DNA of 58,410 nt, from IMG/VR virus record IMGVR_UViG_3300045988_065473, positions 1-58,410 of that record; one strand, written 5' to 3'. The DNA comes from a virus. The position numbers and the translations under genes were made by a program. Each line of letters opens with the position of its first letter. Within the stretch, counting starts at the first letter, position 1. Shown one piece after another: positions 1 through 58,410 of the stretch. The notes under the pieces were generated by a model. The model ran no database searches and was not told the DNA's origin. It worked only from the letters and a program-made list of their open reading frames with translations.

Positions 1-55
1 CTGCACAAAAATCAATCTCCCCAGCACACGGAATCCGCTTCGTCTGGCCGCTGCC
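1..55. repeat. Terminal direct repeat, identical to 58356-58410 (circularisation overlap)
   Basis: 55/55 nt identity between the window's first and last 55 nt. The minus-strand operon is continuous across the junction. Confidence 0.95.
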
Positions 56-161
56 ATTCAGGTTCTTCGTCTGCTCTGGGTGCGAAGTAGTAGTCATCGG
101 GCGGCTCAACCACGCCACCGAACCTGTCAAAACAACCAGAGCAATCGTACATCTCGTTCAT
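12..161 (-). CDS. Small acidic Cys-containing protein (49 aa)
   Basis: Internal ATG of the 12..350 ORF. It overlaps the upstream stop as ATGA (translational coupling). Confidence 0.5.
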   Translation of the reverse strand: MNEMYDCSGCFDRFGGVVEPPDDYYFAPRADEEPEWQRPDEADSVCWGD

Positions 162-403
162 ACCGTACCTCCAAGTTTCAGGATTTTTGCCTTCATCTCT
201 TCCACAAGGGCTTCCAACTGAGATATGACATATTTCATCTTGCTGAAGCTCCTCGTTACGGACTCCCACTGGTCTAAATCGATTTCGACTGTATTCCACG
301 CATGACCGCAGTTTTCGCACAGTCTCCGTCGGATGATGTTGTCTTCGCATGATGTGCTGCGATAGATTTTAATTTTCTCGCTTCCGCACGTCGGGCACTT
401 CAC
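158..403 (-). CDS. Four-Cys zinc-ribbon protein (NrdR/Ogr-like fold), 81 aa
   Basis: CPTCG...CENCG motifs. GTG start at 403 preceded by GGAGGG. GTGA overlap with the upstream gene. Confidence 0.6.
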   Translation of the reverse strand: MKCPTCGSEKIKIYRSTSCEDNIIRRRLCENCGHAWNTVEIDLDQWESVTRSFSKMKYVISQLEALVEEMKAKILKLGGTV

Positions 404-660
404 TTGGCATCCCTCCACTCGTTTGTGTGATGCGGGATGCGCTTGATTTTCCGGTTCTCTTGCTCCATGTACTCGTTTTCGGCGCTTACGCCAATTGCGG
501 CCAAAATCAGAGCCACAAGAAATACAGCCAGAGCAAGGAACGTGTATCCAAGCATCTCCCATCCGTCCGTCGCGTTCTCAATGGCGTTCCCGCACCCAAG
601 AGCTACGATAGCAAGCGAAATGCTCATACAGCACAGCACCGTGCCTTTAACTGTTTTCAT
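400..660 (-). CDS. Small membrane protein (2 TM)
   Basis: Two hydrophobic segments. Coupled to its neighbours in the operon. Confidence 0.6.
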   Translation of the reverse strand: MKTVKGTVLCCMSISLAIVALGCGNAIENATDGWEMLGYTFLALAVFLVALILAAIGVSAENEYMEQENRKIKRIPHHTNEWRDAK

Positions 661-892
661 CTCTCTTCACCTCTTTCAAAATAATGTCGAATCCGTTCGT
701 CTTTTTCTCGTTGATGACTATTTTTGCATTCAACGCCTTTGCGATTTTTAGAAGCGTATCGACCCGAACGGAACTTTTCTGCTTCTTTCGCTTGCCCAAG
801 ATGCTGTAAATCGTCGGCCTTGATACTCCCGATCTACGGCTAAGGTCGTTGATGTTAAAGTACCTGACCCTCATTGTATCTTCCAGCGTCAT
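647..892 (-). CDS. XRE-family helix-turn-helix protein
   Basis: LSRRSGVSRPTIYSIL HTH motif. Confidence 0.7.
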   Translation of the reverse strand: MTLEDTMRVRYFNINDLSRRSGVSRPTIYSILGKRKKQKSSVRVDTLLKIAKALNAKIVINEKKTNGFDIILKEVKRDENS

Positions 893-1080
893 GCCTTTTT
901 ACCAACACCGAAAATCCAGACGGTTGCCATCAGAGCGCCAGCACCAATGATGTACCATGTCGCCTTAGCTCCGACCAAAAGCTCGATGTGATGCACCAGC
1001 CAGAAGTTCAGCAGAAACGCTACGAGAATCAACGCTAAGACAATGCCCCAAATCAGGACGATTTCCACGAGTGCTTTCAT
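889..1080 (-). CDS. Small membrane protein (2 TM)
   Basis: Hydrophobic 63-aa ORF with a 4-nt overlap to the downstream gene. Confidence 0.55.
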   Translation of the reverse strand: MKALVEIVLIWGIVLALILVAFLLNFWLVHHIELLVGAKATWYIIGAGALMATVWIFGVGKKA

Positions 1081-1157
1081 CTTTATCCTTTCTTCGAATG
1101 TGTTCCAGCCGCTCTTTCTCCCGGCTGTTCCAGCGGATTTCCCGCTGACCGTAATAT

Positions 1158-1559
1158 TTACCGTTCATCGGGCGGCTCCACCTTCCCCTGACTAAGCAAC
1201 ATACTGTAATGCCCATAGTTCATTCCGAGAGACTTTGCCTTGTCGTTTATTTGCTTGATGCTGTATCTAGGCGGAGCCGGTCTTTGCCTTTCTGGCAGCT
1301 TGAATTGATATCTAGCCGGTGCACATGACCTTTCGGCCTTTCTGGCACAATCTTTGTGATACTTCTGATCCGGTGTTTTCTTTACCATCGTCTTACCGCA
1401 CCACGCACAGAGACTTATCACTCGTTCGGCTTTGCCCTTCCGACGTCTCCATTTCGCTTGCTGTTCAAGCTGGACGTTATGTGCACATACGGCACAATAC
1501 TTCTGGTTTGCGTTCGGAGATTCAAGAAGCGCTTTACAGCGGACGCAGAATTTATTCAT
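1158..1559 (-). CDS. Cys-rich zinc-ribbon protein
   Basis: CxxC pairs (CVRC, CAVC, CAWC). Start taken at the internal ATG that overlaps the upstream stop (ATGAATAA). Confidence 0.55.
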   Translation of the reverse strand: MNKFCVRCKALLESPNANQKYCAVCAHNVQLEQQAKWRRRKGKAERVISLCAWCGKTMVKKTPDQKYHKDCARKAERSCAPARYQFKLPERQRPAPPRYSIKQINDKAKSLGMNYGHYSMLLSQGKVEPPDER

Positions 1560-1731
1560 CACGTTCACCGTCTTTCTCTCTGGCTTCCCGATTATGCCGT
1601 TCAAAGCACTGGTTCAGCATCTTTTCCATCCACAGCACCTTGTTGGCTTCGTTCCGGGACACGCCCTCCGCCATCGCAAGCTTCAACCTGCGCTTCCGGC
1701 TCGGTGCTTTGTAAAAATACGTCACCAACAT
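1552..1731 (-). CDS. Hypothetical 59-aa protein (below the ORF-track cutoff)
   Basis: Hand-translated as MLVTYFYKAPSRKRRLKLAMAEGVSRNEANKVLWMEKML... It fills the gap between flanking genes and overlaps both. Confidence 0.45.
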   Translation of the reverse strand: MLVTYFYKAPSRKRRLKLAMAEGVSRNEANKVLWMEKMLNQCFERHNREAREKDGERDE

Positions 1732-2096
1732 TCACCAGCCTTTTTGATGATGAATTTCGGGACTTGCTGACCTGTGGCAATGCACAGCGCAACTAGTTTT
1801 TCGACCCAGATATCACGCAAACCCTCTTCGGTCATATAGCACTGACCAACGCAGAGCTCCTTAAAATCTGCCCAAATCGATAGTCCAACAGCACCATCCG
1901 CGACCGTCCATATCATATTGTAGCCTTCATCGCACAGGCCGCACAAAATGTCTCGTGCTATGCTTTTGGCTTTGTCGATTTCAAAGGCATCCCAGCGCTT
2001 TTTGCTTTCCTCGTAAGCCTTTGTTGCCTCGTCAATGGCGTGGTGCGCTTCGTTCGGGTGTTCAAGGTCTACCTTTAAGGTGATAATCTGCTCCAT
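1722..2096 (-). CDS. Hypothetical protein
   Basis: 124-aa ORF in operon context. Confidence 0.6.
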   Translation of the reverse strand: MEQIITLKVDLEHPNEAHHAIDEATKAYEESKKRWDAFEIDKAKSIARDILCGLCDEGYNMIWTVADGAVGLSIWADFKELCVGQCYMTEEGLRDIWVEKLVALCIATGQQVPKFIIKKAGECW

Positions 2097-2098
2097 GT

Positions 2099-2860
2099 TC
2101 AGTCCTCCGCTTTTCTGCTCTTCTCCGTCTTTAAGAAGAGATTAACGAAATAGACCTGACCGATACCCGTCACCTTCGGGGTCTTATTGATAGAAGTGTG
2201 CCCGTCGGAATGTGCAATGGACGTTTCCTTGATTTCAAACAAGCGAAGTTCCATAGACTTCTGGGTCGGCATATTGTAGTCCGTCCGCTTTCTGTCCTTA
2301 ATCAGGTATCCGTTTTCACGCATCCATGAGAACAAGCGGTTCTGCCCCATCTGGATGCCGTTCTGTGACAGCAGCTTTGCCATTTCACCAACAAGAATGC
2401 TCTGGCTGCTTGCGCTTACTGCGTCAGCAAAAAGTGCTTTCGGCTTCATGGTCTCAATCTGCTTGTCTTTCTCTTCCAGCTCCTCATGCGCTGCGATCAG
2501 TGCAGTTGCGAGAAGTTGCGAGCGGGTAAGCTGCGGTGCGTTGTAGCTTCCAGTCTTGCGAATGGTAGGAAGCACATCGTTTGTGACCCATCTACGGAAC
2601 GGAGCCGCTTCCGGTTTGTCGCTGCGAAGAATGACATGGTACAGGCCGCTTTCGTTGACGATTACCATTTCCTGTTTGCCGCCAAGGGTGTCAATCAGAC
2701 TGACACCCTTTTCGTCATCATCTAATCGGTCAGCAGCCATGCGGTTATTGCTAATACCAAGCACAGCACACACATCTTTCAGAACGAACCACGCTTCCCC
2801 GTCCATATCAACCGTGCGAACTTTGCTGTTCTGATATTCAAAAACTTGAATGTTTGCCAT
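2099..2860 (-). CDS. Phage antirepressor (BRO N-terminal plus KilA-C/Ant C-terminal domains)
   Basis: N-terminus ...VRTVDMDGEAWFVLKDVCAVLG... is BRO-N-like. The C-terminal half resembles KilAC. Confidence 0.85.
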   Translation of the reverse strand: MANIQVFEYQNSKVRTVDMDGEAWFVLKDVCAVLGISNNRMAADRLDDDEKGVSLIDTLGGKQEMVIVNESGLYHVILRSDKPEAAPFRRWVTNDVLPTIRKTGSYNAPQLTRSQLLATALIAAHEELEEKDKQIETMKPKALFADAVSASSQSILVGEMAKLLSQNGIQMGQNRLFSWMRENGYLIKDRKRTDYNMPTQKSMELRLFEIKETSIAHSDGHTSINKTPKVTGIGQVYFVNLFLKTEKSRKAED

Positions 2861-2875
2861 TTTTTCTCTCCCTTC

Positions 2876-3097
2876 TTACACTCCCGAATCCTGAATATTC
2901 AAAATCCGGCAGATGCTTTTCTTGATGCCGGGCGTTTCCAGCTTCCCTGTCTTAACCTTGAAAAGGTAAGAACGGTCAAAATATCGTCCGGTGTCCTCCT
3001 TGACTTTTTCAATCAACCAGTCATTGGTCTTGTCTTTTTGGATAAGAGCAATCTCGATTTGTTTGCCAAAGTCACACAGAGGTTTTTTTTCAGCCAT
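2876..3097 (-). CDS. Cro-like small DNA-binding protein (first gene of the early leftward operon)
   Basis: 73 aa, divergent from the CI-like gene across an operator-rich gap. Confidence 0.55.
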   Translation of the reverse strand: MAEKKPLCDFGKQIEIALIQKDKTNDWLIEKVKEDTGRYFDRSYLFKVKTGKLETPGIKKSICRILNIQDSGV

Positions 3098-3273
3098 TAT
3101 TTCACCTCCGGCTATTGATTTTTACGCATAAGTGTAATATAATGAAGTTGCTAGAAATCATTCATTACGCCTTCGCGGTACGGTCTTAGTATAATACGCT
3201 TTCGCGTAAAATGCAAGGCTTTTTTAAGCGTTCGCGTAATTTCAGCAAACCTTACAATGCGAGGACTGGAATT
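3098..3273. promoter_or_regulatory. Divergent immunity-switch region with three related operator half-palindromes
   Basis: TTACGCcttcGCGGTA (3165-3180), TACGCtttcGCGTA (3195-3208), TAAGCGttcGCGTAA (3225-3239), about 30 bp apart. TATAAT boxes at 3138 and 3190. Confidence 0.6.
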
Positions 3274-3603
3274 ATGGCAAACTTGTACGAAAATATTGAA
3301 AAACTCTGCAAGCAGCGTGGAGTAAATGTGACCACAATGTGCAAGGAATCGGGTGCAAGCCGTGGGTCTTTGACCGATTTGAAAAACGGTAGAAAGCAAA
3401 CCTTGAAATATGAAACGCTCGATAAGATAGCTTCTTATTTTGGAACAAGCGTAGATGCTTTGGTTTCTGGCGAACATAAAGAAAACCCGCCCCAGCAGCC
3501 GCAAAGCGAAGTTGACGCGGATATCAAATGGATTGAGCAGAAGCTAGTAGAGATGCCGAAAGAAAAGCGTGAAGCTTTGATGAAGCTTATCAGAACTATG
3601 TGA
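3274..3603 (+). CDS. CI-like XRE-family repressor
   Basis: HTH CKESGASRGSLTDLKNG. GAGGA RBS before the ATG at 3274. Confidence 0.8.
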   Translation: MANLYENIEKLCKQRGVNVTTMCKESGASRGSLTDLKNGRKQTLKYETLDKIASYFGTSVDALVSGEHKENPPQQPQSEVDADIKWIEQKLVEMPKEKREALMKLIRTM

Positions 3604-3612
3604 GGTGATGAC

Positions 3613-4092
3613 GTGGGCAAAAAGAATTTTAGCAAAGAAGAGCTGCTGAACGACAAAAGTTCTCACATGGGTGATAGGTTTTCATTTGCCTTCGGTGCGC
3701 TTTTCTTGGTTGCTTCATTTATTTTCCTTGTGTATTCTTCAACCGCCTTTTTAATCGTTGCAGCCATTGGGGCTATGATGTTGATAAAAGGTAAACGCGG
3801 ATACGATATGTTTCTTGAAAGAGAAAAGCTCAAAACAAAAATGTACGAAACACCTGTATCCGCAAAGATTGTAGGCTCTGGTGAAAGCAAGAAGGCCGGA
3901 AGCGCCGCACTCCGTTCCGCTGTTGGCGGTTCAATTGCCGGTTTGCCCGGTGCTGTTTACGGTGCAGCATCCGCAAAATCTAAAACCAGCGTCACGTTTT
4001 ATGTGACGTATGAAGATGGGCATCACGGAAGCGAAACTGTAAATTCCGATTCTAGCCGGTTCTTAAAACTGATGAAAGTCTGTAAGGATTGA
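3613..4092 (+). CDS. Membrane protein co-transcribed with the repressor (possible superinfection-exclusion or Abi function)
   Basis: GTG start and two TM segments. The position downstream of cI is typical for exclusion genes. Confidence 0.5.
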   Translation: MGKKNFSKEELLNDKSSHMGDRFSFAFGALFLVASFIFLVYSSTAFLIVAAIGAMMLIKGKRGYDMFLEREKLKTKMYETPVSAKIVGSGESKKAGSAALRSAVGGSIAGLPGAVYGAASAKSKTSVTFYVTYEDGHHGSETVNSDSSRFLKLMKVCKD

Positions 4093-4104
4093 CCCGGTAC
4101 AAAT

Positions 4105-4152
4105 AAAACCCCTTGCGCCGGGCTTTTGGTAGCCTTATGCGCAAGGGGTTTT
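4105..4152. terminator. Bidirectional hairpin terminator
   Basis: AAAACCCCTTGCGC...GCGCAAGGGGTTTT, a 14-bp stem flanked by A and T runs. Confidence 0.7.
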
Positions 4153-4153
4153 G

Positions 4154-4255
4154 TCATGCGTTAGTTATTATTTCTTTAGCTGCCGGAATCTTCTCAGGAT
4201 GTTCCAGCAGCCATGCAATAAATCGGTCAATCTTGGCTCTTTCCTGTTCACTCAT
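4154..4255 (-). CDS. Hypothetical 33-aa peptide
   Basis: Hand-translated as MSEQERAKIDRFIAWLLEHPEKIPAAKEIITNA. GGGAGGA RBS 9 nt upstream. Confidence 0.4.
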   Translation of the reverse strand: MSEQERAKIDRFIAWLLEHPEKIPAAKEIITNA

Positions 4256-4446
4256 TGTGGCATATCCTCCCGATCGGTAAGTGCAGATGTTCATTTGATA
4301 CGATTATACATCTTCTAGTTGTCAAGTCAATGTCTTTTGAACAACTTTGTAAAAATCGAACGTTTTCTTCACATCCATTACTTCACATCAGGGAAGCCAC
4401 GAGTGTTCAAGTCAAAAGGGACAGCGCCTATCCATCTTTCCTCCAA

Positions 4447-4653
4447 TCACAGCTCTACGAGCTGTCCGTCAATGCGTTCGATGTTATCTGCCGGGTCTCG
4501 CCCATCGTCTAATGCGGCTACGGCGCGTTCAAGGATGCCTTTTGCTTCGAGGTAAGCATCTTTATCAGCTTCGTACCCAGAAAGGCTCAGGACAAGCTCC
4601 AGCGTCCGTCTGCGAGCGTATGGGATAATCAGAGCATCTACGGTTCGGTTCAT
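4447..4653 (-). CDS. Hypothetical protein (68 aa)
   Basis: GGGAGGAAAG RBS. TAATG overlap with the upstream small ORF. Confidence 0.55.
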   Translation of the reverse strand: MNRTVDALIIPYARRRTLELVLSLSGYEADKDAYLEAKGILERAVAALDDGRDPADNIERIDGQLVEL

Positions 4654-4763
4654 TAGCTTTCCTCCCACGGTTCAGGTGTGTGCGGCTTCCCATCGGGAAC
4701 ACTGGCAGGCATTCCGTCGATGATCGGCATACGTTCATGGTTCCAGATTACAGTTTCTTTCAT
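4653..4763 (-). CDS. Hypothetical 36-aa peptide
   Basis: Hand-translated as MKETVIWNHERMPIIDGMPASVPDGKPHTPEPWEES. AGAGGAGTGG RBS. Confidence 0.4.
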   Translation of the reverse strand: MKETVIWNHERMPIIDGMPASVPDGKPHTPEPWEES

Positions 4764-4904
4764 TTTTGTTCCACTCCTCTTTGGAATTTTTTGACAATAC
4801 AGTTATATCATAGGCTGCTGTTGGTTCTCCATAGCAGCTTTTTCCATTTTTTGGCTTGTCGAACCCGGCAGTTTTGCCGGATTTTGTTGAAAGGGTGAGA
4901 ATTT

Positions 4905-5498
4905 ATGGATGAATATTTAGTAAGAACAGCCAAAGCATTGGAGATAGCTCGAATGCGTTCCGGCTTGAGCCAGCAGAAGTTAGCGGCAAAAATGGGCGTG
5001 AATCGTGGAACGATAGCAAATTGGGAGCAAGGTCTGGCAGCCATTTCCCTTCCGATGGCTATGCGCTGGTTCACCTGCTGCGGCGTATCGGTGGCTCGAT
5101 ACATGGATGCTTGTATTCATCCGGGGCTACTTGAACACCTTGAGTACGACCTTTCCGATCTGGAGAAACGGCGGATTCTCATAGATGCTATGATGGAGTG
5201 CTCCTCCTATGAGATAGATGCCTTGCTGTACATCCGATACGGAGATCACGGCTCAGACCATATCGGCGTGCTGACAGAGATTTTGGCAAACCTCCACACA
5301 CCGCTGAAGGACAGGGTCGCTGTCTGCCGGATGGTGTCTGGTAGCTATGAGATGGCACAGGCTACCAGAACAGACCCAGACCCGAACGGAACCGCCCCAA
5401 AGATGGAGATTCTTTATCAGGCGCAGGACGCTGGAACGGAAGCTGCTATGAAGTCCAACGATTCCTATACTGTGAATCCCAATAATATAACTGGCTGA
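4905..5498 (+). CDS. XRE-family HTH regulator with a C-terminal extension
   Basis: SGLSQQKLAAKMGVNRGTIANWEQG HTH, followed by a roughly 130-aa unknown domain. Confidence 0.75.
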   Translation: MDEYLVRTAKALEIARMRSGLSQQKLAAKMGVNRGTIANWEQGLAAISLPMAMRWFTCCGVSVARYMDACIHPGLLEHLEYDLSDLEKRRILIDAMMECSSYEIDALLYIRYGDHGSDHIGVLTEILANLHTPLKDRVAVCRMVSGSYEMAQATRTDPDPNGTAPKMEILYQAQDAGTEAAMKSNDSYTVNPNNITG

Positions 5499-5540
5499 TT
5501 GTCGAATTATCGAAGTTTTTGAAGAACATTTTGTCCACGT

Positions 5541-6036
5541 TCATCCACTTTTTGTACACCTATCGGGCAAATTTACCTTGTCAATCCGTCCCCCATAAGC
5601 TGTAAATCGACAACATTCGCGCGGAATAAATAACGAATTATCGTCAATCTATTGCCTGTGATTGGTCGGCTTGTCAATCCGTCCCCCATAGCATTGGCTT
5701 AAAAGTTTTTCATCCACTTTTCGTACACGTTAGGCAAACCTAACCGTTAAGCGTTTCAACCTTTCGGATGTTAAACATCTGTTTATTTGGCGATATTTGC
5801 TTTGTGTTTTCCACTTTTTAAGAGAGAAAGAAAAGATTTTGTGGAAAATTTTCTTCTTCTGCTATTAGTAGAAGTTATTTTATAATCTTGTTAATAGTCT
5901 TGTTTTATATAATGTAAAGAGGTGTACAAAAAATGGATATAGGTGTACAGATTGTGGAAATAGGTGTACGAAATGTGGACAGTTAGGTGTACAAGAAGTG
6001 GAAATAGGTGTACACTTGCTATTGATTTGTACACCT
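5541..6036. repeat. Plasmid-type origin: 21-23-bp iterons (core AGGTGTACA...GTGGA) plus an AT-rich segment
   Basis: Direct copies start at 5920, 5941, 5962, 5985 and 6006. Inverted copies lie at 5541-5563, 5711-5733 and 6029-6036. A 21-bp repeat CTTGTCAATCCGTCCCCCATA occurs at 5577 and 5670. AT-rich stretch at about 5800-5919. Confidence 0.85.
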
Positions 6037-6076
6037 ATCTGTGATATACTCTTATACGAGAGGAGGCGTGATAAGA

Positions 6077-7162
6077 TTGTCTGATATTAAAGGCGGGAAC
6101 TTGGTTGAAAAAAGCAGACAGCTTGTTTGGGCAAAGTTCACTGATTATACAGCAGGAGAACTACGGTTACTTGAAGTGTATCTTAGCCGCATCAATCCGA
6201 GAGACCCTGAAACTTCAACGGTTCAGTTTACGTTACAAGAGTATTGCGAGTTTTTGGGGTTGAAAATCAACTCTAGGAATTTGAAAGCACAGGTCAAGCA
6301 TTTCATCGACAACTCTGTTGAAGTTCCTAGAGGTGACGGTTCAGGCTCGTTTGACCTGTATCCCCTGTTCAGTAGAGCAACTGTAAACTTTGAACCTAGT
6401 TTAATGAATATTACTGTGTCATTGTGTTGCAATCCGCTTCTGCAACCTGTTTTCTTCGACATTGCGGAGCGTGGATATGTCAAGTATCGCTTGCGCTACA
6501 CAGCGAATATGAAATCGCAGTATAGCATTTTGCTGTATTCAATTCTCCGAGAGTTCATCGGACGTGGCGTGAGCCAGCCCGAAATTACGTTGGATAGATT
6601 AAGGGAACAGCTTGGTGCAAGAGAACCTAGCTATCAAGAGTTCAAGCATCTTAGGCGGCGTGTCATTGATATTGCGGTAGCTGAAATAAACGAAGTATCA
6701 GACCTGTGCGTTGAATATGACAAGGTCATGAGAGGTCGCAATGCGGTTGCTGTGAAGTTCAATATAGCTTTCAAGTCTAATGAGCCAGTCATAGACGTGG
6801 AAGCTAACGAGGTTGAAAGCGTAGAGCTAAAAGATGTTCCAAAGAGCCAACGACCTGCCAGAAAGCCCCGCAGCGGCGCATACGAGGATGTGGATTGGGC
6901 ATCTATTGCGCCGGAGATGTCTAAAAGCCAGTGTATCTTGACTGCAAAGCTGGTGGCAAAGAGATTGCCGGAGAAGTATCCGAACATCAAGCCTAACAAG
7001 AAAAAGGAAGCTGTTGTAAACATCGTTGAGAACGCATACAGGATTCTTGTCAGTGAACGGCTTGATAAGATTGAAAAAGACCCCGGCGCTTATATGTACT
7101 CAATTTTGAAAGAAGCAGACCTTGACGATTATGCTACATTTGATGATAGCTTCTTGAAGTAG
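6077..7162 (+). CDS. repB: Rep_3/RepB-family plasmid replication initiator
   Basis: The Rep_3 pattern is visible along the whole length (LVEKSRQLVWAKF...ELRLLEVYLSRI...YSILLYSILREF...). TTG start 10 nt after GGAGG. Iterons lie directly upstream. Confidence 0.85.
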   Translation: MSDIKGGNLVEKSRQLVWAKFTDYTAGELRLLEVYLSRINPRDPETSTVQFTLQEYCEFLGLKINSRNLKAQVKHFIDNSVEVPRGDGSGSFDLYPLFSRATVNFEPSLMNITVSLCCNPLLQPVFFDIAERGYVKYRLRYTANMKSQYSILLYSILREFIGRGVSQPEITLDRLREQLGAREPSYQEFKHLRRRVIDIAVAEINEVSDLCVEYDKVMRGRNAVAVKFNIAFKSNEPVIDVEANEVESVELKDVPKSQRPARKPRSGAYEDVDWASIAPEMSKSQCILTAKLVAKRLPEKYPNIKPNKKKEAVVNIVENAYRILVSERLDKIEKDPGAYMYSILKEADLDDYATFDDSFLK

Positions 7163-7207
7163 TCAGATGTAGCACATTGAGCAGATGATGCAGAAAGGAG
7201 AAAGAGT

Positions 7208-7486
7208 ATGGTTCCAATGTTTCCGAAAGGCTATGACAAGGACAAGTGGTACATGACTAAAGATGTTATGCCGGATAAAAGCCTAGAAGGATGGCCGCGT
7301 GGGCTTTTACTTCGCATCGAAGATGAGAAAACAGGAGAAAAAATCATAGCCGGTGAGTACGATACAATCAGCGGCAAATGGTTTGATTCCGATAGTAATG
7401 AAATCAAAGGAACTGTAGTTGCATGGAACGTCACGCCCGTGTTGTGGGTCGGAGACGAGATAAAAGCAGCATATCCGTTCTACTAA
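7208..7486 (+). CDS. Hypothetical protein (weakly DUF551-like)
   Basis: Strong AAAGGAGAAAG RBS, 92 aa. Confidence 0.6.
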   Translation: MVPMFPKGYDKDKWYMTKDVMPDKSLEGWPRGLLLRIEDEKTGEKIIAGEYDTISGKWFDSDSNEIKGTVVAWNVTPVLWVGDEIKAAYPFY

Positions 7487-7503
7487 AAAGAAAGAGTGAT
7501 AAA

Positions 7504-8274
7504 ATGGCAAAAATCATAGCTGTCGCTAACCAGAAGGGCGGCACAGGAAAGACTACCACAAGCACCTGTCTGGCTGGTGCGTTGCAGTTGCTTGGCAAGA
7601 AAGTTTTACTGGTGGACTGCGATGCCCAGTGCAACGCAACGGACACCTACGGAGCACAGACAGAGGATGTATGCACCCTGTTTGATGTAATGACCCGGCA
7701 AGGCACGGTAGAGGAAGGAATCCAGAACTGTGAAGCTGGTGACATTCTGCCGTCCGACAGCGCATTGAAGGACATTGACGAGCAGCTTGTCAGGGACATG
7801 GGAAAGAACTTCCGGTTGAGAGAAGCCCTTGAAAGCGTATCTGGGCAGTACGATTATATTGTGCTGGACACTCCCCCGCAGTTGGGTTTGATGCTTGTAA
7901 ATGCGCTGATCGCATCGAACAGCGTCATTGTTCCAATGACCCCTGACCGCTACGCTGTGGCTGGTTTAAGCCAGCTTTCGCAGACAATCAATGATGTTAG
8001 GAGATACTTTAATCAAAATCTGAAAATCGAAGGGTTGCTGCTGAATAAGTTTGGGGGTCGGGAAATCCTTTCAAAAGAAGCAATCGAAGCACTACCAGAA
8101 GCCGCAAACCTTATGGGAACCAAAGTGCTTGACACAAAAATCCGAATGTCAATGGGGATTAGAAAGGCGCAATCAGAACGTCATGGTCTGTTTATTGGAA
8201 ATACGGCAAAATGCACTGGCGCAGAGGATTTCAAGGCGTTGGCGCAGATGATTGTAGAGGGGGAAGAAAAATGA
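7504..8274 (+). CDS. parA: ParA/Soj-type partition ATPase
   Basis: Deviant Walker A box: KIIAVANQKGGTGKTTT. Confidence 0.9.
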   Translation: MAKIIAVANQKGGTGKTTTSTCLAGALQLLGKKVLLVDCDAQCNATDTYGAQTEDVCTLFDVMTRQGTVEEGIQNCEAGDILPSDSALKDIDEQLVRDMGKNFRLREALESVSGQYDYIVLDTPPQLGLMLVNALIASNSVIVPMTPDRYAVAGLSQLSQTINDVRRYFNQNLKIEGLLLNKFGGREILSKEAIEALPEAANLMGTKVLDTKIRMSMGIRKAQSERHGLFIGNTAKCTGAEDFKALAQMIVEGEEK

Positions 8275-8666
8275 GCGATTTATACCCACATCTTTTGAAT
8301 GCAACTTGTGTTGATGACACGGAGCAAGTCTACGTTATCAATTTTGGTTTTTCATTTAATGACCTTTCCGATAAAGAGAAAGAAATGGCGTTTCATTCTC
8401 AGTGGTATCTAGCTGAAAAGTATTGCAAAAAGTGGCAGAAAGAGCTTGCAAATAATCAATGGGCGAAATCAGAAGATGAAATGCCAGATGAATTAAACCC
8501 ATATGTTATCGGGTTTAGCAAAGACGAATACGATGTAGAAATTGTAGGCTATGAAGAAGATTTTAAGGAATGGCGGGACAAAAGCGGAAAGCCGCATAAT
8601 ATAACTCACTGGATGCCGTTGCCGACCGTTCCTGACCTTGATGAAGATTGGGAGGAAGATGAATGA
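8271..8666 (+). CDS. DUF551-domain protein
   Basis: C-terminal ...GKPHNITHWMPLPTVP signature. ATGA overlap with parA. Confidence 0.7.
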   Translation: MSDLYPHLLNATCVDDTEQVYVINFGFSFNDLSDKEKEMAFHSQWYLAEKYCKKWQKELANNQWAKSEDEMPDELNPYVIGFSKDEYDVEIVGYEEDFKEWRDKSGKPHNITHWMPLPTVPDLDEDWEEDE

Positions 8667-9235
8667 AGTCAACCAGCAAAAAATCCTCAGGTCTGCTTGG
8701 CGGGTTTGATTTCCAGCCTATTTCTTCGGGGCAGACATTAAGCCGAAGTGAGCCAAAGGAAGAAGAAGTAAGCCAAGCAAAGCCGAACGAAGCCGAACAA
8801 GCACCAATTAAGCCAAGTGAAGCCGCAGACAGCTATACACAGCCTAATGAAGCACAATTAAGCGATATTAAGCCGAAGCAAGCCAAAGACGGCGAAACGC
8901 AGTCGAACAAAGCCGTAGTAAGCGAAAGTAAGCCAAAGAAGCTGAAACAGGCGAAGGAAGTTCAACGTCTTATCGAACAAGGCGATGTTTCCGGCGCACT
9001 AGCTGAAGCTGGTCTGACAAAGAAAAAAATCCCGATGCCGGAATCGCATCAGGGCGTTGCAAGTGGCGATGGCAAGCGTTCAAAGCGCATTACCATCCTT
9101 ATGAGCGAGGAGGAGCGCAAGTACATCAACCGTGAAGCCAGACGGCACGGAATGACGATCGGGCAGTTTGTTTACGCTCTGGCAGTTGCAGCGGCAGAGG
9201 GGAAGATTGAGTTGGAGGATTTCTTGGAGGATTGA
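8663..9235 (+). CDS. Ribbon-helix-helix protein (candidate ParG/ParR-like centromere-binding adaptor) with a 10-aa-repeat linker
   Basis: C-terminal KRITILMSEEERKYINREARRHGMTIGQFVYALA fits an RHH fold. Last gene of the parA operon. Confidence 0.6.
   Translation: MKSTSKKSSGLLGGFDFQPISSGQTLSRSEPKEEEVSQAKPNEAEQAPIKPSEAADSYTQPNEAQLSDIKPKQAKDGETQSNKAVVSESKPKKLKQAKEVQRLIEQGDVSGALAEAGLTKKKIPMPESHQGVASGDGKRSKRITILMSEEERKYINREARRHGMTIGQFVYALAVAAAEGKIELEDFLED
8741..8940 (+). repeat. 10-bp-phased AGCC(A/G)AA motif array (candidate centromere) inside the RHH gene
   Basis: 17 of 20 consecutive 10-mers start with AG and 11 with AGCC. The motif falls in all three codon phases. Confidence 0.8.
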
Positions 9236-9238
9236 CGT

Positions 9239-9736
9239 ATGATTGCTTATAGACCTCATCGTGGTTCTTTGAAAAACGCTCTAAAGGAAACAAGAGTGTT
9301 TGCCAATGAATACGAAATGAAGCAGAGAATTGCAAATGAATGGAACTTAACCTGTGGGAGAAAAGAATTGAACCCAGAAAATATCGTAATTTCACAAGTC
9401 GAATATTCCGATTACAAGAGTGGGTGGCAGAGGGTTCACGATGTTTGCGTCACGAAGATTGGAAACAGGAACCTCGTGGATGAGTTAGGGGTAGCTCAAT
9501 GTATTGGATACTGTTCGTATGACATTTCAAACGCCCCTAAAATTGGGCAGTGGATAAACGTGAAAAACGAGATGCCAGACGAATACAATCCGTATGTTAT
9601 TGGATTTAGCCCAGACGAATTTGATGTTGACATTGTTGGATATGAGCAAGACTTTGGTGAATGGCGAGATAAAAACGGAAAACCTCACAATATTACATAC
9701 TGGATGCCGTTACCTGAACCGCCTGTAAAATATTGA
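9239..9736 (+). CDS. DUF551-domain protein (paralog of 8271..8666)
   Basis: Its C-terminal ~52 aa are about 80% identical to the 8271..8666 product (EMPDEYNPYVIGFSPDEF...NITYWMPLPEPP). Confidence 0.7.
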   Translation: MIAYRPHRGSLKNALKETRVFANEYEMKQRIANEWNLTCGRKELNPENIVISQVEYSDYKSGWQRVHDVCVTKIGNRNLVDELGVAQCIGYCSYDISNAPKIGQWINVKNEMPDEYNPYVIGFSPDEFDVDIVGYEQDFGEWRDKNGKPHNITYWMPLPEPPVKY

Positions 9737-9737
9737 G

Positions 9738-9986
9738 ATGGCAAAGGAGCGATATATGGAAAATTTTTATTGGGTCAAAATCCAGTACGATGATTACGAA
9801 AAGTGCAGGCACTTCCAAGCACCGTTCGTCTTGTTTGCGAACAGCAAAGAGAAAGCAAAAGCAAGAATTGAGCGAGAAGTTCCCGGCAAGTTTTCCATTG
9901 TCAGTGTGGTAGAACTCGACAAGAGCCTTGTAATCACTCCGCAAGATTTGTTTGACATGAGGTCAAAATCAACACTTTGGAAATAA
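9738..9986 (+). CDS. Hypothetical protein
   Basis: 82-aa ORF in operon context. Confidence 0.5.
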   Translation: MAKERYMENFYWVKIQYDDYEKCRHFQAPFVLFANSKEKAKARIEREVPGKFSIVSVVELDKSLVITPQDLFDMRSKSTLWK

Positions 9987-10037
9987 AAATAAACCCCTGT
10001 GTAGCCGCAACGACCGCACAGGGGAGAAAGGAAGAAT

Positions 10038-10484
10038 ATGATGAAAGTAGAACATTCTAGCGAAACAGATTCATTGGCGTATGAAGAATGGGCTAAAGAA
10101 CGGTCGGATGTCACAAATGTCAATTATGTTGAAACTGGATGTATAATTTGGCACTCTATCAAGAAAGAAGGATTCCCACCAGAACAAACTTGCGAAAAAT
10201 ATCTTATTTCCGTTGAAAATTGGCATACAGGGAAAAGCTACGTAAATGCCGCATATTTTATTAGGAAGGGATGGTTCGACAGCGTGTATACGGAAGAAGG
10301 GAAAATAATACCAGAACACGATATTGTAACACACTGGGCGAATTTGCCAAAACCGGCACAACTTCCCAAAAGGCCAAGATTCCCATTGGACAATCAAACG
10401 CCAGAAGAAAGAGAAGCTGAAGCAAAAGAAAAAGCAAAACAACTACAAGAAAAAATAATGAAAGCGTTTGGATATAACGTATAA
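10038..10484 (+). CDS. DUF551-like protein
   Basis: ...HDIVTHWANLPKPA signature. GGAGAAAGGAAG RBS. Confidence 0.6.
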   Translation: MMKVEHSSETDSLAYEEWAKERSDVTNVNYVETGCIIWHSIKKEGFPPEQTCEKYLISVENWHTGKSYVNAAYFIRKGWFDSVYTEEGKIIPEHDIVTHWANLPKPAQLPKRPRFPLDNQTPEEREAEAKEKAKQLQEKIMKAFGYNV

Positions 10485-10491
10485 AAAAATC

Positions 10492-10530
10492 CCCCTGTGT
10501 AGTTTTTAACGGCTACACAGGGGTTCTGTT
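10492..10530. terminator. Bidirectional rho-independent terminator
   Basis: CCCCTGTGTAG...CTACACAGGGG, an 11-bp stem between A- and T-rich runs at convergent gene ends. Confidence 0.8.
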
Positions 10531-11169
10531 TTACTTATCAGCAATGCAATCCCAGTAGAGATATGCCTTGCCATCTGCGGCATCTGCGTCCTCAAGGAAC
10601 GCCTTTGCCATGTCAGCGTAGAAGCCCGGAGTGTCAACGGACTGACGCTTTGCGACCTGACAGTAATCCGAGTACATCATGTTCATGACAGCCCAGAAAT
10701 CGTTCGGGTCACAGGTGATATTGCGCTGTTTCGCAACATCCTGTGTCTGTTCCAGCGTCCAGTGACAGCCCTTCGTACCGTCAGCGTTGACCATGCTATC
10801 ACACCATTCCTCTGCTTCATCGTGGGTGAGGTGCTGGCGTGGCATCTTGATGGAGCGGCTGTCTGCACTGCCATGTTCGTACTGGCCAGACCGTTTATCC
10901 CAGTCGCCGTTCTGCGAGAAGCCGATTTGCGGCATCTTGCGCCCATACTCTACGTCAGGGTAGCGGGGGATAGGGTAGGGGTCGGTGTAACGGTTTTCCT
11001 CCTGCGGATAGTAGGGATAGCGGTCGTTGCCACCTTCCAGCTTGCGCAGACGGCGTTCAATCTCACGCTCCCTGCGGTCACGCTCTTCCTCAAGGCGGTT
11101 ACGTTCCGGCTCACGGTCTTTATCGTGGTCACGGAGCATCATCATGCGGCGAAAATTGTTCTTGCCCAT
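10531..11169 (-). CDS. Accessory-cassette protein 6 (charged R/E-rich N-terminus, conserved-looking C-terminal domain)
   Basis: 212-aa ORF. No family recognised. Confidence 0.6.
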   Translation of the reverse strand: MGKNNFRRMMMLRDHDKDREPERNRLEEERDRREREIERRLRKLEGGNDRYPYYPQEENRYTDPYPIPRYPDVEYGRKMPQIGFSQNGDWDKRSGQYEHGSADSRSIKMPRQHLTHDEAEEWCDSMVNADGTKGCHWTLEQTQDVAKQRNITCDPNDFWAVMNMMYSDYCQVAKRQSVDTPGFYADMAKAFLEDADAADGKAYLYWDCIADK

Positions 11170-11182
11170 AATCTACACCTCC

Positions 11183-11554
11183 TCAAGAAATAGACGCAGG
11201 CGCACCGGCGTGAGAGCAGCAGAAGCAGCCCAGATATTTGAACGTTCCGGTGCCGGTCGCAGACGTTGCCACACGAGTAGCATAACGAGTGCGAGTGTGG
11301 ATGCTCTCAGCGGTTGCCTGAGCGCAGTTGCAGTCGGTCAGAGGGTATGCGGTCGTACCTGCACCGATGGTAATGACCACAGGGGCGTTGATGGTGGTCG
11401 TGTCCGGGATGCTCTGGGCAACCACGATGCAATACTTCTCTCCGTTCTGGTATGCGCCAGCAGGGATGTTAATGGTCAGCGTATCGTTGGCAAACGTGAC
11501 AGACTGGCTCAAGACCAGATGCGGGCAGAGTTTGCAGCTTGTTTTGCAAGCCAT
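11183..11554 (-). CDS. Accessory-cassette protein 5, Cys-rich (MACKTSCKLC...CFCCSH)
   Basis: 123-aa ORF with Cys clusters at both termini. Confidence 0.6.
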   Translation of the reverse strand: MACKTSCKLCPHLVLSQSVTFANDTLTINIPAGAYQNGEKYCIVVAQSIPDTTTINAPVVITIGAGTTAYPLTDCNCAQATAESIHTRTRYATRVATSATGTGTFKYLGCFCCSHAGAPASIS

Positions 11555-11639
11555 AGTGTTTTCCTCCTAAAAAATCAGGGGCAGAGGTGTCTTACCCCTG
11601 CCCCGATAGTTCACCCGGTGTTATCGGGGAGTGTGTTGG

Positions 11640-12512
11640 TTAGTAGCAGCCGCAGCAGTTCACGCCCACGTTGGGATTTGCCACCTGATAAGCGGGAATC
11701 GGACGAGGATTGACCCGGTTCAGGATGGTATCGGTCTGCTGGGACATCACGGTGGTCAGAAGCGCATTCTGCCGATCCTGAGAAGCGGCGAACTTCAGGT
11801 TCTGGTTCTCAGCGGTCAGAGTTGCAATCTTGTCCTGCGTGAAGTAGTCCATCATGCTGCGGAAGTTGGCGTTGCAGTTGTCCACGATGGCGCGGGCGTT
11901 GTCTGCGATAGCCTGACGGGTAGCGCAGTCCTCCGTTGCGATGGTGTACTTCAGGTCGCCGATCAGCTGTTTGTTCTCGCAGCAGCAAGATGCAAGCTGC
12001 GTGGCAAGAGCAGTCTGACCAGCCTGCCGTGCGTTGCCCTCCTGCATGATAGCAAGGCTAATGGCGTTGTCACCGTTGGACACGCTGCGTTCCAGACCGT
12101 TCACGAGCTGTGCGTTCTGGTAGCCAAGCTGACAGATGGCACTGTTCACTCCTGCAAAGCCGTTCGCGATGTTGGTGTTGACGCCGTTCATCTGCGCCAG
12201 CTGGTCATAGCCCAGAGAGCAGATACCGCTCTGGATGCCCGCCAGAGAGCGGGAGGTATCCTGCTGGTAGAAGCCCTCAGACAGAGCCGCGCGGGTGTCG
12301 TTGCCGCCCTGCCCGGTTGCGCCAGTGCCGACCAGATAGGGGATGTAGCTCGCCATACCGTTGTCGCTGCCGTTGCGCCCGTTGCCGTAGTTGCCCCAGC
12401 CGAAGATGATGGCGAGGATGATAACCGCCCACAGACCTTCGTTGCCGAAGAACCCGCCGTTGTTATTGCCGCCGTCCTGCCCAGCCAGATAGCCAGTTGC
12501 AAAATCGTCCAT
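11640..12512 (-). CDS. Accessory-cassette protein 4: Gly/Asn-rich N-terminus, one TM, Q/N-rich body, C-terminal CCGCY
   Basis: 290-aa ORF. GGFFGNEGLWAVIILAIIFGWG resembles YjcZ-type tiny TM peptides. Confidence 0.6.
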   Translation of the reverse strand: MDDFATGYLAGQDGGNNNGGFFGNEGLWAVIILAIIFGWGNYGNGRNGSDNGMASYIPYLVGTGATGQGGNDTRAALSEGFYQQDTSRSLAGIQSGICSLGYDQLAQMNGVNTNIANGFAGVNSAICQLGYQNAQLVNGLERSVSNGDNAISLAIMQEGNARQAGQTALATQLASCCCENKQLIGDLKYTIATEDCATRQAIADNARAIVDNCNANFRSMMDYFTQDKIATLTAENQNLKFAASQDRQNALLTTVMSQQTDTILNRVNPRPIPAYQVANPNVGVNCCGCY

Positions 12513-12652
12513 AACAAAACTCCTTTCAGTTTTGCGTTATGCTATCCCACCGCCGTATGCGATGGGCGAAGCCAAACAAAAGCGGTTTTTGTCAAGTCCG
12601 CAAAACTGAGAAGCGTTTCGCTTAGAGAGATGCTTATTTTAGGGTTGTTAAG

Positions 12653-12814
12653 TCAGCTCGGAGGGTTGTCTTTTTTATCTTTTGAGTCATCCCAATTTTT
12701 GCTGGCAGCACCGAAAATGAAGCCAAGCATTAAAGGAACCCATATTTTGTCATCGCCACACAGATTGTTGATGTCAAAATCTTTTTCGGAATGGCTGTTT
12801 TCAAAATCATCCAT
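12653..12814 (-). CDS. Accessory-cassette protein 3 (53 aa, 1 TM)
   Basis: Hand-translated as MDDFENSHSEKDF...IWVPLMLGFIFGAAS... GAGGAG RBS. Shares the MDDF start with protein 4. Confidence 0.45.
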   Translation of the reverse strand: MDDFENSHSEKDFDINNLCGDDKIWVPLMLGFIFGAASKNWDDSKDKKDNPPS

Positions 12815-12826
12815 CGCAAAGTCTCC

Positions 12827-13078
12827 TCACTTCGGAAGCGTCAAATTCAGGACGCTTGCCAGCTGGTTCAGGTCGATGCCGCGCTCTTTGGCGAGGTTCT
12901 GCGCCATCGTTCGGAGCTGTGCTTCGTTCTTGCCCTGAATCAGGTTCAAGCCCTGCATAATGGGGGCGCTCTGCCCACCCAGCTGCTGGATAAGACCCAT
13001 CGGGTTTTGTCCGGCACGAGCAAGGTTTGCAAGCTGCATGATAGGGCTGTGAGTAATCATATCAAACGGAGAGGGCAT
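12827..13078 (-). CDS. Accessory-cassette protein 2
   Basis: 83-aa Q/L/N-rich ORF. Confidence 0.5.
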   Translation of the reverse strand: MPSPFDMITHSPIMQLANLARAGQNPMGLIQQLGGQSAPIMQGLNLIQGKNEAQLRTMAQNLAKERGIDLNQLASVLNLTLPK

Positions 13079-13081
13079 CGC

Positions 13082-13600
13082 TTATTCTCCTTTCTTAGCG
13101 GTGGCAGCGGGCTTAGAAAAGCTTTTCTGCCACTTTTCCAGTTCGTCCAGCCGATGCACAAGGGCGTTGTACTGTTCAATAGGCACATACTGCTGTGTCG
13201 GTGCAGCGGTTTGCTGTGCCTGTTGTGCTTGCATTTGCCTCCACGCTTCCGGGCTGTAGAACTCCTGCACATAGGATTCGCAGGTGTCCGGATTGAGCCG
13301 CTTGCAGTAGATCACGCCACTGCGCAAGTCCGGGCAGTAGGTCGGTCTGCCGTACAGGTCAGACGGTATCGCCAAAAATTCTTCCCTGCTGGAAACAGGT
13401 CTGCCAAGCAACCAGCCGCCATCTTGTGCCGACTGCTGAACAGGCTGCTGCCCATTCATCGGCTGCGGACGCTGCGGCTGCGCCTGTTGCATCTGCGTGT
13501 TCGGCAGGGGAGTGGCAAGTCCAACTGTGCCCATGCCGCCGTAAGGATTGACAGGCTGTTGCGGAACGTAGGGCGCTCCGGATGCCGGATAATAGCTCAT
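13082..13600 (-). CDS. Accessory-cassette protein 1 (P/Q-rich N-terminus)
   Basis: AAGGAGGG RBS 7 nt before the ATG at 13600. Confidence 0.6.
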   Translation of the reverse strand: MSYYPASGAPYVPQQPVNPYGGMGTVGLATPLPNTQMQQAQPQRPQPMNGQQPVQQSAQDGGWLLGRPVSSREEFLAIPSDLYGRPTYCPDLRSGVIYCKRLNPDTCESYVQEFYSPEAWRQMQAQQAQQTAAPTQQYVPIEQYNALVHRLDELEKWQKSFSKPAATAKKGE

Positions 13601-13734
13601 AATACATCCCTCCTTGTGCAACCAGTGTACTGCATCGGCAGAAACCGAGAGACAACGAACGCACAACGAAGGACAAAAAAGAAAAGCGCCCACACGGAAA
13701 AATCCGCATGAGCGCTTGAAAAATTGTATATAAA

Positions 13735-13776
13735 TAAAAACCCCCGATGCTCCAAACGGAACACCGGGGGTTTTAT
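13735..13776. terminator. Bidirectional terminator between the late operon and the accessory cassette
   Basis: AACCCCCG...CGGGGGTT stem flanked by A5 and T4 runs. Confidence 0.65.
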
Positions 13777-13930
13777 GCCGCCAAAACGGCTAAGTCTAAA
13801 ATCAAGAGCGGAACCGCCCACAGGCAATGCCGCTCTCTACAAAGGCCGCAGCCTTTCAAATATCCACCCTAATGCGCTTCTTCGAGAGGCCGGGTGGATT
13901 TGTTGAGATTATTATACCACAATCCGTGCA

Positions 13931-13969
13931 AAAAGAAAAGCCAGCGGGTAAACGTTCTTCCGCTGGCTT
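13931..13969 (-). terminator. Terminator after the sigma-like gene
   Basis: AAGCCAGCGG...CCGCTGGCTT, a 10-bp stem followed on the minus strand by TTTCTTTTT. Confidence 0.7.
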
Positions 13970-14026
13970 CCTGTACACTATGCCGTCACTGGGTGTACAC
14001 CAGTACGGCCTCGCATACATAGTATA

Positions 14027-14251
14027 TCACACATCCAGAATTTTATCAATAATTTTCAGCCTATTGCCGATTGATGTCCGACAATACGGCACACGCGCTG
14101 CAATATCAACTTGGCATAGCTGGTCAACGTACCGCAACCGGGCGATTTTCCGGTCATACCTCCCAAGCGGCGCACGTTTTATCACAGCTTTTATCTGTTC
14201 TGCATTAAGCCCTTGCAACGCTGGCGGAAAGACTATGCGAGCCGCCGCCAC
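14027..14251 (-). CDS. Sigma-70 region-4-like / DUF1492-like small transcription regulator (possibly the C-terminal part of a longer gene)
   Basis: ARLRYVDQLCQVDIAARVPYCRTSIGNRLKII looks like a region-4 HTH. GTG start without an RBS. Confidence 0.5.
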   Translation of the reverse strand: MAAARIVFPPALQGLNAEQIKAVIKRAPLGRYDRKIARLRYVDQLCQVDIAARVPYCRTSIGNRLKIIDKILDV

Positions 14252-14307
14252 AGGCAGCGCCGAGCCAGAAAGGCTGCGGCAGCTGTCCAGCGTTGCGCAC
14301 CATTACG

Positions 14308-14431
14308 GTGACGTTGCCGAGATGGTATGTTTTCGTGAGGTCACGAAAACGTGCGCAGACCATTTTCGTAAGGTCACGAAATTGTTCTTGTGCGGCGTAC
14401 ATTTTGTTGACGTCACCGAGATGGCGGTATG
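14308..14431. promoter_or_regulatory. Paired palindromes flanked by direct repeats
   Basis: GTTTTCGTGAGGTCACGAAAAC (14329-14350) and ATTTTCGTAAGGTCACGAAAT (14362-14382). Flanked by TGACGTnnCCGAGATGG repeats at 14308 and 14407. Confidence 0.6.
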
Positions 14432-14448
14432 TAGTGCTTGTCATGCTA

Positions 14449-14754
14449 TCACTCCTTATTGTGAACAATGAGATAACGAATTGCGGAAATTTTGACGATA
14501 CAGCTATCGTCCGGGCTGTTTTGCTGCACACCGCTGAGCGCAACGTATTCGCCATTTAGCCACAAAATATTTCCTTCCAACCGCATGAGCCATTTTCCGC
14601 TACCATCGAAATCAGCGGCATGATTATCCAAGTCGATTTCGAGGTAAAAACCATCGTTCTGTTTTGCAAAATATTTTTGCAGAATAGAAGTGATTTCTTT
14701 CGTACTCATGTTTTCGGAATCAGCAATGACTTTGATGTAGTGATAATGAAACAT
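14449..14754 (-). CDS. Hypothetical protein (101 aa)
   Basis: AAGGAGA RBS before the internal ATG at 14754. Confidence 0.6.
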   Translation of the reverse strand: MFHYHYIKVIADSENMSTKEITSILQKYFAKQNDGFYLEIDLDNHAADFDGSGKWLMRLEGNILWLNGEYVALSGVQQNSPDDSCIVKISAIRYLIVHNKE

Positions 14755-14764
14755 TTTTGTCTCC

Positions 14765-14989
14765 TTACTGCGTGATTTCCTCAGCGTTCGCCTTGTCTTT
14801 AGCGTCCAGTGCATCGTAGTACGCTTGCGCAAGGGCTTCCACCTCTGCGATGTCGTCCTCCGTCAGCAGGCCGCTGTCCAGATGGGTGTACGCTTTGTCC
14901 AGCCAGTATGCCACGTCGCGTCCTGCGGCGATTTCCCGCTTGATGGAGCGCAGGGTCAGGTCGTGTCGGGCTTTGCTTTTGATAGCCAT
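14765..14989 (-). CDS. Hypothetical protein
   Basis: 74-aa ORF downstream of the fibre gene. Confidence 0.55.
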   Translation of the reverse strand: MAIKSKARHDLTLRSIKREIAAGRDVAYWLDKAYTHLDSGLLTEDDIAEVEALAQAYYDALDAKDKANAEEITQ

Positions 14990-14999
14990 GTGTCCTCCT

Positions 15000-16574
15000 T
15001 TAGGTCGTTGTCATGGACGCTACTGCGTCCTCAATGCGTTTGATGGCGATGTTTACGTCCCGCTGGTAGTCCAGCTTGACCCCAGCACCGTCACCAGCCT
15101 GCACCACCGTGTCAGGGCCGCACATTGTGAGCGCTTTGTAGGCGGCAATTTCAGCAGGGGTGAGCGGAGTTTCGATGGGATCGTCGAGAATGTAGAATAA
15201 AATGTATTCTCCTTCTTCCGGGTTTTTAGCGCCAATGGGAATAAAAACCTGCGCATTGTTTGTGTCTACATAAAAGTGAATGGTATCGCTAGTAAACGAA
15301 ACGAAATATGGCAATCTATTGCATAGGGCTTTTGCTGTATAATCTTTACCTTTGAGTGGCAACCGAATCGCAAGTCGTTTTGTTGCCGCAAGGTTAGTGG
15401 AACCTGTAATTACACAGGTTGACAAGTCTACAGCGTTCACCCTCTGTACCTTTACACCCCTTTCCAAGTCCACCTCGTCGCACACCCACTGCTGGCCGCT
15501 TTGGTCAGTGTAGTTGCCGCCGGAGGTGACAGGGATGCCGGGCAAGCCGTTGGGAGTGAGCAGCGTGAGAGTTTGCACTTTACCGCCCCCATCACCCAAG
15601 GTCACTGCAATCGTCCCGCCGTCACCAGCGCTCACGATAGGCACAGGGGCATCCGGCGTGGGTGTGCCGTCCTGAGTGCTCTTACCGTACACGGTCAGGC
15701 CGCACAGGGGCGCAGAGAACGCATCGTCAACGCTGAGCGGGTTGCCTGTCTCCGTGCCGATAAGGATGTTCTGCCGGGCCTTGACTGCGCTGATCGCGTC
15801 ACCTGCGGCTTTTGCGTCAGCGGCCTCGCTCTCATGGGTGAGGGTGGTATCCAGCGCTACGGCAGGGCCGGTCTCTCCTTTAGGGCCTTGCGGGCCGGTA
15901 TCACCTTTTTCGCCCTGTGGGCCAGTGTTGCCCGTAGCACCTGTGGGGCCTTGAGGGCCTTGCTCACCCTGCGGGCCGACCGGGCCAATGGGGCCAGTGT
16001 CGCCCTTGTCACCTTTCTCGCCTTTGAAATCGCCGCTTGCGATGCCGTCCTTCAGCTCTTGCAGACTGTCGGCGGCTTCCTGAGCGCTCTGGTCTGCGTT
16101 GCCCGCACTGTCAGCGGCTTGCTGTGCTGCGGTCTGTGCATCGGTCTTGGCTTGCTCTGCGGCGGTGGCATCGGTGTGCACGGCATCCACCAACTGCTGC
16201 CATGCAGGGGTGCCCGGTTCCGGCATGGTGCCGTCCTCTGTGCCGGAGTTGGCACTGACACGATACCGCAGGTCTGCGCTGGTGACGGTCTTAGTGCCGT
16301 CGCTGCCCTCAAAGGTGATGCACCCGCTCCCGGGCTGTGCGGTCACGCTGGCGGGCACGTCCACATAGCCGTCCACCACCAACGAGGATGACGGATCTTT
16401 GCCGTCCGGCACGTGCCAGAAGCAGCGGATAGTCAGCCCTTCCCACTCGCCGGTTGCATCGACGTGCAGGCGGTACACGCCCCGGTTCTTGGTGTAGCCA
16501 AAGCGCACCAGCTGCTCATAGCCCGGCACTTTGACGACGCCATTGGATGCGAGAGATACGCTTTGCTCGATCAT
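15000..16574 (-). CDS. Tail fibre with a collagen-like triple-helix repeat
   Basis: Gly-X-Y run [53 protein letters not shown]. Confidence 0.8.
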
Positions 16575-16577
16575 AAA

Positions 16578-16913
16578 TTACTCCTTGTTGATGGTAGGCT
16601 TCTTGCTTTCCAGTGCCTTTTTCATCATGCTGACAGCCTTTTCGATCACGCTGTCCAGCACTTCATCGGTGATAAAAGGCTTCAGCCAGTCCGGCAGTGC
16701 GCCGCGCAGTGTGGCAAAGACCTGTGCCTTTTTCTTTGCGCCCTGACCGCTGCCCATGATGCTGTCCTCGGCGATGGTCACGAGCTCCAGCGCCCACTGC
16801 TTGACGTACTGCTTGTAACCCAGCCGGATGGCACCAACGGCCAGCGCAGCAAAGCCGATGAACATCAGTACCAGTGCGATGGGTGCGGGGATAAAGTTAA
16901 ACATTGCTTCCAT
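16578..16913 (-). CDS. Holin (LL-H-like: N-terminal TM plus a charged helical tail)
   Basis: TM segment FIPAPIALVLMFIGFAALAVGAI. Adjacent to the lysin. Confidence 0.6.
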   Translation of the reverse strand: MEAMFNFIPAPIALVLMFIGFAALAVGAIRLGYKQYVKQWALELVTIAEDSIMGSGQGAKKKAQVFATLRGALPDWLKPFITDEVLDSVIEKAVSMMKKALESKKPTINKE

Positions 16914-17286
16914 GATTTGTTACTCCTTTCAGCAGGTAGTTGTTAATATCGGATTTACTTTTTTGCATACCTTCGCGGTTATTTCCGGACAGCTGCGAAT
17001 CCAAAAGATTTTGTACGCCAACGAGTACGAGACGCATTTCTTCATCGAGGCCGTCAAAGCGGCGCAGGTCTCTTGCAAGGGCCTGTGCGTGCTGAAGCTG
17101 TCCCTGTTCCAGCACGCCAAGTCTTTTTTCGATCGTATCCATTCGCTTGTTCTGCGCATCGTCTGGGGCCTGTGCCTTTTTGACGTACTTGTGGATGATG
17201 TCCAACACCTTGTCGATGGTGATGGCCGCAGCGCACAGGCTGCCCAAGATGCCCAGCACCCACAGTAAAGCTTCTTTTTCGGTCAT
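16897..17286 (-). CDS. Membrane-anchored coiled-coil protein (XhlA-like lysis accessory or second holin)
   Basis: N-terminal TM plus coiled coil. Overlaps the lysin stop. Confidence 0.45.
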   Translation of the reverse strand: MTEKEALLWVLGILGSLCAAAITIDKVLDIIHKYVKKAQAPDDAQNKRMDTIEKRLGVLEQGQLQHAQALARDLRRFDGLDEEMRLVLVGVQNLLDSQLSGNNREGMQKSKSDINNYLLKGVTNHGSNV

Positions 17287-17972
17287 TTACCCTCCCGGAG
17301 ACGGGTCAGGCCCTTCTTGCTGATGATACCCGCATAGTCCTTATAAGCGTAACTCAGGTCTACGTTGCCGCTCACGCCCGGCATGCTGGCGGTGCTGGTG
17401 TACTGCCACATCCCAAAGGAAAAGTCTGTTTTGGGCTTGTCCTCCGGTTTGGTCTTGCTCTTGTCTCTGGGATATCTTGCCAGCCATACATCGTACTTGC
17501 GCAGCGCCGCGCCACCCATGTACAACTCCGTCTGCGCAAAATTTAGCCCGACATACAGCAGGGCATAAAAGCCCCAGCGCTCCACCGTAGCAAGCGCATA
17601 AGCGGCAAGGTCGGTCAGCGCCTGTGTGGACAGCTTCTTGATTTTGTTGTCCTCCACGTCCACGCTGATGGGCAACTCAAAGGTCTTTCCGGTCAAGGCA
17701 GTCTTGAGCAAGGCAAGCTCTGCGTCTGCCATCTCTTTATCGGTGGCGTAGGTGTAGTAGTATACGCCAACCGGCAGACCAACGCGCTTACATTCGGCAT
17801 AGTTGCGCTCAAAGGTCGGGTCAATGTACAACCCATCCTTGCGCTTGCTCAACTTGCGGTTTGTGGACACGGCTTTAAGCATCACACCGTCGATTTTTCC
17901 GCTGCGCTTCACCGCGTCCCAGTCGATGCGGCCCTGCCAACGGGAGACGTCTAAGATGGTCTTATCAGCCAT
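17283..17972 (-). CDS. Endolysin, GH25 muramidase
   Basis: ILDVSRWQGRIDWDAVK...GVYYY...DVE motifs. GGAGG RBS before the ATG at 17972. Confidence 0.85.
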   Translation of the reverse strand: MADKTILDVSRWQGRIDWDAVKRSGKIDGVMLKAVSTNRKLSKRKDGLYIDPTFERNYAECKRVGLPVGVYYYTYATDKEMADAELALLKTALTGKTFELPISVDVEDNKIKKLSTQALTDLAAYALATVERWGFYALLYVGLNFAQTELYMGGAALRKYDVWLARYPRDKSKTKPEDKPKTDFSFGMWQYTSTASMPGVSGNVDLSYAYKDYAGIISKKGLTRLREGK

Positions 17973-18096
17973 TTTCCTGCGCCTCCTTGTCCAGCTCGGC
18001 CTGTACGCGGGCCCGCCAGCGGGTCGGAACGTCGTCAATGGTGAAGGTGCCGTCAAACCGGTGGAGCTTGATCTGCGTCACGTAAAATTTTACCAT
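17965..18096 (-). CDS. XkdX-like small protein (43 aa)
   Basis: Hand-translated as MVKFYVTQIKLHRFDGTFTIDDVPTRWRARVQAELDKEAQENG. AGGAGGT RBS. Confidence 0.55.
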   Translation of the reverse strand: MVKFYVTQIKLHRFDGTFTIDDVPTRWRARVQAELDKEAQENG

Positions 18097-18097
18097 G

Positions 18098-18376
18098 TCA
18101 TACCTCCTGTGCAGCCAGCTCGATGAGACCGGCTTCCAATGCTGCCAGCCGCTCCTCTGTGGTGGGCAGGGTGCTTGCCGATTCCGGTTCCGGCACCGTT
18201 TCGCCCTCTGTCACCTCGTAGCAGTCGGCCTTATCCTCAATGCCCCACAGCGTGTCGCCCACCGCACAGGCGGCGTTGTGGGCATTCACCGCCTCAGCCA
18301 TGGCGGCGTAAGCGGTGCACTGCTCCTGCGTTTCTACGGGCTTGGCGAGGGTGTAGCCCAAAATGATTTCTTCCAT
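18098..18376 (-). CDS. Hypothetical protein
   Basis: 92-aa ORF in the tail-fibre region. Confidence 0.55.
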   Translation of the reverse strand: MEEIILGYTLAKPVETQEQCTAYAAMAEAVNAHNAACAVGDTLWGIEDKADCYEVTEGETVPEPESASTLPTTEERLAALEAGLIELAAQEV

Positions 18377-18388
18377 GTGTCTTCCTCC

Positions 18389-18844
18389 TTACTTCCAGCG
18401 ACCGATGGCAATACAATCGTGGATAACGCCAGCGTTGGTGGCATATTCTTTGCTGTTATATACTGACACACTTGCGTATGTAGTGGTTTTATCGACGAGG
18501 TTTATCGCAAGAAGATTCGTACCACCTACGTCACCAGTTTGAAGCGACATAATCGCATAATCCGCACTTGAAAAAGGTACTGCGAAAACGAACTTGCTGA
18601 ATGTTGCCGAAATTGGATTCATCTGCCCAAAAGAGATATGGCCCCAGCAAATCTGCGTGCCATCCCCTAGGCGAATGTAGCCAGCGCCGGAGGCGACAAC
18701 GCCGTTGTCTGCCGTCCCGTGCAAATCCAGTTTCCCAGCCAGCGCGTCACCGGTGGCCTTTGCGTCAGCAGGTGCGTTCTCAATGCTCAGGGTTTTGTCG
18801 ATCATATCCACCGTGCTGTTGGTGGTCATAGAACCAATTGCCAT
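18389..18844 (-). CDS. Tail-fibre tip / receptor-binding-like protein
   Basis: ...TQICWGHISF... pattern typical of gp53-like fibre C-terminal domains. Confidence 0.5.
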   Translation of the reverse strand: MAIGSMTTNSTVDMIDKTLSIENAPADAKATGDALAGKLDLHGTADNGVVASGAGYIRLGDGTQICWGHISFGQMNPISATFSKFVFAVPFSSADYAIMSLQTGDVGGTNLLAINLVDKTTTYASVSVYNSKEYATNAGVIHDCIAIGRWK

Positions 18845-19801
18845 TCAGTTCACCTCATTCTTTGCCAGCAGAATCACCACAATGTTGATGTCTACCGCTG
18901 GCCTTTTCTTTGCATAAACGCGGATGTATCCGTCAAAGGTCTCCATCGTTGCGCTCAGGCCCGGAGCGGAGAGCGCTTCGGTGGTGTTTTCCAGTGCGGC
19001 CATACCCATTGGTACTTTTTCAACAGAAGAGTCTTCCAGCGTCAAATCGCATTGCCACTGGTTGACCCCCACAGTGTTTTCTGCCTGTACCCATCCATTG
19101 GCAGGTACCGTCAGGCTGTAGGTGCGGGAGCCTACCGCAAACACCGAGAGAATAAACTTTACATCTTGCTCCGGCGCGTTCACAGCATACAGACGCACGC
19201 TGCCGTCCTTCGTCTCGACGATATTCGCCACCCGCGCCACGAAAGCTGTCATAGCGCTCTCCGGTAAAACCGCCGCAAAGGCGTTCCACTTGGCGGTGCA
19301 GTCTGCGAGGACCACGTCGGCATAATAGCGGTAAATACCGATGGGAGCTTCCAGCACCGCCCACCCGGTCTGCGGGGCCGTCAGAGTAAAAGTGCGGGAG
19401 TACCCGCCGCCGTAGCCTTTGGCGTTCTGCGTCACCACTTGTTTGGCGGCTTCCGAGTAAAGCTTGGAGTTCACTTCGGACGCAGCGGCAGCTTCTTTGC
19501 TGGCAAGAGCGCTGTCTGCGTAGCCTTTGATAAGCTTTGTTGCATCGTTGGCGGCGTTTCCTGCGGCAGCTTCCGCTTTCTTGCGGTCTTCCTCCGACTT
19601 CTTTGCAGCAGCTTCCGCCTGTATACGCGCAACGTCCGCACCTGCAACGTCACTTAAAGTATTCAGCGTCTCCGCGTTCATCGGAGTGCCTTCAACCTCA
19701 GGCTCGTCGTTGCGAACCAGTGTGACAATTTCCGATGTGCCGTCAGACTTTTTCATCGTCCATCTACCCGGATACTTTGCCTTGCGGTCAACAAATACCA
19801 T
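18845..19801 (-). CDS. Tail fibre / host-specificity protein
   Basis: N-terminus MVFVDRKAKYPGRW is typical of Firmicutes phage fibre proteins. GGAGGTGAA RBS. Confidence 0.55.
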   Translation of the reverse strand: MVFVDRKAKYPGRWTMKKSDGTSEIVTLVRNDEPEVEGTPMNAETLNTLSDVAGADVARIQAEAAAKKSEEDRKKAEAAAGNAANDATKLIKGYADSALASKEAAAASEVNSKLYSEAAKQVVTQNAKGYGGGYSRTFTLTAPQTGWAVLEAPIGIYRYYADVVLADCTAKWNAFAAVLPESAMTAFVARVANIVETKDGSVRLYAVNAPEQDVKFILSVFAVGSRTYSLTVPANGWVQAENTVGVNQWQCDLTLEDSSVEKVPMGMAALENTTEALSAPGLSATMETFDGYIRVYAKKRPAVDINIVVILLAKNEVN

Positions 19802-20252
19802 AGTAAGGTTCACCTCCGCATATTGGCTCTGAGCAGTAAAGCAAGTGGTCGTTTGCGATTCGCTCTACTTCGGCCAGAATTGTTTCAATCAGGTTCATCG
19901 TCTGATATGTCAAGTTGTTCATACTTGCCGGTGTGTCGAACAATCCACCGGGGCCGCTGCATTTGGCTCGGATGTTGGAAATGTTCACAAGCCAGCGAGA
20001 AGCGTCCGAGACAGTCAAGTATCCATTTGCATCCCAATCGGTTTTTACCGAAACAGATGCGTTCAAGATAGACGCAATCTCTTGGATTCCACTTTCAATG
20101 CGGTTGTAGTCCGTGTAGCTCAGAGCGCCCTTCATGCCAGCCAACCATTCTGCTTGCTCTTCTTCAGTCCATGTATTCAGTCGGCCTTTCTCGGTCAGCT
20201 CAGCAGCGCGACGGACGTCTTCATTCGTTCTGTCGGTAATCCATGTTGACAT
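19788..20252 (-). CDS. Tail-associated protein
   Basis: 154 aa, between the tail-tip protein and the fibre genes. Confidence 0.45.
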   Translation of the reverse strand: MSTWITDRTNEDVRRAAELTEKGRLNTWTEEEQAEWLAGMKGALSYTDYNRIESGIQEIASILNASVSVKTDWDANGYLTVSDASRWLVNISNIRAKCSGPGGLFDTPASMNNLTYQTMNLIETILAEVERIANDHLLYCSEPICGGEPYYGIC

Positions 20253-20261
20253 ATCTTCACC

Positions 20262-23132
20262 TCAAATCATCAGATTTCCGTTTGCGTCCACTTCCAGATT
20301 TGCAGGAAGGGTAAACGCAGGACGAGCAAATACATCTCCGTTGTTTGCCCAAACGCTTGCACTGGAACCTCGATAAGAGCAACATACAACGCCGTTTTCT
20401 GCTCGCGTAGCATCGTCTCCGCTCAAACCGTCCACAGACCCATCAGTCAAGCGGCTTCTAGTCCAGCAATAGGACGTTTCGCTATTGAGAATCTGTTTGG
20501 CGGTCGGAAGCGCACCGCTGCTATTGTCAGGGTAAGCGTAATAACCTTTGGCGCCGATTCCAAGCTCTTTTGCGGTCAGCAGGAAAACGCTTGTAGAAAC
20601 TTGTGAAGTGAATCCCGATTTCTTTTGCAAAACGGTTTGGCCCATTTGATTTTTCACAGAAGCGCTGAACAGGTTTTTGTAATCCCCATTTAACCAGTTT
20701 GTGATTTCAGCAGGGCCGTCATTATAAGAAGGAACCACGAAATACTTATCCTCATTATATCCCTCTCCGTAATGGTAGTTGTTCCAGAAATCATTATATC
20801 TGCCCCAATAATAAAACCAACGATTCTCCCCGGAATCGGTGTCATACAGCCAATATTTCTGATTGGGGTTTGCATCAACCTTGTTGAAACGTAGCTTTCT
20901 GAACCCATATCTGCGGACGAACAATGTTCGGCCAGCACCGTTATGATCGGAAAGATAATTATGCTGCGCAAGGATGAAATCGACCGCTGCGCCATTCTCC
21001 ACGATTTTAACAATCGTACCATCAGGCAGATTGGAAAGTGCAGAGGATTGGGCGGTAACGTTCAGGCTTACAGATTCTCCAAATGCACTTGCTGTAACTG
21101 TTGCGCTGCCTTTGGAATTCCACCAGATGCGACAAGTAGAAACACCACCGCTGTTGCTGAGAACCTGCAAACGAACAGCGCCGCTACTCGTGCTCCAATT
21201 GATGCTCGGAGCACTTGAAACAGTCGGGTGGAAGGTTGCGGTAACGTCGTTGTACTGACTCCAAGAAAGGTTTGCCGAACTCTGGCTAAGCGTAATATAA
21301 GGCACTTCTGCGGTAACCTGACAAGATGCAGAAGAATTGCCAGCGCTTGCGGTCACAGTAGCGGTTCCTTTATGAGAATACGAAACGCGGCAAGTGGAAA
21401 CGCCGTCAATGTTGGTCAAAACGTCCAAGTGCACAATGTTGGCAGGGGACGCGCTCCAACCAATTGCAGGGGAATCCATAGATGCAGGAGTCAGCCGCGC
21501 GGTTAAAATACGAGAATCAGCATATTGAAGAGAAAACAAGCTTTGGTCAAGAGATACCGAAGCGATGTCTGAAAGCATATAACCTTCCAACGTTCCCTTA
21601 AAACAGCCGTTGAAAGTGTACTTTGCATTTGTGACAAACATTTCCGACGCATAGCCAAAACTGTGATTGAGTTTTACATGGTCAAGCGCGTCAATATGAG
21701 GACTGGCGCGATATTCCAAACTCGCTTTCTTTCGCGTGGAGAGAATGAAGTAGGCTTCCGTCATGGAATTCTTGCCCTTTTCCAAAATGGAGTCATTCAG
21801 CAAAGGATTGCTGATAGACTGTGTAACGCCGTCAACGTTAGAATTGCTCGGATAAAGGCGCGTTGTATTGTTAACACTGCAAGAGACGTCTTTCAATCGA
21901 GGCGAAAAAGTGATTTCGGGCCATTGATAATTGTTCATCGGGTCGATTTCATAGACCTCAGAAGAAGAACCCGCAAAAAACGTAGGCCGTTCGATTCGAA
22001 TTTCACCCTCGCGAGTTTGGTACAAGACCATACCCGCTGCATTTGCAGCCATCTGCAAAATATCCGAGTTCTTGTAGGAGGAGTTGTTCTCTTTGCTGAT
22101 ATCTACGGTGTAATCCTTTAGCTCATCAGAAATAGAATAAGATGCAGTGTTTTTAGGAAGCCGAGAAAGCGCATCAATGCAAATATCGTACAGTGTTCCG
22201 CTTTTTCTGCCAATATATGCAGAGTCCATCAGGAATCCGAGAGCATCGCGAGCAACAAAGGAAGCTTCAATGCCGTTTGCCGGAACACTCCATTCAGACA
22301 TAAAGAATTTGCCGCCGTTAATCCACTCGGTCGTTCCATCAATATCCATTCCGTAGCTAACTGTGACAAGTTGGCGCTCATAAAGGTATCGATACATACC
22401 TTGCGGGTTCAGAGGGTTCCACGTTTGTTGGCTATTATCAAGAGAAAAAGAAATGCTATCTTTGGAAAGCTGACCGGATATTGGGTCACGATTTGACTCA
22501 TGAGTGTAAGAGATCAAGTTGTTTTTTGTATAAGCCAGTCTGAAACCGACCATGAACCATTCAATTCTTGCCCTACGGTCAGGCAAACACCAAGACAAAA
22601 CCTCAAGAGTGATTTTATCGTAGCCGGAGATTTCCCAATCGACTTCGGCTCTAAAACTGTTATTATCGTTGACAGTAATCGTGCTTACTTGCGTGTCTCC
22701 AGAATATGCCGTGAGCTTAAAGCTTTTGGCGTATTCGTTCAACGTCTCAGACCACAAAATCGTAATGCCGGGGATAGGTCTCGTGTGAAGTCTGCTAAAA
22801 GTAAACGTCAGCTTTGGATGGTTCGATTCAGAAACAATATCACGGCTGATGTATCCGGCATCATTGGCAGAAGAACCGGACGCTGGCGGAAGCAAAAATG
22901 TTCCGTCAAGCAAATGAAGATTTGGCTCTCCGGTTGCGTACTTTGCAATCGAACGTTTATCGTTTTCGGATGTAATGCCGGAAACATTGCTGAACAACGT
23001 TTGACTGTCGGCGCTTGCAGAAGCGTCTTTTTGGACGCCCGGCTCTGTACTGTCATAAAAAATCTTGATAAACGTCTCAGGAACAAGTGTTTCGCTGAAC
23101 TTGTTCAGCCATTTTTGAGAAGGGTGTTCCAT
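20262..23132 (-). CDS. Large tail-tip/baseplate protein (Tal-like) with two Ig-like (Big_2-type) repeats
   Basis: Two ~75-aa repeats (...VSTCRVSYSHKGTATVTASA... and ...VSTCRIWWNSKGSATVTASA...). Sits after the tape measure and the Dit-like gene. Confidence 0.7.
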   Translation of the reverse strand: MEHPSQKWLNKFSETLVPETFIKIFYDSTEPGVQKDASASADSQTLFSNVSGITSENDKRSIAKYATGEPNLHLLDGTFLLPPASGSSANDAGYISRDIVSESNHPKLTFTFSRLHTRPIPGITILWSETLNEYAKSFKLTAYSGDTQVSTITVNDNNSFRAEVDWEISGYDKITLEVLSWCLPDRRARIEWFMVGFRLAYTKNNLISYTHESNRDPISGQLSKDSISFSLDNSQQTWNPLNPQGMYRYLYERQLVTVSYGMDIDGTTEWINGGKFFMSEWSVPANGIEASFVARDALGFLMDSAYIGRKSGTLYDICIDALSRLPKNTASYSISDELKDYTVDISKENNSSYKNSDILQMAANAAGMVLYQTREGEIRIERPTFFAGSSSEVYEIDPMNNYQWPEITFSPRLKDVSCSVNNTTRLYPSNSNVDGVTQSISNPLLNDSILEKGKNSMTEAYFILSTRKKASLEYRASPHIDALDHVKLNHSFGYASEMFVTNAKYTFNGCFKGTLEGYMLSDIASVSLDQSLFSLQYADSRILTARLTPASMDSPAIGWSASPANIVHLDVLTNIDGVSTCRVSYSHKGTATVTASAGNSSASCQVTAEVPYITLSQSSANLSWSQYNDVTATFHPTVSSAPSINWSTSSGAVRLQVLSNSGGVSTCRIWWNSKGSATVTASAFGESVSLNVTAQSSALSNLPDGTIVKIVENGAAVDFILAQHNYLSDHNGAGRTLFVRRYGFRKLRFNKVDANPNQKYWLYDTDSGENRWFYYWGRYNDFWNNYHYGEGYNEDKYFVVPSYNDGPAEITNWLNGDYKNLFSASVKNQMGQTVLQKKSGFTSQVSTSVFLLTAKELGIGAKGYYAYPDNSSGALPTAKQILNSETSYCWTRSRLTDGSVDGLSGDDATRAENGVVCCSYRGSSASVWANNGDVFARPAFTLPANLEVDANGNLMI

Positions 23133-23133
23133 C

Positions 23134-23511
23134 TTAGACCTCCACAAGCGCCAGTTTGCATCCAGCCCAGCCCATTACGTTTCCGCTGTTTGGGCTTCGC
23201 CTCCACATACCGGATGTGCGGTCGGACACATACATCTGCCGGGTTTCATAAGTGTTTGTTGCTTGATTCAAGAATCGAACCGAGCAATAAAAGTTTCTTG
23301 TGAACAAACTAAGGACGGTTGCCCACTGGGCTGCGGTCAGGTAGTTCCACGACAGCGATACTTTTGCAACATCGTGTCGCACGACGGCCCCGACCACTTT
23401 TCCTTGAGTATTTCGTCCAGAATCCACAATCGTGCTTGTGGTAGCTTCATAAGAGGACGGTTCAGGCAATGCCGTACCGTTCACTGTGACCAGTGCTGGA
23501 ATATTTGCCAT
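23134..23511 (-). CDS. Putative distal tail protein
   Basis: Immediately downstream of the tape measure gene. Confidence 0.4.
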   Translation of the reverse strand: MANIPALVTVNGTALPEPSSYEATTSTIVDSGRNTQGKVVGAVVRHDVAKVSLSWNYLTAAQWATVLSLFTRNFYCSVRFLNQATNTYETRQMYVSDRTSGMWRRSPNSGNVMGWAGCKLALVEV

Positions 23512-23526
23512 AGAACTGTCGCCTCC

Positions 23527-26500
23527 TTAGTAGCTGTATGCTTCCGTTCCCATCAGGGACATTCCGCGATCGCTCTGACGTTTTTCGACCGCAGAAGTGA
23601 TTTCCTTTCCGTCGAGATAAACCCGAACAGTAAAGTTCCCGTTGTCCGTGTCTCCGAAACCGGATTCCTGCAAGGCGGAAACGAAGCCTTCCTTTACCGC
23701 GTCACGCAGTTCAGACGGGGTAAGCTCTGCCGACCGAGTATAACTGCTAGAAGAATACGAACCGGAGCCAGACGCCTGTTCATATTCGCTGGTTCCCGGA
23801 ACGCTGGAATAATCCAAGTTTCCAGAAGCGAGAGAATCAACGGAAGAGCTGTTTTCACGAGCCGCTGCAATCTTGTCCGCATACTCGAACAGCGGGTTCT
23901 TGATATAATCAATCTGACCGCCCCAGAGCTGTGCAACAAGGTTGTATGCGCCAATCATAATATTTACGCCGTTGATGAAGCCCTGCACAAATGTGCCGAG
24001 CAGACGAACGATTCCTTCAAAAATATAGGACATGAAATCCTTCAAGCCGCCCCACACGGAAGAAATGCCGCCCGCAACATCGCTATTCGTTCCGGCTAGA
24101 TTGAGCAGCGCACCAGCCAGCATTGCAATCAGCGAAACAACAAACAGAATCGGGTTTGCGTCCATTGCAATATTCAATCCGGTCTGTGCCGTCGTAGCCG
24201 CAACGGTCGAAGGAACCAACTGACCGATAAAGCTAGAAGCCATACCGGCAATGTTGTTCCAAACGCCACTCAGGTTGCTTGTCAGCCAAGTAAGGCTGTT
24301 TTCTGCAATAGACTTAATTTGTGCGCGCTGCTCATCATCCATTGCATGATAGAAATAGGAAGCCGCCCACTTACCAAGAGACTGCAAATCGCCCTTCTCG
24401 ATGGCAGTACCGAGCGTCTGCATACTACCCAGAAAATCGTTCTGCAAGCTGGAATCAATCTGCTGCCACTGGGTGTCCAGACCGTTCAAGAACCCGGCAA
24501 CGTAGTTGGTGGCCTGAGCAGAACCGGCGGAAATCAGCGCGTTGCCTTTCTCCTGCACAGCATTTACAACGCTCTGCATAGCAGTGGCGACGTAGGAGAT
24601 AGCCGAAGTGATGCCGTTTGCAAGGCCCTGATCGATGTAACCGCCAATCTCCGCAAACACAGTAGAAGGAGAATGAATGCCTAGAAGCGATTTGAACTTA
24701 TCAACAGCAGAAGTGGCAATACTGGTAACGCTGCTAATGGCTTGTTCCTTCAAATTTTTGATACCGTCGATAAAACCTTGAATCAGGTTTTTGCCAGCAT
24801 TAAAGAACTCATCACGCTTTTTTCTAAATTTGTCGAGAACTCCGTTTACCCATTCCGCAGCAGCTCTTCCCGCATTTGCGGCGCTTTCCTCAATGTCTTT
24901 AACTTTTTGGTCAAACGCTTTTCGAATAGTGCCGAGCGTTTCTTTTAAATCGGCGATGTTTTGTTTTGTTTGCTCAATAAGGCCGTGAATCAGCGAATTG
25001 TTTTCCCAATAGTTCGCTGCGAAATTCTTGAGACTGTCCCAAGATTTGCCAATGTTTTCCTTGAAACCTTCCCACTTCTGGCTCCACCACTCATTGAGAG
25101 CTTCTAGCTTTTCGTTGAATGTGTATCGGAAAATCTCGAACGTAGAATCAATGCCTTGTTCAGCCATATTGATTTCATTGTCAGAAAATCCAAGATTCTT
25201 TAGACGATAATGAATAGCAAGTGTAGTGTAGCCTGCATCTTCATAACGCTTAAGGTAATCTTCAATTTCCTTAATGCGGTCTTTAACGGCAAATGTAACA
25301 CCAACTTGTTCAAGAACGACGCCAATGCCGATTCCAGCAATAAGTGCAGCACCAGCTACAGGGGCAGCAGCGCCAGCTGCGAGGGCAATCGACACGCCAG
25401 CAATGCCTCCTGCTGCGCCAGAAAGGATCGTCAAAATAGCGTCGATATAATCGCCAACTTTGATAGAACCACCTTTCACGCCACTATAAGCCATTCCGAC
25501 AAGGGTAATTAGGCCAGATAACCCAATGGAGATTCCAGCAGCAGCCACGCCACCCATGCCAAGATTGGTAAGGAGTGTGATTCCAGCAATAGAACCAAAC
25601 GTGGTTGTAAGAATGCTCTGAATCCAAACGCTTGCATCGTTAGCATTTGCTTTTCCAGAGGCAAGAGCGTACGTTAAACCGGCGAGGCTCGCGACAAAAG
25701 CAACGCCCATTCCAAGCGTAATACCATCTGCGCCAATAGCTTTCCAAAGAATAAATGAGCCAAATGCGGCGGAAAGAATTTCACCGACCAAATCAATCGG
25801 ATTTCCAGTAGATGCGTAGTCTTTGGAAAAATCAAAGACCAACTTTGCTTCGATCAAAATTGTCGCAATAGATAGCGCTATTTTTTGAAAAAGGCCAAGT
25901 TTTGAAATTGCATTCCCAATATCGGTGAGAAGTTTCGCAATACCAAGAGCAGCAAGCATTGCGCCAATAACCGCAATGATATCCTTCCATTCTTCAAACT
26001 TCTTTTTGATTGCATCAACTGTATTCCCAACATACTCCTTGAACATATCGTAGCCGGACAGGTCTACATCGCCCAAGATGTTACCAGCAGATGCACCGCT
26101 GCCAGAGCCGGAGCTTCCCTGTGTAGGGTCAATGATGTTTAGTTCATCAAAGCCCATCGTGTAGTCCTTGAGAGCTTTGGCGGCTTTCTTTGTCGAATCG
26201 GTTGTGTTATCCATTGCGTCACCGATACCACCAACACTGTCAGCGCTCTTGGTGAAATCAGTGAACACGACCTTCACACCCATCAACTTTGCCACCCATT
26301 CAACAAACTCTCGAATGAGCTGTACGGCGGCAATCAGCGGGGGAAGAATGGATTTCATGGCAGGGTAGAGCAGAGAGCCAACAGACTTTGCAAGCATATC
26401 CAACTGCGCTTTCAGGATCTTAATCTGGTTCGCAGGACTTTGGATGGTCTGTGCAAGGTTGCCCTGCACATTGGCAGTCTGCTTCATAATGGCAATGTAA

Positions 26501-27597
26501 CGCAGAACTGCCTTATCTGCCTGAGACAGACTAGAAACCTGCTTGTTAAAGCCCAAAGCAAGAAGCTCCTGCTGCAACCGCGCCTGAGACAAGTCAATGC
26601 CCAAACGGCGAATAGGCTCAATCTCGCCAGAGATCGCGGAGGACATTGCGGTAAAGGTTTCTGCAACGTCCTTGTTCCAATAGGAACCTTCGTCATAGGC
26701 AAGCTGAGTCAGGTTCTTAGACAGAATGTATGCCTTGTCGCTGGCAAGACCAAACGAAGTACCCAAGCTCTGGATAGTAGCCATGTAAGTCATCGCTTTG
26801 GTCGGGTCAACGCCAAGCAAACCCTGCATCTTGCTAATGAGCGTATCGGCTTCGCCGCTCAGATTGCCCATAGCATTATGAAACAAGTCTGTTGCTTCAT
26901 AGAAGTCGTTAAACTTCGCAACAGCGTTGCCAAGATACTCAGCAATGGCTTTCAGCGAGACCAGCTTTGCCATGTTCCGCATAAAGCCGTTCATCTGATT
27001 GGACAGGCTGAGATAGCTCTTGCGCTGCTTTTCGTTGGCAGCAGTCACACGGTTAGCATGTGTCACAACCTTGCTCAACTGCGGGGGGAGCTTTGCAAAG
27101 GCGTTGCCTACTTTGTCAAGCTGAGATGCAAGGGGAGTGAGCGAGGTGGAGATGCTATCACAAGCAGTCTTGAACTTATTGAGCGTGTCTGCATCCAACT
27201 TATCATTGATAGATGGGATTTTAGCAATGGCGTTCATTGCACTGCCAACCGCTTTCAATCCAGAAGCATCAAGGTTCTGCAAGGGCTGTAATTCGCTTTT
27301 CAACGATTCCAGCTTTGCGCTTAAACCAGTAAAATCAATTCCAGAAACATCAATGTTTGACATCTTTTCGATGTTCTTAAAAATAGAACCAATGCCTTTG
27401 GATGCAGACTTCAGCCCAGCGATAGAACCAGCTAGTTTATCAAGGCTATCGCAGACGGCAGAAACATTGCCCTTAGAACGAAGATTGGCGATAGCGTTAG
27501 CCAATTTATTGATGTTAAGCTCTGCACCCTGCGATTCCGCAGAAATCTCTACGGATAAGCTCGTAATATCAACATCAGCCATCACTACCACCATCAC
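23527..27597 (-). CDS. Tail tape measure protein
   Basis: About 1350 aa with helical repeats and a central Gly/Ala-rich TM cluster, after the G/G-T chaperones. The true start may be the ATG at 27582. Confidence 0.9.
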   Translation of the reverse strand: MMVVVMADVDITSLSVEISAESQGAELNINKLANAIANLRSKGNVSAVCDSLDKLAGSIAGLKSASKGIGSIFKNIEKMSNIDVSGIDFTGLSAKLESLKSELQPLQNLDASGLKAVGSAMNAIAKIPSINDKLDADTLNKFKTACDSISTSLTPLASQLDKVGNAFAKLPPQLSKVVTHANRVTAANEKQRKSYLSLSNQMNGFMRNMAKLVSLKAIAEYLGNAVAKFNDFYEATDLFHNAMGNLSGEADTLISKMQGLLGVDPTKAMTYMATIQSLGTSFGLASDKAYILSKNLTQLAYDEGSYWNKDVAETFTAMSSAISGEIEPIRRLGIDLSQARLQQELLALGFNKQVSSLSQADKAVLRYIAIMKQTANVQGNLAQTIQSPANQIKILKAQLDMLAKSVGSLLYPAMKSILPPLIAAVQLIREFVEWVAKLMGVKVVFTDFTKSADSVGGIGDAMDNTTDSTKKAAKALKDYTMGFDELNIIDPTQGSSGSGSGASAGNILGDVDLSGYDMFKEYVGNTVDAIKKKFEEWKDIIAVIGAMLAALGIAKLLTDIGNAISKLGLFQKIALSIATILIEAKLVFDFSKDYASTGNPIDLVGEILSAAFGSFILWKAIGADGITLGMGVAFVASLAGLTYALASGKANANDASVWIQSILTTTFGSIAGITLLTNLGMGGVAAAGISIGLSGLITLVGMAYSGVKGGSIKVGDYIDAILTILSGAAGGIAGVSIALAAGAAAPVAGAALIAGIGIGVVLEQVGVTFAVKDRIKEIEDYLKRYEDAGYTTLAIHYRLKNLGFSDNEINMAEQGIDSTFEIFRYTFNEKLEALNEWWSQKWEGFKENIGKSWDSLKNFAANYWENNSLIHGLIEQTKQNIADLKETLGTIRKAFDQKVKDIEESAANAGRAAAEWVNGVLDKFRKKRDEFFNAGKNLIQGFIDGIKNLKEQAISSVTSIATSAVDKFKSLLGIHSPSTVFAEIGGYIDQGLANGITSAISYVATAMQSVVNAVQEKGNALISAGSAQATNYVAGFLNGLDTQWQQIDSSLQNDFLGSMQTLGTAIEKGDLQSLGKWAASYFYHAMDDEQRAQIKSIAENSLTWLTSNLSGVWNNIAGMASSFIGQLVPSTVAATTAQTGLNIAMDANPILFVVSLIAMLAGALLNLAGTNSDVAGGISSVWGGLKDFMSYIFEGIVRLLGTFVQGFINGVNIMIGAYNLVAQLWGGQIDYIKNPLFEYADKIAAARENSSSVDSLASGNLDYSSVPGTSEYEQASGSGSYSSSSYTRSAELTPSELRDAVKEGFVSALQESGFGDTDNGNFTVRVYLDGKEITSAVEKRQSDRGMSLMGTEAYSY

Positions 27598-28009
27598 TTT
27601 CCATCATAGAGAACATCATTCTCTTGATTCGCTCCTGCGCCTCAACTGCGCGTTGGTATTCATACTCGTCTTTCTCCTTTTGAGTAAGGGGAATCGGTCT
27701 ATCCATGTACTTGATGGGGCTAGACCCTTTCTTTCGGAACATATTGCCAACCGTAGAGGAAAGCGCAGATGCCATGTAAAAGCCATTTCTCCACGCTTCA
27801 GCATTGGCTCTGCGTTCCCGCAGCTCCTCTGCGTCACGGTAGACCTTCGCCAGCCAGACATCGCCGTGCCAGAACTGGTCGTAGGTCATGCCGATGGAAA
27901 TGTAATAGGCTTCTACATCGTGGAACAGCTTGGAGAAGGAGAATGGCTCCACCTCTCCGTCTGCTTCCTGAGATTGTGCGGTTACACAATCTCCCACGTT
28001 GCGTTTTTT
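27575..28009 (-). CDS. gpT-like -1 frame extension of the tail chaperone (G-T fusion)
   Basis: The -1 frame is open from the slippery site to 27575. No independent RBS. Confidence 0.7.
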   Translation of the reverse strand, partial: KKRNVGDCVTAQSQEADGEVEPFSFSKLFHDVEAYYISIGMTYDQFWHGDVWLAKVYRDAEELRERRANAEAWRNGFYMASALSSTVGNMFRKKGSSPIKYMDRPIPLTQKEKDEYEYQRAVEAQERIKRMMFSMMESDGGSDG

Positions 28010-28329
28010 GCGGTCTTGTCCTCAGTGTCAGTTGCCAGCAGGGACTTGGAAGCGTCCATGAACATCTCAAGCAGAATGCCCATCAGATCTTCCTTCTCCT
28101 CGATGTGCTGGAACATTTCGTCCACGACCTTGCGCTTGATGCCCTTGTTCCGTGCGATGAAAGCGCCGTAGAACAGGGCACGGGAGTTGGACAGCAGATT
28201 GGTCATCTGGGTGTACTGGCCAATCTGAAAACCTGCACGCTCGGTGGCTTCCACGCTGTCACGGGTGAAGGTCAGCTCGTAAGTGTTCTTGCCATCGGGG
28301 GAATGAAAGTTGATAACCTTAGCAGCCAT
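27982..28329 (-). CDS. Tail assembly chaperone (gpG-like)
   Basis: 115 aa, between the major tail protein and the tape measure. Confidence 0.75.
   Translation of the reverse strand: MAAKVINFHSPDGKNTYELTFTRDSVEATERAGFQIGQYTQMTNLLSNSRALFYGAFIARNKGIKRKVVDEMFQHIEEKEDLMGILLEMFMDASKSLLATDTEDKTAKNATWEIV
28003..28009 (-). other. Programmed -1 frameshift slippery heptamer A_AAA_AAC
   Basis: The minus strand reads ACC GCA AAA AAC GCA, 6 codons before the gpG stop. Confidence 0.75.
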
Positions 28330-28413
28330 AATAAATGCTCTCCTTTATAAATAGGGGCAGAACCAAATCCGTTGTTCAGTTCTGCCCGGTTTGATTGATT
28401 CGATTTTTGCGGT

Positions 28414-28851
28414 TTAGCCGCCAGTGACAGTCAGGGTCTCGCTGAACTCAGGCTTCTTGGAGAAGATGCAGTTGATGGTCATTTCCACAACCTCATCCAC
28501 GCCGAAGCCGGACAGGCCAACTTGGTGCATACCCTGCCAAGAGAAGCCGGAACCGTCCTGCATCTTCAGGGCGTAATACTTTACGGCGTTGCTCTCGGAA
28601 GTCTCATCGTAGCCAGCCGCCTTGACTTTCGCATAGTCAGTCTTGTTGTAGTTGGCAGTGAAAGACTTGGTGTCGCTCTGGTTGATGCCAAAGATGTTGA
28701 CCTGCATAGGGTCAGACAAGGTAGTGGCATCCAGAAGGTTCGGCTCGGAGATCAGGTCGGGCACATCCTTGATGTCGCACAGCTTCGTCAGAGCGGTTGC
28801 GCTGTCGCCACAATACAGGGTGGTATTCAGACCGGAGATAGCAGTACTCAT
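28414..28851 (-). CDS. Major tail protein
   Basis: 145 aa, upstream of the chaperone pair. Confidence 0.7.
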   Translation of the reverse strand: MSTAISGLNTTLYCGDSATALTKLCDIKDVPDLISEPNLLDATTLSDPMQVNIFGINQSDTKSFTANYNKTDYAKVKAAGYDETSESNAVKYYALKMQDGSGFSWQGMHQVGLSGFGVDEVVEMTINCIFSKKPEFSETLTVTGG

Positions 28852-28866
28852 AGAATGTTTACCTCC

Positions 28867-29268
28867 TTAGTTTCGGTAAATCATTCCGTCCTCTCCGATT
28901 GTTGCCCCATAGCTGCAATCAATCCGATAGACGGAATTGTTGTACAGCCCATTCAACGGGGCAAACGACTTGCGATAAAAATTAAGCGGTTCAAGAACAG
29001 AATCCACGATGCCAACGATGGAACGTGCTTCTGCAATGCGCCCGGTGTTCTTGTTGGAGTAAACGCGCACACGCAAGGAAACGGCGGCGTATTTGCTGTG
29101 ACCGGCAGAATCAATATGTACAGGAAGATTGCTGTTTTCCTCTATCTGTACACACGGAAACTTTTTGACATTGCTGTCATTGATTTCACCAGTGACGAAA
29201 ATGCCGGGCACTTGCTTTCGCAGTTCTTTAGCAACAGCCGTGAAGATAGAATTGAAATAATCGATCAA
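28867..29268 (-). CDS. Tail terminator / tail completion protein
   Basis: Synteny between the gp10-like gene and the major tail protein. Confidence 0.5.
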   Translation of the reverse strand: MIDYFNSIFTAVAKELRKQVPGIFVTGEINDSNVKKFPCVQIEENSNLPVHIDSAGHSKYAAVSLRVRVYSNKNTGRIAEARSIVGIVDSVLEPLNFYRKSFAPLNGLYNNSVYRIDCSYGATIGEDGMIYRN

Positions 29269-29786
29269 CTATTCCAAACCTCCCTCCACGTTGCTTCGAC
29301 TTGAGAAGCCATTTCCTCAACAGCTCCCCACATAGCCATAGCTGGCTCGTTACCATCGGTGTAATTCAACTGACCTTTGCCATCCACCTGTTTGACAGGC
29401 GTACCGGCATTGCCGGATTCGCCGTAGTAGTACCATCTGCGGTTTGCGCCTTGCCCTTTGCCGTAGGAGCCATGCGCACCAACACCGGGCGGCAACTCAC
29501 CGCTATATCCGTTGTGATGTGCGCCAGTGCCAAACTCGATAAAGGCAACCGCCTTGCCCTCTGCAACGATGGTACAAGTCTTGTCTTTTTGGTTAATATG
29601 GCATTTCACGTCATTGGAGCCAGAATATTTCGCATTGGCAAAACGCACCTTTGCAACTTCAAGCCCCAACCACGAAAGGCGAAAAGCAAGCGCTCTAGCC
29701 TTTCTGTTCAGGGTGGTCTTGTATTTGAGAATATCTTTCTCAGCCTGTTTAAGTCCGGCATCGCTCAACCTCACCTTAATTTTCAC
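29265..29786 (-). CDS. HK97 gp10-like head-tail joining protein
   Basis: N-terminus MKIKVRLSDAGLKQAEKDI... and synteny. Confidence 0.55.
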   Translation of the reverse strand: MKIKVRLSDAGLKQAEKDILKYKTTLNRKARALAFRLSWLGLEVAKVRFANAKYSGSNDVKCHINQKDKTCTIVAEGKAVAFIEFGTGAHHNGYSGELPPGVGAHGSYGKGQGANRRWYYYGESGNAGTPVKQVDGKGQLNYTDGNEPAMAMWGAVEEMASQVEATWREVWNS

Positions 29787-30153
29787 TTGCAGCCACCTCT
29801 TTCAGCGCATATAACGTGTCCGTGATGTGCTTTGCGACCTTGACCACAGTGTAATTGAAGGGCTTTGAAACGTCCGTCTGAAACCAGACGTGCGTACCTT
29901 CATAAAGCGGTGTGTTGCGCTTTTTGCTGGACGAGCTGACAACGTAGCTGTAATCTGTGAACGCTCCAAAAGGGTTTGCTTCCGCAGAACCAGTAGGGGG
30001 GCTGATGTTCAGCATCAGCTTTGCGGGTTCACTCCACGATTTGTATGCGGATTCGCCAGTCTCGTTGCCACATTCGTCTACGACAGGCGTTTTCTCGCCA
30101 ACAGGGTTCGAGTACCACAGCGGACGCTTATCCAGCGGGCTTCCATTGAACAT
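29776..30153 (-). CDS. Head closure / head-tail adaptor
   Basis: Synteny. Confidence 0.5.
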   Translation of the reverse strand: MFNGSPLDKRPLWYSNPVGEKTPVVDECGNETGESAYKSWSEPAKLMLNISPPTGSAEANPFGAFTDYSYVVSSSSKKRNTPLYEGTHVWFQTDVSKPFNYTVVKVAKHITDTLYALKEVAASEN

Positions 30154-30497
30154 CAGCCGATAACACCTACTCTCGGAACCACTTCATTTAACAGGGACTG
30201 CGCCACATCAGAGCTTTCCCAAACACGAGTAATGCCATTGTTGGTGTAGCTCGTCTGTCCATTTGCACCGATGTGGTTGTACAGTTCCGCTGCAATGCGT
30301 ATCTGCAACGACTGATACTGCAAGGGCAACTCGTCCGGTCTGTTGCCGAAAGGATAGCCCTGTGCAAATATCTTGTCTTTGGCGAAATCAAGCAGCAGGT
30401 CGAAGAGTGGGTAGTCCTCGTCCGTGATTTCACGGTCAAGTGCAGGGGCGATGTACTGCCCCAGCTTGACTGCCGCTTCGGAATACTGGTCTCCCAT
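30153..30497 (-). CDS. gp6-like head-tail connector
   Basis: Synteny directly after the capsid gene, 114 aa. Confidence 0.55.
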   Translation of the reverse strand: MGDQYSEAAVKLGQYIAPALDREITDEDYPLFDLLLDFAKDKIFAQGYPFGNRPDELPLQYQSLQIRIAAELYNHIGANGQTSYTNNGITRVWESSDVAQSLLNEVVPRVGVIG

Positions 30498-30517
30498 GCT
30501 GCTTTCCTCCTTTCGCC

Positions 30518-31585
30518 TTAGTAAGCCTTGATGCAGTACACAGCGTCCATCTTCTGGAAGGACGGCAGGACAATTTCGGATGCGATGATGTTGGTGTTTA
30601 CAGGGTGAGGTTCCTTAATGGTGGTGACAGCAACGCCATTGTTCACGATAGAAACAGAAGCATTCGTCAGACCAGCACGAAGGTCTGCTTCTTCGGGAGT
30701 AGTGCCATACCACATCTCGCCAACCTTACCATCGGGAACCAGAACAACATAACCGTCCGGGATGTACTTGACGGAATCACCGCCGCCTTCAGGCTGGTAC
30801 ATCTTGTCAAACAGATGAATCTTGATGTCGGTAGTCTGCTCAACCAGAGCGCGTGCTTCGCTCTGGGTAAGAACAGCAATAGACTTTGCCGTAACCGTCA
30901 TGAAACGGTTTTTCACCTCGTCAGAAGCAATCATCTTGTTCAGAGTGTTGGTGTTCATATAGGCGTGAGTGATGGTTTCGCCAACATTTGCAGCGATTGC
31001 ATCCTTCGCAGTGGCGAAATCGGTAAGGGGAGTAGAAGTGGTAACGTCCCACTTCGCCTTGCCGGTAAGAGCCTTGTAGTTCTTTGCCTGCCAAGTACCA
31101 TCCGGGTCGTAATCGTAGATGTAGTTCACGCCGTTCGCTTTGATGGTAATGCCGGGCTTGCCGTTCTCCGGGCAAAGCAGTTGCCATGCCATACGTTCAG
31201 GAACAATTCGAGCACCAGTAATCAGCTCTGCGGCATCATCGAAAATTCGGCTGATGATTTCCTCTGCAAAAGTGCTGTTGCTGTTCTGAATCTCCATCAA
31301 CATCTGGCGGTCTTTCTCGTCGATGTGGAAGCCCTCACGGAAGAACGGCATCTCGGTTTCAGACATCTTAAAGCCCTTGCGCTCACGGAAGGTCGCCTTC
31401 GTGTCAAATGCACTGGGCATCAGAGAAATACCAACGCCCTTGTGACCGCGAATCCACTTCAGTTCCAGACCGGCCTTCTTGCGCGGAGGAAACAGGGCAT
31501 CAGAGCCGAATGCTTGCGCGTTGGTAACATCATTCGTCCAATACTCAGCAATCGCATCGGAAGTGAAATATTTCTGAAAATTCAT
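30518..31585 (-). CDS. Major capsid protein (lambda gpE-like family)
   Basis: 355 aa. N-terminus ...ALFPPRKKAGLELKWIRG... resembles capsid protein E. Sits after the scaffold and decoration genes. Confidence 0.8.
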   Translation of the reverse strand: MNFQKYFTSDAIAEYWTNDVTNAQAFGSDALFPPRKKAGLELKWIRGHKGVGISLMPSAFDTKATFRERKGFKMSETEMPFFREGFHIDEKDRQMLMEIQNSNSTFAEEIISRIFDDAAELITGARIVPERMAWQLLCPENGKPGITIKANGVNYIYDYDPDGTWQAKNYKALTGKAKWDVTTSTPLTDFATAKDAIAANVGETITHAYMNTNTLNKMIASDEVKNRFMTVTAKSIAVLTQSEARALVEQTTDIKIHLFDKMYQPEGGGDSVKYIPDGYVVLVPDGKVGEMWYGTTPEEADLRAGLTNASVSIVNNGVAVTTIKEPHPVNTNIIASEIVLPSFQKMDAVYCIKAY

Positions 31586-31599
31586 GTTTTTTACCTCCG

Positions 31600-31971
31600 T
31601 TAAGCATTAGTGCCGATGTTGTCGCGGAAAAAGACTGCGGGAACAGCCTTATGCAAAGCGGCAACGTCATCAGCAGTAAAGGAAAAGCCAGAACTTGCCT
31701 TTGCCTTTTTCTGGTCAACAACGCCCTGAATAAGCAGTGCGCCGTTTGGGTTGACGGACGGGTCAACGGTGTGCAGCAGAATGCCAATCGCATCGGTAAC
31801 TGCTGCATCGGAAGTCCCAGTAGTAGCGGTAGCCTTTTTCCCGGTCTTTGCCATGGGATAGCCAGCCTTTACAACATCGGTTTCGGTCACAGTAAAGGGA
31901 ATGGCAACGTAGATATCAGCAGCCAGAATAGTGCTTTCAGGAGCCGATACCGGAGTAGTAGTATACTTCAT
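31600..31971 (-). CDS. Head decoration-like protein
   Basis: 123 aa, between the scaffold and capsid genes. Confidence 0.5.
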   Translation of the reverse strand: MKYTTTPVSAPESTILAADIYVAIPFTVTETDVVKAGYPMAKTGKKATATTGTSDAAVTDAIGILLHTVDPSVNPNGALLIQGVVDQKKAKASSGFSFTADDVAALHKAVPAVFFRDNIGTNA

Positions 31972-31981
31972 GTTTTCCTCC

Positions 31982-32563
31982 TTAATGGAAAGCGTTCATT
32001 GCGTCACTCGATGCCTTACTTGCGGCATTCTTGCTTGCGGCAAGGTTCTTGGCAAATGCCACGCCTTCGCTGTCAGAGACACCCTTACCATCCGCACCCG
32101 GAGGTGTGGGCATATCCTTCAGCAAGGAAGCCTTGTAAGCGGTGTCGTGGGCAGTCATAAACTCCGACTGGAACTTAAACACCTTGTCCATGTCACCGTC
32201 AGCCAGTGCAGATGCAGCCTTACCAGCCAGTTCAGCGTCATAACCCTGTGCAACGAATTTCTCACGGTAAGATGCAAGGGTCTTTTCCTTGACGAGGTTC
32301 TCTTTGTCGGCAGTCAGGGCTTCAATCTGCTTCTGCATTTCTGCCAGCTTGTCAGCCTGTTCCTGTGCGGCATTCTCGTCATCGGTACGCTTTGCCTTGA
32401 GCTGCTTCTTGTACTCAGCAGCTTCGCCGTTGGCTTTCGTCACGGCGTTGCGCAGCTTCTCGACCTCTGCGCTAGGGTCTGCAACCTTTTCAAGCGCAGA
32501 AATGATTTCATCGGCGGTCATGCCATCTTTGTAGGCATCACCAAGCAACGCTTTGTAGTTCAT
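31982..32563 (-). CDS. Scaffolding protein
   Basis: Coiled-coil, charged, after the portal gene. GGAGGAAAT RBS before the ATG at 32563. Confidence 0.7.
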   Translation of the reverse strand: MNYKALLGDAYKDGMTADEIISALEKVADPSAEVEKLRNAVTKANGEAAEYKKQLKAKRTDDENAAQEQADKLAEMQKQIEALTADKENLVKEKTLASYREKFVAQGYDAELAGKAASALADGDMDKVFKFQSEFMTAHDTAYKASLLKDMPTPPGADGKGVSDSEGVAFAKNLAASKNAASKASSDAMNAFH

Positions 32564-32655
32564 ATTGTTAATTTCCTCCTGCGTTTTTTTATCGTTGCTT
32601 CCCTGCAACGCTGCGAAATTTGTATCCCGACTTCCCTGCCGGAATATGCAAAGGG

Positions 32656-34164
32656 CTATTCGCCCTCTGTTTCTTTATTGATGCTGTCAGACTGTTCGTC
32701 CGATGTTTTGTTGGCTTCAACAACTTGTTCAGGCTGTTGTTCCTGCGGTTTCGGAGCTTTGCCGTCCTCGCCCAGCTTGCCAGCGGCAATCAGGAACGGC
32801 TTGCTCATTTCGTAAGCAGCCTGCGGGTCAGGGAACAGACCGGGCGTAGTGAATGCCAGCTGCGGGTCGATGGTCTGCTGCAACATTTGTACGAAAATCT
32901 GAACCTTGCTCTGCTGGTTGTCGTACTGGCGGCGGGGCAGTTTGATGTTGATGTCACTTGCCATCAGATTAGAACCAGCCGTATCACGCAGGATTTTCAG
33001 CATCACAGACAGGCTTTGGCGTTCCGAGAACTTGAACATATTCTCGTACTGCTGTGCCCTTGCTTCGGTGTGATTCCAGCCATTGCGGACGATGACCGCA
33101 CCCACGTTGTCGGATGTTGCGTTCTCACTACCAGTGGCACTAGGCATGGCAGTCAGACTACGGTACACGTTCAACATGGAATCAAGCAGGGTCTGGCTCT
33201 GCTGCTGGTCAAGTTCGTTTGCAATCTGAGAAACAGAAGCGGGCAGACCAGAAGTGGATTTCAAGCACATTGCGCCAAGCTCTTTTACTTGGTCAAGAGC
33301 ATCCTTGTCCACAAGACAGTTGGTAAACACCATGATGGACTGGATGAACTGCGCCACACCGTCCAAACGGTTGCTTTCAAGGTCGTTGATGGCATCCAGC
33401 ACAGGAATAGCCGGTTCAAACAGACCCATTCGCTCCGGGTTCAGCTTGTATTCAACCATCGGCAGCATTCCGAGAGAATGGTTCTCCGATTTCGTAACCT
33501 TGCCGTTGTCGATTTCAAAGTACTGGTTCGGCGTATATACGCAAATCAGGTCGTTCAGGTCATTCTGATAATTGCGTGGGATGTGCAGCACGTTGGCGAT
33601 GGGCTTGTGCCCGATGCCGGAGTTGTAAATCACATACGCCATGTCCGGGTCTGGAACATCCACCAGCAGGGGTGTTTCGTCCGGGTAGTTTCCGTTGTAC
33701 CCCTTGTCAGGAAGAACGATGCGGTATCCCTGTCCGCACTCCAACATCCACTGCCAGAGCCGCCGATCAAGCGCATCCTTGCCCTCATACTGCAAAGCAT
33801 TGGACAAACGGGCGATTTCCTCACCGTCACCAGTTGCCGTTTCAGACCGCACATAAGAGCAAGGAGTGCCGCTCATGTAACCTGTGTAGAAGCCCACGCA
33901 CTCATTGGCGTGGTTCTCTACAATGCGATTGGTGATTTCAGCGTGGTACTCCTTCGTGCGCTGGAGGACAGGCTGGCTACCCAAGTAGTAGTTGTGCAAA
34001 AAGCGAATCTCATTCTTGTTCAGCAGATGAATAGGCTCTGCCTTGCCAGTGACCACTTTCAGCACGTTCGTCTGATTGATTTCCGTCTCCGGCGTTTCAA
34101 TCGGTCTGCGTCCAGTCAGAGGCTCATTCAAAAAGCCGTCAACAACTATCTGATACTTAGCCAT
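32656..34164 (-). CDS. Portal protein
   Basis: 502 aa. Position and size fit an SPP1 gp6-like portal. Confidence 0.8.
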   Translation of the reverse strand: MAKYQIVVDGFLNEPLTGRRPIETPETEINQTNVLKVVTGKAEPIHLLNKNEIRFLHNYYLGSQPVLQRTKEYHAEITNRIVENHANECVGFYTGYMSGTPCSYVRSETATGDGEEIARLSNALQYEGKDALDRRLWQWMLECGQGYRIVLPDKGYNGNYPDETPLLVDVPDPDMAYVIYNSGIGHKPIANVLHIPRNYQNDLNDLICVYTPNQYFEIDNGKVTKSENHSLGMLPMVEYKLNPERMGLFEPAIPVLDAINDLESNRLDGVAQFIQSIMVFTNCLVDKDALDQVKELGAMCLKSTSGLPASVSQIANELDQQQSQTLLDSMLNVYRSLTAMPSATGSENATSDNVGAVIVRNGWNHTEARAQQYENMFKFSERQSLSVMLKILRDTAGSNLMASDINIKLPRRQYDNQQSKVQIFVQMLQQTIDPQLAFTTPGLFPDPQAAYEMSKPFLIAAGKLGEDGKAPKPQEQQPEQVVEANKTSDEQSDSINKETEGE

Positions 34165-34255
34165 GTTGTCCTCCTTTCCGGCAAAATAAAAAGCGCAGCA
34201 AGACAGACCTGTTAAGGTCTATCTCACTGCGCCAAAACTGCGCTTCAAAAGCTAT

Positions 34256-34438
34256 TTACTTTTCCGGTGGATGGATGATTTTCACCCATCCTTCCCTTGT
34301 GTCTCCTTCGATAACGCCCTTGCATCTGTCGCACTTGAAATGGTATCGTCCGTCCACTTCGCCAAGATATCGGTTGCAGCGGACATTCTTATAGATAGGG
34401 TTCTGCCGGATACAAGGGCAACAGATTCTAACTAGCAT
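34256..34438 (-). CDS. Small zinc-ribbon protein
   Basis: CCPC...C...CDRC motifs. AAAGGAG RBS. Confidence 0.6.
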   Translation of the reverse strand: MLVRICCPCIRQNPIYKNVRCNRYLGEVDGRYHFKCDRCKGVIEGDTREGWVKIIHPPEK

Positions 34439-34787
34439 GAGCGCTCCTTTCGCTGGATTTCTGGAAACAGGCTGTTAAGCACAGACCTGTCGGAAGCTAC
34501 CGGGAAACTGTTCGCGCTTCCGGTTACGCTAGTTAGTTGTCGGGACTAACAACGTAGTTTTCCCGCCTAAAAGAAAACCACAAATGGTCACAGATTTCGG
34601 ATTTGCACCAATGCCTACGTCTTTCGACGTGCAGCTGCCTGACCGCTGCAATCTGTGATAAACCCGGATTAATTGAAGCCGTTGCTCTTTGCAATGTGAA
34701 AAATCTAAAGACATTGCATCGAGAGCCGGGAATAACGGAAGAGGTAGTTTCAGGAGAATATCCCATGCAAAGCAAGAGAATCGTTGT

Positions 34788-34871
34788 GCTGCGTGGTGGG
34801 TTTGAACCACCGATTGCTGGCATTGTTAAGCATTGGGGGCACCAGCATTCTCATCCGGTAGAGAACGCAAC
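34788..34871 (-). ncRNA. tRNA-like RNA: canonical acceptor, D and T arms but a 21-nt anticodon loop
   Basis: Hand fold: GTTGCGT/ACGCAGC 7-bp acceptor (one G-U), U8, D loop with GG, GCTGG/CCAGC stem, GGTGG-TTCAAAC-CCACC T arm, discriminator A, no encoded CCA. Confidence 0.6.
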
Positions 34872-34875
34872 TCAT

Positions 34876-34910
34876 AGAAACCTGTGACGAAGAGCGACCG
34901 TCGCCACAGG
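34876..34910 (-). terminator. Hairpin plus U-tract just upstream of the tRNA-like gene
   Basis: The minus strand reads CCTGTG-(GCGAcggTCGC...)-CACAGG TTTCT. Confidence 0.5.
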
Positions 34911-35009
34911 AAAGAAAGGAGTGGTATTCACACAATGAAGGGCCGATGAGCAAAATGACAAAATCTCATCAGAAGAATACCTGACGGAAGTAGCAAGCTT
35001 CCTGCTTAT

Positions 35010-35039
35010 ATTGTAAAGCAAAATATAATCGAAAATCAA
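35010..35039 (-). promoter_or_regulatory. Sigma-70-like promoter downstream of terL
   Basis: The minus strand reads TTGATT, 18 nt, TACAAT. Confidence 0.45.
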
Positions 35040-35077
35040 ATTTTTGCTTCCAAGCACCGCTATATATGACACTTTTC

Positions 35078-36745
35078 TCAAAAAGGCCTCTTGACAGGCT
35101 CGATTTTGATGATTCCGTTATACAGCTCATCGGCAAGCTGCGCCAAACTGTCCGGTGCATCATCGTGCGGAACCTTTCCAAGCTGCGTGAACATCGTGAC
35201 CTGTTCCATGAACGCCTTGTACTCTTTCGACTGGTGTTTTTCGTCAAGGAAATAGAACCGTTTGATGTCTGGCGCATACTGGATGATTCTTGACAGCTTG
35301 CTTTGACCGCTTGGCGCACGCTGGCTACGAACAGAGCAATGATAGCCTTGCTGCCGAAGCTGGCTGTCCACCACGTCACAGTATTCGTCACCGCCGTTGT
35401 TAGCTTCGCCGCGCACCACATTGATTTTGTGCTGGATGATTTTGCCCACGACTTCCGGTCTGGTCACGGTCTTATCGCCATTGTTGAACACAAGGTCAGG
35501 GATGAATACGGCATCTCCGTACACATAGGCGATAGGGCAGGCGGTGAAGTCACCACCACCCCATGCAATATCCATGACCATGAGCTTGCGATCAGGCTCG
35601 CCGTCAGGCAGAACGCCGTTGAAATACCGCAGTTCATCGGCAGGGAATAGCAGGCCTTCACGCACATAGGGCTTACCCATGTACTTTGCCCACCATGTTG
35701 CATCGTCAATGCTGGCTTTCATATCGGCATAGTAGGCATCGTCAAATCCAACGCCATAGTCATAATTGAAGTTGCTGTGTCCGTTTTCGTCCACCGCAGG
35801 AATCACCCGGAATCGGTACTTCGGGTTGTCTGCATACTGGTTCTGGATGCGTCCCAGAGGGTCAAGCACGTTCCATCGGGTGCCGACCATCAGCTCTAAT
35901 GCGCCTTGCTTTTTACGGTCTTTCAGCTGGTTCAAATAGGCATCGTACTTGTTGTTCAGGCGCTCAACATTCAGGCTTTCCTCCAAGTCCTCGATCAAGT
36001 CATCGCTGTACAGAACGCCGCCCTCGCCAATTTCAACAGCACCAGTCAACGTACCGCCGATGGAACGACAGGTCAGGGTGGGGAAACGCTTCTTTCGGTT
36101 CAGATCAACGCTTTCGTCCTTTGCGCTTTTGTCCACAAGCTGAACGTCAGGGAAGATTTTGCCCCAGTTGTAGGTCACGGGGTCGGTGATGATGGACAGC
36201 ACTTCGCCGTAGAAGCCGTTGGTCAGCTTGTCAGAATGTCCGCTCATAACCGATGCAACGTCAGGGCGGTTACCCATCAGCCATGTGATGAAAAATATAC
36301 AAAGAGTTGATTTTCCAGTTCTCGGAGCCATCGAGATTCCCAAGAAATCTACACGATGGAAAAACAAGTCCTCAAGGTCATTGACAAGCGTGTGCAAAAT
36401 GCGCCTGCGCGGCTGATAGAACTTCTTCTCCGGCGCACGATTCCATTCAAGGTAGATGCAATAGCTGTCGAACACATCCTTTGCTTCAAGCAGGTACGTC
36501 CGGCCGATAATGTCATAGACCTTCGCCACGTCCTCGCCTGTTTTCATCTTGCCCATCATGGATGCACAGACGGAACGCAGCTCACCAGAGTATTTGTAGG
36601 CATCGAACCGCTTGTCTTGCGGCAGAGCATCTCTCAGGTTCACCACCGCCTGAAACCAGTCCTCATAGACCTGCGCTTCGGTCGGATTCTGCTTTGCATA
36701 CGCTTTAATACTGTCGATGATGGCGATACACTGTTTTGGCTGCAT
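35078..36745 (-). CDS. terL: Terminase large subunit
   Basis: Walker A-like SMAPRTGKST, DDLIED acidic motif and a C-terminal nuclease-like half. Confidence 0.85.
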   Translation of the reverse strand: MQPKQCIAIIDSIKAYAKQNPTEAQVYEDWFQAVVNLRDALPQDKRFDAYKYSGELRSVCASMMGKMKTGEDVAKVYDIIGRTYLLEAKDVFDSYCIYLEWNRAPEKKFYQPRRRILHTLVNDLEDLFFHRVDFLGISMAPRTGKSTLCIFFITWLMGNRPDVASVMSGHSDKLTNGFYGEVLSIITDPVTYNWGKIFPDVQLVDKSAKDESVDLNRKKRFPTLTCRSIGGTLTGAVEIGEGGVLYSDDLIEDLEESLNVERLNNKYDAYLNQLKDRKKQGALELMVGTRWNVLDPLGRIQNQYADNPKYRFRVIPAVDENGHSNFNYDYGVGFDDAYYADMKASIDDATWWAKYMGKPYVREGLLFPADELRYFNGVLPDGEPDRKLMVMDIAWGGGDFTACPIAYVYGDAVFIPDLVFNNGDKTVTRPEVVGKIIQHKINVVRGEANNGGDEYCDVVDSQLRQQGYHCSVRSQRAPSGQSKLSRIIQYAPDIKRFYFLDEKHQSKEYKAFMEQVTMFTQLGKVPHDDAPDSLAQLADELYNGIIKIEPVKRPF

Positions 36746-36816
36746 AAAAAAATAGGCACCCCCTACCTGAAAATGTAAAGAGTGCCTACAACTGCACAAA
36801 AATCAAATATTCGGTT

Positions 36817-38031
36817 TTATTCTCCAGCTTTGAAATTGTAAATGGGCTTAATATGCTTTACAATATCAACGGTTGGAGAGATTGCGTTGATAATTTCCTG
36901 CGCTGGCTTATATGCCATCGGACATTCATCCAACGTGGATTCATCAGCTGAGGTGGTATAAATGTCGTTCATCTGCTTTTGGTATTCCTCAACGCTAAAC
37001 GCCTTTTTAGCCGCTGTTCTGCTATATAGTCTGCCAGCACCATGCGGAGCAGAGAAATTCCAATCAGGATTGCCCTTACCAACGCAGATAAGACTTCCGT
37101 CTCTCATATTAAGAGGAATAATCAGCTTCTCACCCTCTCTAGCGGATACAGAGCCTTTTCGGATAATATCATCCGATTCATCAATATAGTTATGAACAGT
37201 TTCAAAGAAGGACGCATGGGTCAGCATAGAATTGATTCCAACACCATCTAAAATGGTGTGCATAATTCTTGCTCTGTTCATCCTCGCAAAAGCCTGACAA
37301 ATTCGCATATCATTAAGGTAGGAATCACGTTCTTCGCCTTCAAGATAGCAAAGCTCATTTGGAATATCAGGGAACTGAACATCCAATTCTTTGATTTTTT
37401 GCGAGATTTCTTGTTCACGACCCTGCGCTTTCAGTTCCGCAATCAGACGTTCTGTGGCGTCTTTTCTTTTATTCTTTCCTTTAAGATTTGAAATGGCTAC
37501 GCTTTGATGGTACTCGGCAACCTGCTTTCCGAGATTTCGGCTTCCAGTATGGATAACAAGATACTGGTTCCCCTCTTCGTCCTCGTCCAACTCAATAAAA
37601 TGATTGCCACCGCCCAAAGTACCCATGCTGCGAAGAATCCAGTCAACATTGTGCAAGCTGTCCTTGCAGTCAAGCTGGCTAAGGAAAGAATCCGACATTT
37701 TCTGCGATTCGTGAACATTCATTCCAGCCGGAACTCGTTCTCTGATTACTTTATCTAACTTTTTCGGGTCGATGTGTTCAATTCCAAGTTCAGCGACAAG
37801 CATTCCGCAACCAATGTCCACGCCTACAATATTCGGAATGACTTTCTTGCCCAAGTTTGCAGTAAACCCAATTACGCACCCGGAACCAGCATGAACATCT
37901 GGCATAATGCGAATTTTGCATCCGTCAACAAAGCTCTGATTACAGAGCGTCAGAATTTGCTCAGATGCCTTGTCTTCGATATTGTCTGTGAACACCTTTG
38001 CGGACGCATATTTTCCGTCAATCGTTTTCAA
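36817..38031 (-). CDS. rtcB: RtcB-family 3'-phosphate/5'-OH RNA ligase
   Basis: Motifs MPDVHAG, GVDIGCGM, GGGNHFIE, HTGSRNLG, HNYI and SAPHGAGR are all present. Confidence 0.9.
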   Translation of the reverse strand: MKTIDGKYASAKVFTDNIEDKASEQILTLCNQSFVDGCKIRIMPDVHAGSGCVIGFTANLGKKVIPNIVGVDIGCGMLVAELGIEHIDPKKLDKVIRERVPAGMNVHESQKMSDSFLSQLDCKDSLHNVDWILRSMGTLGGGNHFIELDEDEEGNQYLVIHTGSRNLGKQVAEYHQSVAISNLKGKNKRKDATERLIAELKAQGREQEISQKIKELDVQFPDIPNELCYLEGEERDSYLNDMRICQAFARMNRARIMHTILDGVGINSMLTHASFFETVHNYIDESDDIIRKGSVSAREGEKLIIPLNMRDGSLICVGKGNPDWNFSAPHGAGRLYSRTAAKKAFSVEEYQKQMNDIYTTSADESTLDECPMAYKPAQEIINAISPTVDIVKHIKPIYNFKAGE

Positions 38032-38096
38032 TGAGTTCTCCTTTCCAATTCGGTTTTATAATGCTGTTTTAGAAATTTTCTTTATTGACCTGATTT

Positions 38097-38294
38097 TCAA
38101 ACTCCTTCCGCTGCTTTGATGGCTGCACGAACCAATTTATATACGCAAAACTCTCTGTTTTCCCAAGTGGACTTTCGGCATTCTTCTGCACACTGAATAA
38201 TGTCCAAAAGGCTTCCTCCGTTCATCATTTGAGTCAAAACACGAATGTCTTCTTCGCTCCACCACTCTGGAACTTTCACCACTTTATTGTCCAT
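38097..38294 (-). CDS. Hypothetical protein
   Basis: 65-aa ORF. Confidence 0.5.
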   Translation of the reverse strand: MDNKVVKVPEWWSEEDIRVLTQMMNGGSLLDIIQCAEECRKSTWENREFCVYKLVRAAIKAAEGV

Positions 38295-38314
38295 AAGCTG
38301 CTCCTAATAAAAAA

Positions 38315-38503
38315 TCAATAACCTTCAAGATATTTGTCATCCGGAGCTGAATTGTCCTCTTCACAATGAACCGGAACAAAAAAATCATCCCATTCTACGT
38401 TCTCGTCACGAGCATCATATTGTGCGAAAGTTTCTGCGTCAAGCAAACTATCTGCTTCAACATAAATATAACCGATTCTATGCACTTCAACACGGCATTT
38501 CAT
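38315..38503 (-). CDS. Hypothetical protein
   Basis: 62-aa acidic ORF. Confidence 0.5.
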   Translation of the reverse strand: MKCRVEVHRIGYIYVEADSLLDAETFAQYDARDENVEWDDFFVPVHCEEDNSAPDDKYLEGY

Positions 38504-38704
38504 AATGTTCTCCTTCAGATAAATCTTGCTACCATATTCTTATTTAACTTCTTTTGCAAGCTGATTCAATCTGCGCTTAAACTCGTCCGCATCGTAGTAC
38601 AAGGCGTCTGCGATGGCATTGAGAATATCGGGCTTGTCGGTGTAATCGCACAATGTTTCAATCAGTTTCAAGCTCTGATCTGACAATTTTACGGGTTTCA
38701 TGCT

Positions 38705-39010
38705 TTATTCCTTTCTCTGACTATATAAAGTAGGTTTTGGTTGTTCATCTCCTAGTATCAGCTTATAGCGGAGATACTTTTCGATAATACTGTGTCTTTC
38801 TGCCAGTGTACCGTAAATAAAGACGAGAGCATCTTTAGCAGCATCGTATTCATTCGGGAAAATGACAATTTCCTCGTTTGCAAAGGTAACGGTGCAGTTT
38901 TCCGAATGACAGGCTTCCAAGAACTGCTTGATTTCAAGGAAACCGCCAAAGTCAAGCATAGACCGTAGCGTGATGCTTCCGTTCTTAACAATCAGTTCTT
39001 CTCCCTGCAT
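38705..39010 (-). CDS. Hypothetical protein
   Basis: Start taken at the ATG just after the recombinase stop. Confidence 0.5.
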   Translation of the reverse strand: MQGEELIVKNGSITLRSMLDFGGFLEIKQFLEACHSENCTVTFANEEIVIFPNEYDAAKDALVFIYGTLAERHSIIEKYLRYKLILGDEQPKPTLYSQRKE

Positions 39011-39011
39011 A

Positions 39012-39575
39012 TTATCCAGCCTTTCTCTGTTCAGCAATCCGATACCATGTCTGGCGGGTCACGCCAAGCTGCTTGGCAGCGTCCGTGACCGTGAGAATGC
39101 GCTTCTCCACTTGCTCATGGAGAACGTCAAAGAGGTTGCGGTCATACTCGGTGGGCTTGCGACCTTTATAAACGCCTTTCTGCTTTGCCACTTCGATGCC
39201 CTCTTGCTGGCGATCAAGCATATTCTGTCTTTCAAATTCGTTGATGGCTGCAATCATCGTAAGCATCAGTTTGCCAGTTGGAGTGCCTGTATCTAGGTTC
39301 TCTTTATCACTGGCAAGGTGCACGCCGTTAGCTTGCAGCGTTTCAACCATTTCAAGCAAGTCCTTTGTGCTGCGGGCAAGGCGGCTGAAATCGTGGATAA
39401 ACACGGTATCGCCCGGTTGAACAGATTTAAGCATCTTCTGCAACTCCGGTCTATCCATATTCTTGCCAGAGACCTTCTCGATGAACCAACGGTCAATGTT
39501 ATGCCGCTTCAACGCTTCTACCTGTCGTGCTTCATTCTGTTCAACAGTAGATACACGAACATACGCTACGTTCAT
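39012..39575 (-). CDS. Small serine recombinase (resolvase/invertase family)
   Basis: N-terminal YVRVSTVEQ catalytic-Ser motif, ...SRLARS..., and a C-terminal HTH. 187 aa. Confidence 0.9.
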   Translation of the reverse strand: MNVAYVRVSTVEQNEARQVEALKRHNIDRWFIEKVSGKNMDRPELQKMLKSVQPGDTVFIHDFSRLARSTKDLLEMVETLQANGVHLASDKENLDTGTPTGKLMLTMIAAINEFERQNMLDRQQEGIEVAKQKGVYKGRKPTEYDRNLFDVLHEQVEKRILTVTDAAKQLGVTRQTWYRIAEQRKAG

Positions 39576-39841
39576 TCAGAATCGCCGTCCTTTGCTCTTT
39601 TGGGGTATTCCAAACGGTAAAAATCTTCTTTGTCCTTTTTGATGGTTTTGGGACGAATGATAATTTCGTAGCCAAGTTCATCTGCAAATTGTGCAAATTT
39701 CTCTGCGCTCAGTTCTCCACGATTCAGCCTATCCGTGACGCTCGTTGCTGCTTTATAACCAAGTTTTTTTGCGAGAACCTTGTAAGTTATTTTCGGATGA
39801 GAATTTACAACCATGTCTTTAATAATTTCTGCGGCTCTCAT
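39572..39841 (-). CDS. HTH DNA-binding protein co-transcribed with the recombinase
   Basis: YKVLAKKLGYKAATSVTDRLNRG. ATGA overlap with the recombinase gene. Confidence 0.65.
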   Translation of the reverse strand: MRAAEIIKDMVVNSHPKITYKVLAKKLGYKAATSVTDRLNRGELSAEKFAQFADELGYEIIIRPKTIKKDKEDFYRLEYPKRAKDGDSE

Positions 39842-39873
39842 TTTTTTGCTCCCTCTTTCTTTTTGCTGGCTTC

Positions 39874-39916
39874 AGTATACCACAAACGTATTTATACGTC
39901 AAGCGTAAATTTACGT
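39874..39916 (-). promoter_or_regulatory. Promoter (TTGACG-17-TATACT) with ACGTA-N4-TACGT operators
   Basis: Operator ACGTATTTATACGT (39886-39899) lies in the promoter spacer. GCGTAAATTTACGT (39903-39916) lies just upstream. Confidence 0.6.
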
Positions 39917-39934
39917 TCTATGTATATATAAATA

Positions 39935-39964
39935 TACTATACTCTGTAAATACAGAGTATAGTA
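39935..39964. repeat. 30-bp perfect palindrome TACTATACTCTGTA-AA-TACAGAGTATAGTA (candidate recombinase crossover site)
   Basis: 14-bp perfect arms around a central AA, about 95 bp upstream of the HTH-recombinase operon. Confidence 0.6.
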
Positions 39965-40110
39965 GTATAAGAACGTTAATCATTTTACACGAAAACGTGT
40001 ATACGCTTTATTTTTGAGCAATTCTGAATCTGTAAAGTATATTTTATTCAAATTTCCATATTGACAAGTGTTCAATATCTGGTATATACTATCACCAGCA
40101 ACAAAGCGAG

Positions 40111-40299
40111 GTGATGAAATTGCAGAAAGCAGCAGAGCCATCTAAAAACGAATCTATGCGTATGGTTTCGTTCAGACTTAGCGAAGAGGATATCGAAAAA
40201 ATCACATTTTGCGCTAACGCTCTGGATGGAACCAAGAGTGATGTTGTAAGAATGGGCATTGATCTAATCTTCAACGTTGCAGAACGCATAAAAAAATAA
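40111..40299 (+). CDS. Ribbon-helix-helix (CopG/Arc-like) protein
   Basis: RMVSFRLSEEDIEKITFCANALDGTKSDVVRMGI. TTGACA-18-TATACT promoter at 40061-40090. The exact start is ambiguous (GTG, ATG or TTG). Confidence 0.65.
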   Translation: MMKLQKAAEPSKNESMRMVSFRLSEEDIEKITFCANALDGTKSDVVRMGIDLIFNVAERIKK

Positions 40300-40444
40300 G
40301 CTATCAGCACCCACCTACCAAAGTTTAGCTGATAGCTTATCCGTTACAAAAAGAAGGTACTGCAACCACCAAGGGGGCAGTCTCCCTTTTCGGAATCTAT
40401 TATACCAAAAAGGGCTGCTCTCCGCAAGAGTTAGGAGAAAAAAC

Positions 40445-40603
40445 ATGAACTTTCCAACGAAAACCGAAGAATTTCTGAAAACCCTCGCCCACGGCAAAGA
40501 GCCGACCAGCGAGGACAGAGAGTACGCAGAAGCGCTGGGTAAGCTGTCCGAACTGAACTACCGAGCAGGGTACGAAGCGGGAGCATCCAAAAATAAGGGC
40601 TGA
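40445..40603 (+). CDS. Hypothetical 52-aa protein
   Basis: Hand-translated as MNFPTKTEEFLKTLAHGKEPTSEDREYAEALGKLSELNYRAGYEAGASKNKG. TAGGAGAAAA RBS. Confidence 0.45.
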   Translation: MNFPTKTEEFLKTLAHGKEPTSEDREYAEALGKLSELNYRAGYEAGASKNKG

Positions 40604-40730
40604 GTTTTGTGCAAGCCTACAAATTTTGACGTCAACGCTATCGAGTGCTATATGTAGCACTTCTTTTCTTGACTTAACACAAAATAAGGTTATACTAACA
40701 TCACCAGCAAATGAAAGGAAGTGAATAAAC

Positions 40731-40904
40731 ATGAGTAGCCCTTACGCCGAGCGGTTCAATCGAACGCTGACGATCAGTATGACTGACAAGCAGTTTGAGC
40801 ATTTGCAAGCGTACTGCATCAAGAAGCGCGTATCGTTGTCCTTTGCGCTTCGAGATGCGTTCTTTACGCTGCATCCCATCCCGGAGACCGATGAAAAAGA
40901 ATAA
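40731..40904 (+). CDS. Ribbon-helix-helix-like protein (57 aa)
   Basis: Hand-translated as MSSPYAERFNRTLTISMTDKQFEHLQAYCIKKRVSLSFALRDAF... TTGACT-16-TATACT promoter at 40669-40696. Confidence 0.5.
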   Translation: MSSPYAERFNRTLTISMTDKQFEHLQAYCIKKRVSLSFALRDAFFTLHPIPETDEKE

Positions 40905-41031
40905 GACGCTCGCTAAAGTTTGGCGACCGCAGCGAACGTCTTATGAAACACTCAGAGAGTACAGACCCTCTTTGGGTTATTATACCAGAGATGGCCTACT
41001 CTCGCAAGATAGAAAGGTCAAATTTCTATGA
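40891..41031 (+). CDS. Hypothetical 46-aa basic protein
   Basis: Overlaps the upstream stop and the downstream start (ATGA). Confidence 0.35.
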   Translation: MKKNKTLAKVWRPQRTSYETLREYRPSLGYYTRDGLLSQDRKVKFL

Positions 41032-41855
41032 ATAATAATCTTGAAACCATCCGAATCTTCTCCGAAGATGTTATCCCCGTGTACGACACCGACACTGGCG
41101 AAAAGGTTGTTCTGGGTCGGGAACTGCACGAGCGGCTCAAAATCAAGACCGCATACAAAGACTGGTTTCCTCGTATGTGCGAGTATGGTTTTGTTGACGG
41201 AAAAGACTATGGCTCATTTTTGAGCAATAGGTCTGATGGGCTTGCTGGAAAGCCCAGAACCGACCATATTATCACTCTGGACATGGCAAAGCACATTGCG
41301 ATGATTCAGCGGACACCTGAGGGCATGGAGATTCGCCAGAAGCTGATCGACCTTGAGAAGAACGTATCGCATTATCCGGTCGGACAGCCCAGCAGCTTGC
41401 AGATTTTGAACATGATGGTTCAGGCTGTGAACGAACAGGCTGCACGAAGCGCAGAAACCGAGAAGCGCGTGGATGCCATTGAATCCGGTTTCAACAATAT
41501 GTGCTCGATTATGACCGTCAGCGTCAAGGATGATGCACGGAAGGTCTGTCAGCGCACGTTGAATGCCATTGCAACCAAGCGTGGCGGTGGTACAGCCTAC
41601 GCAGACGTATGGAACGAAGTCTACGATGAAATGAAGGAGAACGGCTTCGATGTGCGCCGCCGTTTGGATAACCGCAAGAAGGATGCCGCGTCTAAGGGCA
41701 TGAGCAAGACTTTTGTGCGGAAAATCAACGCTGTTGACATCATCTTCGACAGCAAAGACAAGAAGATGGAATCTGCGTTCATCAACTCCGTACGCCGTTT
41801 GGCAGCGGCCACAAACGTGAAGTTTGAGGTCAAGGAAGAAAAGCAGTCCGCATAA
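41028..41855 (+). CDS. AntA-type phage antirepressor
   Basis: LHERLKIKTAYKDWFPRMCEYGFVDGKDY matches the AntA/AntB N-terminal pattern. Confidence 0.75.
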   Translation: MNNNLETIRIFSEDVIPVYDTDTGEKVVLGRELHERLKIKTAYKDWFPRMCEYGFVDGKDYGSFLSNRSDGLAGKPRTDHIITLDMAKHIAMIQRTPEGMEIRQKLIDLEKNVSHYPVGQPSSLQILNMMVQAVNEQAARSAETEKRVDAIESGFNNMCSIMTVSVKDDARKVCQRTLNAIATKRGGGTAYADVWNEVYDEMKENGFDVRRRLDNRKKDAASKGMSKTFVRKINAVDIIFDSKDKKMESAFINSVRRLAAATNVKFEVKEEKQSA

Positions 41856-41876
41856 TACATAACAGCCAATAAGAAA

Positions 41877-41917
41877 AGCCAGTGGTTAGAGAACATCTAG
41901 CCGCTGGCTTTTTATTT
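41877..41917. terminator. Bidirectional terminator
   Basis: AGCCAGTGG...CCGCTGGCT, a 9-bp stem with flanking A and T runs between convergent genes. Confidence 0.7.
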
Positions 41918-42626
41918 ACGGAACTATGAATCGGCAATCAGTGAATTTGTTTCCGTCAAAATCACCGACGAATGTAACAGTCTGGCCGGGAAAAAGCCTA
42001 GAAATCTTATCTTTTTCATTTTCTGGGAATCCAGCCATATAAACGGTATAACCAATGCTGTGAGAAGTGACGAAGTTCACACTGAACATAACAGTGTACG
42101 GATTATCTAGCTTAACCATTGCGTCTGATACACTGTTGACTTGATATGTCACCTTATATTGCTTACCAGCGTATTTGTCTTTTGCCTTTACAGCGTTGTC
42201 GGCCGCCTGTTTTGCATAATCATCCAAATCAAGCGTTGGAATATCATCATCTGGGTTATGCGAAGAAGCACTGGATGCCACCCGCTCACTGCTTGCGGGT
42301 TCAGAGCTTATAGGCTGTTCAGATTCGGATGCCGCTTCTTGAGATGCTGGAGTGCTGCTTACTGAGCTTTCGGAAACTTCCTCAATAGAGCTATCATCCA
42401 TTTCCGTTGCCGTAGACTTGGCGGAGGAAGATGTAACGCCGGAGCTTGCCGATTCATCATGTGATGGCTCTGGTGTTACAGCCAAGCATATAACAAGAAC
42501 TGCAAATGATGCAAAGAAAGCAATTAACATCCGATTGTCTTTCTTATGCGTTGCTTTGTTGTAAAGACACAGCGCTCCAAACACAGGCGTTGCAACCAGA
42601 GCAATCATTCCAAATAAGGCGTACAT
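41916..42626 (-). CDS. Membrane-anchored Ser-rich protein with a C-terminal OB-like domain (moron)
   Basis: Two N-terminal TM segments, an S/E-rich linker, and a monocistronic unit with its own RBS (AAAGGGAGGAA). Confidence 0.65.
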   Translation of the reverse strand: MYALFGMIALVATPVFGALCLYNKATHKKDNRMLIAFFASFAVLVICLAVTPEPSHDESASSGVTSSSAKSTATEMDDSSIEEVSESSVSSTPASQEAASESEQPISSEPASSERVASSASSHNPDDDIPTLDLDDYAKQAADNAVKAKDKYAGKQYKVTYQVNSVSDAMVKLDNPYTVMFSVNFVTSHSIGYTVYMAGFPENEKDKISRLFPGQTVTFVGDFDGNKFTDCRFIVP

Positions 42627-43096
42627 TTTTGTAGATTCCTCCCTTTTAAGGCTTGTAAGGCAAGTATAGCACAGAACGCAGACCCTTTGTAGGGGTCTTT
42701 TTTGTTTTTGCGAGAAATTTTTGAGATTGGCGACAGGGGTAGGGCGTTTTGTGCAGAAAAGAGGGGGTGGGTAGGCAGGGAAAACGCCTTTTTTGAATTT
42801 TTTCTACGCGAGGTGTCGACCACCCCACCCCCGGCTCGCCCCATATACCCCAGAGGTGGAGACCCCAGCCCAGCGCACCCGGACAGACTGAACAGCACAG
42901 GCAGCAGGGCAGGCCGTGCCAGATGCAAGGCAGACCACGCTACGCACCGACACACACGCCCAAACGCTGGACACGCTGCACCGGTCTGCTCCCGATACCA
43001 GACAAGCCGCGCCGGGACAATCGGACAGTGTGCGGGGCGCTGGACTGCCTGCGCAACGTGTCCGATAGGGCACGCCCAAACGGACAAAAAATAAAA

Positions 43097-43182
43097 ACGT
43101 ATAAATACGTCATTATGTTGCGTGTGCAACTTGACAAAAACGTAAATATACGTTACAATATAGGCACAACGTAGATATACGT
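43097..43182 (+). promoter_or_regulatory. Promoter TTGACA-17-TACAAT (43131-43159) with three ACGTA-N4-TACGT operators
   Basis: ACGTATAAATACGT (43097-43110), ACGTAAATATACGT (43140-43153, in the spacer) and ACGTAGATATACGT (43169-43182). Confidence 0.7.
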
Positions 43183-43223
43183 TACACCTACCAAATACCG
43201 TTACAAAACAGGAGGACAAAACC

Positions 43224-43562
43224 ATGAAGGCAAAAAGAACCATGCGGGATATTAAATCCCAGTATCCGACCATTATCCAAGTGAGCTATTGCGATGCGCA
43301 AAACATGCTGTGCATGGACGACCCTGCCGCCTATACCGCTGGCGTGTATGGATGGAACGCGGATATTTACCCGATCACCTCAGGCGTTGCAATCTGCACC
43401 GGGTACCGGCCTTTCGGTAACATCAAGCCCGATCGGGAGACGGTCAGCCATTACGAAAAGCGGGCGCGGGAGATGCGCCGAGACTTGTGGAACGCTGAGG
43501 AGCTGGCGGCGCACCTGCACAGCTTGCAAAAGGAATTTGTTCGGGAGGTGTGCAAAGTATGA
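43224..43562 (+). CDS. Hypothetical protein
   Basis: 112-aa ORF. AGGAGGACAAAACC RBS. Confidence 0.65.
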   Translation: MKAKRTMRDIKSQYPTIIQVSYCDAQNMLCMDDPAAYTAGVYGWNADIYPITSGVAICTGYRPFGNIKPDRETVSHYEKRAREMRRDLWNAEELAAHLHSLQKEFVREVCKV

Positions 43563-43654
43563 TTACTCTTGACTTTACCCAGTGGGCCGACCTCTGGTAT
43601 GTGGGCGGCATGGTATCCGGTGCGTTGGTAATGCTGGCGTATCTCAACAGCTAA
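43559..43654 (+). CDS. 31-aa membrane peptide
   Basis: Hand-translated as MITLDFTQWADLWYVGGMVSGALVMLAYLNS. ATGA overlap and a GGAGGTG RBS. Confidence 0.4.
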   Translation: MITLDFTQWADLWYVGGMVSGALVMLAYLNS

Positions 43655-43670
43655 TAAGGAGAGCTAAAAA

Positions 43671-43934
43671 ATGACAGACTTAGAGCAAAAATGCAACGAA
43701 TACCGCGAATATAAGCGGCTGGCAGAGCAGGCGGAGCAGATGCGGGACAGCCTGCGGGATGAAATTATTGCCATGATGCAGGGAGCGCCGGAGGTTATGG
43801 CGGGAGCTTGCAAGGTGATGTATAAGGACGTGCAGAGCGTCCGACTTGATAGCAAGCTTTTACAGGCAGCGCACCCGGATATTTACGCCGAGTGTAGCAA
43901 GCGCACCACATACAAGCGTTTTAGCGTGGTTTAA
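43671..43934 (+). CDS. Hypothetical protein
   Basis: 87-aa ORF with an AAGGAGAG RBS. Confidence 0.6.
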   Translation: MTDLEQKCNEYREYKRLAEQAEQMRDSLRDEIIAMMQGAPEVMAGACKVMYKDVQSVRLDSKLLQAAHPDIYAECSKRTTYKRFSVV

Positions 43935-43948
43935 GGGAGGGTTTAACA

Positions 43949-44215
43949 ATGATTTATCCCGATAAAGTATATATCCCTGTTGTGCGTGGGTGCAGCGTGT
44001 GGAGCGTCTCAGAGATCGACACGGCAAAAGCCAAAAAGACACCCGGCTATATCGCACCCGGTTATATCCAATATAACGGCGGTTTATACAGCGCTGGCAA
44101 CGTCTTTTTGTCCGCCGCTGATGCGTGGGACTGGATCCACCTTTTCCGTGGCTATCGCGGCAAAGTGTACACCGCCGCCGAGATCGGTAGCATCCGGGAG
44201 GTGAGCACAAAATGA
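43949..44215 (+). CDS. Hypothetical protein
   Basis: 88-aa ORF with an AAGGGAGGG RBS. Confidence 0.6.
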   Translation: MIYPDKVYIPVVRGCSVWSVSEIDTAKAKKTPGYIAPGYIQYNGGLYSAGNVFLSAADAWDWIHLFRGYRGKVYTAAEIGSIREVSTK

Positions 44216-44290
44216 TATTATCCTGCATCCTGTTTTTCTTGTGGTTTTTCTCGGCGCTGTTTAAGGCGTCTAAGTAAGGAGGCTTATATT

Positions 44291-44452
44291 ATGACTAGCA
44301 GCAATAAGGGCTTTGATATTATGACCGGGTTGTATACCACTCGATACTATGCACGCAAGGCCTGCCCCGGTGATTGCGTTGTTGTCAAGGTCTGCGGAGG
44401 CTATACAGTCATGGCCGCAGCAGATTATAACATTTGGCGCAATCAGCACTGA
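44291..44452 (+). CDS. Hypothetical 53-aa protein
   Basis: Hand-translated as MTSSNKGFDIMTGLYTTRYYARKACPGDCVVVKVCGGYTVMAAADYNIWRNQH. TAAGGAGG RBS. Confidence 0.55.
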   Translation: MTSSNKGFDIMTGLYTTRYYARKACPGDCVVVKVCGGYTVMAAADYNIWRNQH

Positions 44453-44467
44453 CACAATATTAGATTA

Positions 44468-44499
44468 AGCCCCGCCCACGCTGGCGGGGCTTTTCTTTT
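44468..44499 (+). terminator. Rho-independent terminator
   Basis: AGCCCCGCC-cacgct-GGCGGGGCT followed by TTTTCTTTT. Confidence 0.85.
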
Positions 44500-45056
44500 G
44501 CCTTGCACCTGCTGAGGGCGCAGGGCTTTTATTTTTGCCCTGCGGCAATACAGCCACATACAAGCGTTTACAGCGCGTTTTGTTCCGTTAATGCAGTTAT
44601 ACCACCAAAGCCGCAAAACGGCGCACAGGGCTTTACAGGCGCTTTTCCTGCAATTTGTACCGCTCAGCCGCCGCAGATACCAGACCGACACAAGTAGCTA
44701 TAATACCGTCTGCGACACGTTGGGGCGTATCACAGCGCCGCATTGCCTCCAGCGCATAACCAGAGATACCAGCGCCACGCCGGGACGCTGTACAGGTCAG
44801 CACAGCCGCCCTATTATAATAAGGTATATAAGGGTGCAGCGGCGCGCCCCTGTTATGGATCCATGCCAGCCCGGCGGGGTCTCGATGTTTCCCACGTCCA
44901 GCGGCTTACAATCTAGCACGGGTCAGCGGTCAGCCCAGCACCCTCCACCCGGCGAGGCAGTCCAGCAGCAGGGGCGCGGCGGGCGGCGCGGAACCATTGA
45001 CGGCTGCCGCCGTATCTCTTTTCGGGCTTTCGCCCGATAGCTAATAGAGGTCAGCA

Positions 45057-46093
45057 ATAGTCGTAGCGTTCCGGTTGGAATAGTCGTAGCCAATAGTCGT
45101 AGTTTCTCCGTTAAAATAGTCGTGGAATAGTCGTAAAGTCGTCAGACGACTATCTTTTGAAAGTCCTATATATCGTATATTAACGAATGGTTCGCCGATA
45201 GTCGCAGAGTGATAGTCGTAGCATTTTCTTGCGAACCATTGTCAAATAGTCGTGTATTTTTTGTGTAAAATAGTTGTTCGCCTTTTAGAGAAAGAGAGGA
45301 GCGATAGTCGCTAAGCCATCCAACCACTCCAAAAATCACCTCTCGTTTCAATTTCGTATAATTTATTCTTCCGCTAGTTATACCTATTTCGTATAATAAC
45401 CGTACTTATTATAGTATACAGATATAGTTACTCACGATAATCACTGATTATTTCGTATAATAACTCGTACCATCCGATTCGGTCTGTTCCTGCTCGATTT
45501 AATTCCCAGTAATATACTATGGTATCACAATCAATCCATAGCATTCTACTAGGAATAATCAATGCAACATTTCTACATATTCAACCGACTACAAAATGAA
45601 GCCAATTCTCCATGTGAAATAGTCGTAGACTATCCAACAGTCCGAACCTCACGCCAACTCTCGCCTGCGGTCTGCTCTGCTGGCTAACGGTGTAGTTCTG
45701 GAGATAGAGGGTTGTAGGGGGAAAGAACCTTTGCAAAGCATTTGGTTGTCATTTTTAGTTGTTGCAGTTGTCGCACCATTTTGGCGTGGGGGCCTCAAAC
45801 AATTTATTTGTTTGAGGGGGGAGTTAGGGGGATTATAGGGGGTAATAGGGGTTGTAGGGGAAAGAGGGGGAAGAAAGGGGGGAAGATTTGTATTCCATGA
45901 TACCAACGCATACCATTCGTATCAACTGGTACGATTCGTATCGCTTGGTATGCAATAATCGCATCCATTTCGTCTCATGCACTCTGCTTTCGTCTAATTC
46001 TCCCGTCGATCGAGGCGGATTCTACTCAAAATCAGACCTTGCCGTTTTCTCTCGATAAATAACAGAAGAAAAAAGCATGGAATAGTCGCAGAG
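45057..46093. repeat. Second origin-like region: at least 13 copies of ATAGTCG(T/C), 3x ATTTCGTATAAT, and TTCGT(A/C)T repeats
   Basis: ATAGTCGT at 45057, 45080, 45093, 45116, 45127, 45212, 45246 and 45619. Variants at 45198, 45270, 45304 and 46082. Inverted copy at 45146. ATTTCGTATAAT at 45351, 45386 and 45450. Confidence 0.8.
45816..45882 (+). repeat. Seven G4-G6 tracts at 10-11-bp spacing ((T)AGGGGG repeats)
   Basis: G runs at 45816, 45827, 45838, 45848, 45857, 45866 and 45877. A 10-bp-stem hairpin at 45792-45816 precedes the array. Confidence 0.8.
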
Positions 46094-46162
46094 GGTAGTT
46101 TTACTACCTGACACCATTCCATGCTTTCTGATACGTTTGTTGATTGGAGATTTTAGCGGAGA

Positions 46163-46444
46163 TTAGATTCTACCATCTGCTTGCATCTTGCGCATACGCT
46201 CCGCAGCCGCTTCTTTCTGTTCGTCCGTCATAATTCTTGTGGTAGCAAACCGCACAAGTCGCTTGGGCATCTCATACCACTTGCCGTCCTTGTCCTGCTT
46301 GACCAGCTTGTACGATGCAGGCTCACGTTCGCACAGCTTGTCAAGCTTGCGCATATACACCGGGTCAGCGGTATAAACCGATGCAGTATCTTCCGCTGCA
46401 TTGAAGTTGACGATGGTCTCTTGTTCCAGTCGAGTGATGTTCAT
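46163..46444 (-). CDS. Hypothetical protein (93 aa)
   Basis: GGAGGAAAA RBS before the internal ATG at 46444. Confidence 0.6.
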   Translation of the reverse strand: MNITRLEQETIVNFNAAEDTASVYTADPVYMRKLDKLCEREPASYKLVKQDKDGKWYEMPKRLVRFATTRIMTDEQKEAAAERMRKMQADGRI

Positions 46445-46579
46445 AATCGTTTTCCTCCGTTTGTTGATTGACGAAAAATATTTATGTGATTCAGACGGTA
46501 ACTTTATCGCCCAGACCATGTTATCTGTTTTTCTTGCCCATTCTACTGTGACGATACGAGCGCAGAAGCAATTATAGGC

Positions 46580-46789
46580 TTATATCAGCCATCCAGCATA
46601 GTTAAAATAGCTACAATATTCTACCCTTTCGAGTTTTTGAGCTGTTACAGCATGCTTTTTATTCTCGTCTCGTCGATACAAATTGTGAAACAAGCAGTAG
46701 TCCCCTTGACGGTTCAGGCAAGCATCACACAGACCGTATCTTCCCTTTCCTGCGTGCACGTTGTCTATGAACTTCTCCAGTGTGTCCAT
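46580..46789 (-). CDS. Cys-containing hypothetical protein
   Basis: 69-aa ORF downstream of dnaB. Confidence 0.55.
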   Translation of the reverse strand: MDTLEKFIDNVHAGKGRYGLCDACLNRQGDYCLFHNLYRRDENKKHAVTAQKLERVEYCSYFNYAGWLI

Positions 46790-46804
46790 ATCGTTCTCCT
46801 CTCG

Positions 46805-48028
46805 TTACATCCACACGCATTCTTTGAATTGCTGCGTTTCCATCTGGAACGTGATGTCCAGTAACCCTACGTTGCCCTCTTTGTTCTTCTCAAGCGCAAA
46901 ATGATAATGCTGTTCTGGTCTCTTTTTCGTGGTCACGTTCTGCGCCAGCAGGATGATTGCGTCTGCGTCCTGCTCGATCTGCCCGGATTCTCGCAAGTCT
47001 GCGGCGGTTGGCGGAATACCTGCTCTTGCGGTCTCTCGATTGAGCTGTGCAAGTGCTACCACCAGCGTTCCCGTGGACTGTGCGAACTCATGCAGCGCCA
47101 TGCTGATCTCCGTGACGGCACTGTATCGGTCTTTCGCTCCGGCTTGATGGATAAGCTGCAAATAGTCGATGAACACTACTTTTGCTTGCATCCTGATGGA
47201 CTGCGTTCTAATCCACCCAACGCTTTTGCCAGCGGCAGAGCGGACGAACAGCGGATATTTCTTGATGGCTGCTAGCCTATCAAGTTCGTCAATGCTGACA
47301 GTCTTGTTTTTGACCGTGTGAAGCGGTACGCCTAGCTGGTTTGCGATGATACGAGCGTAGAGCGTGTCCGGGTCAGTCTCTAAGCTGAAATATGCCACCT
47401 TACGTCCGTTCTTGGCTATTTCACAGGCAAGTTGCAGAGACAGAGCAGTCTTGCCAGCAGACGGTCTGCCGCCGATCACAACGAAGTTGCCCGGCACAAG
47501 ATGCAAGTTGTTGTCCAACACTTTAAGCCCTGTGCTAATATATTCCGGCTTATCGTCTAGCTTGCGGATGTAGTTGTCTATACCATCGCACATCGGGATG
47601 AAATCGCTTCTTTCGTTGTGTAGGTTGATAGCTTCGCCTAGCTGCTCATAGATGTCTGTCAGGTCTGCGTATCTGGTTGAGCCATCAACGATTTTGAACG
47701 CAATCTCTCTGGCTCTTGACAATGCTGCCTGTTCCTTGACGATTCCAGCCCATCCAAGCATCATGTCATGGGTGACGTTGCGGATGAACTCTGCACCGAA
47801 GGCATCCAGGCACTCACCCATTGCTTTCTTGCAGTTATCGTACCGCCCCATGACTTCTACCGGGTTCCACTTGTCGTTGTGTTCCCAATAGCCACGAATG
47901 GCAGCGAATGTATCACGCAGTTCAGGGCAGAAATAGTCGATTTTAAGGTCTTGCAGCACATCGGCATACTCCGAAAACGTGAGGACTGCTCCCAGCAGGA
48001 TGTATTGGGTCTGATTTTCAATATTCAC
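46805..48028 (-). CDS. dnaB: DnaB-family replicative DNA helicase
   Basis: Walker A GGRPSAGKTALSL, ...IDYLQLI... and an N-terminal DnaB-like domain. Confidence 0.9.
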   Translation of the reverse strand: MNIENQTQYILLGAVLTFSEYADVLQDLKIDYFCPELRDTFAAIRGYWEHNDKWNPVEVMGRYDNCKKAMGECLDAFGAEFIRNVTHDMMLGWAGIVKEQAALSRAREIAFKIVDGSTRYADLTDIYEQLGEAINLHNERSDFIPMCDGIDNYIRKLDDKPEYISTGLKVLDNNLHLVPGNFVVIGGRPSAGKTALSLQLACEIAKNGRKVAYFSLETDPDTLYARIIANQLGVPLHTVKNKTVSIDELDRLAAIKKYPLFVRSAAGKSVGWIRTQSIRMQAKVVFIDYLQLIHQAGAKDRYSAVTEISMALHEFAQSTGTLVVALAQLNRETARAGIPPTAADLRESGQIEQDADAIILLAQNVTTKKRPEQHYHFALEKNKEGNVGLLDITFQMETQQFKECVWM

Positions 48029-48693
48029 CGCAGAAAGTCTCCCTCGTCAGGCAATTCAACCATTGTCTGCTGGTAGCCACCGTTCCAGTCCTTCACGTTA
48101 CGCATCCAGTTCCGTGCAGCAGCTTTCCAGTCCTTCATAGGCGATTTTCCGACCTTCCAGCCATTTGCCGTGAAGTGGTCAACAAATCGCTCTGCTTCAA
48201 ATTCCATGTAACCCTTCTCTGCAAAGTATTCTCTTGCTTGCTCGACAGTCGGTGCTTTGAAGCGTTTTACTTCGTTGGTATTTTTCTTTTCACATTTTTC
48301 TTTTTTTTCAGAATCAGATACAGAATCAGATACAGATAAGGCATCGTTTGCATTCATTTGCATATTTTGCATGCCAACGTATGCGTTTGCATCATTGGTA
48401 TGCGTTTGTATGCACTTGCATTTTTCATCGTTCCAACGCTTATTTGCACTGCGCCTGTTTTTCTCGATTCGCTCTTGTCTTTTCTGTGCATTCATATCAT
48501 CAAACGCCTTAACGACTTTCCAGATCATCCGCATAGCACGGTCGTTGTCGTATGCTGGCTCAAGTCCAGTCTCAACGTACTGCGCATAGTTGCGGACGAA
48601 TGCTCCGAATTCCTCATCTGTCAGTTCATCCATCGCATGAACGTGTTCCAACAGAAGAATCATTGATGTTCTCGGTTTGTGTTCCTGCTCCAT
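48025..48693 (-). CDS. Replisome organiser / helicase-loader-like protein
   Basis: C-terminal ...FVDHFTANGWKVGKSPMKDWKAAARNW is the conserved phage C-terminal motif. Coupled to dnaB (4-nt overlap). Confidence 0.6.
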   Translation of the reverse strand: MEQEHKPRTSMILLLEHVHAMDELTDEEFGAFVRNYAQYVETGLEPAYDNDRAMRMIWKVVKAFDDMNAQKRQERIEKNRRSANKRWNDEKCKCIQTHTNDANAYVGMQNMQMNANDALSVSDSVSDSEKKEKCEKKNTNEVKRFKAPTVEQAREYFAEKGYMEFEAERFVDHFTANGWKVGKSPMKDWKAAARNWMRNVKDWNGGYQQTMVELPDEGDFLR

Positions 48694-48695
48694 TT

Positions 48696-49136
48696 TCAGT
48701 CCTCTTTGTAGCGTTTGTTCCACGCTTCGATAGCGTCTTTGCGTCCATCGTGGATAATTTCTATCTCCCCACTATCGTTCATTTTGAACTCGATTTGATA
48801 GCATCTATCAGGAATTGTGGCTTTGCATTTAGAGCATCGGATATTAAATTCATACCCTCGCAGAAGGTTGCATGAAGATGCGGTATTAACGGAAAATACA
48901 GCTTTTCCACCGCAAAACGGGCATCTCTTAAGTTCTTCCATCTTTAATCCTCCATTAAACAAGCACTCAGCGTCAGGTTCACGCAGCCAACCTTCGCCCG
49001 GAATGTTGACTATCTCATAATACTGCCGCGCAACGTAGATTGTTTTCTGCCCATCCTCAGCGATCAGACCGACAATCAGATAGTTGCCAGCAGCCATAAA
49101 GAACCAAGGGTTGCTCTTGTAGGTCTCGCCCTTCAT
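48696..49136 (-). CDS. Lar-family restriction-alleviation-like protein with an extra N-terminal domain
   Basis: CPFCGGKAVF...IRCSKCKATIP...DAIEAWNKR matches the Lar pattern. Confidence 0.6.
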   Translation of the reverse strand: MKGETYKSNPWFFMAAGNYLIVGLIAEDGQKTIYVARQYYEIVNIPGEGWLREPDAECLFNGGLKMEELKRCPFCGGKAVFSVNTASSCNLLRGYEFNIRCSKCKATIPDRCYQIEFKMNDSGEIEIIHDGRKDAIEAWNKRYKED

Positions 49137-49235
49137 TCAGTTCTTCATTTTGTTCACGGCTTTTTCAATGTCCTTGTCTGGGCAGTCCGGGTTGTCGAAC
49201 GCAAAGAAATCTTCAGGAAATTTAAGCTTTTTCAT
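49137..49235 (-). CDS. Hypothetical 32-aa peptide
   Basis: Hand-translated as MKKLKFPEDFFAFDNPDCPDKDIEKAVNKMKN. ATGA coupling. Confidence 0.35.
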   Translation of the reverse strand: MKKLKFPEDFFAFDNPDCPDKDIEKAVNKMKN

Positions 49236-49408
49236 TTTCTAAATCCCTCTCTTGTTCTCGTGATTCGCTTATGAGCCTTTACAGGCCTTTCGCCTTTGCC
49301 GTATGCCGGGCGAATATGCCTTGCCTTGATGTACCCACAAGGCGGCTTCGGCCCAAAGTCGAAAAGGCTCAAGTCCATAATGATGATGCCAAACTTCTTG
49401 TTCGTCAT
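49232..49408 (-). CDS. Hypothetical 58-aa basic protein
   Basis: Hand-translated as MTNKKFGIIIMDLSLFDFGPKPPCGYIKARH... AAGGAG RBS. Confidence 0.45.
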   Translation of the reverse strand: MTNKKFGIIIMDLSLFDFGPKPPCGYIKARHIRPAYGKGERPVKAHKRITRTREGFRK

Positions 49409-49420
49409 ATTTACTGCTCC

Positions 49421-49618
49421 TTACGCATACCATTTCGGTGCTTCGCCAAAGATTTCCACGCCTTTTGCAAAGCCCAGCTTTTCTAAGGTTTCACACATGA
49501 TGCCGTCCATCATGCTGTGAACGATTTCTTCATCATCACCGTACTTTTTGTATGCTTCCTGCATTTCTGCCGTGAATGCGTCAACCATATCTTGCGTAAC
49601 AACGATATTGTTTTCCAT
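49421..49618 (-). CDS. Hypothetical protein (65 aa)
   Basis: TAGGAGGG RBS before the ATG at 49618. Confidence 0.55.
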   Translation of the reverse strand: MENNIVVTQDMVDAFTAEMQEAYKKYGDDEEIVHSMMDGIMCETLEKLGFAKGVEIFGEAPKWYA

Positions 49619-49626
49619 AAGCCCTC

Positions 49627-49860
49627 CTATACCATCGGAAACGCCATCCAATGGGTCACTGTCACATCTTTCGGCAATCTCTCGCCTATCTCATCCCAGA
49701 ACTAACCGTTTGCGTAACAGCCAAGAAAGTACGCTGTCGGCGAGATTCCTTGCAACATTTTTCCATCTTTATCACGCCACGTTGTCTTAGTCGCAAGCAA
49801 CAAAGGTTGCGTCCGCTCTCGTGGCGGTTCGCTTGCCGGATGCCAGAGTGTGTTAGCCAT
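49627..49860 (-). pseudogene. DUF551-like gene interrupted by an in-frame TAG
   Basis: MANTLWHPASEPP...FLGCYANG-TAG(49702-49704)-FWDEIGERLPKDVTVTHWMAFPMV. The DUF551 signature lies after the stop. Confidence 0.55.
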
Positions 49861-50008
49861 TGTCTTTCACCTCGATTGTTGGCGCAGTGTCGATGTAATC
49901 AAGCACATCGTCTAACGACAAGCCACCTATTGTTCCATCGTTATACTCCTGAATCCACGCCTCGATGTTTTGACGTAGTTCATTAGCATCAATCGGTCTG
50001 GCTTTCAT
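49853..50008 (-). CDS. Hypothetical 51-aa protein
   Basis: Hand-translated as MKARPIDANELRQNIEAWIQEYNDG... AAGGGAGAA RBS. Confidence 0.45.
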   Translation of the reverse strand: MKARPIDANELRQNIEAWIQEYNDGTIGGLSLDDVLDYIDTAPTIEVKDNG

Positions 50009-50035
50009 TGCACGTTCTCCCTTCAAATCGTGTTA

Positions 50036-50257
50036 TCAACACTTATAACCGTAAACGCTAAAGATGATTGCAAACCCAACGAGAAAGAAAAGAACATTGA
50101 CTGCTACAATCGCAATGGCTTTCAAGATTACGTTGTCTATGTATTTGTCCAAAGTGCTAAAAAATATATATTTTTCGAGCAAATAAATCGGGAAAACGAA
50201 CACAAAACCAATCATTGTCGTCAAAACAAAACCGAGTACAATTTCAAACAAAGACAT
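50036..50257 (-). CDS. Small membrane protein
   Basis: Two or three TM segments. GGGAGAAAG RBS. Confidence 0.55.
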   Translation of the reverse strand: MSLFEIVLGFVLTTMIGFVFVFPIYLLEKYIFFSTLDKYIDNVILKAIAIVAVNVLFFLVGFAIIFSVYGYKC

Positions 50258-50271
50258 TTTTCTTTCTCCCT

Positions 50272-50637
50272 TCAATCTCCATCCCACACACCGTCAGGAC
50301 GCATTTTTGCAAACGCCAGCAGACCGTACAAGGCACGTTTGGCGTTGCCCTCTGTGGCGTTCCAGTAGTCGCTATCGTCCACATCGTCACCTAGTGCAGA
50401 AATAGCCTTTTCAAGCATCTGGATGCTTTCTGCGCCTGTTTTGCCATAGATGGAGCGGATGCCGCCCTCGCCAAACACTTCAGGTCGATAATAGAATTGA
50501 CCGTAATTATATGTGACGTTGAGCCACAATTCTTTTGTACCGCCCATAGCGCGCATACCACCTGCGATAAAATGTGCGCTATCCGCTTTGAGCGGTTCGT
50601 GCGTTACGGGGTCGCACAGTGAAATATCATAGCTCAT
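50272..50637 (-). CDS. Hypothetical protein
   Basis: GGGAGAAG RBS before the ATG at 50637. Confidence 0.55.
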   Translation of the reverse strand: MSYDISLCDPVTHEPLKADSAHFIAGGMRAMGGTKELWLNVTYNYGQFYYRPEVFGEGGIRSIYGKTGAESIQMLEKAISALGDDVDDSDYWNATEGNAKRALYGLLAFAKMRPDGVWDGD

Positions 50638-50860
50638 CTTTCTTCTCCCATTCTTTGCATCCACGTTCGTCCCACACAAAGTCTACAACGTGTTCTGACT
50701 GGTTGTTCACGCATACGCCCTCCGGCTCTGCGTACCATTTGCAAGAGCCACAGGAAGGCTCCGTCCTGTCTTTGCAGTCATGCGCTGTACACCTGACAAC
50801 GCCTTTATGAAAAAGCATCCCTGACATAAAGCAATGTTCGGCGGTGCAATAGAAGTTCAT
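50627..50860 (-). CDS. Cys-rich hypothetical protein
   Basis: Multiple Cys/His residues. ATGA coupling. Confidence 0.5.
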   Translation of the reverse strand: MNFYCTAEHCFMSGMLFHKGVVRCTAHDCKDRTEPSCGSCKWYAEPEGVCVNNQSEHVVDFVWDERGCKEWEKKDEL

Positions 50861-51090
50861 TCCTCTATCTCCTTCCATCCGATAAACTCACACAATCCAA
50901 CGGTGTTATTGGAGCAACGATGGATGAGGACTTTATCGCTTATTTTGAACTTTGCGATAAACCCAATCTTGCTTTCTTCCATTTCGTTTTCAAACATCCA
51001 ATCAACAATGTCTTTGTCGATTCTGACATCGCCTTCGTCCGTCATGGTTGCAAAGCACTGTTTGCATCTGTAAAGAGCGCACTTTTTCAT
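50857..51090 (-). CDS. Zinc-ribbon-like hypothetical protein
   Basis: CKQC...C motifs. ATGA coupling. Confidence 0.5.
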   Translation of the reverse strand: MKKCALYRCKQCFATMTDEGDVRIDKDIVDWMFENEMEESKIGFIAKFKISDKVLIHRCSNNTVGLCEFIGWKEIEE

Positions 51091-51290
51091 CTTCTTTGCC
51101 CTCTCTTTCCCCTGTTGAACCGTCCGATCAATCGCTTATATTCTGCATAGCACTCCGGGCAAAGGTCGCCTGTGTCCCTGCGCCATGCCCAGTCCTTGAA
51201 GTATTCGTCAGGGTTCATCATCCTGCCGCCCAGAACCGCTCCGCAGCGGTCGCATACTCGCTTGTGGTAGATTCCTCTGTCAGTCTGCAT
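51087..51290 (-). CDS. Zinc-ribbon protein
   Basis: CDRCG...CPECY. GGGGAGGA RBS. Confidence 0.55.
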   Translation of the reverse strand: MQTDRGIYHKRVCDRCGAVLGGRMMNPDEYFKDWAWRRDTGDLCPECYAEYKRLIGRFNRGKRGQRR

Positions 51291-51589
51291 TAGTCGTCCT
51301 CCCCATCCAACCTGTTTACGCAATTTTCCTTCTGACATTCATTGCAATTTCCGCAACACTCAAAAGAAAAATGCGTGATTTTTTGTGATTTATATTGACG
51401 GAGTAAATACTTATATTGGTTGTAGCAGTAAGGACAAACAAGCATTCCGTCAACATTTCCCCATCCGGCTGCTTCTTCAAATTTTTCCCAGTGACTAAAT
51501 CCGCCGTCCATATCGCCAGTTTTCAAAAGTTTTACGAAATGCGTCATTCCGCATCTGTCACATTTGCAAAGTTGTCCGTTTGTTCTCAT
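51290..51589 (-). CDS. Zinc-ribbon protein (related to 51087..51290)
   Basis: CDRCG...CPYCY...CGNCNEC. Confidence 0.55.
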   Translation of the reverse strand: MRTNGQLCKCDRCGMTHFVKLLKTGDMDGGFSHWEKFEEAAGWGNVDGMLVCPYCYNQYKYLLRQYKSQKITHFSFECCGNCNECQKENCVNRLDGEDD

Positions 51590-51590
51590 T

Positions 51591-52373
51591 TCATTCGTCC
51601 TCCCCAACATTCTTAAATAGGATTTCCTTGTCGGCTTTCCAGTCTTTGATTTTGCACGGAATGTCCGTGCCGGGCACGGTCTTTTTCAGACCGTCCATCT
51701 GCCAGATATTCCACGAGATGGTGTCTGCAATGCAATCAAGAAACGCAGGCATACAGCTAATTTCAAGCCGTTTTGCATCAAACCGATACCTGAAATTTTC
51801 AATCAATGTTAGAAACAAGTTGCACCGTGCCAGCAAGAGATTGTCCCCCTGCCACTCATAGCCGTATGTCGATGTGTAGGCATCGATTGCCCAGCTCATC
51901 CATGCGTCATAGTCATGGAACCGTTCCGAAAGGACTTTCAGCTTCCTATCCAGCAGACCTATTCTATCCGGCACGGCAATTATCTGCCCTGTGGTGGTGT
52001 CGTATCTGCTTGTAAGAAACGGCGCTTCTCCGCAGGTGACTTCAAGGCAGGTCTTGTTTATGTAGCCCTTCCAATCCTCGCCCTTCAGGTCGTTTTCGGC
52101 AACGTCTGTCATCTTCTTGCAAACACAAGTCGGCGTAAATACCTCTGCTTTCTTGCTGGTACGCTTCTTCTGGTCTGCAAGCCGTTTCTGCACACGAGGG
52201 ACAAGCTGAACCTTATCCAGCTGTTCCAGCGTGATTTCATCTGCAAAGCCAACGCCCAGTTCAGGCGGCGGGTCTGTCGCCCAGATGATGTTTTTGCCTG
52301 TCGTGTGGTCTTGTAAGAGGACAGGCAGAAACGTGCGCAGGCACGGGTCGGAGAAGTCAATCAAAGTTTCCAT
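51591..52373 (-). CDS. Methyltransferase-like protein (Eco57I/TaqI-type N-terminal motifs, no NPPY seen)
   Basis: AEVFTP and LEVTCGEAPFL resemble the FxTP and EPxCGxGxFL motifs. The catalytic (N/D)PP(Y/F) motif is not found. Confidence 0.3.
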   Translation of the reverse strand: METLIDFSDPCLRTFLPVLLQDHTTGKNIIWATDPPPELGVGFADEITLEQLDKVQLVPRVQKRLADQKKRTSKKAEVFTPTCVCKKMTDVAENDLKGEDWKGYINKTCLEVTCGEAPFLTSRYDTTTGQIIAVPDRIGLLDRKLKVLSERFHDYDAWMSWAIDAYTSTYGYEWQGDNLLLARCNLFLTLIENFRYRFDAKRLEISCMPAFLDCIADTISWNIWQMDGLKKTVPGTDIPCKIKDWKADKEILFKNVGEDE

Positions 52374-52555
52374 TGGTCAGCCCTCACCATTATTTTGTTT
52401 TTCTCTTTCAGCCAGTCCTTGACGCAATGAAAGCAATGCTCACGGTTCTGGCAACGCTCCGGGTCACGATGTTTGATAAGCTCGCAGATGCCCCGCGTAA
52501 AGTTTTCTGTAATATCTTCGTCCGTCATGGAGCGGATAAAATCGCCGTTAGTCAT
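52361..52555 (-). CDS. Small Cys/His protein common in Firmicutes phages
   Basis: MTNGDFIRSMTDEDITE...CFHCVKDWLKE. Confidence 0.5.
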   Translation of the reverse strand: MTNGDFIRSMTDEDITENFTRGICELIKHRDPERCQNREHCFHCVKDWLKEKNKIMVRADQWKL

Positions 52556-52556
52556 T

Positions 52557-53315
52557 TTAGACCACCTCTTCTGCCACCTCTTTGTACTCCACATCAATCT
52601 CCTTCGGCAAAGCCGTCTGGTACTTCTGGGCTAATTGCTCTGCGCTCTGAGCATCGCCCAGCGGCTGTTCAGGCGGTGCAACGGTGACTTCCACGTTGTC
52701 ACGCATACCAAAGTAGTTCTTGGCTCGGAAAATCCACTCTGCCGGGTTCTCCTGACCGTACATACCGTTGTATGCCCACATGGACTGCATTTGCAGAATC
52801 AGCTTCAAGATGTACTTCTGCTGCAAGCTGTCGTCACGGCGTTTGCCCGCCATAATCTGCTTCAGGCTCACCCATTCGATGCCTAGCACCAGTGCGATCC
52901 ATTCCACCACAGGGGAGATTCTTGCTTCGATGCAAGCGTCAAAGAAGAAGTCAAGACGTTGCTGCACTTCAATTGGGTTGTTCATGTCCACGCTTGGAAG
53001 GTCGCCAAAATACTTGGCTGCAATCATTCCGATGACCTTCTTGTCCTCTTCATCACCGATTCTTGACTGCAAATCGCCTGTGTTCAGCATCTTAGACCTC
53101 GTGATTGCCAATTCCTGCTGTTCTTTCACCTTTTTACTCACCTGTGAGCGGATAGATTTCCGCTTGTTAAGCATCTGTTGTTTCTTCTTCTCTCGCTCTT
53201 TCTCACGCTTCGCAGCGGCTTCTTCTCTTGCCTTTTGCGCCCGCTTCTCACGCTTTTTCTTTTCCGCTTCGGTCAGCGGCGGTCTGCCACGACCACGCTT
53301 CGGGGGTGTTGCCAA
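52557..53315 (-). CDS. Terminase small subunit-like protein (gp3/GP3_package-like)
   Basis: ...QQRLDFFFDACIEARISPVVEWIALVLGI... and ...NPAEWIFRAKNYFGMRD... match the TerS gp3-type pattern. Basic K/R/E N-terminus. Confidence 0.55.
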   Translation of the reverse strand: MATPPKRGRGRPPLTEAEKKKREKRAQKAREEAAAKREKEREKKKQQMLNKRKSIRSQVSKKVKEQQELAITRSKMLNTGDLQSRIGDEEDKKVIGMIAAKYFGDLPSVDMNNPIEVQQRLDFFFDACIEARISPVVEWIALVLGIEWVSLKQIMAGKRRDDSLQQKYILKLILQMQSMWAYNGMYGQENPAEWIFRAKNYFGMRDNVEVTVAPPEQPLGDAQSAEQLAQKYQTALPKEIDVEYKEVAEEVV

Positions 53316-53321
53316 TAGTTA

Positions 53322-53486
53322 TCACCTCTTCATTTTCGTTTCGATTTTATCTAGCTCGGTTGCAATCCACCAGACGGAACAGCAGTTGTCCAACTGTCGC
53401 CACCAAGCGCACTTTTCTTTCTCGCAGACGCACCGACCGAGCGGATTGCTGGTCATCTTCATCGGACAGTAAAGTTCGTTGTCCAT
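53322..53486 (-). CDS. Cys-rich 54-aa protein
   Basis: Hand-translated as MDNELYCPMKMTSNPLGRCVCEKEKCAWWRQLDNCCSVWW... Confidence 0.45.
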   Translation of the reverse strand: MDNELYCPMKMTSNPLGRCVCEKEKCAWWRQLDNCCSVWWIATELDKIETKMKR

Positions 53487-53497
53487 GATTTTCCTTA

Positions 53498-53716
53498 TCA
53501 TTCCAACTGAAGATGAGCGTTTACCATCTTAACGGGAAAATACTCATCTATCTGCAAAAACTCTCCGCTTTTTAAGCTGACACCGCCAGACAATTTACTT
53601 ACCGAAATGTTCACGTTAGCTTTCATGAGAATTTCGCCGTTCAGCTCAAACACATCTCCATATTCCAGACACTCAAAATTAATTTCTTTTCTCTCAATAT
53701 CACAAATTTTCATCAT
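53498..53716 (-). CDS. Hypothetical protein
   Basis: ATGA coupling to the upstream gene. Confidence 0.5.
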   Translation of the reverse strand: MMKICDIERKEINFECLEYGDVFELNGEILMKANVNISVSKLSGGVSLKSGEFLQIDEYFPVKMVNAHLQLE

Positions 53717-53895
53717 TTCCACCCCATCACAACAGCCGTACAAACGGCCAGACACACGTTGACGAACAGCCAGACGAGCATTGCCTGCCGTTCCTCAAAC
53801 AGGCTGTTCGCCATGTTCTTGATTGTCCGTTCGGACTGAACTACTACCGCCAGTAGGACTAGGCAGACCAGCCAGCGGGTTACAAATTCAAACAT
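53713..53895 (-). CDS. Small membrane protein (2 TM)
   Basis: Hydrophobic. GGTGGAG RBS. Confidence 0.5.
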   Translation of the reverse strand: MFEFVTRWLVCLVLLAVVVQSERTIKNMANSLFEERQAMLVWLFVNVCLAVCTAVVMGWK

Positions 53896-53897
53896 TG

Positions 53898-54221
53898 TTA
53901 GCTCCACCTTTCCCTCAGCTCTTTTTCGACCTGTTCTGACTTTGCGGTGATGTAATCAGCAAACTCGTCAGGGGTCATGTTCTCGTTCTTGAACTGCCCA
54001 ACCATCTCCCAGTATCTGTCGCCAATGCGGATGATTTTCTGCACCTGTTCATCGGTCAGGTCTGCATCGCACCGAAGGTTCTGAATCAGTGCGCCCCATG
54101 TGGAGGCGATGCCATCCAGAGCCATACGAAATCCGTACAACTGGTTCTGTCGTGCGATTTTGCGGAGGTTGGTCGGCTTGACCTGTTTGCCACACAGGGG
54201 GCAGTTTCCGAATTTATTCAT
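53898..54221 (-). CDS. Hypothetical protein with an N-terminal CPLCG zinc knuckle
   Basis: AAAGGAG RBS before the ATG at 54221. Confidence 0.55.
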   Translation of the reverse strand: MNKFGNCPLCGKQVKPTNLRKIARQNQLYGFRMALDGIASTWGALIQNLRCDADLTDEQVQKIIRIGDRYWEMVGQFKNENMTPDEFADYITAKSEQVEKELRERWS

Positions 54222-54543
54222 CTGACTGCTCCTTTGTCCCAAGGCGAGAGAGCCAGCGGGCTTCTTTTTCATCTTCGATTTTGATAACCTTTTCCATGTA
54301 CCTGTTATAAATCAAGATTCCGTCTCTTTCGGCGGACTTGCCAAACATGGTTAGGCAGACAAAAACATCCGCCATTTCTTCTTGTATATTTTCTAAACAT
54401 TCCTCTACGCTCTTCGGTGTCGGGTTCGTGCCATTCAGCGCACGGCGCAGCTTCAACGCAGCCTGTGCCAATTCGGACGCTTCTTCTGCCAACTGTGCCA
54501 AGATTTCCGTCTTGGGCAGGATGTCTGAAACTTTCTTGCTCAC
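54214..54543 (-). CDS. MazG-like nucleotide pyrophosphohydrolase
   Basis: LAEEASELAQAALK...EEMADV motifs. GTG start after AAAGGAGAA. Confidence 0.65.
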   Translation of the reverse strand: MSKKVSDILPKTEILAQLAEEASELAQAALKLRRALNGTNPTPKSVEECLENIQEEMADVFVCLTMFGKSAERDGILIYNRYMEKVIKIEDEKEARWLSRLGTKEQSDE

Positions 54544-54749
54544 TTCTGTTCTCCTTTCAACCAGTCGTTCAGCTTTGCCATGCAAGAGGGGCAAAGAAAC
54601 GGCTCATCATAGCAATCGCAACTCCAGTAGTCCCATGCGTCATGCACGTTCTTGTCAACTAGAATCACGGCATTGGGCTTATGTCTCCCCATCTCATCGG
54701 GAGGTTCAGGATTAAACACTGCTCCGCAGCGGTCACATTTCATGCTCAT
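54540..54749 (-). CDS. Zinc-ribbon protein
   Basis: CDRCG...CPSC. Confidence 0.55.
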   Translation of the reverse strand: MSMKCDRCGAVFNPEPPDEMGRHKPNAVILVDKNVHDAWDYWSCDCYDEPFLCPSCMAKLNDWLKGEQK

Positions 54750-55266
54750 TCTCTTTCTCCAATCTCTTTAGCAGCCCGTCCACGTCATACTGCCAATGGA
54801 CACGTAGCCTTTTTGCTTTGACCTCTATCCCCTCTTGCTCTGCCCACTGCCAAGGGATGCTCTTCCGGCTCTCGTTGTAGCGGAACGCCAGAACCTTGCT
54901 GGCGGGGATTGCAAAGGTGCGGTTGATCGCCCTGTAATTGACTATCACATGGGCGGTCTGACCGCCGTACCCCATTGCGTCCACCATGTCAGTGATGTGC
55001 TTTTCCTTGCGGTACTTGCACTTTTCCTTGTCGTACTTTCCGAACACCTTTTCAAGAGGGATAGAGGGCGTTTCGATGGTTTTCAGTTCAAATAGATGGT
55101 TCATCGGGTATCGGTACACAAGGAAGTCACAGATGTTGTCGATGGAAAAGGACAGGTTCTCGTTGCCGCCGTAGTAGGTGGCGGCACTGTCTTTCAGGCG
55201 GTAGCACCACGCATCGGATGGGACGGATGCTTTGAAGTCTGCTTCAAACTGCTTGCCAGTGTTCAT
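54733..55266 (-). CDS. RecU-like PD-(D/E)xK Holliday-junction resolvase
   Basis: GKQFEADF..., DFLVY...LFELKT (D...E-x-K) arrangement. Confidence 0.6.
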   Translation of the reverse strand: MNTGKQFEADFKASVPSDAWCYRLKDSAATYYGGNENLSFSIDNICDFLVYRYPMNHLFELKTIETPSIPLEKVFGKYDKEKCKYRKEKHITDMVDAMGYGGQTAHVIVNYRAINRTFAIPASKVLAFRYNESRKSIPWQWAEQEGIEVKAKRLRVHWQYDVDGLLKRLEKENEHEM

Positions 55267-55577
55267 GCGCCATACTCCGTATCGTACTCGGCAATCAATT
55301 TCTTGCGCTCATTTTCCGTGTAAGCAAGAGCACCTTTGTAATAACGCAACATTCTTTCGTCACATTCACTGAATCTTCCGTTGTTGCGATACAATTCAAT
55401 TTCTCTGATATTCTTTTTGCATCTTTCAATATAATCGAGCTTGTGGTTTATTTTTTCCAGTTTCTCCCACTTGTCAAACAGCGGTTTAAGGTATTCGTAG
55501 ACAATTTTTGCTTTCTCATTTCCATCAGATGCCTTTTCCGAAACATAATTGAGCACTTTGTCGCTACTAAGTCTCAT
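55263..55577 (-). CDS. Hypothetical protein
   Basis: 104-aa ORF with 4-nt overlaps at both ends. Confidence 0.55.
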   Translation of the reverse strand: MRLSSDKVLNYVSEKASDGNEKAKIVYEYLKPLFDKWEKLEKINHKLDYIERCKKNIREIELYRNNGRFSECDERMLRYYKGALAYTENERKKLIAEYDTEYGA

Positions 55578-55792
55578 CCTCGTTCACCTCTAAATTCACT
55601 TCCGAGAAACCGTTTCTTGCCACGTTCCCGGTGCTTGTCCTCATAATCACGGTGGTACACGCTCTGGCTGTGATTCAGCTCATATACGAATGCCTTGCGT
55701 TCCTCGAAGTCTTTCTTTTCTGCTTTGTACTTCTCGCAAGTGTCGTGGCAAGCTGTGTAACGTGATTTGCAGTTGAGACAACAGGTAATCAT
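55574..55792 (-). CDS. Cys-rich hypothetical protein
   Basis: CCLNC...CHDTC. Confidence 0.5.
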   Translation of the reverse strand: MITCCLNCKSRYTACHDTCEKYKAEKKDFEERKAFVYELNHSQSVYHRDYEDKHRERGKKRFLGSEFRGERG

Positions 55793-55796
55793 TCTA

Positions 55797-56363
55797 TCAC
55801 CCCCATTGTTCGGACATGGCTTGCGAATGTTTTGCTATCCTACAAGCCCATTCAATAAAATCTTCTTTACTCATGTTAGCTTTCCCTCGATTGCATATTT
55901 TGCAACAAGGAACCACATTTTCTGCTGAGTATCCTTTTGAACTGTCTACTCGATCTATTCCATTATGGTCATATCCTTCCTTGCAGTTTTTGGTAACCGT
56001 ATGGTCGCTTTTTTCAGCTCCGCAATAAAAGCAAGGCTTCTGGATAATACTCCTAACCTCTTCATAAGAAAGATTCCACGAAATCCCTCTATCTCTTGCA
56101 TGACGCTTATATTGCAAAATAATGTGGTTTATAACGCCCTTATTGTCAGGCAATCTGTTCATTTGTTTTGGTAAGCAACCACAAGATTTTGTATTACCAG
56201 TTTTCAGGTTATGTCCTAGAACCGTAATAAAATTTCCGCATTCACATTTGCAAAGCCATTTTCTTTCCGTTGTTCCACATGGCTTTTTATGTATTCCATT
56301 TTGCTTAATAACAACAAGCTTGCCAAATTTATCCCCAGACTTTATAGAAGCTTTCATGCTCAC
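55797..56363 (-). CDS. HNH homing-type endonuclease
   Basis: ...HNGIDRVDSSKGYSAENVVPCCKICNRGK... Confidence 0.7.
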   Translation of the reverse strand: MSMKASIKSGDKFGKLVVIKQNGIHKKPCGTTERKWLCKCECGNFITVLGHNLKTGNTKSCGCLPKQMNRLPDNKGVINHIILQYKRHARDRGISWNLSYEEVRSIIQKPCFYCGAEKSDHTVTKNCKEGYDHNGIDRVDSSKGYSAENVVPCCKICNRGKANMSKEDFIEWACRIAKHSQAMSEQWG

Positions 56364-56372
56364 TTTTTTATA

Positions 56373-57023
56373 TCACCCCCAAGTATCTGCCATAGCTTTT
56401 GCCACGCCCGGAAAAGTTTTTGCTCGGTTTTTAGCCCGGTCAGTTGTAAACATCCCTTTATGCTGCTCTCCATGTTTATGAGAATAAGAGCCAGACGGAC
56501 ACCATGTCGCAGTAGGTTCTACGATGTTTGTCGGGTGCAGCGGCGGTACACCGCGCTCCCACAGTAGCGTTTTCTTGCTGTATGGATGCCCATATTCATA
56601 TGGCTGGATTGCCTGCGTAGGCTTCGGATAATCAAAAATCTTGCTGGGAGTAGGATTCTCAATCACTACTTTTTCGCAATCTGCCGCCCACACGGCAAGA
56701 AAAAGCGCCTTGCCGCACAATCCCTCATAATACCGGGAAAGATTGAGCTTTCCTCCCTTGTACAGGTGTCTTGCTCCCGCGTTGCTCGTCTTTGTGCAAG
56801 GGACAAATGCGATAATCATATCCCAGCGGGGCACATCATGTGCGATTCCGTCCATGGTCACGACCTGCCCCCCCTCAATAGCCTTTAGACAGTCACCGAG
56901 AATATGCCATTCCGGATGCCCGCCGGACGGCTCAATCAGGTCGCAGGAATAGGCTTCGTGACCCTTCGCCCGGAATGCTTTGCAGACTTCCTGCGATTCC
57001 TCACAGGCAACTAAAACTTTCAT
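56373..57023 (-). CDS. Short DNA cytosine-5 methyltransferase-like protein
   Basis: FVPCTKTSNAG (PC motif IV-like) and VIENPTP (ENV motif VI-like). Motif I is atypical. Confidence 0.4.
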   Translation of the reverse strand: MKVLVACEESQEVCKAFRAKGHEAYSCDLIEPSGGHPEWHILGDCLKAIEGGQVVTMDGIAHDVPRWDMIIAFVPCTKTSNAGARHLYKGGKLNLSRYYEGLCGKALFLAVWAADCEKVVIENPTPSKIFDYPKPTQAIQPYEYGHPYSKKTLLWERGVPPLHPTNIVEPTATWCPSGSYSHKHGEQHKGMFTTDRAKNRAKTFPGVAKAMADTWG

Positions 57024-57091
57024 CTTTCCAAACGCCCGTCCAGCCAGATAGCGCAGCTCTTATATAAGGTAGGCGGTCAATGCCTTACAGG

Positions 57092-57661
57092 TCAGAATGG
57101 CAGCGAACCATCGTCCTCAATCACAGAGAAGTTATCGTTCCCGCCCTGCGCGTAGCCAGAGCCAGACCCGCCAGCCAGTGTTTTCTTCGGTCTGACCTCA
57201 TAATCGCCGGAACGAATCTTGTCAACGCTGGTAAAGCGGTCAACAACGAGCTTGGTCTTGACGTTGCCATCGTTGCCCATGTACTCCTCCTCACGGAGAA
57301 CCACGCCGACCAGCTTTCCACGCAGGGTCTTTTCATCGTTGTTGAACTTGTAGCCGGGATTAGACTGCTCCACAGCGGTGATGAAGCCCTTGAAGAAGGG
57401 CAGCGCCTTTTCCTTGTAGCTCTTGATGGTCTTGCCGCCCCATGCCCATTCGCCCGGATTCAGCTTGCCACGTTCGATAAGGGAAGCGGTCTGCTCACGC
57501 CAGTAGCCCTTGAACTCTCCCTCTGCGACTTCCCACTCGATGTTCAGACGCTCCTTTGCAGGTTCGTCCGTTGCCTTGCAGATACCGGCAACATAGCCGC
57601 CAACAGGCAGGTCACGGCGCTCAGTGGCTTCCTGCACGTCATTCCAGTTGATGTTCTTCAT
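57092..57661 (-). CDS. DUF669-type ssDNA-binding-like protein with an SSB-like acidic tail
   Basis: C-terminus ...IEDDGSLPF resembles the SSB tail. Adjacent to a Sak4-like ATPase. Confidence 0.55.
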   Translation of the reverse strand: MKNINWNDVQEATERRDLPVGGYVAGICKATDEPAKERLNIEWEVAEGEFKGYWREQTASLIERGKLNPGEWAWGGKTIKSYKEKALPFFKGFITAVEQSNPGYKFNNDEKTLRGKLVGVVLREEEYMGNDGNVKTKLVVDRFTSVDKIRSGDYEVRPKKTLAGGSGSGYAQGGNDNFSVIEDDGSLPF

Positions 57662-57664
57662 CTG

Positions 57665-58297
57665 TTACTCTCCTTTGTTTTCCGGCTGAACCGGGATGTT
57701 GTAATACTCGCGGATGGTCTTGTCTACGGCAGCGAGGTCGTTCTCAATCAGCGCATCGTTGAACATTCCAAGAGGGGTTTTCACGGTGTCCATCCCATCA
57801 TTGCGGGTGCTGAACAGGTATCGCCCATCCTGCACAACGGTTTTCAGAACGATGGTGAAGTACCCTTCCACGCAGACCTTCTCGTCCAGTAGCTTGCCGA
57901 TAGTCTTGAACTTCTCGCCACCATCTCCGTCACGCTCGCTGTGGCCGAAAAAGTAGACCACAACATCGTCCGGCAGCTCCTTCGCCCGCATCAGCAAGGC
58001 GTTGAAGTTGGCTGCCATGTCGGTAAACTTCTGGTATCCAGCGACCTTTGCGTTCCGCATGAACTCGCCAGTCATAAGATAGGTGGCATCGTCAATGACG
58101 ATGGACTTGCGCTTGGTGCTGTGGATTGCGGCATCAATCTTGCCGTAGTCGTTGGTGATATAGGTTTTCATGTTGCTACGGAACGGCAGCGGCTTGCCAA
58201 GCACGTTGATAACCGCAACCTGTTCCGGGTCAAAGTTCCGAAGCGAAGCGGACTTGCCGCTTCCGGAATGACCGTAGACCATTACTAATACTGCCAT
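57665..58297 (-). CDS. Sak4-like / AAA_24 RecA-fold ATPase (recombination)
   Basis: Walker A GHSGSGKS and Walker B IVIDD. AAAGGAAAG RBS before the ATG at 58297. Confidence 0.65.
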   Translation of the reverse strand: MAVLVMVYGHSGSGKSASLRNFDPEQVAVINVLGKPLPFRSNMKTYITNDYGKIDAAIHSTKRKSIVIDDATYLMTGEFMRNAKVAGYQKFTDMAANFNALLMRAKELPDDVVVYFFGHSERDGDGGEKFKTIGKLLDEKVCVEGYFTIVLKTVVQDGRYLFSTRNDGMDTVKTPLGMFNDALIENDLAAVDKTIREYYNIPVQPENKGE

Positions 58298-58310
58298 TTT
58301 CTTTCCTTTC

Positions 58311-58350
58311 TTTGGCTTCATTAGGCTTCATTGTTCTTACTTTGGCTTAA
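58311..58350 (-). repeat. Four 10-bp-phased copies of the AAGCC(A/T)AA motif (inverted relative to 8741-8940)
   Basis: Plus-strand 10-mers are tttggcttca / ttaggcttca / ttgttcttac / tttggcttaa. Confidence 0.6.
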
Positions 58351-58355
58351 TAATG

Positions 58356-58410
58356 CTGCACAAAAATCAATCTCCCCAGCACACGGAATCCGCTTCGTCT
58401 GGCCGCTGCC
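58356..58410. repeat. Terminal direct repeat copy (identical to 1-55)
   Basis: Exact identity read directly. Confidence 0.95.

What the first reader, a model, noticed from the sequence alone, without database searches (positions are those of the whole stretch)
34788..34871. tRNA-like gene with canonical acceptor, D and T arms but a 21-nt anticodon loop
On the minus strand the 84 nt fold by hand as GTTGCGT-TC-TCTACCGGATGAGA-AT-GCTGG-[TGCCCCCAATGCTTAACAATG]-CCAGC-AATC-GGTGG-TTCAAAC-CCACC-ACGCAGC-A.
- The acceptor stem is 7 bp. Its single G-U pair would be a C-A mismatch on the other strand, which argues for a minus-strand RNA.
- U8, a GG-containing D loop, a textbook T arm (G53-C61, TTCAAAC loop) and a 4-nt variable loop are all present.
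- The 5-bp anticodon stem closes 21 nt instead of 7.
- No split of those 21 nt gives a legal Y32-U33-NNN-R37 loop, so this is not a simple short intron.

It lies in an ORF-free structured gap and about 2 kb from a phage-encoded RtcB, the ligase that seals cleaved tRNA anticodon loops and tRNA exon halves. Possible roles are a decoy or substrate for host anticodon nucleases, an RtcB-dependent processed RNA, or a YrlA/T4 species-1/2-like stable RNA. I do not recognise this architecture.
Basis: partly seen in the sequence, partly recalled or inferred. Interest (0 to 1): 0.85.

Follow-up and report, generated by a model that had tools for sequence, protein, structure and literature searches.

The report
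Non-decoding tRNA look-alike in gut phage
An abundant human-gut phage carries a conserved tRNA-shaped RNA gene that cannot read codons, because its anticodon arm has been replaced by a longer hairpin with a run of Cs; it is a real, uncatalogued tRNA mimic, but it is not tied to the neighbouring RtcB ligase and its role is still unknown.

Summary
The fold is real. Window 34871..34787 (minus strand, 85 nt) is the minimum-energy cloverleaf. The same element occurs in over 190 IMG/VR copies of a ~57-kb gut phage-plasmid, as six sequence types. Their D, "anticodon" and T stems keep pairing through compensatory changes (95.8% of cells paired, against 33-46% when the pairing is slid). G-U pairs place the RNA on the minus strand.

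It is not a decoding tRNA. ARAGORN and Rfam miss it, although Rfam scores the true tRNA 130 nt downstream in a relative at 53.5 bits. The D stem starts at nt 8, so there is no free U8/N9. The anticodon-like arm has an 11-22-nt loop. The 21-nt loop is peculiar to the rare window allele.

Two features are frozen: the acceptor stem plus A73-CAA, and a C-run (CUCCCCC) in the loop.

The element sits in a promoter-to-terminator RNA operon between terL and portal, together with a covarying hairpin and a second tRNA site.

RtcB is accessory, present in 17 of 80 relatives. The YrlA, tmRNA, intron and att-remnant readings fail.

Best reading: a tRNA paralogue turned into a tRNA mimic, matured by tRNA-processing enzymes. 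Its effector mechanism (decoy, C-rich seed, or processing handle) is unresolved.

The parts
34787..34871 (-). tRNA-like RNA gene (element 1), 85 nt: acceptor 7 bp, D arm, extended anticodon-like arm, 4-nt variable region, T arm, discriminator A
   Evidence: Minimum-energy cloverleaf. Covariance model R1 scores it at 72.5 bits and it is the only strong hit in the window. Covariation in 79 homologues.
34865..34871 (-). Acceptor 5' strand GUUGCGU. It pairs with 34794..34788 (ACGCAGC). The sequence is frozen across all alleles.
   Evidence: 82 of 83 gaps are exact. The 3' strand plus A plus CAA is present in 54 of 54 loci anchored without reference to it. 106 of 120 loci are exact in a spacer-anchored scan, and the rest differ by a single nucleotide.
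34849..34864 (-). D arm: a 4-bp stem UCUC/GAGA that starts at nt 8, with the 8-nt loop UACCGGAU containing GG
   Evidence: Pairs 8-24, 9-23 and 10-22 (alignment columns) covary: UA/CG, UG/CG/UA and CG/UA.
34816..34846 (-). Anticodon-like arm: stem GCUGG/CCAGC (7 bp in the minimum-energy fold) closing the 21-nt loop UGCCCCCAAUGCUUAACAAUG
   Evidence: The stem covaries among alleles: GCCAG/CTGGC, GTCAG/CTGGC, CCAGGA/TCCTGG, TCTGG/CCAGA, GCAAG/CTTGC.
34835..34839 (-). C-run (CCCCC) inside the big loop. It is CUCCCCC in types A, B, C and F, and CGCCC in type D.
   Evidence: It is conserved while the surrounding stem and loop sequences have all changed.
34795..34811 (-). T arm GGUGG-UUCAAAC-CCACC with a canonical T54-Psi55-C56-R57-A58 pattern and G53-C61
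   Evidence: Stem variants are AACGG/CCGTT, AGCGG/CCGCT, GGCGG/CCGTC and GGTGG/CCACC, with the loop TTCRAnn kept.
35010..35039 (-). Sigma-70-like promoter TTGATT-18-TACAAT just after the terL stop codon
   Evidence: Consensus scan. Conserved as TTGATT-18-TATAAT in relatives.
34872..35003 (-). Structured 5' leader: hairpins at 35002..34986 and 34910..34881, and the CU-rich motif ACUCCUUUCUUUCC at 34924..34909
   Evidence: The hairpins are kept with compensatory changes in the 22-representative alignment. The motif reads UUCCUCCUUUC in type A genomes.
34663..34730 (-). Conserved spacer hairpin between the two tRNA sites: outer stem CCCGG/CCGGG, inner stem, and a conserved 3' internal loop
   Evidence: 17 predicted pairs, 5 with compensatory changes, e.g. 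CCCGG/CCGGG to CCTGG/CCAGG.
34585..34657 (-). Site-2 tRNA-like RNA: acceptor CACAGAU/AUCUGUG, then A and CCA; 6-bp D stem; anticodon arm replaced by CGUC-GAAA-GACG; T loop UGCAAAU
   Evidence: Read from the sequence. Not called by ARAGORN. The same site holds tRNA-CAU in 76 gaps, tRNA-Ile(UAU) in 2, and this variant in 6.
34256..34438 (-). 60-aa Cys-rich (zinc-ribbon-like) ORF with its own Shine-Dalgarno site; the last gene of the small operon
   Evidence: ORF list. Conserved in relatives with synonymous-type variation. No Pfam or PHROG family.
34192..34233 (-). Intrinsic terminator: 19-bp stem followed by a T-run, in front of the portal gene
   Evidence: Invariant in the three-way alignment.
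36817..38031 (-). RtcB RNA ligase gene. It is a neighbour, not an obligate partner.
   Evidence: Pfam PF01139, 1.9e-63. PHROG 1075. Present in only 17 of 80 relatives.

Best explanation
**What it is.** It is a non-decoding paralogue of the phage's own tRNA(CAU): a tRNA mimic.

**How it is made (inferred).**
- It is transcribed from a dedicated promoter just after terL. The ~0.8-kb RNA operon runs leader, tRNA-like RNA, covarying hairpin, second tRNA site, small ORF, terminator.
- It keeps a 7-bp acceptor stem, a canonical T arm and, in most alleles, a GG-containing D loop. It is therefore expected to fold into an L shape.
- It would then be cut out by RNase P at the 5' side and RNase Z at the 3' side. 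No CCA is encoded, so CCA would be added afterwards.

**How it would work (inferred).**
- Its anticodon arm has been rebuilt into a longer hairpin whose loop carries a conserved C-run. It cannot read a codon, and aminoacyl-tRNA synthetases that depend on the anticodon should not charge it.
- The acceptor stem, A73 and the trailer are frozen in sequence, while every other stem covaries and the neighbouring true tRNA's acceptor evolves freely.
- I therefore infer that it acts in trans as a mimic. A tRNA-binding factor reads its acceptor/T-arm half. The C-run arm either blocks the reaction that factor normally performs on the anticodon loop (decoy) or tethers a G-rich partner.

**Shown versus inferred.** Shown: the gene, the strand, the structure, the conservation pattern, the operon context and the independence from RtcB. 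Inferred: expression, processing and the mimic or decoy action.
For: - The cloverleaf is the minimum-energy fold.
- There are 78 distinct homologues in six types, with 95.8% of cells paired and 9 covarying pairs. All three internal helices covary.
- G-U pairs fix the strand.
- The T loop is TTCRAnn with G53-C61, and GG is present in the D loop of five of the six types.
- The acceptor is frozen: 82 of 83, 54 of 54 and 106 of 120 exact in three samples, with only single-base variants otherwise. Site-2 tRNA acceptors, in contrast, vary with compensation: GTTGCAT, GCTACAT, GTTACAT, CACAGAG.
- Element 1's acceptor GUUGCGU/ACGCAGC-A matches the commonest site-2 tRNA(CAU) acceptor GUUGCAU/AUGCAGC-A. 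The match includes the U2-G71 wobble and A73, which points to paralogy.
- The CUCCCCC motif is retained in four types whose arm stems and loop flanks are otherwise unrelated.
- A conserved promoter and terminator bracket the module.
- A second tRNA body without an anticodon loop sits at site 2 in the same genomes.
- Precedent for a non-translating pseudo-tRNA with a cellular role: tRNAOther of Bacillus cereus (PMC3399842).
Against: - No transcript data are available.
- No partner has been identified.
- The most abundant allele (type A) lacks GG in its D loop, and its unconstrained minimum-energy fold is not the cloverleaf.
- The D stem abuts the acceptor with no 8-9 linker, so the L shape is not guaranteed.
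- The window loop has no target in the phage genome better than shuffled loops find.
- The frozen acceptor could reflect something other than protein recognition.
- The host is unknown, so no host tRNA or nuclease could be compared. The genome-contig scan gave only chance hits.
Confidence: 0.4

Rival explanations
1. A tRNA-scaffolded base-pairing sRNA. The tRNA body only provides processing and stability. The C-rich loop is the seed that pairs with G-rich, Shine-Dalgarno-type sequences of host mRNAs, as the C-rich regions of RsaE and RoxS do in Firmicutes.
For: - The C-run (CUCCCCC) is the only conserved feature of the arm.
- It sits in a loop.
- C-rich loops that target Shine-Dalgarno regions are an established sRNA mode in Firmicutes (PMC6158497, PMC5419742).
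- Other CU-rich, anti-SD-like motifs lie in the leader and the spacer of the same transcript.
- Some phage genes use GGGGGUGA as their Shine-Dalgarno site.
Against: - It does not explain the frozen acceptor stem.
- No phage target stands out: the best duplex is -26 kcal/mol, inside the shuffled range of -25 to -32.
- The window and type D alleles lack the CUCC core.
- Motif enrichment is weak in the window itself.
- There is no Rfam RsaE hit.
Confidence: 0.2
2. A purely cis-acting processing handle ('tRNA punctuation'). The two tRNA-shaped elements recruit RNase P and RNase Z to cut the operon transcript. This releases the leader, the conserved spacer hairpin RNA and the small-ORF mRNA. The tRNA-like RNA itself would be a by-product.
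For: - Two tRNA bodies flank a covarying, sequence-conserved hairpin.
- At site 2 the anticodon arm can be replaced by a minimal GAAA-tetraloop hairpin. That is expected if only the acceptor/T-arm/elbow half matters.
- The anticodon-like arm of element 1 varies in length and sequence.
- Analogy, from my own knowledge: mascRNA at the MALAT1 3' end, MHV68 TMERs, and mitochondrial tRNA punctuation.
Against: - RNase P and RNase Z do not need a particular acceptor sequence or a C-run, yet both are conserved.
- Element 1 is retained in every genome, even though a true tRNA 130 nt downstream could serve the same purpose.
Confidence: 0.2
3. It is one domain of a larger multi-domain 'ornate' RNA of ~450-700 nt that functions as a whole. 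GOLLD and ROOL are phage-borne and associated with tRNA genes in a comparable way.
For: - The whole 0.7-kb stretch from promoter to small ORF is non-coding.
- It is full of hairpins that covary and has conserved single-stranded motifs.
- From my own knowledge, large phage ncRNAs next to or containing tRNAs are known.
Against: - There is no hit to GOLLD, ROOL or any other Rfam family.
- The module is mosaic: element 1 types, spacer types and site-2 alleles reassort freely. That fits independent units better than one folded whole.
- A true tRNA sits inside it in most genomes.
Confidence: 0.1
4. An RtcB-dependent RNA: a tRNA whose oversize loop is an intron or a cleavage substrate that the phage RtcB reseals.
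For: RtcB lies 1.95 kb upstream on the same strand.
Against: - RtcB is present in only 17 of 80 relatives, and its presence is uncorrelated with the allele.
- No excision of the loop gives a legal anticodon loop in the window allele.
- Loop length ranges from 11 to 22 nt with no bulge-helix-bulge motif evident on inspection.
- No endonuclease gene was found.
Confidence: 0.03
5. A decaying tRNA pseudogene or an attP remnant with no function.
For: It is derived from a tRNA and tRNA finders miss it.
Against: - All four helices are maintained through compensatory changes across six alleles that are only about two-thirds identical.
- Both halves of the tRNA are present.
- It is found in over 190 copies of an otherwise 97-99% identical phage.
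- The phage has plasmid-type maintenance genes, Rep3 and ParA.
Confidence: 0.02

Closest known systems
Pseudo-tRNA 'tRNAOther' of Bacillus cereus (PMC3399842)
   Same: A tRNA-derived gene on a mobile or accessory region of a Firmicute. It does not function in translation, yet its deletion has a cellular phenotype. It is the best precedent for 'tRNA body, non-decoding role'.
   Different: tRNAOther is chromosomal, keeps a normal-size anticodon arm, and flanks a genomic island. No sequence similarity was tested here. The present RNA has an extended arm with a C-run and a frozen acceptor.
Stable RNAs 'species 1 and 2' of the phage T4 tRNA gene cluster (from my own knowledge, not checked with tools)
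   Same: Small, stable, non-decoding RNAs encoded among phage tRNA genes. They are co-transcribed and matured with the tRNAs, and their function is unknown.
   Different: They are longer (~120-140 nt) and are not a complete four-arm cloverleaf. They come from an unrelated phage and host. Homology was not tested.
Bacterial Y RNA YrlA (PMC4201824)
   Same: A tRNA-like domain with T and D arms. It is a substrate of tRNA-modifying enzymes and RNase P, it occurs in phages, and RtcB often lies in the neighbourhood.
   Different: YrlA is defined by adjacency to Ro60/Rsr and by a Ro-binding stem formed by the RNA ends. Its acceptor-like stem is a closed hairpin, with the T arm preceding the D arm. Here the ends form the acceptor, the D arm precedes the T arm, no Ro60 gene was found, and there is no Rfam hit.
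C-rich-loop sRNAs of Firmicutes: RsaE/RoxS (PMC6158497, PMC5419742)
   Same: A conserved C-run displayed in a hairpin loop. The mode of action would be pairing with G-rich Shine-Dalgarno regions.
   Different: Those sRNAs have no tRNA body and carry several C-rich regions. No homology and no target were found here.
tRNA-like processing modules (mascRNA of MALAT1, MHV68 TMERs; from my own knowledge) and the engineered 'tRNA scaffold' for RNA expression (PMC3753655)
   Same: A tRNA body in which the anticodon arm is dispensable or replaced by a payload. RNase P and RNase Z define the ends.
   Different: These are eukaryotic, viral-eukaryotic or synthetic systems. In them the acceptor sequence is not constrained.

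Membership tests
Canonical (decoding) tRNA | 7-nt anticodon loop with U33 on a 5-bp stem | tested here: not met
   The loop is 19-21 nt in the window and 11-22 nt in other alleles. No split of the window loop gives Y32-U33-NNN-R37.
Canonical (decoding) tRNA | Recognised by tRNA detectors or covariance models | tested here: not met
   ARAGORN gives 0 genes. The Rfam tRNA model gives no hit even at E<=10 in a 316-nt search. The same model scores the neighbouring true tRNA in a relative at 53.5 bits but misses element 1 there.
Canonical (decoding) tRNA | Single-stranded U8/N9 linker between the acceptor and D stems | tested here: not met
   Nt 8 and 9 are paired, and their pairs covary.
Canonical (decoding) tRNA | 7-bp acceptor stem, 5-bp T stem, T-loop TTCRAnn, G53-C61 | tested here: met
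YrlA / bacterial Y RNA | Encoded next to a Ro60 (Rsr, TROVE) gene | tested here: not met
   No TROVE domain in the ~50 window ORFs scanned against Pfam. Not every ORF was scanned. Definition taken from PMC4201824.
YrlA / bacterial Y RNA | Ends form the Ro-binding stem; the acceptor-like stem is a closed hairpin between the T and D arms | tested here: not met
   Here the ends form the acceptor stem and the order is D arm, big arm, T arm.
YrlA / bacterial Y RNA | Match to Rfam Y RNA / YrlA models | tested here: not met
   No hit.
tmRNA | tRNA-like domain plus a tag reading frame; detected by ARAGORN or Rfam | tested here: not met
   ARAGORN finds none. The only signal is an 11.7-bit partial T-arm match to cyano_tmRNA in a relative, E = 0.85.
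Intron-containing tRNA (group I, or bulge-helix-bulge with RtcB) | Removal of an insert restores a legal anticodon loop; splicing machinery is co-conserved | tested here: not met
   No legal loop can be restored in the window allele. The insert sizes (4-15 nt) are far too small for a group I intron. RtcB is present in only 17 of 80 relatives.
attP / tRNA 3'-fragment remnant | Only the 3' part of a host tRNA is present, identical to the host gene | tested here: not met
   The complete cloverleaf is present, with covariation in all internal helices. Identity to the host could not be tested because the host is unknown.
C-rich-region sRNAs (RsaE/RoxS type) | Unpaired C-rich motif that pairs with Shine-Dalgarno regions of defined targets | tested here: inconclusive
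   The C-run in a loop is present and conserved. No phage target scores above the shuffled control. Host targets cannot be tested.
T4 species 1/2-type stable RNAs | Stable non-tRNA product of a phage tRNA-cluster transcript | not testable with these tools
   This needs RNA data. The context is compatible: it shares a promoter with a tRNA.

The most novel reading that the evidence does not exclude
A phage-made 'frozen-acceptor' tRNA decoy.
- The RNA imitates the body and acceptor identity of a particular tRNA(CAU)-type substrate.
- In this way it captures a host tRNA-directed enzyme, such as an anticodon or acceptor nuclease of an immune system, or a modification or charging enzyme.
- Its rebuilt C-run arm cannot be processed.
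- This would explain why the decoy's acceptor is immobile while the phage's working tRNA next door keeps changing its acceptor and anticodon-arm sequence.
- The anticodon-less tRNA at site 2 would be a second product of the same arms race.
Probability: 0.2. Interest if true: 0.8.

Novelty: new variant of a known kind. Interest (0 to 1): 0.55.

Why it matters
Phage tRNAs are currently discussed mainly as codon-supply or as replacements for tRNAs destroyed by host defence nucleases. A tRNA body that has given up decoding shows that phages also evolve tRNA mimics. This one is maintained by selection in one of the most abundant human-gut phage-plasmids: one TerL cluster alone holds over 3,400 member sequences.

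The contrast between a frozen acceptor stem plus C-run and freely covarying other stems gives two precise, mutable handles for experiments.

Practical points:
- The family is invisible to ARAGORN and Rfam, so such genes are currently unannotated.
- It is a caution against reading function from proximity, because the RtcB next door is a variable cargo gene.

Tried and rejected
1. **Standard detectors.** Rfam at gathering and at E-value thresholds on the window, on a 1.6-kb and a 316-nt sub-window, and on a type A relative gave nothing for the element. ARAGORN gave nothing.
2. **Genome-contig scan.** The pattern GTTGCGT-N50-80-ACGCAGCA was too loose for 596 Gb. All 120 rows were chance hits and none had a T loop.
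3. **PLSDB.** A search with 10 kb around the locus found no match.
4. **More distant relatives.**
   - The TerL protein search listed only homologues of at least 96% identity.
   - The nearest named phage (Clostridium phage Maintenon, TerL 52% identical) and MT836094 (51%) have no RNA module between terL and portal, and model R1 finds nothing there.
5. **Loop against G-run iterons.** I tested complementarity of the loop to the G-run iterons at 45.7-45.9 kb. The iterons are the same in genomes with different loops, so there is no co-variation. Rejected as numerology.
6. **Loop against the whole phage genome.** An RNAduplex scan found nothing better than shuffled loops do.
7. **Pairing partner for the frozen 3' strand.** A search for GTTGTGCTGCGT found only chance-level matches.
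8. **Alternative pairing of the C-run.** RNAalifold proposed pairing of the C-run with the G-rich 3' strand of the D stem. Types B and E lack the complementarity, so I rejected it.
9. **Coding potential.** The overlapping ORFs are not conserved.
10. **Literature.** Searches found no description of this RNA. Fremin et al. 2023 (PMC10690425) list highly expressed gut-phage candidate RNAs of 81, 86 and 64 nt that might include it. No sequences or supplements are held, so this is unverified.
Full report
**1. The observation**

On the minus strand, window 34871..34787 reads GTTGCGT-TCTC-TACCGGAT-GAGA-AT-GCTGG-[TGCCCCCAATGCTTAACAATG]-CCAGC-AATC-GGTGG-TTCAAAC-CCACC-ACGCAGC-A.
- ViennaRNA gives the same cloverleaf as both the minimum-energy and the centroid structure: -27.9 kcal/mol, z = -2.55, and 3 of 200 shuffles fold as well.
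- ARAGORN finds no tRNA or tmRNA anywhere in the window.
- Rfam finds nothing at gathering thresholds. It finds nothing relevant at E<=10, either on 1.6 kb or on 316 nt.
- The stated end (34788) is one base short of the discriminator A.

**2. Context**

All genes here are on the minus strand.
- RtcB lies at 38031..36817 (Pfam 1.9e-63, PHROG 1075).
- The large terminase ends at 35078. Homologues are 555 aa, so its real start is probably the ATG at 36742.
- A ~0.9-kb gap follows, then an SPP1-type portal at 34164..32656 and a capsid gene.
- Inside the gap, in order:
  - a sigma-70-like promoter at 35039..35010;
  - a hairpin-rich leader;
  - the tRNA-like element;
  - a conserved hairpin at 34730..34663;
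  - a second tRNA-shaped element at 34657..34585;
  - a 60-aa Cys-rich ORF at 34438..34256;
  - a strong terminator at 34233..34192.
- The genome also has Rep3 and ParA genes, an AntA-type antirepressor, a DnaB helicase and a GH25 lysozyme. It therefore looks like a ~58-kb phage-plasmid of a Gram-positive gut bacterium.
- The nearest named phage is Clostridium phage Maintenon, which infects [Clostridium] innocuum. Its TerL is 52% identical.

**3. It is a conserved structured RNA**

- Two unannotated faecal phage fragments already showed compensatory changes in the T and anticodon-like stems.
- A pattern scan of IMG/VR and 80 TerL-anchored loci (TerL 97-99% identical) gave 194 copies and 78 distinct sequences.
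- The sequences fall into six types, here called A to F, and each folds into the four-arm structure.
- On the 79-sequence alignment:
  - the hand-specified cloverleaf has 95.8% of cells paired, against 33-46% when the 3' partners are slid;
  - nine pairs have changes on both sides;
  - 0 of 500 shuffles reach the observed covariation score;
  - the D, anticodon-like and T helices all covary.
- G-U pairs place the RNA on the minus strand: U2-G71 in all sequences, U9-G23 in 55, and several others.
- No ORF over the element is conserved.
- A covariance model built from the family finds a single copy in the window (72.5 bits). It finds nothing in the two nearest outgroup phages, whose terL and portal genes are adjacent.
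- The module is therefore an insertion specific to this very abundant phage group.

**4. How it departs from a tRNA**

- The D stem starts at nt 8 (TCTC/GAGA, TTCC/GGGA, TTTC/GAAA, TCCC/GGGA, CCC/GGG). There is no free U8/N9, and a 2-nt linker follows the D stem instead.
- The T arm is textbook.
- GG is present in the D loop of five types but not of the commonest, type A.
- The anticodon-like arm is the variable module.
  - Its stems are unrelated in sequence between types.
  - Loops are 11 nt (C/F), 12 nt (B), 16 nt (A), 21 nt (window type E) and 22 nt (D).
  - In types A, C and F, extra pairs could leave CUCCCCC as a 7-nt loop on a stem of about 9-10 bp.
- The window allele is rare, 4 of 77 typed relatives.
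- Its loop contains the direct repeat CAATG..CAATG. Removing 10 nt would give an 11-nt loop like that of types C/F, so the '21-nt loop' is probably a secondary insertion. This is my inference.
- In a type A relative, the Rfam tRNA model scores the bona fide tRNA 130 nt downstream at 53.5 bits but does not report element 1. This serves as a positive control for the negative result.

**5. What is under selection**

Two things are frozen.
- The first is the acceptor stem GUUGCGU/ACGCAGC, together with the discriminator A and the trailer CAA.
  - It is exact in 82 of 83 gaps.
  - It is present in 54 of 54 loci anchored without reference to it.
  - It is exact in 106 of 120 loci from a scan anchored on the T loop and the downstream hairpin.
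  - The 14 exceptions there are single-base changes, such as G4-U69, U7 to G, and A73 to G.
- The second is a C-run in the big loop. CUCCCCC is kept in types A, B, C and F although everything around it differs. The window has GCCCCC and type D has CGCCC.

By contrast, the true tRNA at site 2 changes its acceptor with compensation: GTTGCAT, GCTACAT, GTTACAT, CACAGAG.

Element 1's acceptor equals that of the commonest site-2 tRNA(CAU) at six of seven pairs. The match includes the U2-G71 wobble and A73, and the seventh pair is a compensated A-U to G-C change. Element 1 is therefore most simply a paralogue of that tRNA.

**6. The neighbours**

- Site 2 holds tRNA(CAU) in 76 gaps and tRNA-Ile(UAU) in 2.
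- In 6 gaps, including the window, it holds a tRNA body whose anticodon arm is replaced by CGUC-GAAA-GACG and which ends in ACCA.
- This locus has therefore produced a non-decoding tRNA body twice.
- The spacer hairpin covaries: 5 of 17 pairs have double changes.
- Element types, spacer types and site-2 alleles reassort.

**7. RtcB**

- Only 17 of the 80 TerL-anchored relatives carry RtcB upstream of terL. Its presence is independent of the element type or the site-2 allele.
- In RtcB-less genomes, ~0.36 kb replaces the 1.9-kb segment that contains RtcB.
- RtcB is thus cargo in a variable slot, and an obligate functional link is not supported. A role for a host RtcB cannot be excluded.

**8. 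Mechanism**

- Shown: the gene, the strand, the structure, the selection pattern, the operon context, the independence from RtcB, and the inability to decode.
- Inferred: transcription from the conserved promoter; 5' cleavage by RNase P and 3' cleavage by RNase Z, followed by CCA addition (there is a 7-bp acceptor, a canonical T arm and no encoded CCA); and no charging by anticodon-dependent synthetases.
- The frozen acceptor next to a freely evolving sister tRNA argues that a sequence-reading tRNA-binding factor is engaged. The C-run argues for a second contact at the far end of the molecule.
- I therefore favour a trans-acting tRNA mimic, either a decoy or an adaptor, at confidence 0.4.
- Rivals:
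  - a tRNA-scaffolded C-rich sRNA of the RsaE/RoxS type (0.2). No phage target scores above control, and it does not explain the acceptor;
  - a pure RNase P/Z processing handle for the neighbouring RNAs (0.2). The anticodon-less site-2 variant supports it, but it does not explain the frozen acceptor and the C-run;
  - a domain of a larger ornate RNA (0.1);
  - an RtcB-spliced tRNA (0.03);
  - a pseudogene or att remnant (0.02).

**9. Comparison with known families**

- It fails the defining tests for a decoding tRNA, YrlA (definition from PMC4201824), tmRNA, an intron-bearing tRNA and an att remnant.
- It works most like a pseudo-tRNA (tRNAOther of B. cereus, PMC3399842) or like the stable non-tRNA species of the T4 tRNA cluster. 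The T4 comparison is from memory.
- No Rfam family and no paper in the searchable library describes it.
- A 2023 catalogue of IMG/VR candidate RNAs (PMC10690425) mentions highly expressed gut-phage motifs of 81, 86 and 64 nt. Type A of this element is 81 nt and its spacer hairpin is ~66 nt. Identity cannot be checked here.

**10. Verdict**

This is a real, strongly conserved and currently unannotated tRNA mimic. It is a new variant of the known kind 'tRNA-like non-coding RNA'. The eye-catching 21-nt loop and the RtcB neighbour are incidental. The frozen acceptor, the C-run and the tRNA-rich RNA operon are the features worth following. Interest 0.55.

Noticed in passing
window 34585-34657 (minus strand): A second tRNA-shaped RNA with no anticodon loop. 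It has acceptor CACAGAU/AUCUGUG followed by A and CCA, a 6-bp D stem directly after the acceptor, a CGUC-GAAA-GACG hairpin in place of the anticodon arm, and T loop UGCAAAU. In most relatives the same site holds a normal tRNA(CAU). It looks derived from the CACAGAG-type allele.
   Followed up: partly
L051 and L111, site 2 (about 130 nt downstream of element 1): Two relatives carry tRNA-Ile(UAU) where close homologues carry CAU. This suggests the site-2 'tRNA-Met' genes may really be AUA-decoding tRNA-Ile2.
   Followed up: no
window 34663-34730 (minus strand): A conserved hairpin between the two tRNA sites, with a sequence-conserved 3' internal loop (AGCARCGG..CAAUYAAG). 5 of its 17 pairs show compensatory changes. 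If RNase Z and RNase P cut at the flanking tRNA bodies, it would be released as its own small RNA.
   Followed up: partly
window 34909-34924 (minus strand); equivalent leader position in type A relatives: A CU-rich motif in the leader. It is ACUCCUUUCUUUCC in the window and UUCCUCCUUUC in type A. The type A form contains the 9-mer CCUCCUUUC, which I recall, without checking, as typical of the Firmicute 16S rRNA 3' end. It is complementary to the Shine-Dalgarno sites of the small ORF and the portal gene. Further CCUCC or CUCC motifs lie in the spacer. Enrichment is modest, 2-8 fold on small counts.
   Followed up: partly
window 45700-45890 (plus strand): A non-coding array of G-run iterons with ~11-bp spacing (TAGGGGGAttaTAGGGGGtaaTAGGGG...), next to the DnaB helicase gene. 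It is probably a replication origin and is conserved in relatives that have different element-1 loops.
   Followed up: partly
window ~5575-5700 (minus strand): Two copies of TATGGGGGACGGATTGACAAG, 93 bp apart, upstream of the Rep3 initiator gene (6041-7162). They are candidate Rep iterons.
   Followed up: no
window 6041-8274: Rep3-family initiator and ParA ATPase genes, so the ~58-kb phage is likely maintained as a plasmid prophage. No match in PLSDB.
   Followed up: partly
window 36817-38705: The RtcB gene and the small ORFs beside it occupy a variable cargo slot upstream of terL. In most relatives ~0.36 kb of other sequence replaces this 1.9 kb.
   Followed up: yes
window 36742-36799: The listed terL ORF starts at a TTG at 36799. 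Homologues are 555 aa, and an ATG at 36742 follows a G-rich Shine-Dalgarno-like AGGGGGUG, so the real start is probably 36742.
   Followed up: partly
window 34256-34438 (minus strand): A 60-aa Cys-rich (CxxC...CxxC) ORF co-transcribed with the RNAs, with no Pfam or PHROG family. A small ORF occupies the same terL-portal position in phage Maintenon, which lacks the RNA module. Homology was not tested.
   Followed up: no
L323 (Clostridium phage Maintenon) 3795-4274: In the nearest named relative the tRNA genes (Trp-CCA, Gln-TTG, and a Met-CAT called only by ARAGORN) lie upstream of terL, in the slot that holds RtcB in the window.
   Followed up: no

Follow-up and report, generated by a model that had tools for sequence, protein, structure and literature searches.

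The window that we analysed, a stretch of viral DNA of 58,410 nucleotides, carries the accessory gene rtcB, and the best explanation for this gene is that it encodes a stand-alone RtcB RNA ligase that would reseal RNA cut during infection. We give this reading, in which the ligase activity, the substrates and the counter-defence role are presumed, a probability of roughly 55%. The integrity of rtcB, the conservation of its active site, its fold, its cassette structure, its patchy distribution and the purifying selection that acts on it are shown by the analysis.

The phage genome and the neighbourhood of rtcB

The carrier is a mid-sized human-gut phage with a circular genome of 58.4 kb and with plasmid-type replication and partition genes. 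As the ends of the window overlap by 55 nt, we regard it as a complete circular assembly of approximately 58.36 kb. The nearest matches in the genome collection are only 59% identical and all belong to Clostridia and other gut or rumen taxa. Read along the minus strand, the genes are an HTH gene (89 aa), a serine recombinase gene (187 aa), four ORFs of 110, 53, 62 and 65 aa, rtcB and terL. These are followed by about 560 nt of non-coding sequence, an ORF for a zinc-ribbon protein of 60 aa, portal, and the capsid and tail genes. The large terminase subunit gene terL (35078..36745, minus strand) was recognised by PHROG 38 (E=1e-54), by the Pfam T7-type terminase nuclease domain and by NCBIfam termin_lrg_T7. 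Its longest ORF begins at 36799, while the likely start codon is the ATG at 36745. It is the next gene on the same strand, and rtcB is therefore located directly 5′ of terL, as initially described. Elsewhere in the genome we found a Rep_3 initiator, ParA, a DnaB-type helicase and antirepressors, as well as a Lar-like restriction-alleviation gene, which is another anti-defence-type gene of the same genome.

To look for partners of RtcB, we searched about 60 of the circular genome's 81 candidate ORFs with Pfam. Neither RtcA nor archease was found among these ORFs, in agreement with the initial annotation, and the adjacent RtcA and RtcR that define an Rtc operon are absent from them. Furthermore, the same ORFs contain no Ro/TROVE, Pnkp or Hen1 domain, no recognisable RNA-cleaving toxin and no integrase. 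Since Rep_3 and ParA are present and the scanned ORFs include no integrase, the element looks like a phage-plasmid.

An intact rtcB gene with a conserved active site

The coding sequence of rtcB (36817..38031, minus strand) starts with TTG, ends with TAA and encodes 404 amino acids. The TTG is the first start codon past an in-frame TAA, and the sequence AAGGAG is located 8 nt upstream. All ten phage copies that we compared have an intact reading frame of 404 codons, and all start at the same TTG. Between the window copy and the nine others, dN/dS is 0.02–0.06 at a dS of 0.2–0.55, indicating strong purifying selection. We considered that rtcB could be a neutral passenger that entered by illegitimate recombination and has no role for the phage. 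A patchy distribution and an insertion flanked by microhomology, both described below, would fit this origin, but the low dN/dS over ten intact copies and the TTG start and ribosome-binding site that are conserved in every copy argue against it, and we consider it very unlikely. The ORF encodes an intact stand-alone RtcB that is under selection and that is predicted from its sequence to be active as a ligase.

The initial annotation listed six RtcB hallmarks and proposed a search with PF01139 and a structure prediction as checks of the metal and His-GMP sites. All six motifs (MPDVHAG, GVDIGCGM, GGGNHFIE, HTGSRNLG, HNYI and SAPHGAGR) are present in the 404-aa translation, and the PF01139 search gave an E-value of 1.9e-63 with 215.6 bits against a Pfam cut-off of 27. 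PHROG 1075, ‘tRNA splicing ligase’, matches residues 3–404 (E=4e-134). The product scored below the curated cut-off of each of the specific NCBIfam RtcB models. For instance, it reached 125 bits for PRK09588 (cut-off 407) and 100.6 bits for TIGR03073 ‘release_rtcB’ (cut-off 271.8), which places it outside the latter subfamily. Judging by its name, TIGR03073 presumably represents a release-factor-linked RtcB paralogue.

In an alignment of 35 RtcB homologues that are 58–84% identical, D45, H47, D72, C75, N143, H144, H161, H280, H330, R334 and R338 are invariant in all 35. A profile search against PDB sequences aligned D45, H47, D72 and C75 with D65, H67, D95 and C98 of the P. horikoshii enzyme, N143, H144 and H161 with N202, H203 and H234, and H330 and R334 with the GMP-accepting histidine H404 and with R408. 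The nucleophilic histidine of the HGAGR motif, H330, is thereby aligned as the GMP acceptor. For H280 of the HNY motif, the putative equivalence to H329 is deduced from the motif and not from an alignment. No loss of catalytic residues was seen in these alignments, and the conserved ligands and GMP-accepting histidine leave both the metal and the His-GMP sites intact. In addition, the AlphaFold2 model (pLDDT 87, pTM 0.85) retrieved RtcB structures as all of its 16 best PDB fold matches (E 8e-22 to 6e-15, TM 0.6–0.73), and the first match after these had an E-value of 0.2.

E. coli RtcB has about 408 aa and is not known to have an archease partner. At 404 aa, the phage protein is close to this length and corresponds to the short bacterial form. 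It shares the Pfam family, the fold, the nucleophilic histidine and the metal ligands with the cellular enzymes (E. coli RtcB, P. horikoshii RtcB with PDB entries 1uc2/4dwq, and human RTCB), although it is only about 20% identical to the solved cellular structures. In contrast to these enzymes, it is carried by a phage, and no RtcA or RtcR was found among the ORFs scanned.

A cassette in the hotspot between the recombinase gene and terL

A terL-based scan of IMG/VR yielded more than 590 relatives, from which the best 80 (terL at least 97% identical) were examined. Among these 80 closest relatives, nine carry rtcB, in at least four arrangements that include recombinase-rtcB-terL, recombinase-rtcB-orf53-terL and recombinase-orf110-rtcB-terL, and 71 lack it. 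The gene order of the window itself was not seen among them. The left edge of the variable interval is formed by the gene of a small serine recombinase of the resolvase/invertase type (39012..39575, minus strand; 187 aa; Pfam Resolvase, E=1.3e-42; PHROG 125 ‘DNA invertase’, E=2e-61). It is found in most relatives and is nearly core to the lineage. The right edge is formed by terL. Between these two genes, the relatives examined house at least 12 unrelated cassette families, and the length of the interval varies from about 200 to 3300 bp over 71 relatives. The gene rtcB is lacking in two human-faecal phage contigs with 93–94% identity in terL and portal; in both, a 105-aa YjcQ-family gene directly precedes terL. 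Near-identical phages thus have a YjcQ-like gene or nothing at the place where rtcB stands.

In the window, rtcB shares the hotspot with the four small accessory ORFs (38097..39037, minus strand), for which no family match was found in Pfam, PHROG or NCBIfam. Only some of the relatives share the 110-aa and 53-aa ORFs, and all of the 80 closest lack those of 62 and 65 aa. Among the other cassettes of the hotspot, Pfam recognised just YjcQ and a weak match to DUF551, so that the hotspot cannot at present be called an anti-defence island.

It had been proposed that rtcB occupies the slot where terS normally sits. We do not follow this assignment, as the interval is hypervariable, rtcB is present in only nine of 80 relatives and the whole interval is shorter than 500 bp in 13 of 71. 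The place is taken by changing accessory genes, and rtcB stands before terL by chance of cassette traffic. An identity of the product itself as TerS was likewise rejected, since the protein is wholly RtcB according to Pfam and 71 of the 80 relatives lack the gene for it.

The position next to terL also bears on a function at DNA ends. E. coli RtcB has been reported to join or cap DNA 3′-phosphate ends, and the phage enzyme could in the same way help the genome to survive nuclease damage or take part in processing related to packaging. The neighbourhood of terL is the sole point in favour of this. The position is not conserved, most relatives lack rtcB, other phages have the gene in unrelated modules and there is no link to the terminase, which makes a DNA-end function extremely unlikely.

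The rtcB gene forms a single-gene cassette of about 1.25 kb that is bounded by a 12-nt direct repeat, ATAAAACCGAAT. The upstream copy (38048..38059, minus strand) marks the left boundary and precedes the AAGGAG ribosome-binding site; the downstream copy (36809..36820, minus strand) marks the right boundary and overlaps the rtcB stop codon. In comparisons with the rtcB-less relatives (locus L001) and with a differently arranged locus (L003), homology breaks at 38059 and 36810. A single copy of ATAAAACCGAAT is retained in relatives without rtcB. The core of the motif, AAAACCGAA, is located 72–74 nt upstream of the terL ATG in 61 of the 80 relatives. The simplest reading is that rtcB is gained and lost by recombination at this short shared sequence, and for the cassette traffic as a whole we favour short-homology recombination between co-infecting relatives. 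The repeat motif was found once in 45 of 80 loci. Because most of the other cassette junctions lack it, we do not propose a dedicated site-specific system. As a recombinase site, the 12-nt repeat was rejected; by eye it has a weak half-site similarity to hix/gix-type sites, without clear dyad symmetry. The serine recombinase and short repeats may still constitute a putative integron-like system that shuffles accessory cassettes.

Distribution of RtcB homologues

Proteins that are 98% identical to the phage RtcB fall in a cluster of 1230 sequences, and JGI has labelled one member RtcB. Homologues of 75–76% identity are encoded in the replication (early) module of phages that encode DNA polymerase III. 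A homologue of 62% identity (P0035) is located at the end of integrated prophages, where it adjoins the host genes tgt/yajC. Clostridia carry homologues of 59–60% identity as stand-alone genes on the chromosome, without RtcA or RtcR. Given these chromosomal copies, phage rtcB may simply keep the housekeeping repair role of the host enzyme.

By tBLASTn, RtcB homologues were detected in 692 of the 50,697 phage genomes deposited, among them those of mycobacteriophages, of phages of Bacillus, Listeria and Enterococcus, of haloviruses and of jumbo phages. Carriers of PHROG 1075 are subcluster K1 mycobacteriophages, SPO1-like Bacillus phages, large Listeria and Enterococcus phages, haloviruses and jumbo phages. 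Compared with the annotated and named phage copies, the protein studied here is at most 50% identical, and one unannotated human-faecal phage record matches it at 70%. We conclude that rtcB has been recruited into unrelated phage contexts. In big lytic phages it is found within large nucleic-acid-metabolism regions, whereas here it is a single-gene cassette in the recombinase-terL hotspot. Moreover, in contrast to other phage rtcB genes, it is not accompanied by a phage tRNA gene (ARAGORN). As phage RtcB is already well known, the gene alone is an unremarkable case of an accessory function that is well annotated in phages.

Transcription of rtcB and possible expression in a carrier state

The initial annotation placed rtcB in the late operon. 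A terminator scan detected a hairpin of 15 pairs followed by U7 (36752..36789, minus strand) that parts rtcB from terL and ends at the terL ATG. This terminator-like hairpin (dG −25.2 kcal/mol, z = −3.4) is kept in relatives and also sequesters the G-rich ribosome-binding site. The genes upstream of rtcB are those for the recombinase and the small accessory ORFs. A promoter-like site, TTGACG-17-TATACT with an upstream TG (39874..39902, minus strand), was found by consensus scan. It precedes the string of HTH, recombinase and cassette genes and is a candidate promoter for rtcB. In view of the hairpin before terL and the promoter-like site upstream, rtcB may belong to an upstream unit and not to the late operon. 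As far as such signals can be read from sequence, it may be transcribed together with the recombinase rather than with the lytic genes, which would fit expression in a carrier state.

This leads to the main rival of resealing during infection. The gene could be a ‘moron’ that is expressed together with the recombinase from a resident phage-plasmid and does not act in lytic growth. RtcB would then shield the host cell, and hence the element, from ribotoxins of competitors, mobile elements and toxin-antitoxin systems. Several observations are in line with this. With Rep_3, ParA and no integrase found, the element is probably maintained as a plasmid, and rtcB is located after a maintenance-type serine recombinase and upstream of the hairpin that precedes terL. 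In addition, the 62% identical homologue at the prophage end beside host genes is in a typical moron position, and the Clostridia have stand-alone chromosomal homologues. On the other hand, a phage that encodes a DNA polymerase has a homologue in its replication module, and the sampled 13–17-kb flanks show no lysogeny genes. Taken together, we consider this explanation rather unlikely, though clearly ahead of the other alternatives, as processing of the phage's own RNA (see below), a DNA-end function and a neutral passenger are all less likely.

Proposed resealing of RNA cut during infection

RtcB enzymes depend on GTP and Mn2+ and join RNA 3′-phosphate or 2′,3′-cyclic-phosphate ends to 5′-OH ends, a chemistry that is established for the E. 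coli and P. horikoshii enzymes. By the family mechanism, His330 of the phage protein would be guanylylated, the GMP would be passed to the RNA 3′-phosphate, and attack by the 5′-OH would seal the break. Acting during infection, the phage RtcB would in this way reseal tRNA, rRNA or mRNA that has been cut by metal-independent ribonucleases, and this would keep translation going for the phage. The cuts could come from anticodon nucleases of the PrrC/RloC type, from HEPN effectors in abortive-infection or CRISPR systems, or from ribonuclease toxins. Besides the family, residues and fold of the protein, we count the accessory status and cassette boundaries of rtcB, the selection on it, its spread and recruitment among phages and the Lar-like gene in favour of this role; the chromosomal copies in Clostridia and the possible transcription with the recombinase weigh against it. 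RNA-cleaving defences are widespread and comprise anticodon nucleases, HEPN effectors, tRNA-cutting retrons, PARIS and Cas13. VapC had also been suggested as a target. PIN-domain nucleases such as VapC are metal-dependent and generally leave 3′-OH/5′-phosphate ends; since RtcB cannot join such ends, VapC is a doubtful target.

An established precedent for this kind of repair is T4, in which Pnkp/Rnl1 repair the tRNA-Lys that has been cut by PrrC. The proposed logic is shared: the phage supplies an enzyme to reseal RNA after a suicide nuclease of the host has cut it. However, T4 heals the ends before an ATP-dependent ligase seals them, whereas RtcB joins the 3′-phosphate directly to the 5′-OH with GTP. 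The enzymes and their chemistry are unrelated and the analogy is functional only. By this analogy, counter-defence is a reasonable role for phage RtcB, and it has already been proposed in the literature, in 2011 for mycobacteriophage RtcB (PMC3203893) and in 2021 for jumbo-phage RtcB (PMC7824862). The protein described here has the family (PHROG 1075) and the presumed counter-defence role in common with these phage enzymes. We found no experiments on any phage RtcB in the literature, tests of counter-defence included. The lineage is found in great abundance in human-gut metagenomes and includes natural pairs of near-isogenic phages that differ in the presence of rtcB, which makes it a usable comparative system once the host is identified.

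A structured RNA downstream of terL

A non-coding RNA locus (34585..35039, minus strand) that lies outside the rtcB cassette was delimited by alignment, consensus fold and covariation. A conserved sigma-70-type promoter (35039..35010, minus strand) belongs to this locus and opens the gap between terL and portal. The RNA of about 400 nt consists of an internal tRNA-like domain (34871..34783, minus strand; alignment and consensus fold), a long hairpin and then a tRNA position. The internal domain is made up of an acceptor-like stem of 7 bp that is invariant, a short hairpin, an arm with a long loop and a T-arm. The tRNA-like RNA that had initially been noted near rtcB indeed exists as a 73-nt tRNA-shaped element (34657..34585, minus strand), which was recognised in single-sequence folds and is called by neither ARAGORN nor Rfam. 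It has a GAAA tetraloop that caps the anticodon stem, no anticodon loop, and ACCA at its 3′ end. In 69 of 79 relatives, a tRNA-Met(CAT) holds the last position of the locus, and a second allele group has a 3-nt loop at the tRNA position.

The consensus structure contains 57 pairs and is 94% paired. Both sides have changed in 20 pairs, compared to 9.8 ± 2.1 in shuffled alignments (none of 500 reached 20) and 3–8 in slid controls. ARAGORN and Rfam at gathering thresholds gave no match across the whole window. A permissive Rfam scan (E up to 10) of the terL-portal gap gave chance matches only, and a permissive scan of five related loci retrieved only the tRNA. As these Rfam scans matched nothing real at the large RNA, it falls outside all Rfam families, among them ROOL, GOLLD and Y RNA.

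The initial annotation suggested an RNA-plus-ligase pairing reminiscent of the bacterial rsr-yrlA-rtcB operons (Ro, Y RNA and RtcB). The likeness consists of an rtcB gene near an RNA with a tRNA-like domain. In contrast to those operons, the phage RNA has its own promoter and is located beyond terL, and its presence does not co-vary with that of the ligase. Moreover, Ro/TROVE was not found by Pfam among about 60 of 81 ORFs and Rfam matches nothing at the RNA, so that the combination of Ro and Y RNA with RtcB is absent at this level of search. The RNA locus belongs to the core of the lineage: essentially all relatives have it, and about 89% of these have no rtcB. In about 90 rtcB loci that come from other lineages, the core motif of the RNA is missing. 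As the RNA occurs with or without rtcB and is missing from other rtcB loci, a pairing of ligase and RNA is not supported.

The same observations weigh on the possibility that RtcB processes the phage's own RNA, by ligating, circularising or repairing the adjacent structured RNA or the phage tRNA-Met or tRNA-like element. The covariation-supported RNA with its two tRNA-shaped modules is located 1.8 kb downstream on the same strand. In addition, rtcB is somewhat commoner beside alleles without a callable tRNA (3 of 10, compared to 7 of 69), a difference that is not significant and comes from loci that are not independent. Against this stand the many relatives that have the RNA without rtcB, the other lineages that have rtcB without the RNA motif, and the lack of Ro/TROVE among the ORFs scanned and of Rfam matches at the RNA. 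We regard such processing as improbable. Slightly more improbable still is a two-part, RNA-based counter-defence composed of the rtcB cassette and the core RNA locus, in which the RNA would be re-ligated or circularised, or a decoy or substitute tRNA would be restored after attack by a host anticodon nuclease.

The unclassified RNA, with its anticodon-less tRNA-shaped 3′ module, is a more unusual object than rtcB. Sequence differences between its alleles amount to 11–49%, against an identity of at least 97% in the flanking terL.

A structured RNA between terL and the portal gene

In the gap downstream of terL, we found a structured RNA locus (35039..34585, minus strand) for an RNA of about 400 nt. 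This RNA has a conserved promoter of its own, and a tRNA-like domain (34871..34783, minus strand) lies inside it. Covariation in the locus is strong, with 20 double-changed pairs observed compared to 9.8 in shuffles, and its alleles diverge far quicker than the flanking genes. Rfam contains no family matching this RNA, which is unclassified. Its likeness to ROOL and GOLLD is limited to the large size, the phage-borne location and an adjacent tRNA (PMC5737381).

Within the same coordinates lies a tRNA-shaped element of 73 nt (34657..34585, minus strand). It has an acceptor stem, its ACCA end is encoded, and a GAAA tetraloop stands in place of the anticodon loop. Among the close relatives (terL at least 97% identical), tRNA-Met(CAT) occupies this position in 69 of 79. 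Furthermore, a second allele group (related loci L035, L038, L039 and L055) independently carries a 3-nt loop. The 73-nt element may be a handle through which RNase P/Z processes the upstream RNA, or else a decoy.

The ORF between the RNA locus and the portal gene (34256..34438, minus strand) encodes 60 aa, has four cysteines of the CxxC type and is zinc-ribbon-like. About half of the relatives have it, and in the related phage L002 a different 62-aa Cys-rich ORF takes its place.

The terL start and the upstream hotspot

A hairpin that strongly resembles a terminator, with U7 after it (36789..36752, minus strand), ends at the terL start codon. This hairpin sequesters the G-rich ribosome-binding site of terL, and entry into late gene expression may be regulated here. 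In terL itself, an indel of about 43 aa was observed relative to L002 (36316..36504 in the window), and terL of the related locus L001 is split into two overlapping ORFs, owing to a frameshift or an assembly error in L001.

The interval between terL and a small, nearly core serine recombinase (39012..39575) is a hypervariable cassette hotspot, with a length of about 200-3300 bp across 71 relatives. In the window (38097..39037) and upstream of terL in loci L013-L092, a dozen or more ORF families that are unrelated to each other occupy this hotspot, nearly all without known domains.

Some close homologues of the window RtcB are interrupted or extended. In GenBank MT835481.1 (59229..61403), the gene lies in two pieces across 2175 nt, and the homologues P0012 and P0016 have 616 and 683 aa, respectively. 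Together with an 'intein-containing RtcB' model as the top NCBIfam match of the window protein, these sequences suggest that its clade includes variants with an intein or intron.

Genome form and other genes

Since the first and last 55 nt of the window overlap (1..55 and 58356..58410), the genome is complete and circular and measures about 58.36 kb. The element is probably a phage-plasmid, because it encodes ParA (7423..8274) as well as a plasmid initiator of the Rep_3 type (6041..7162), and no integrase was found among the ORFs scanned. In addition, a Lar-like restriction-alleviation domain protein (48696..49136, minus strand) is encoded by another anti-defence-type gene, and three neighbouring paralogues harbour a DUF551 domain (8211..10484, plus strand).
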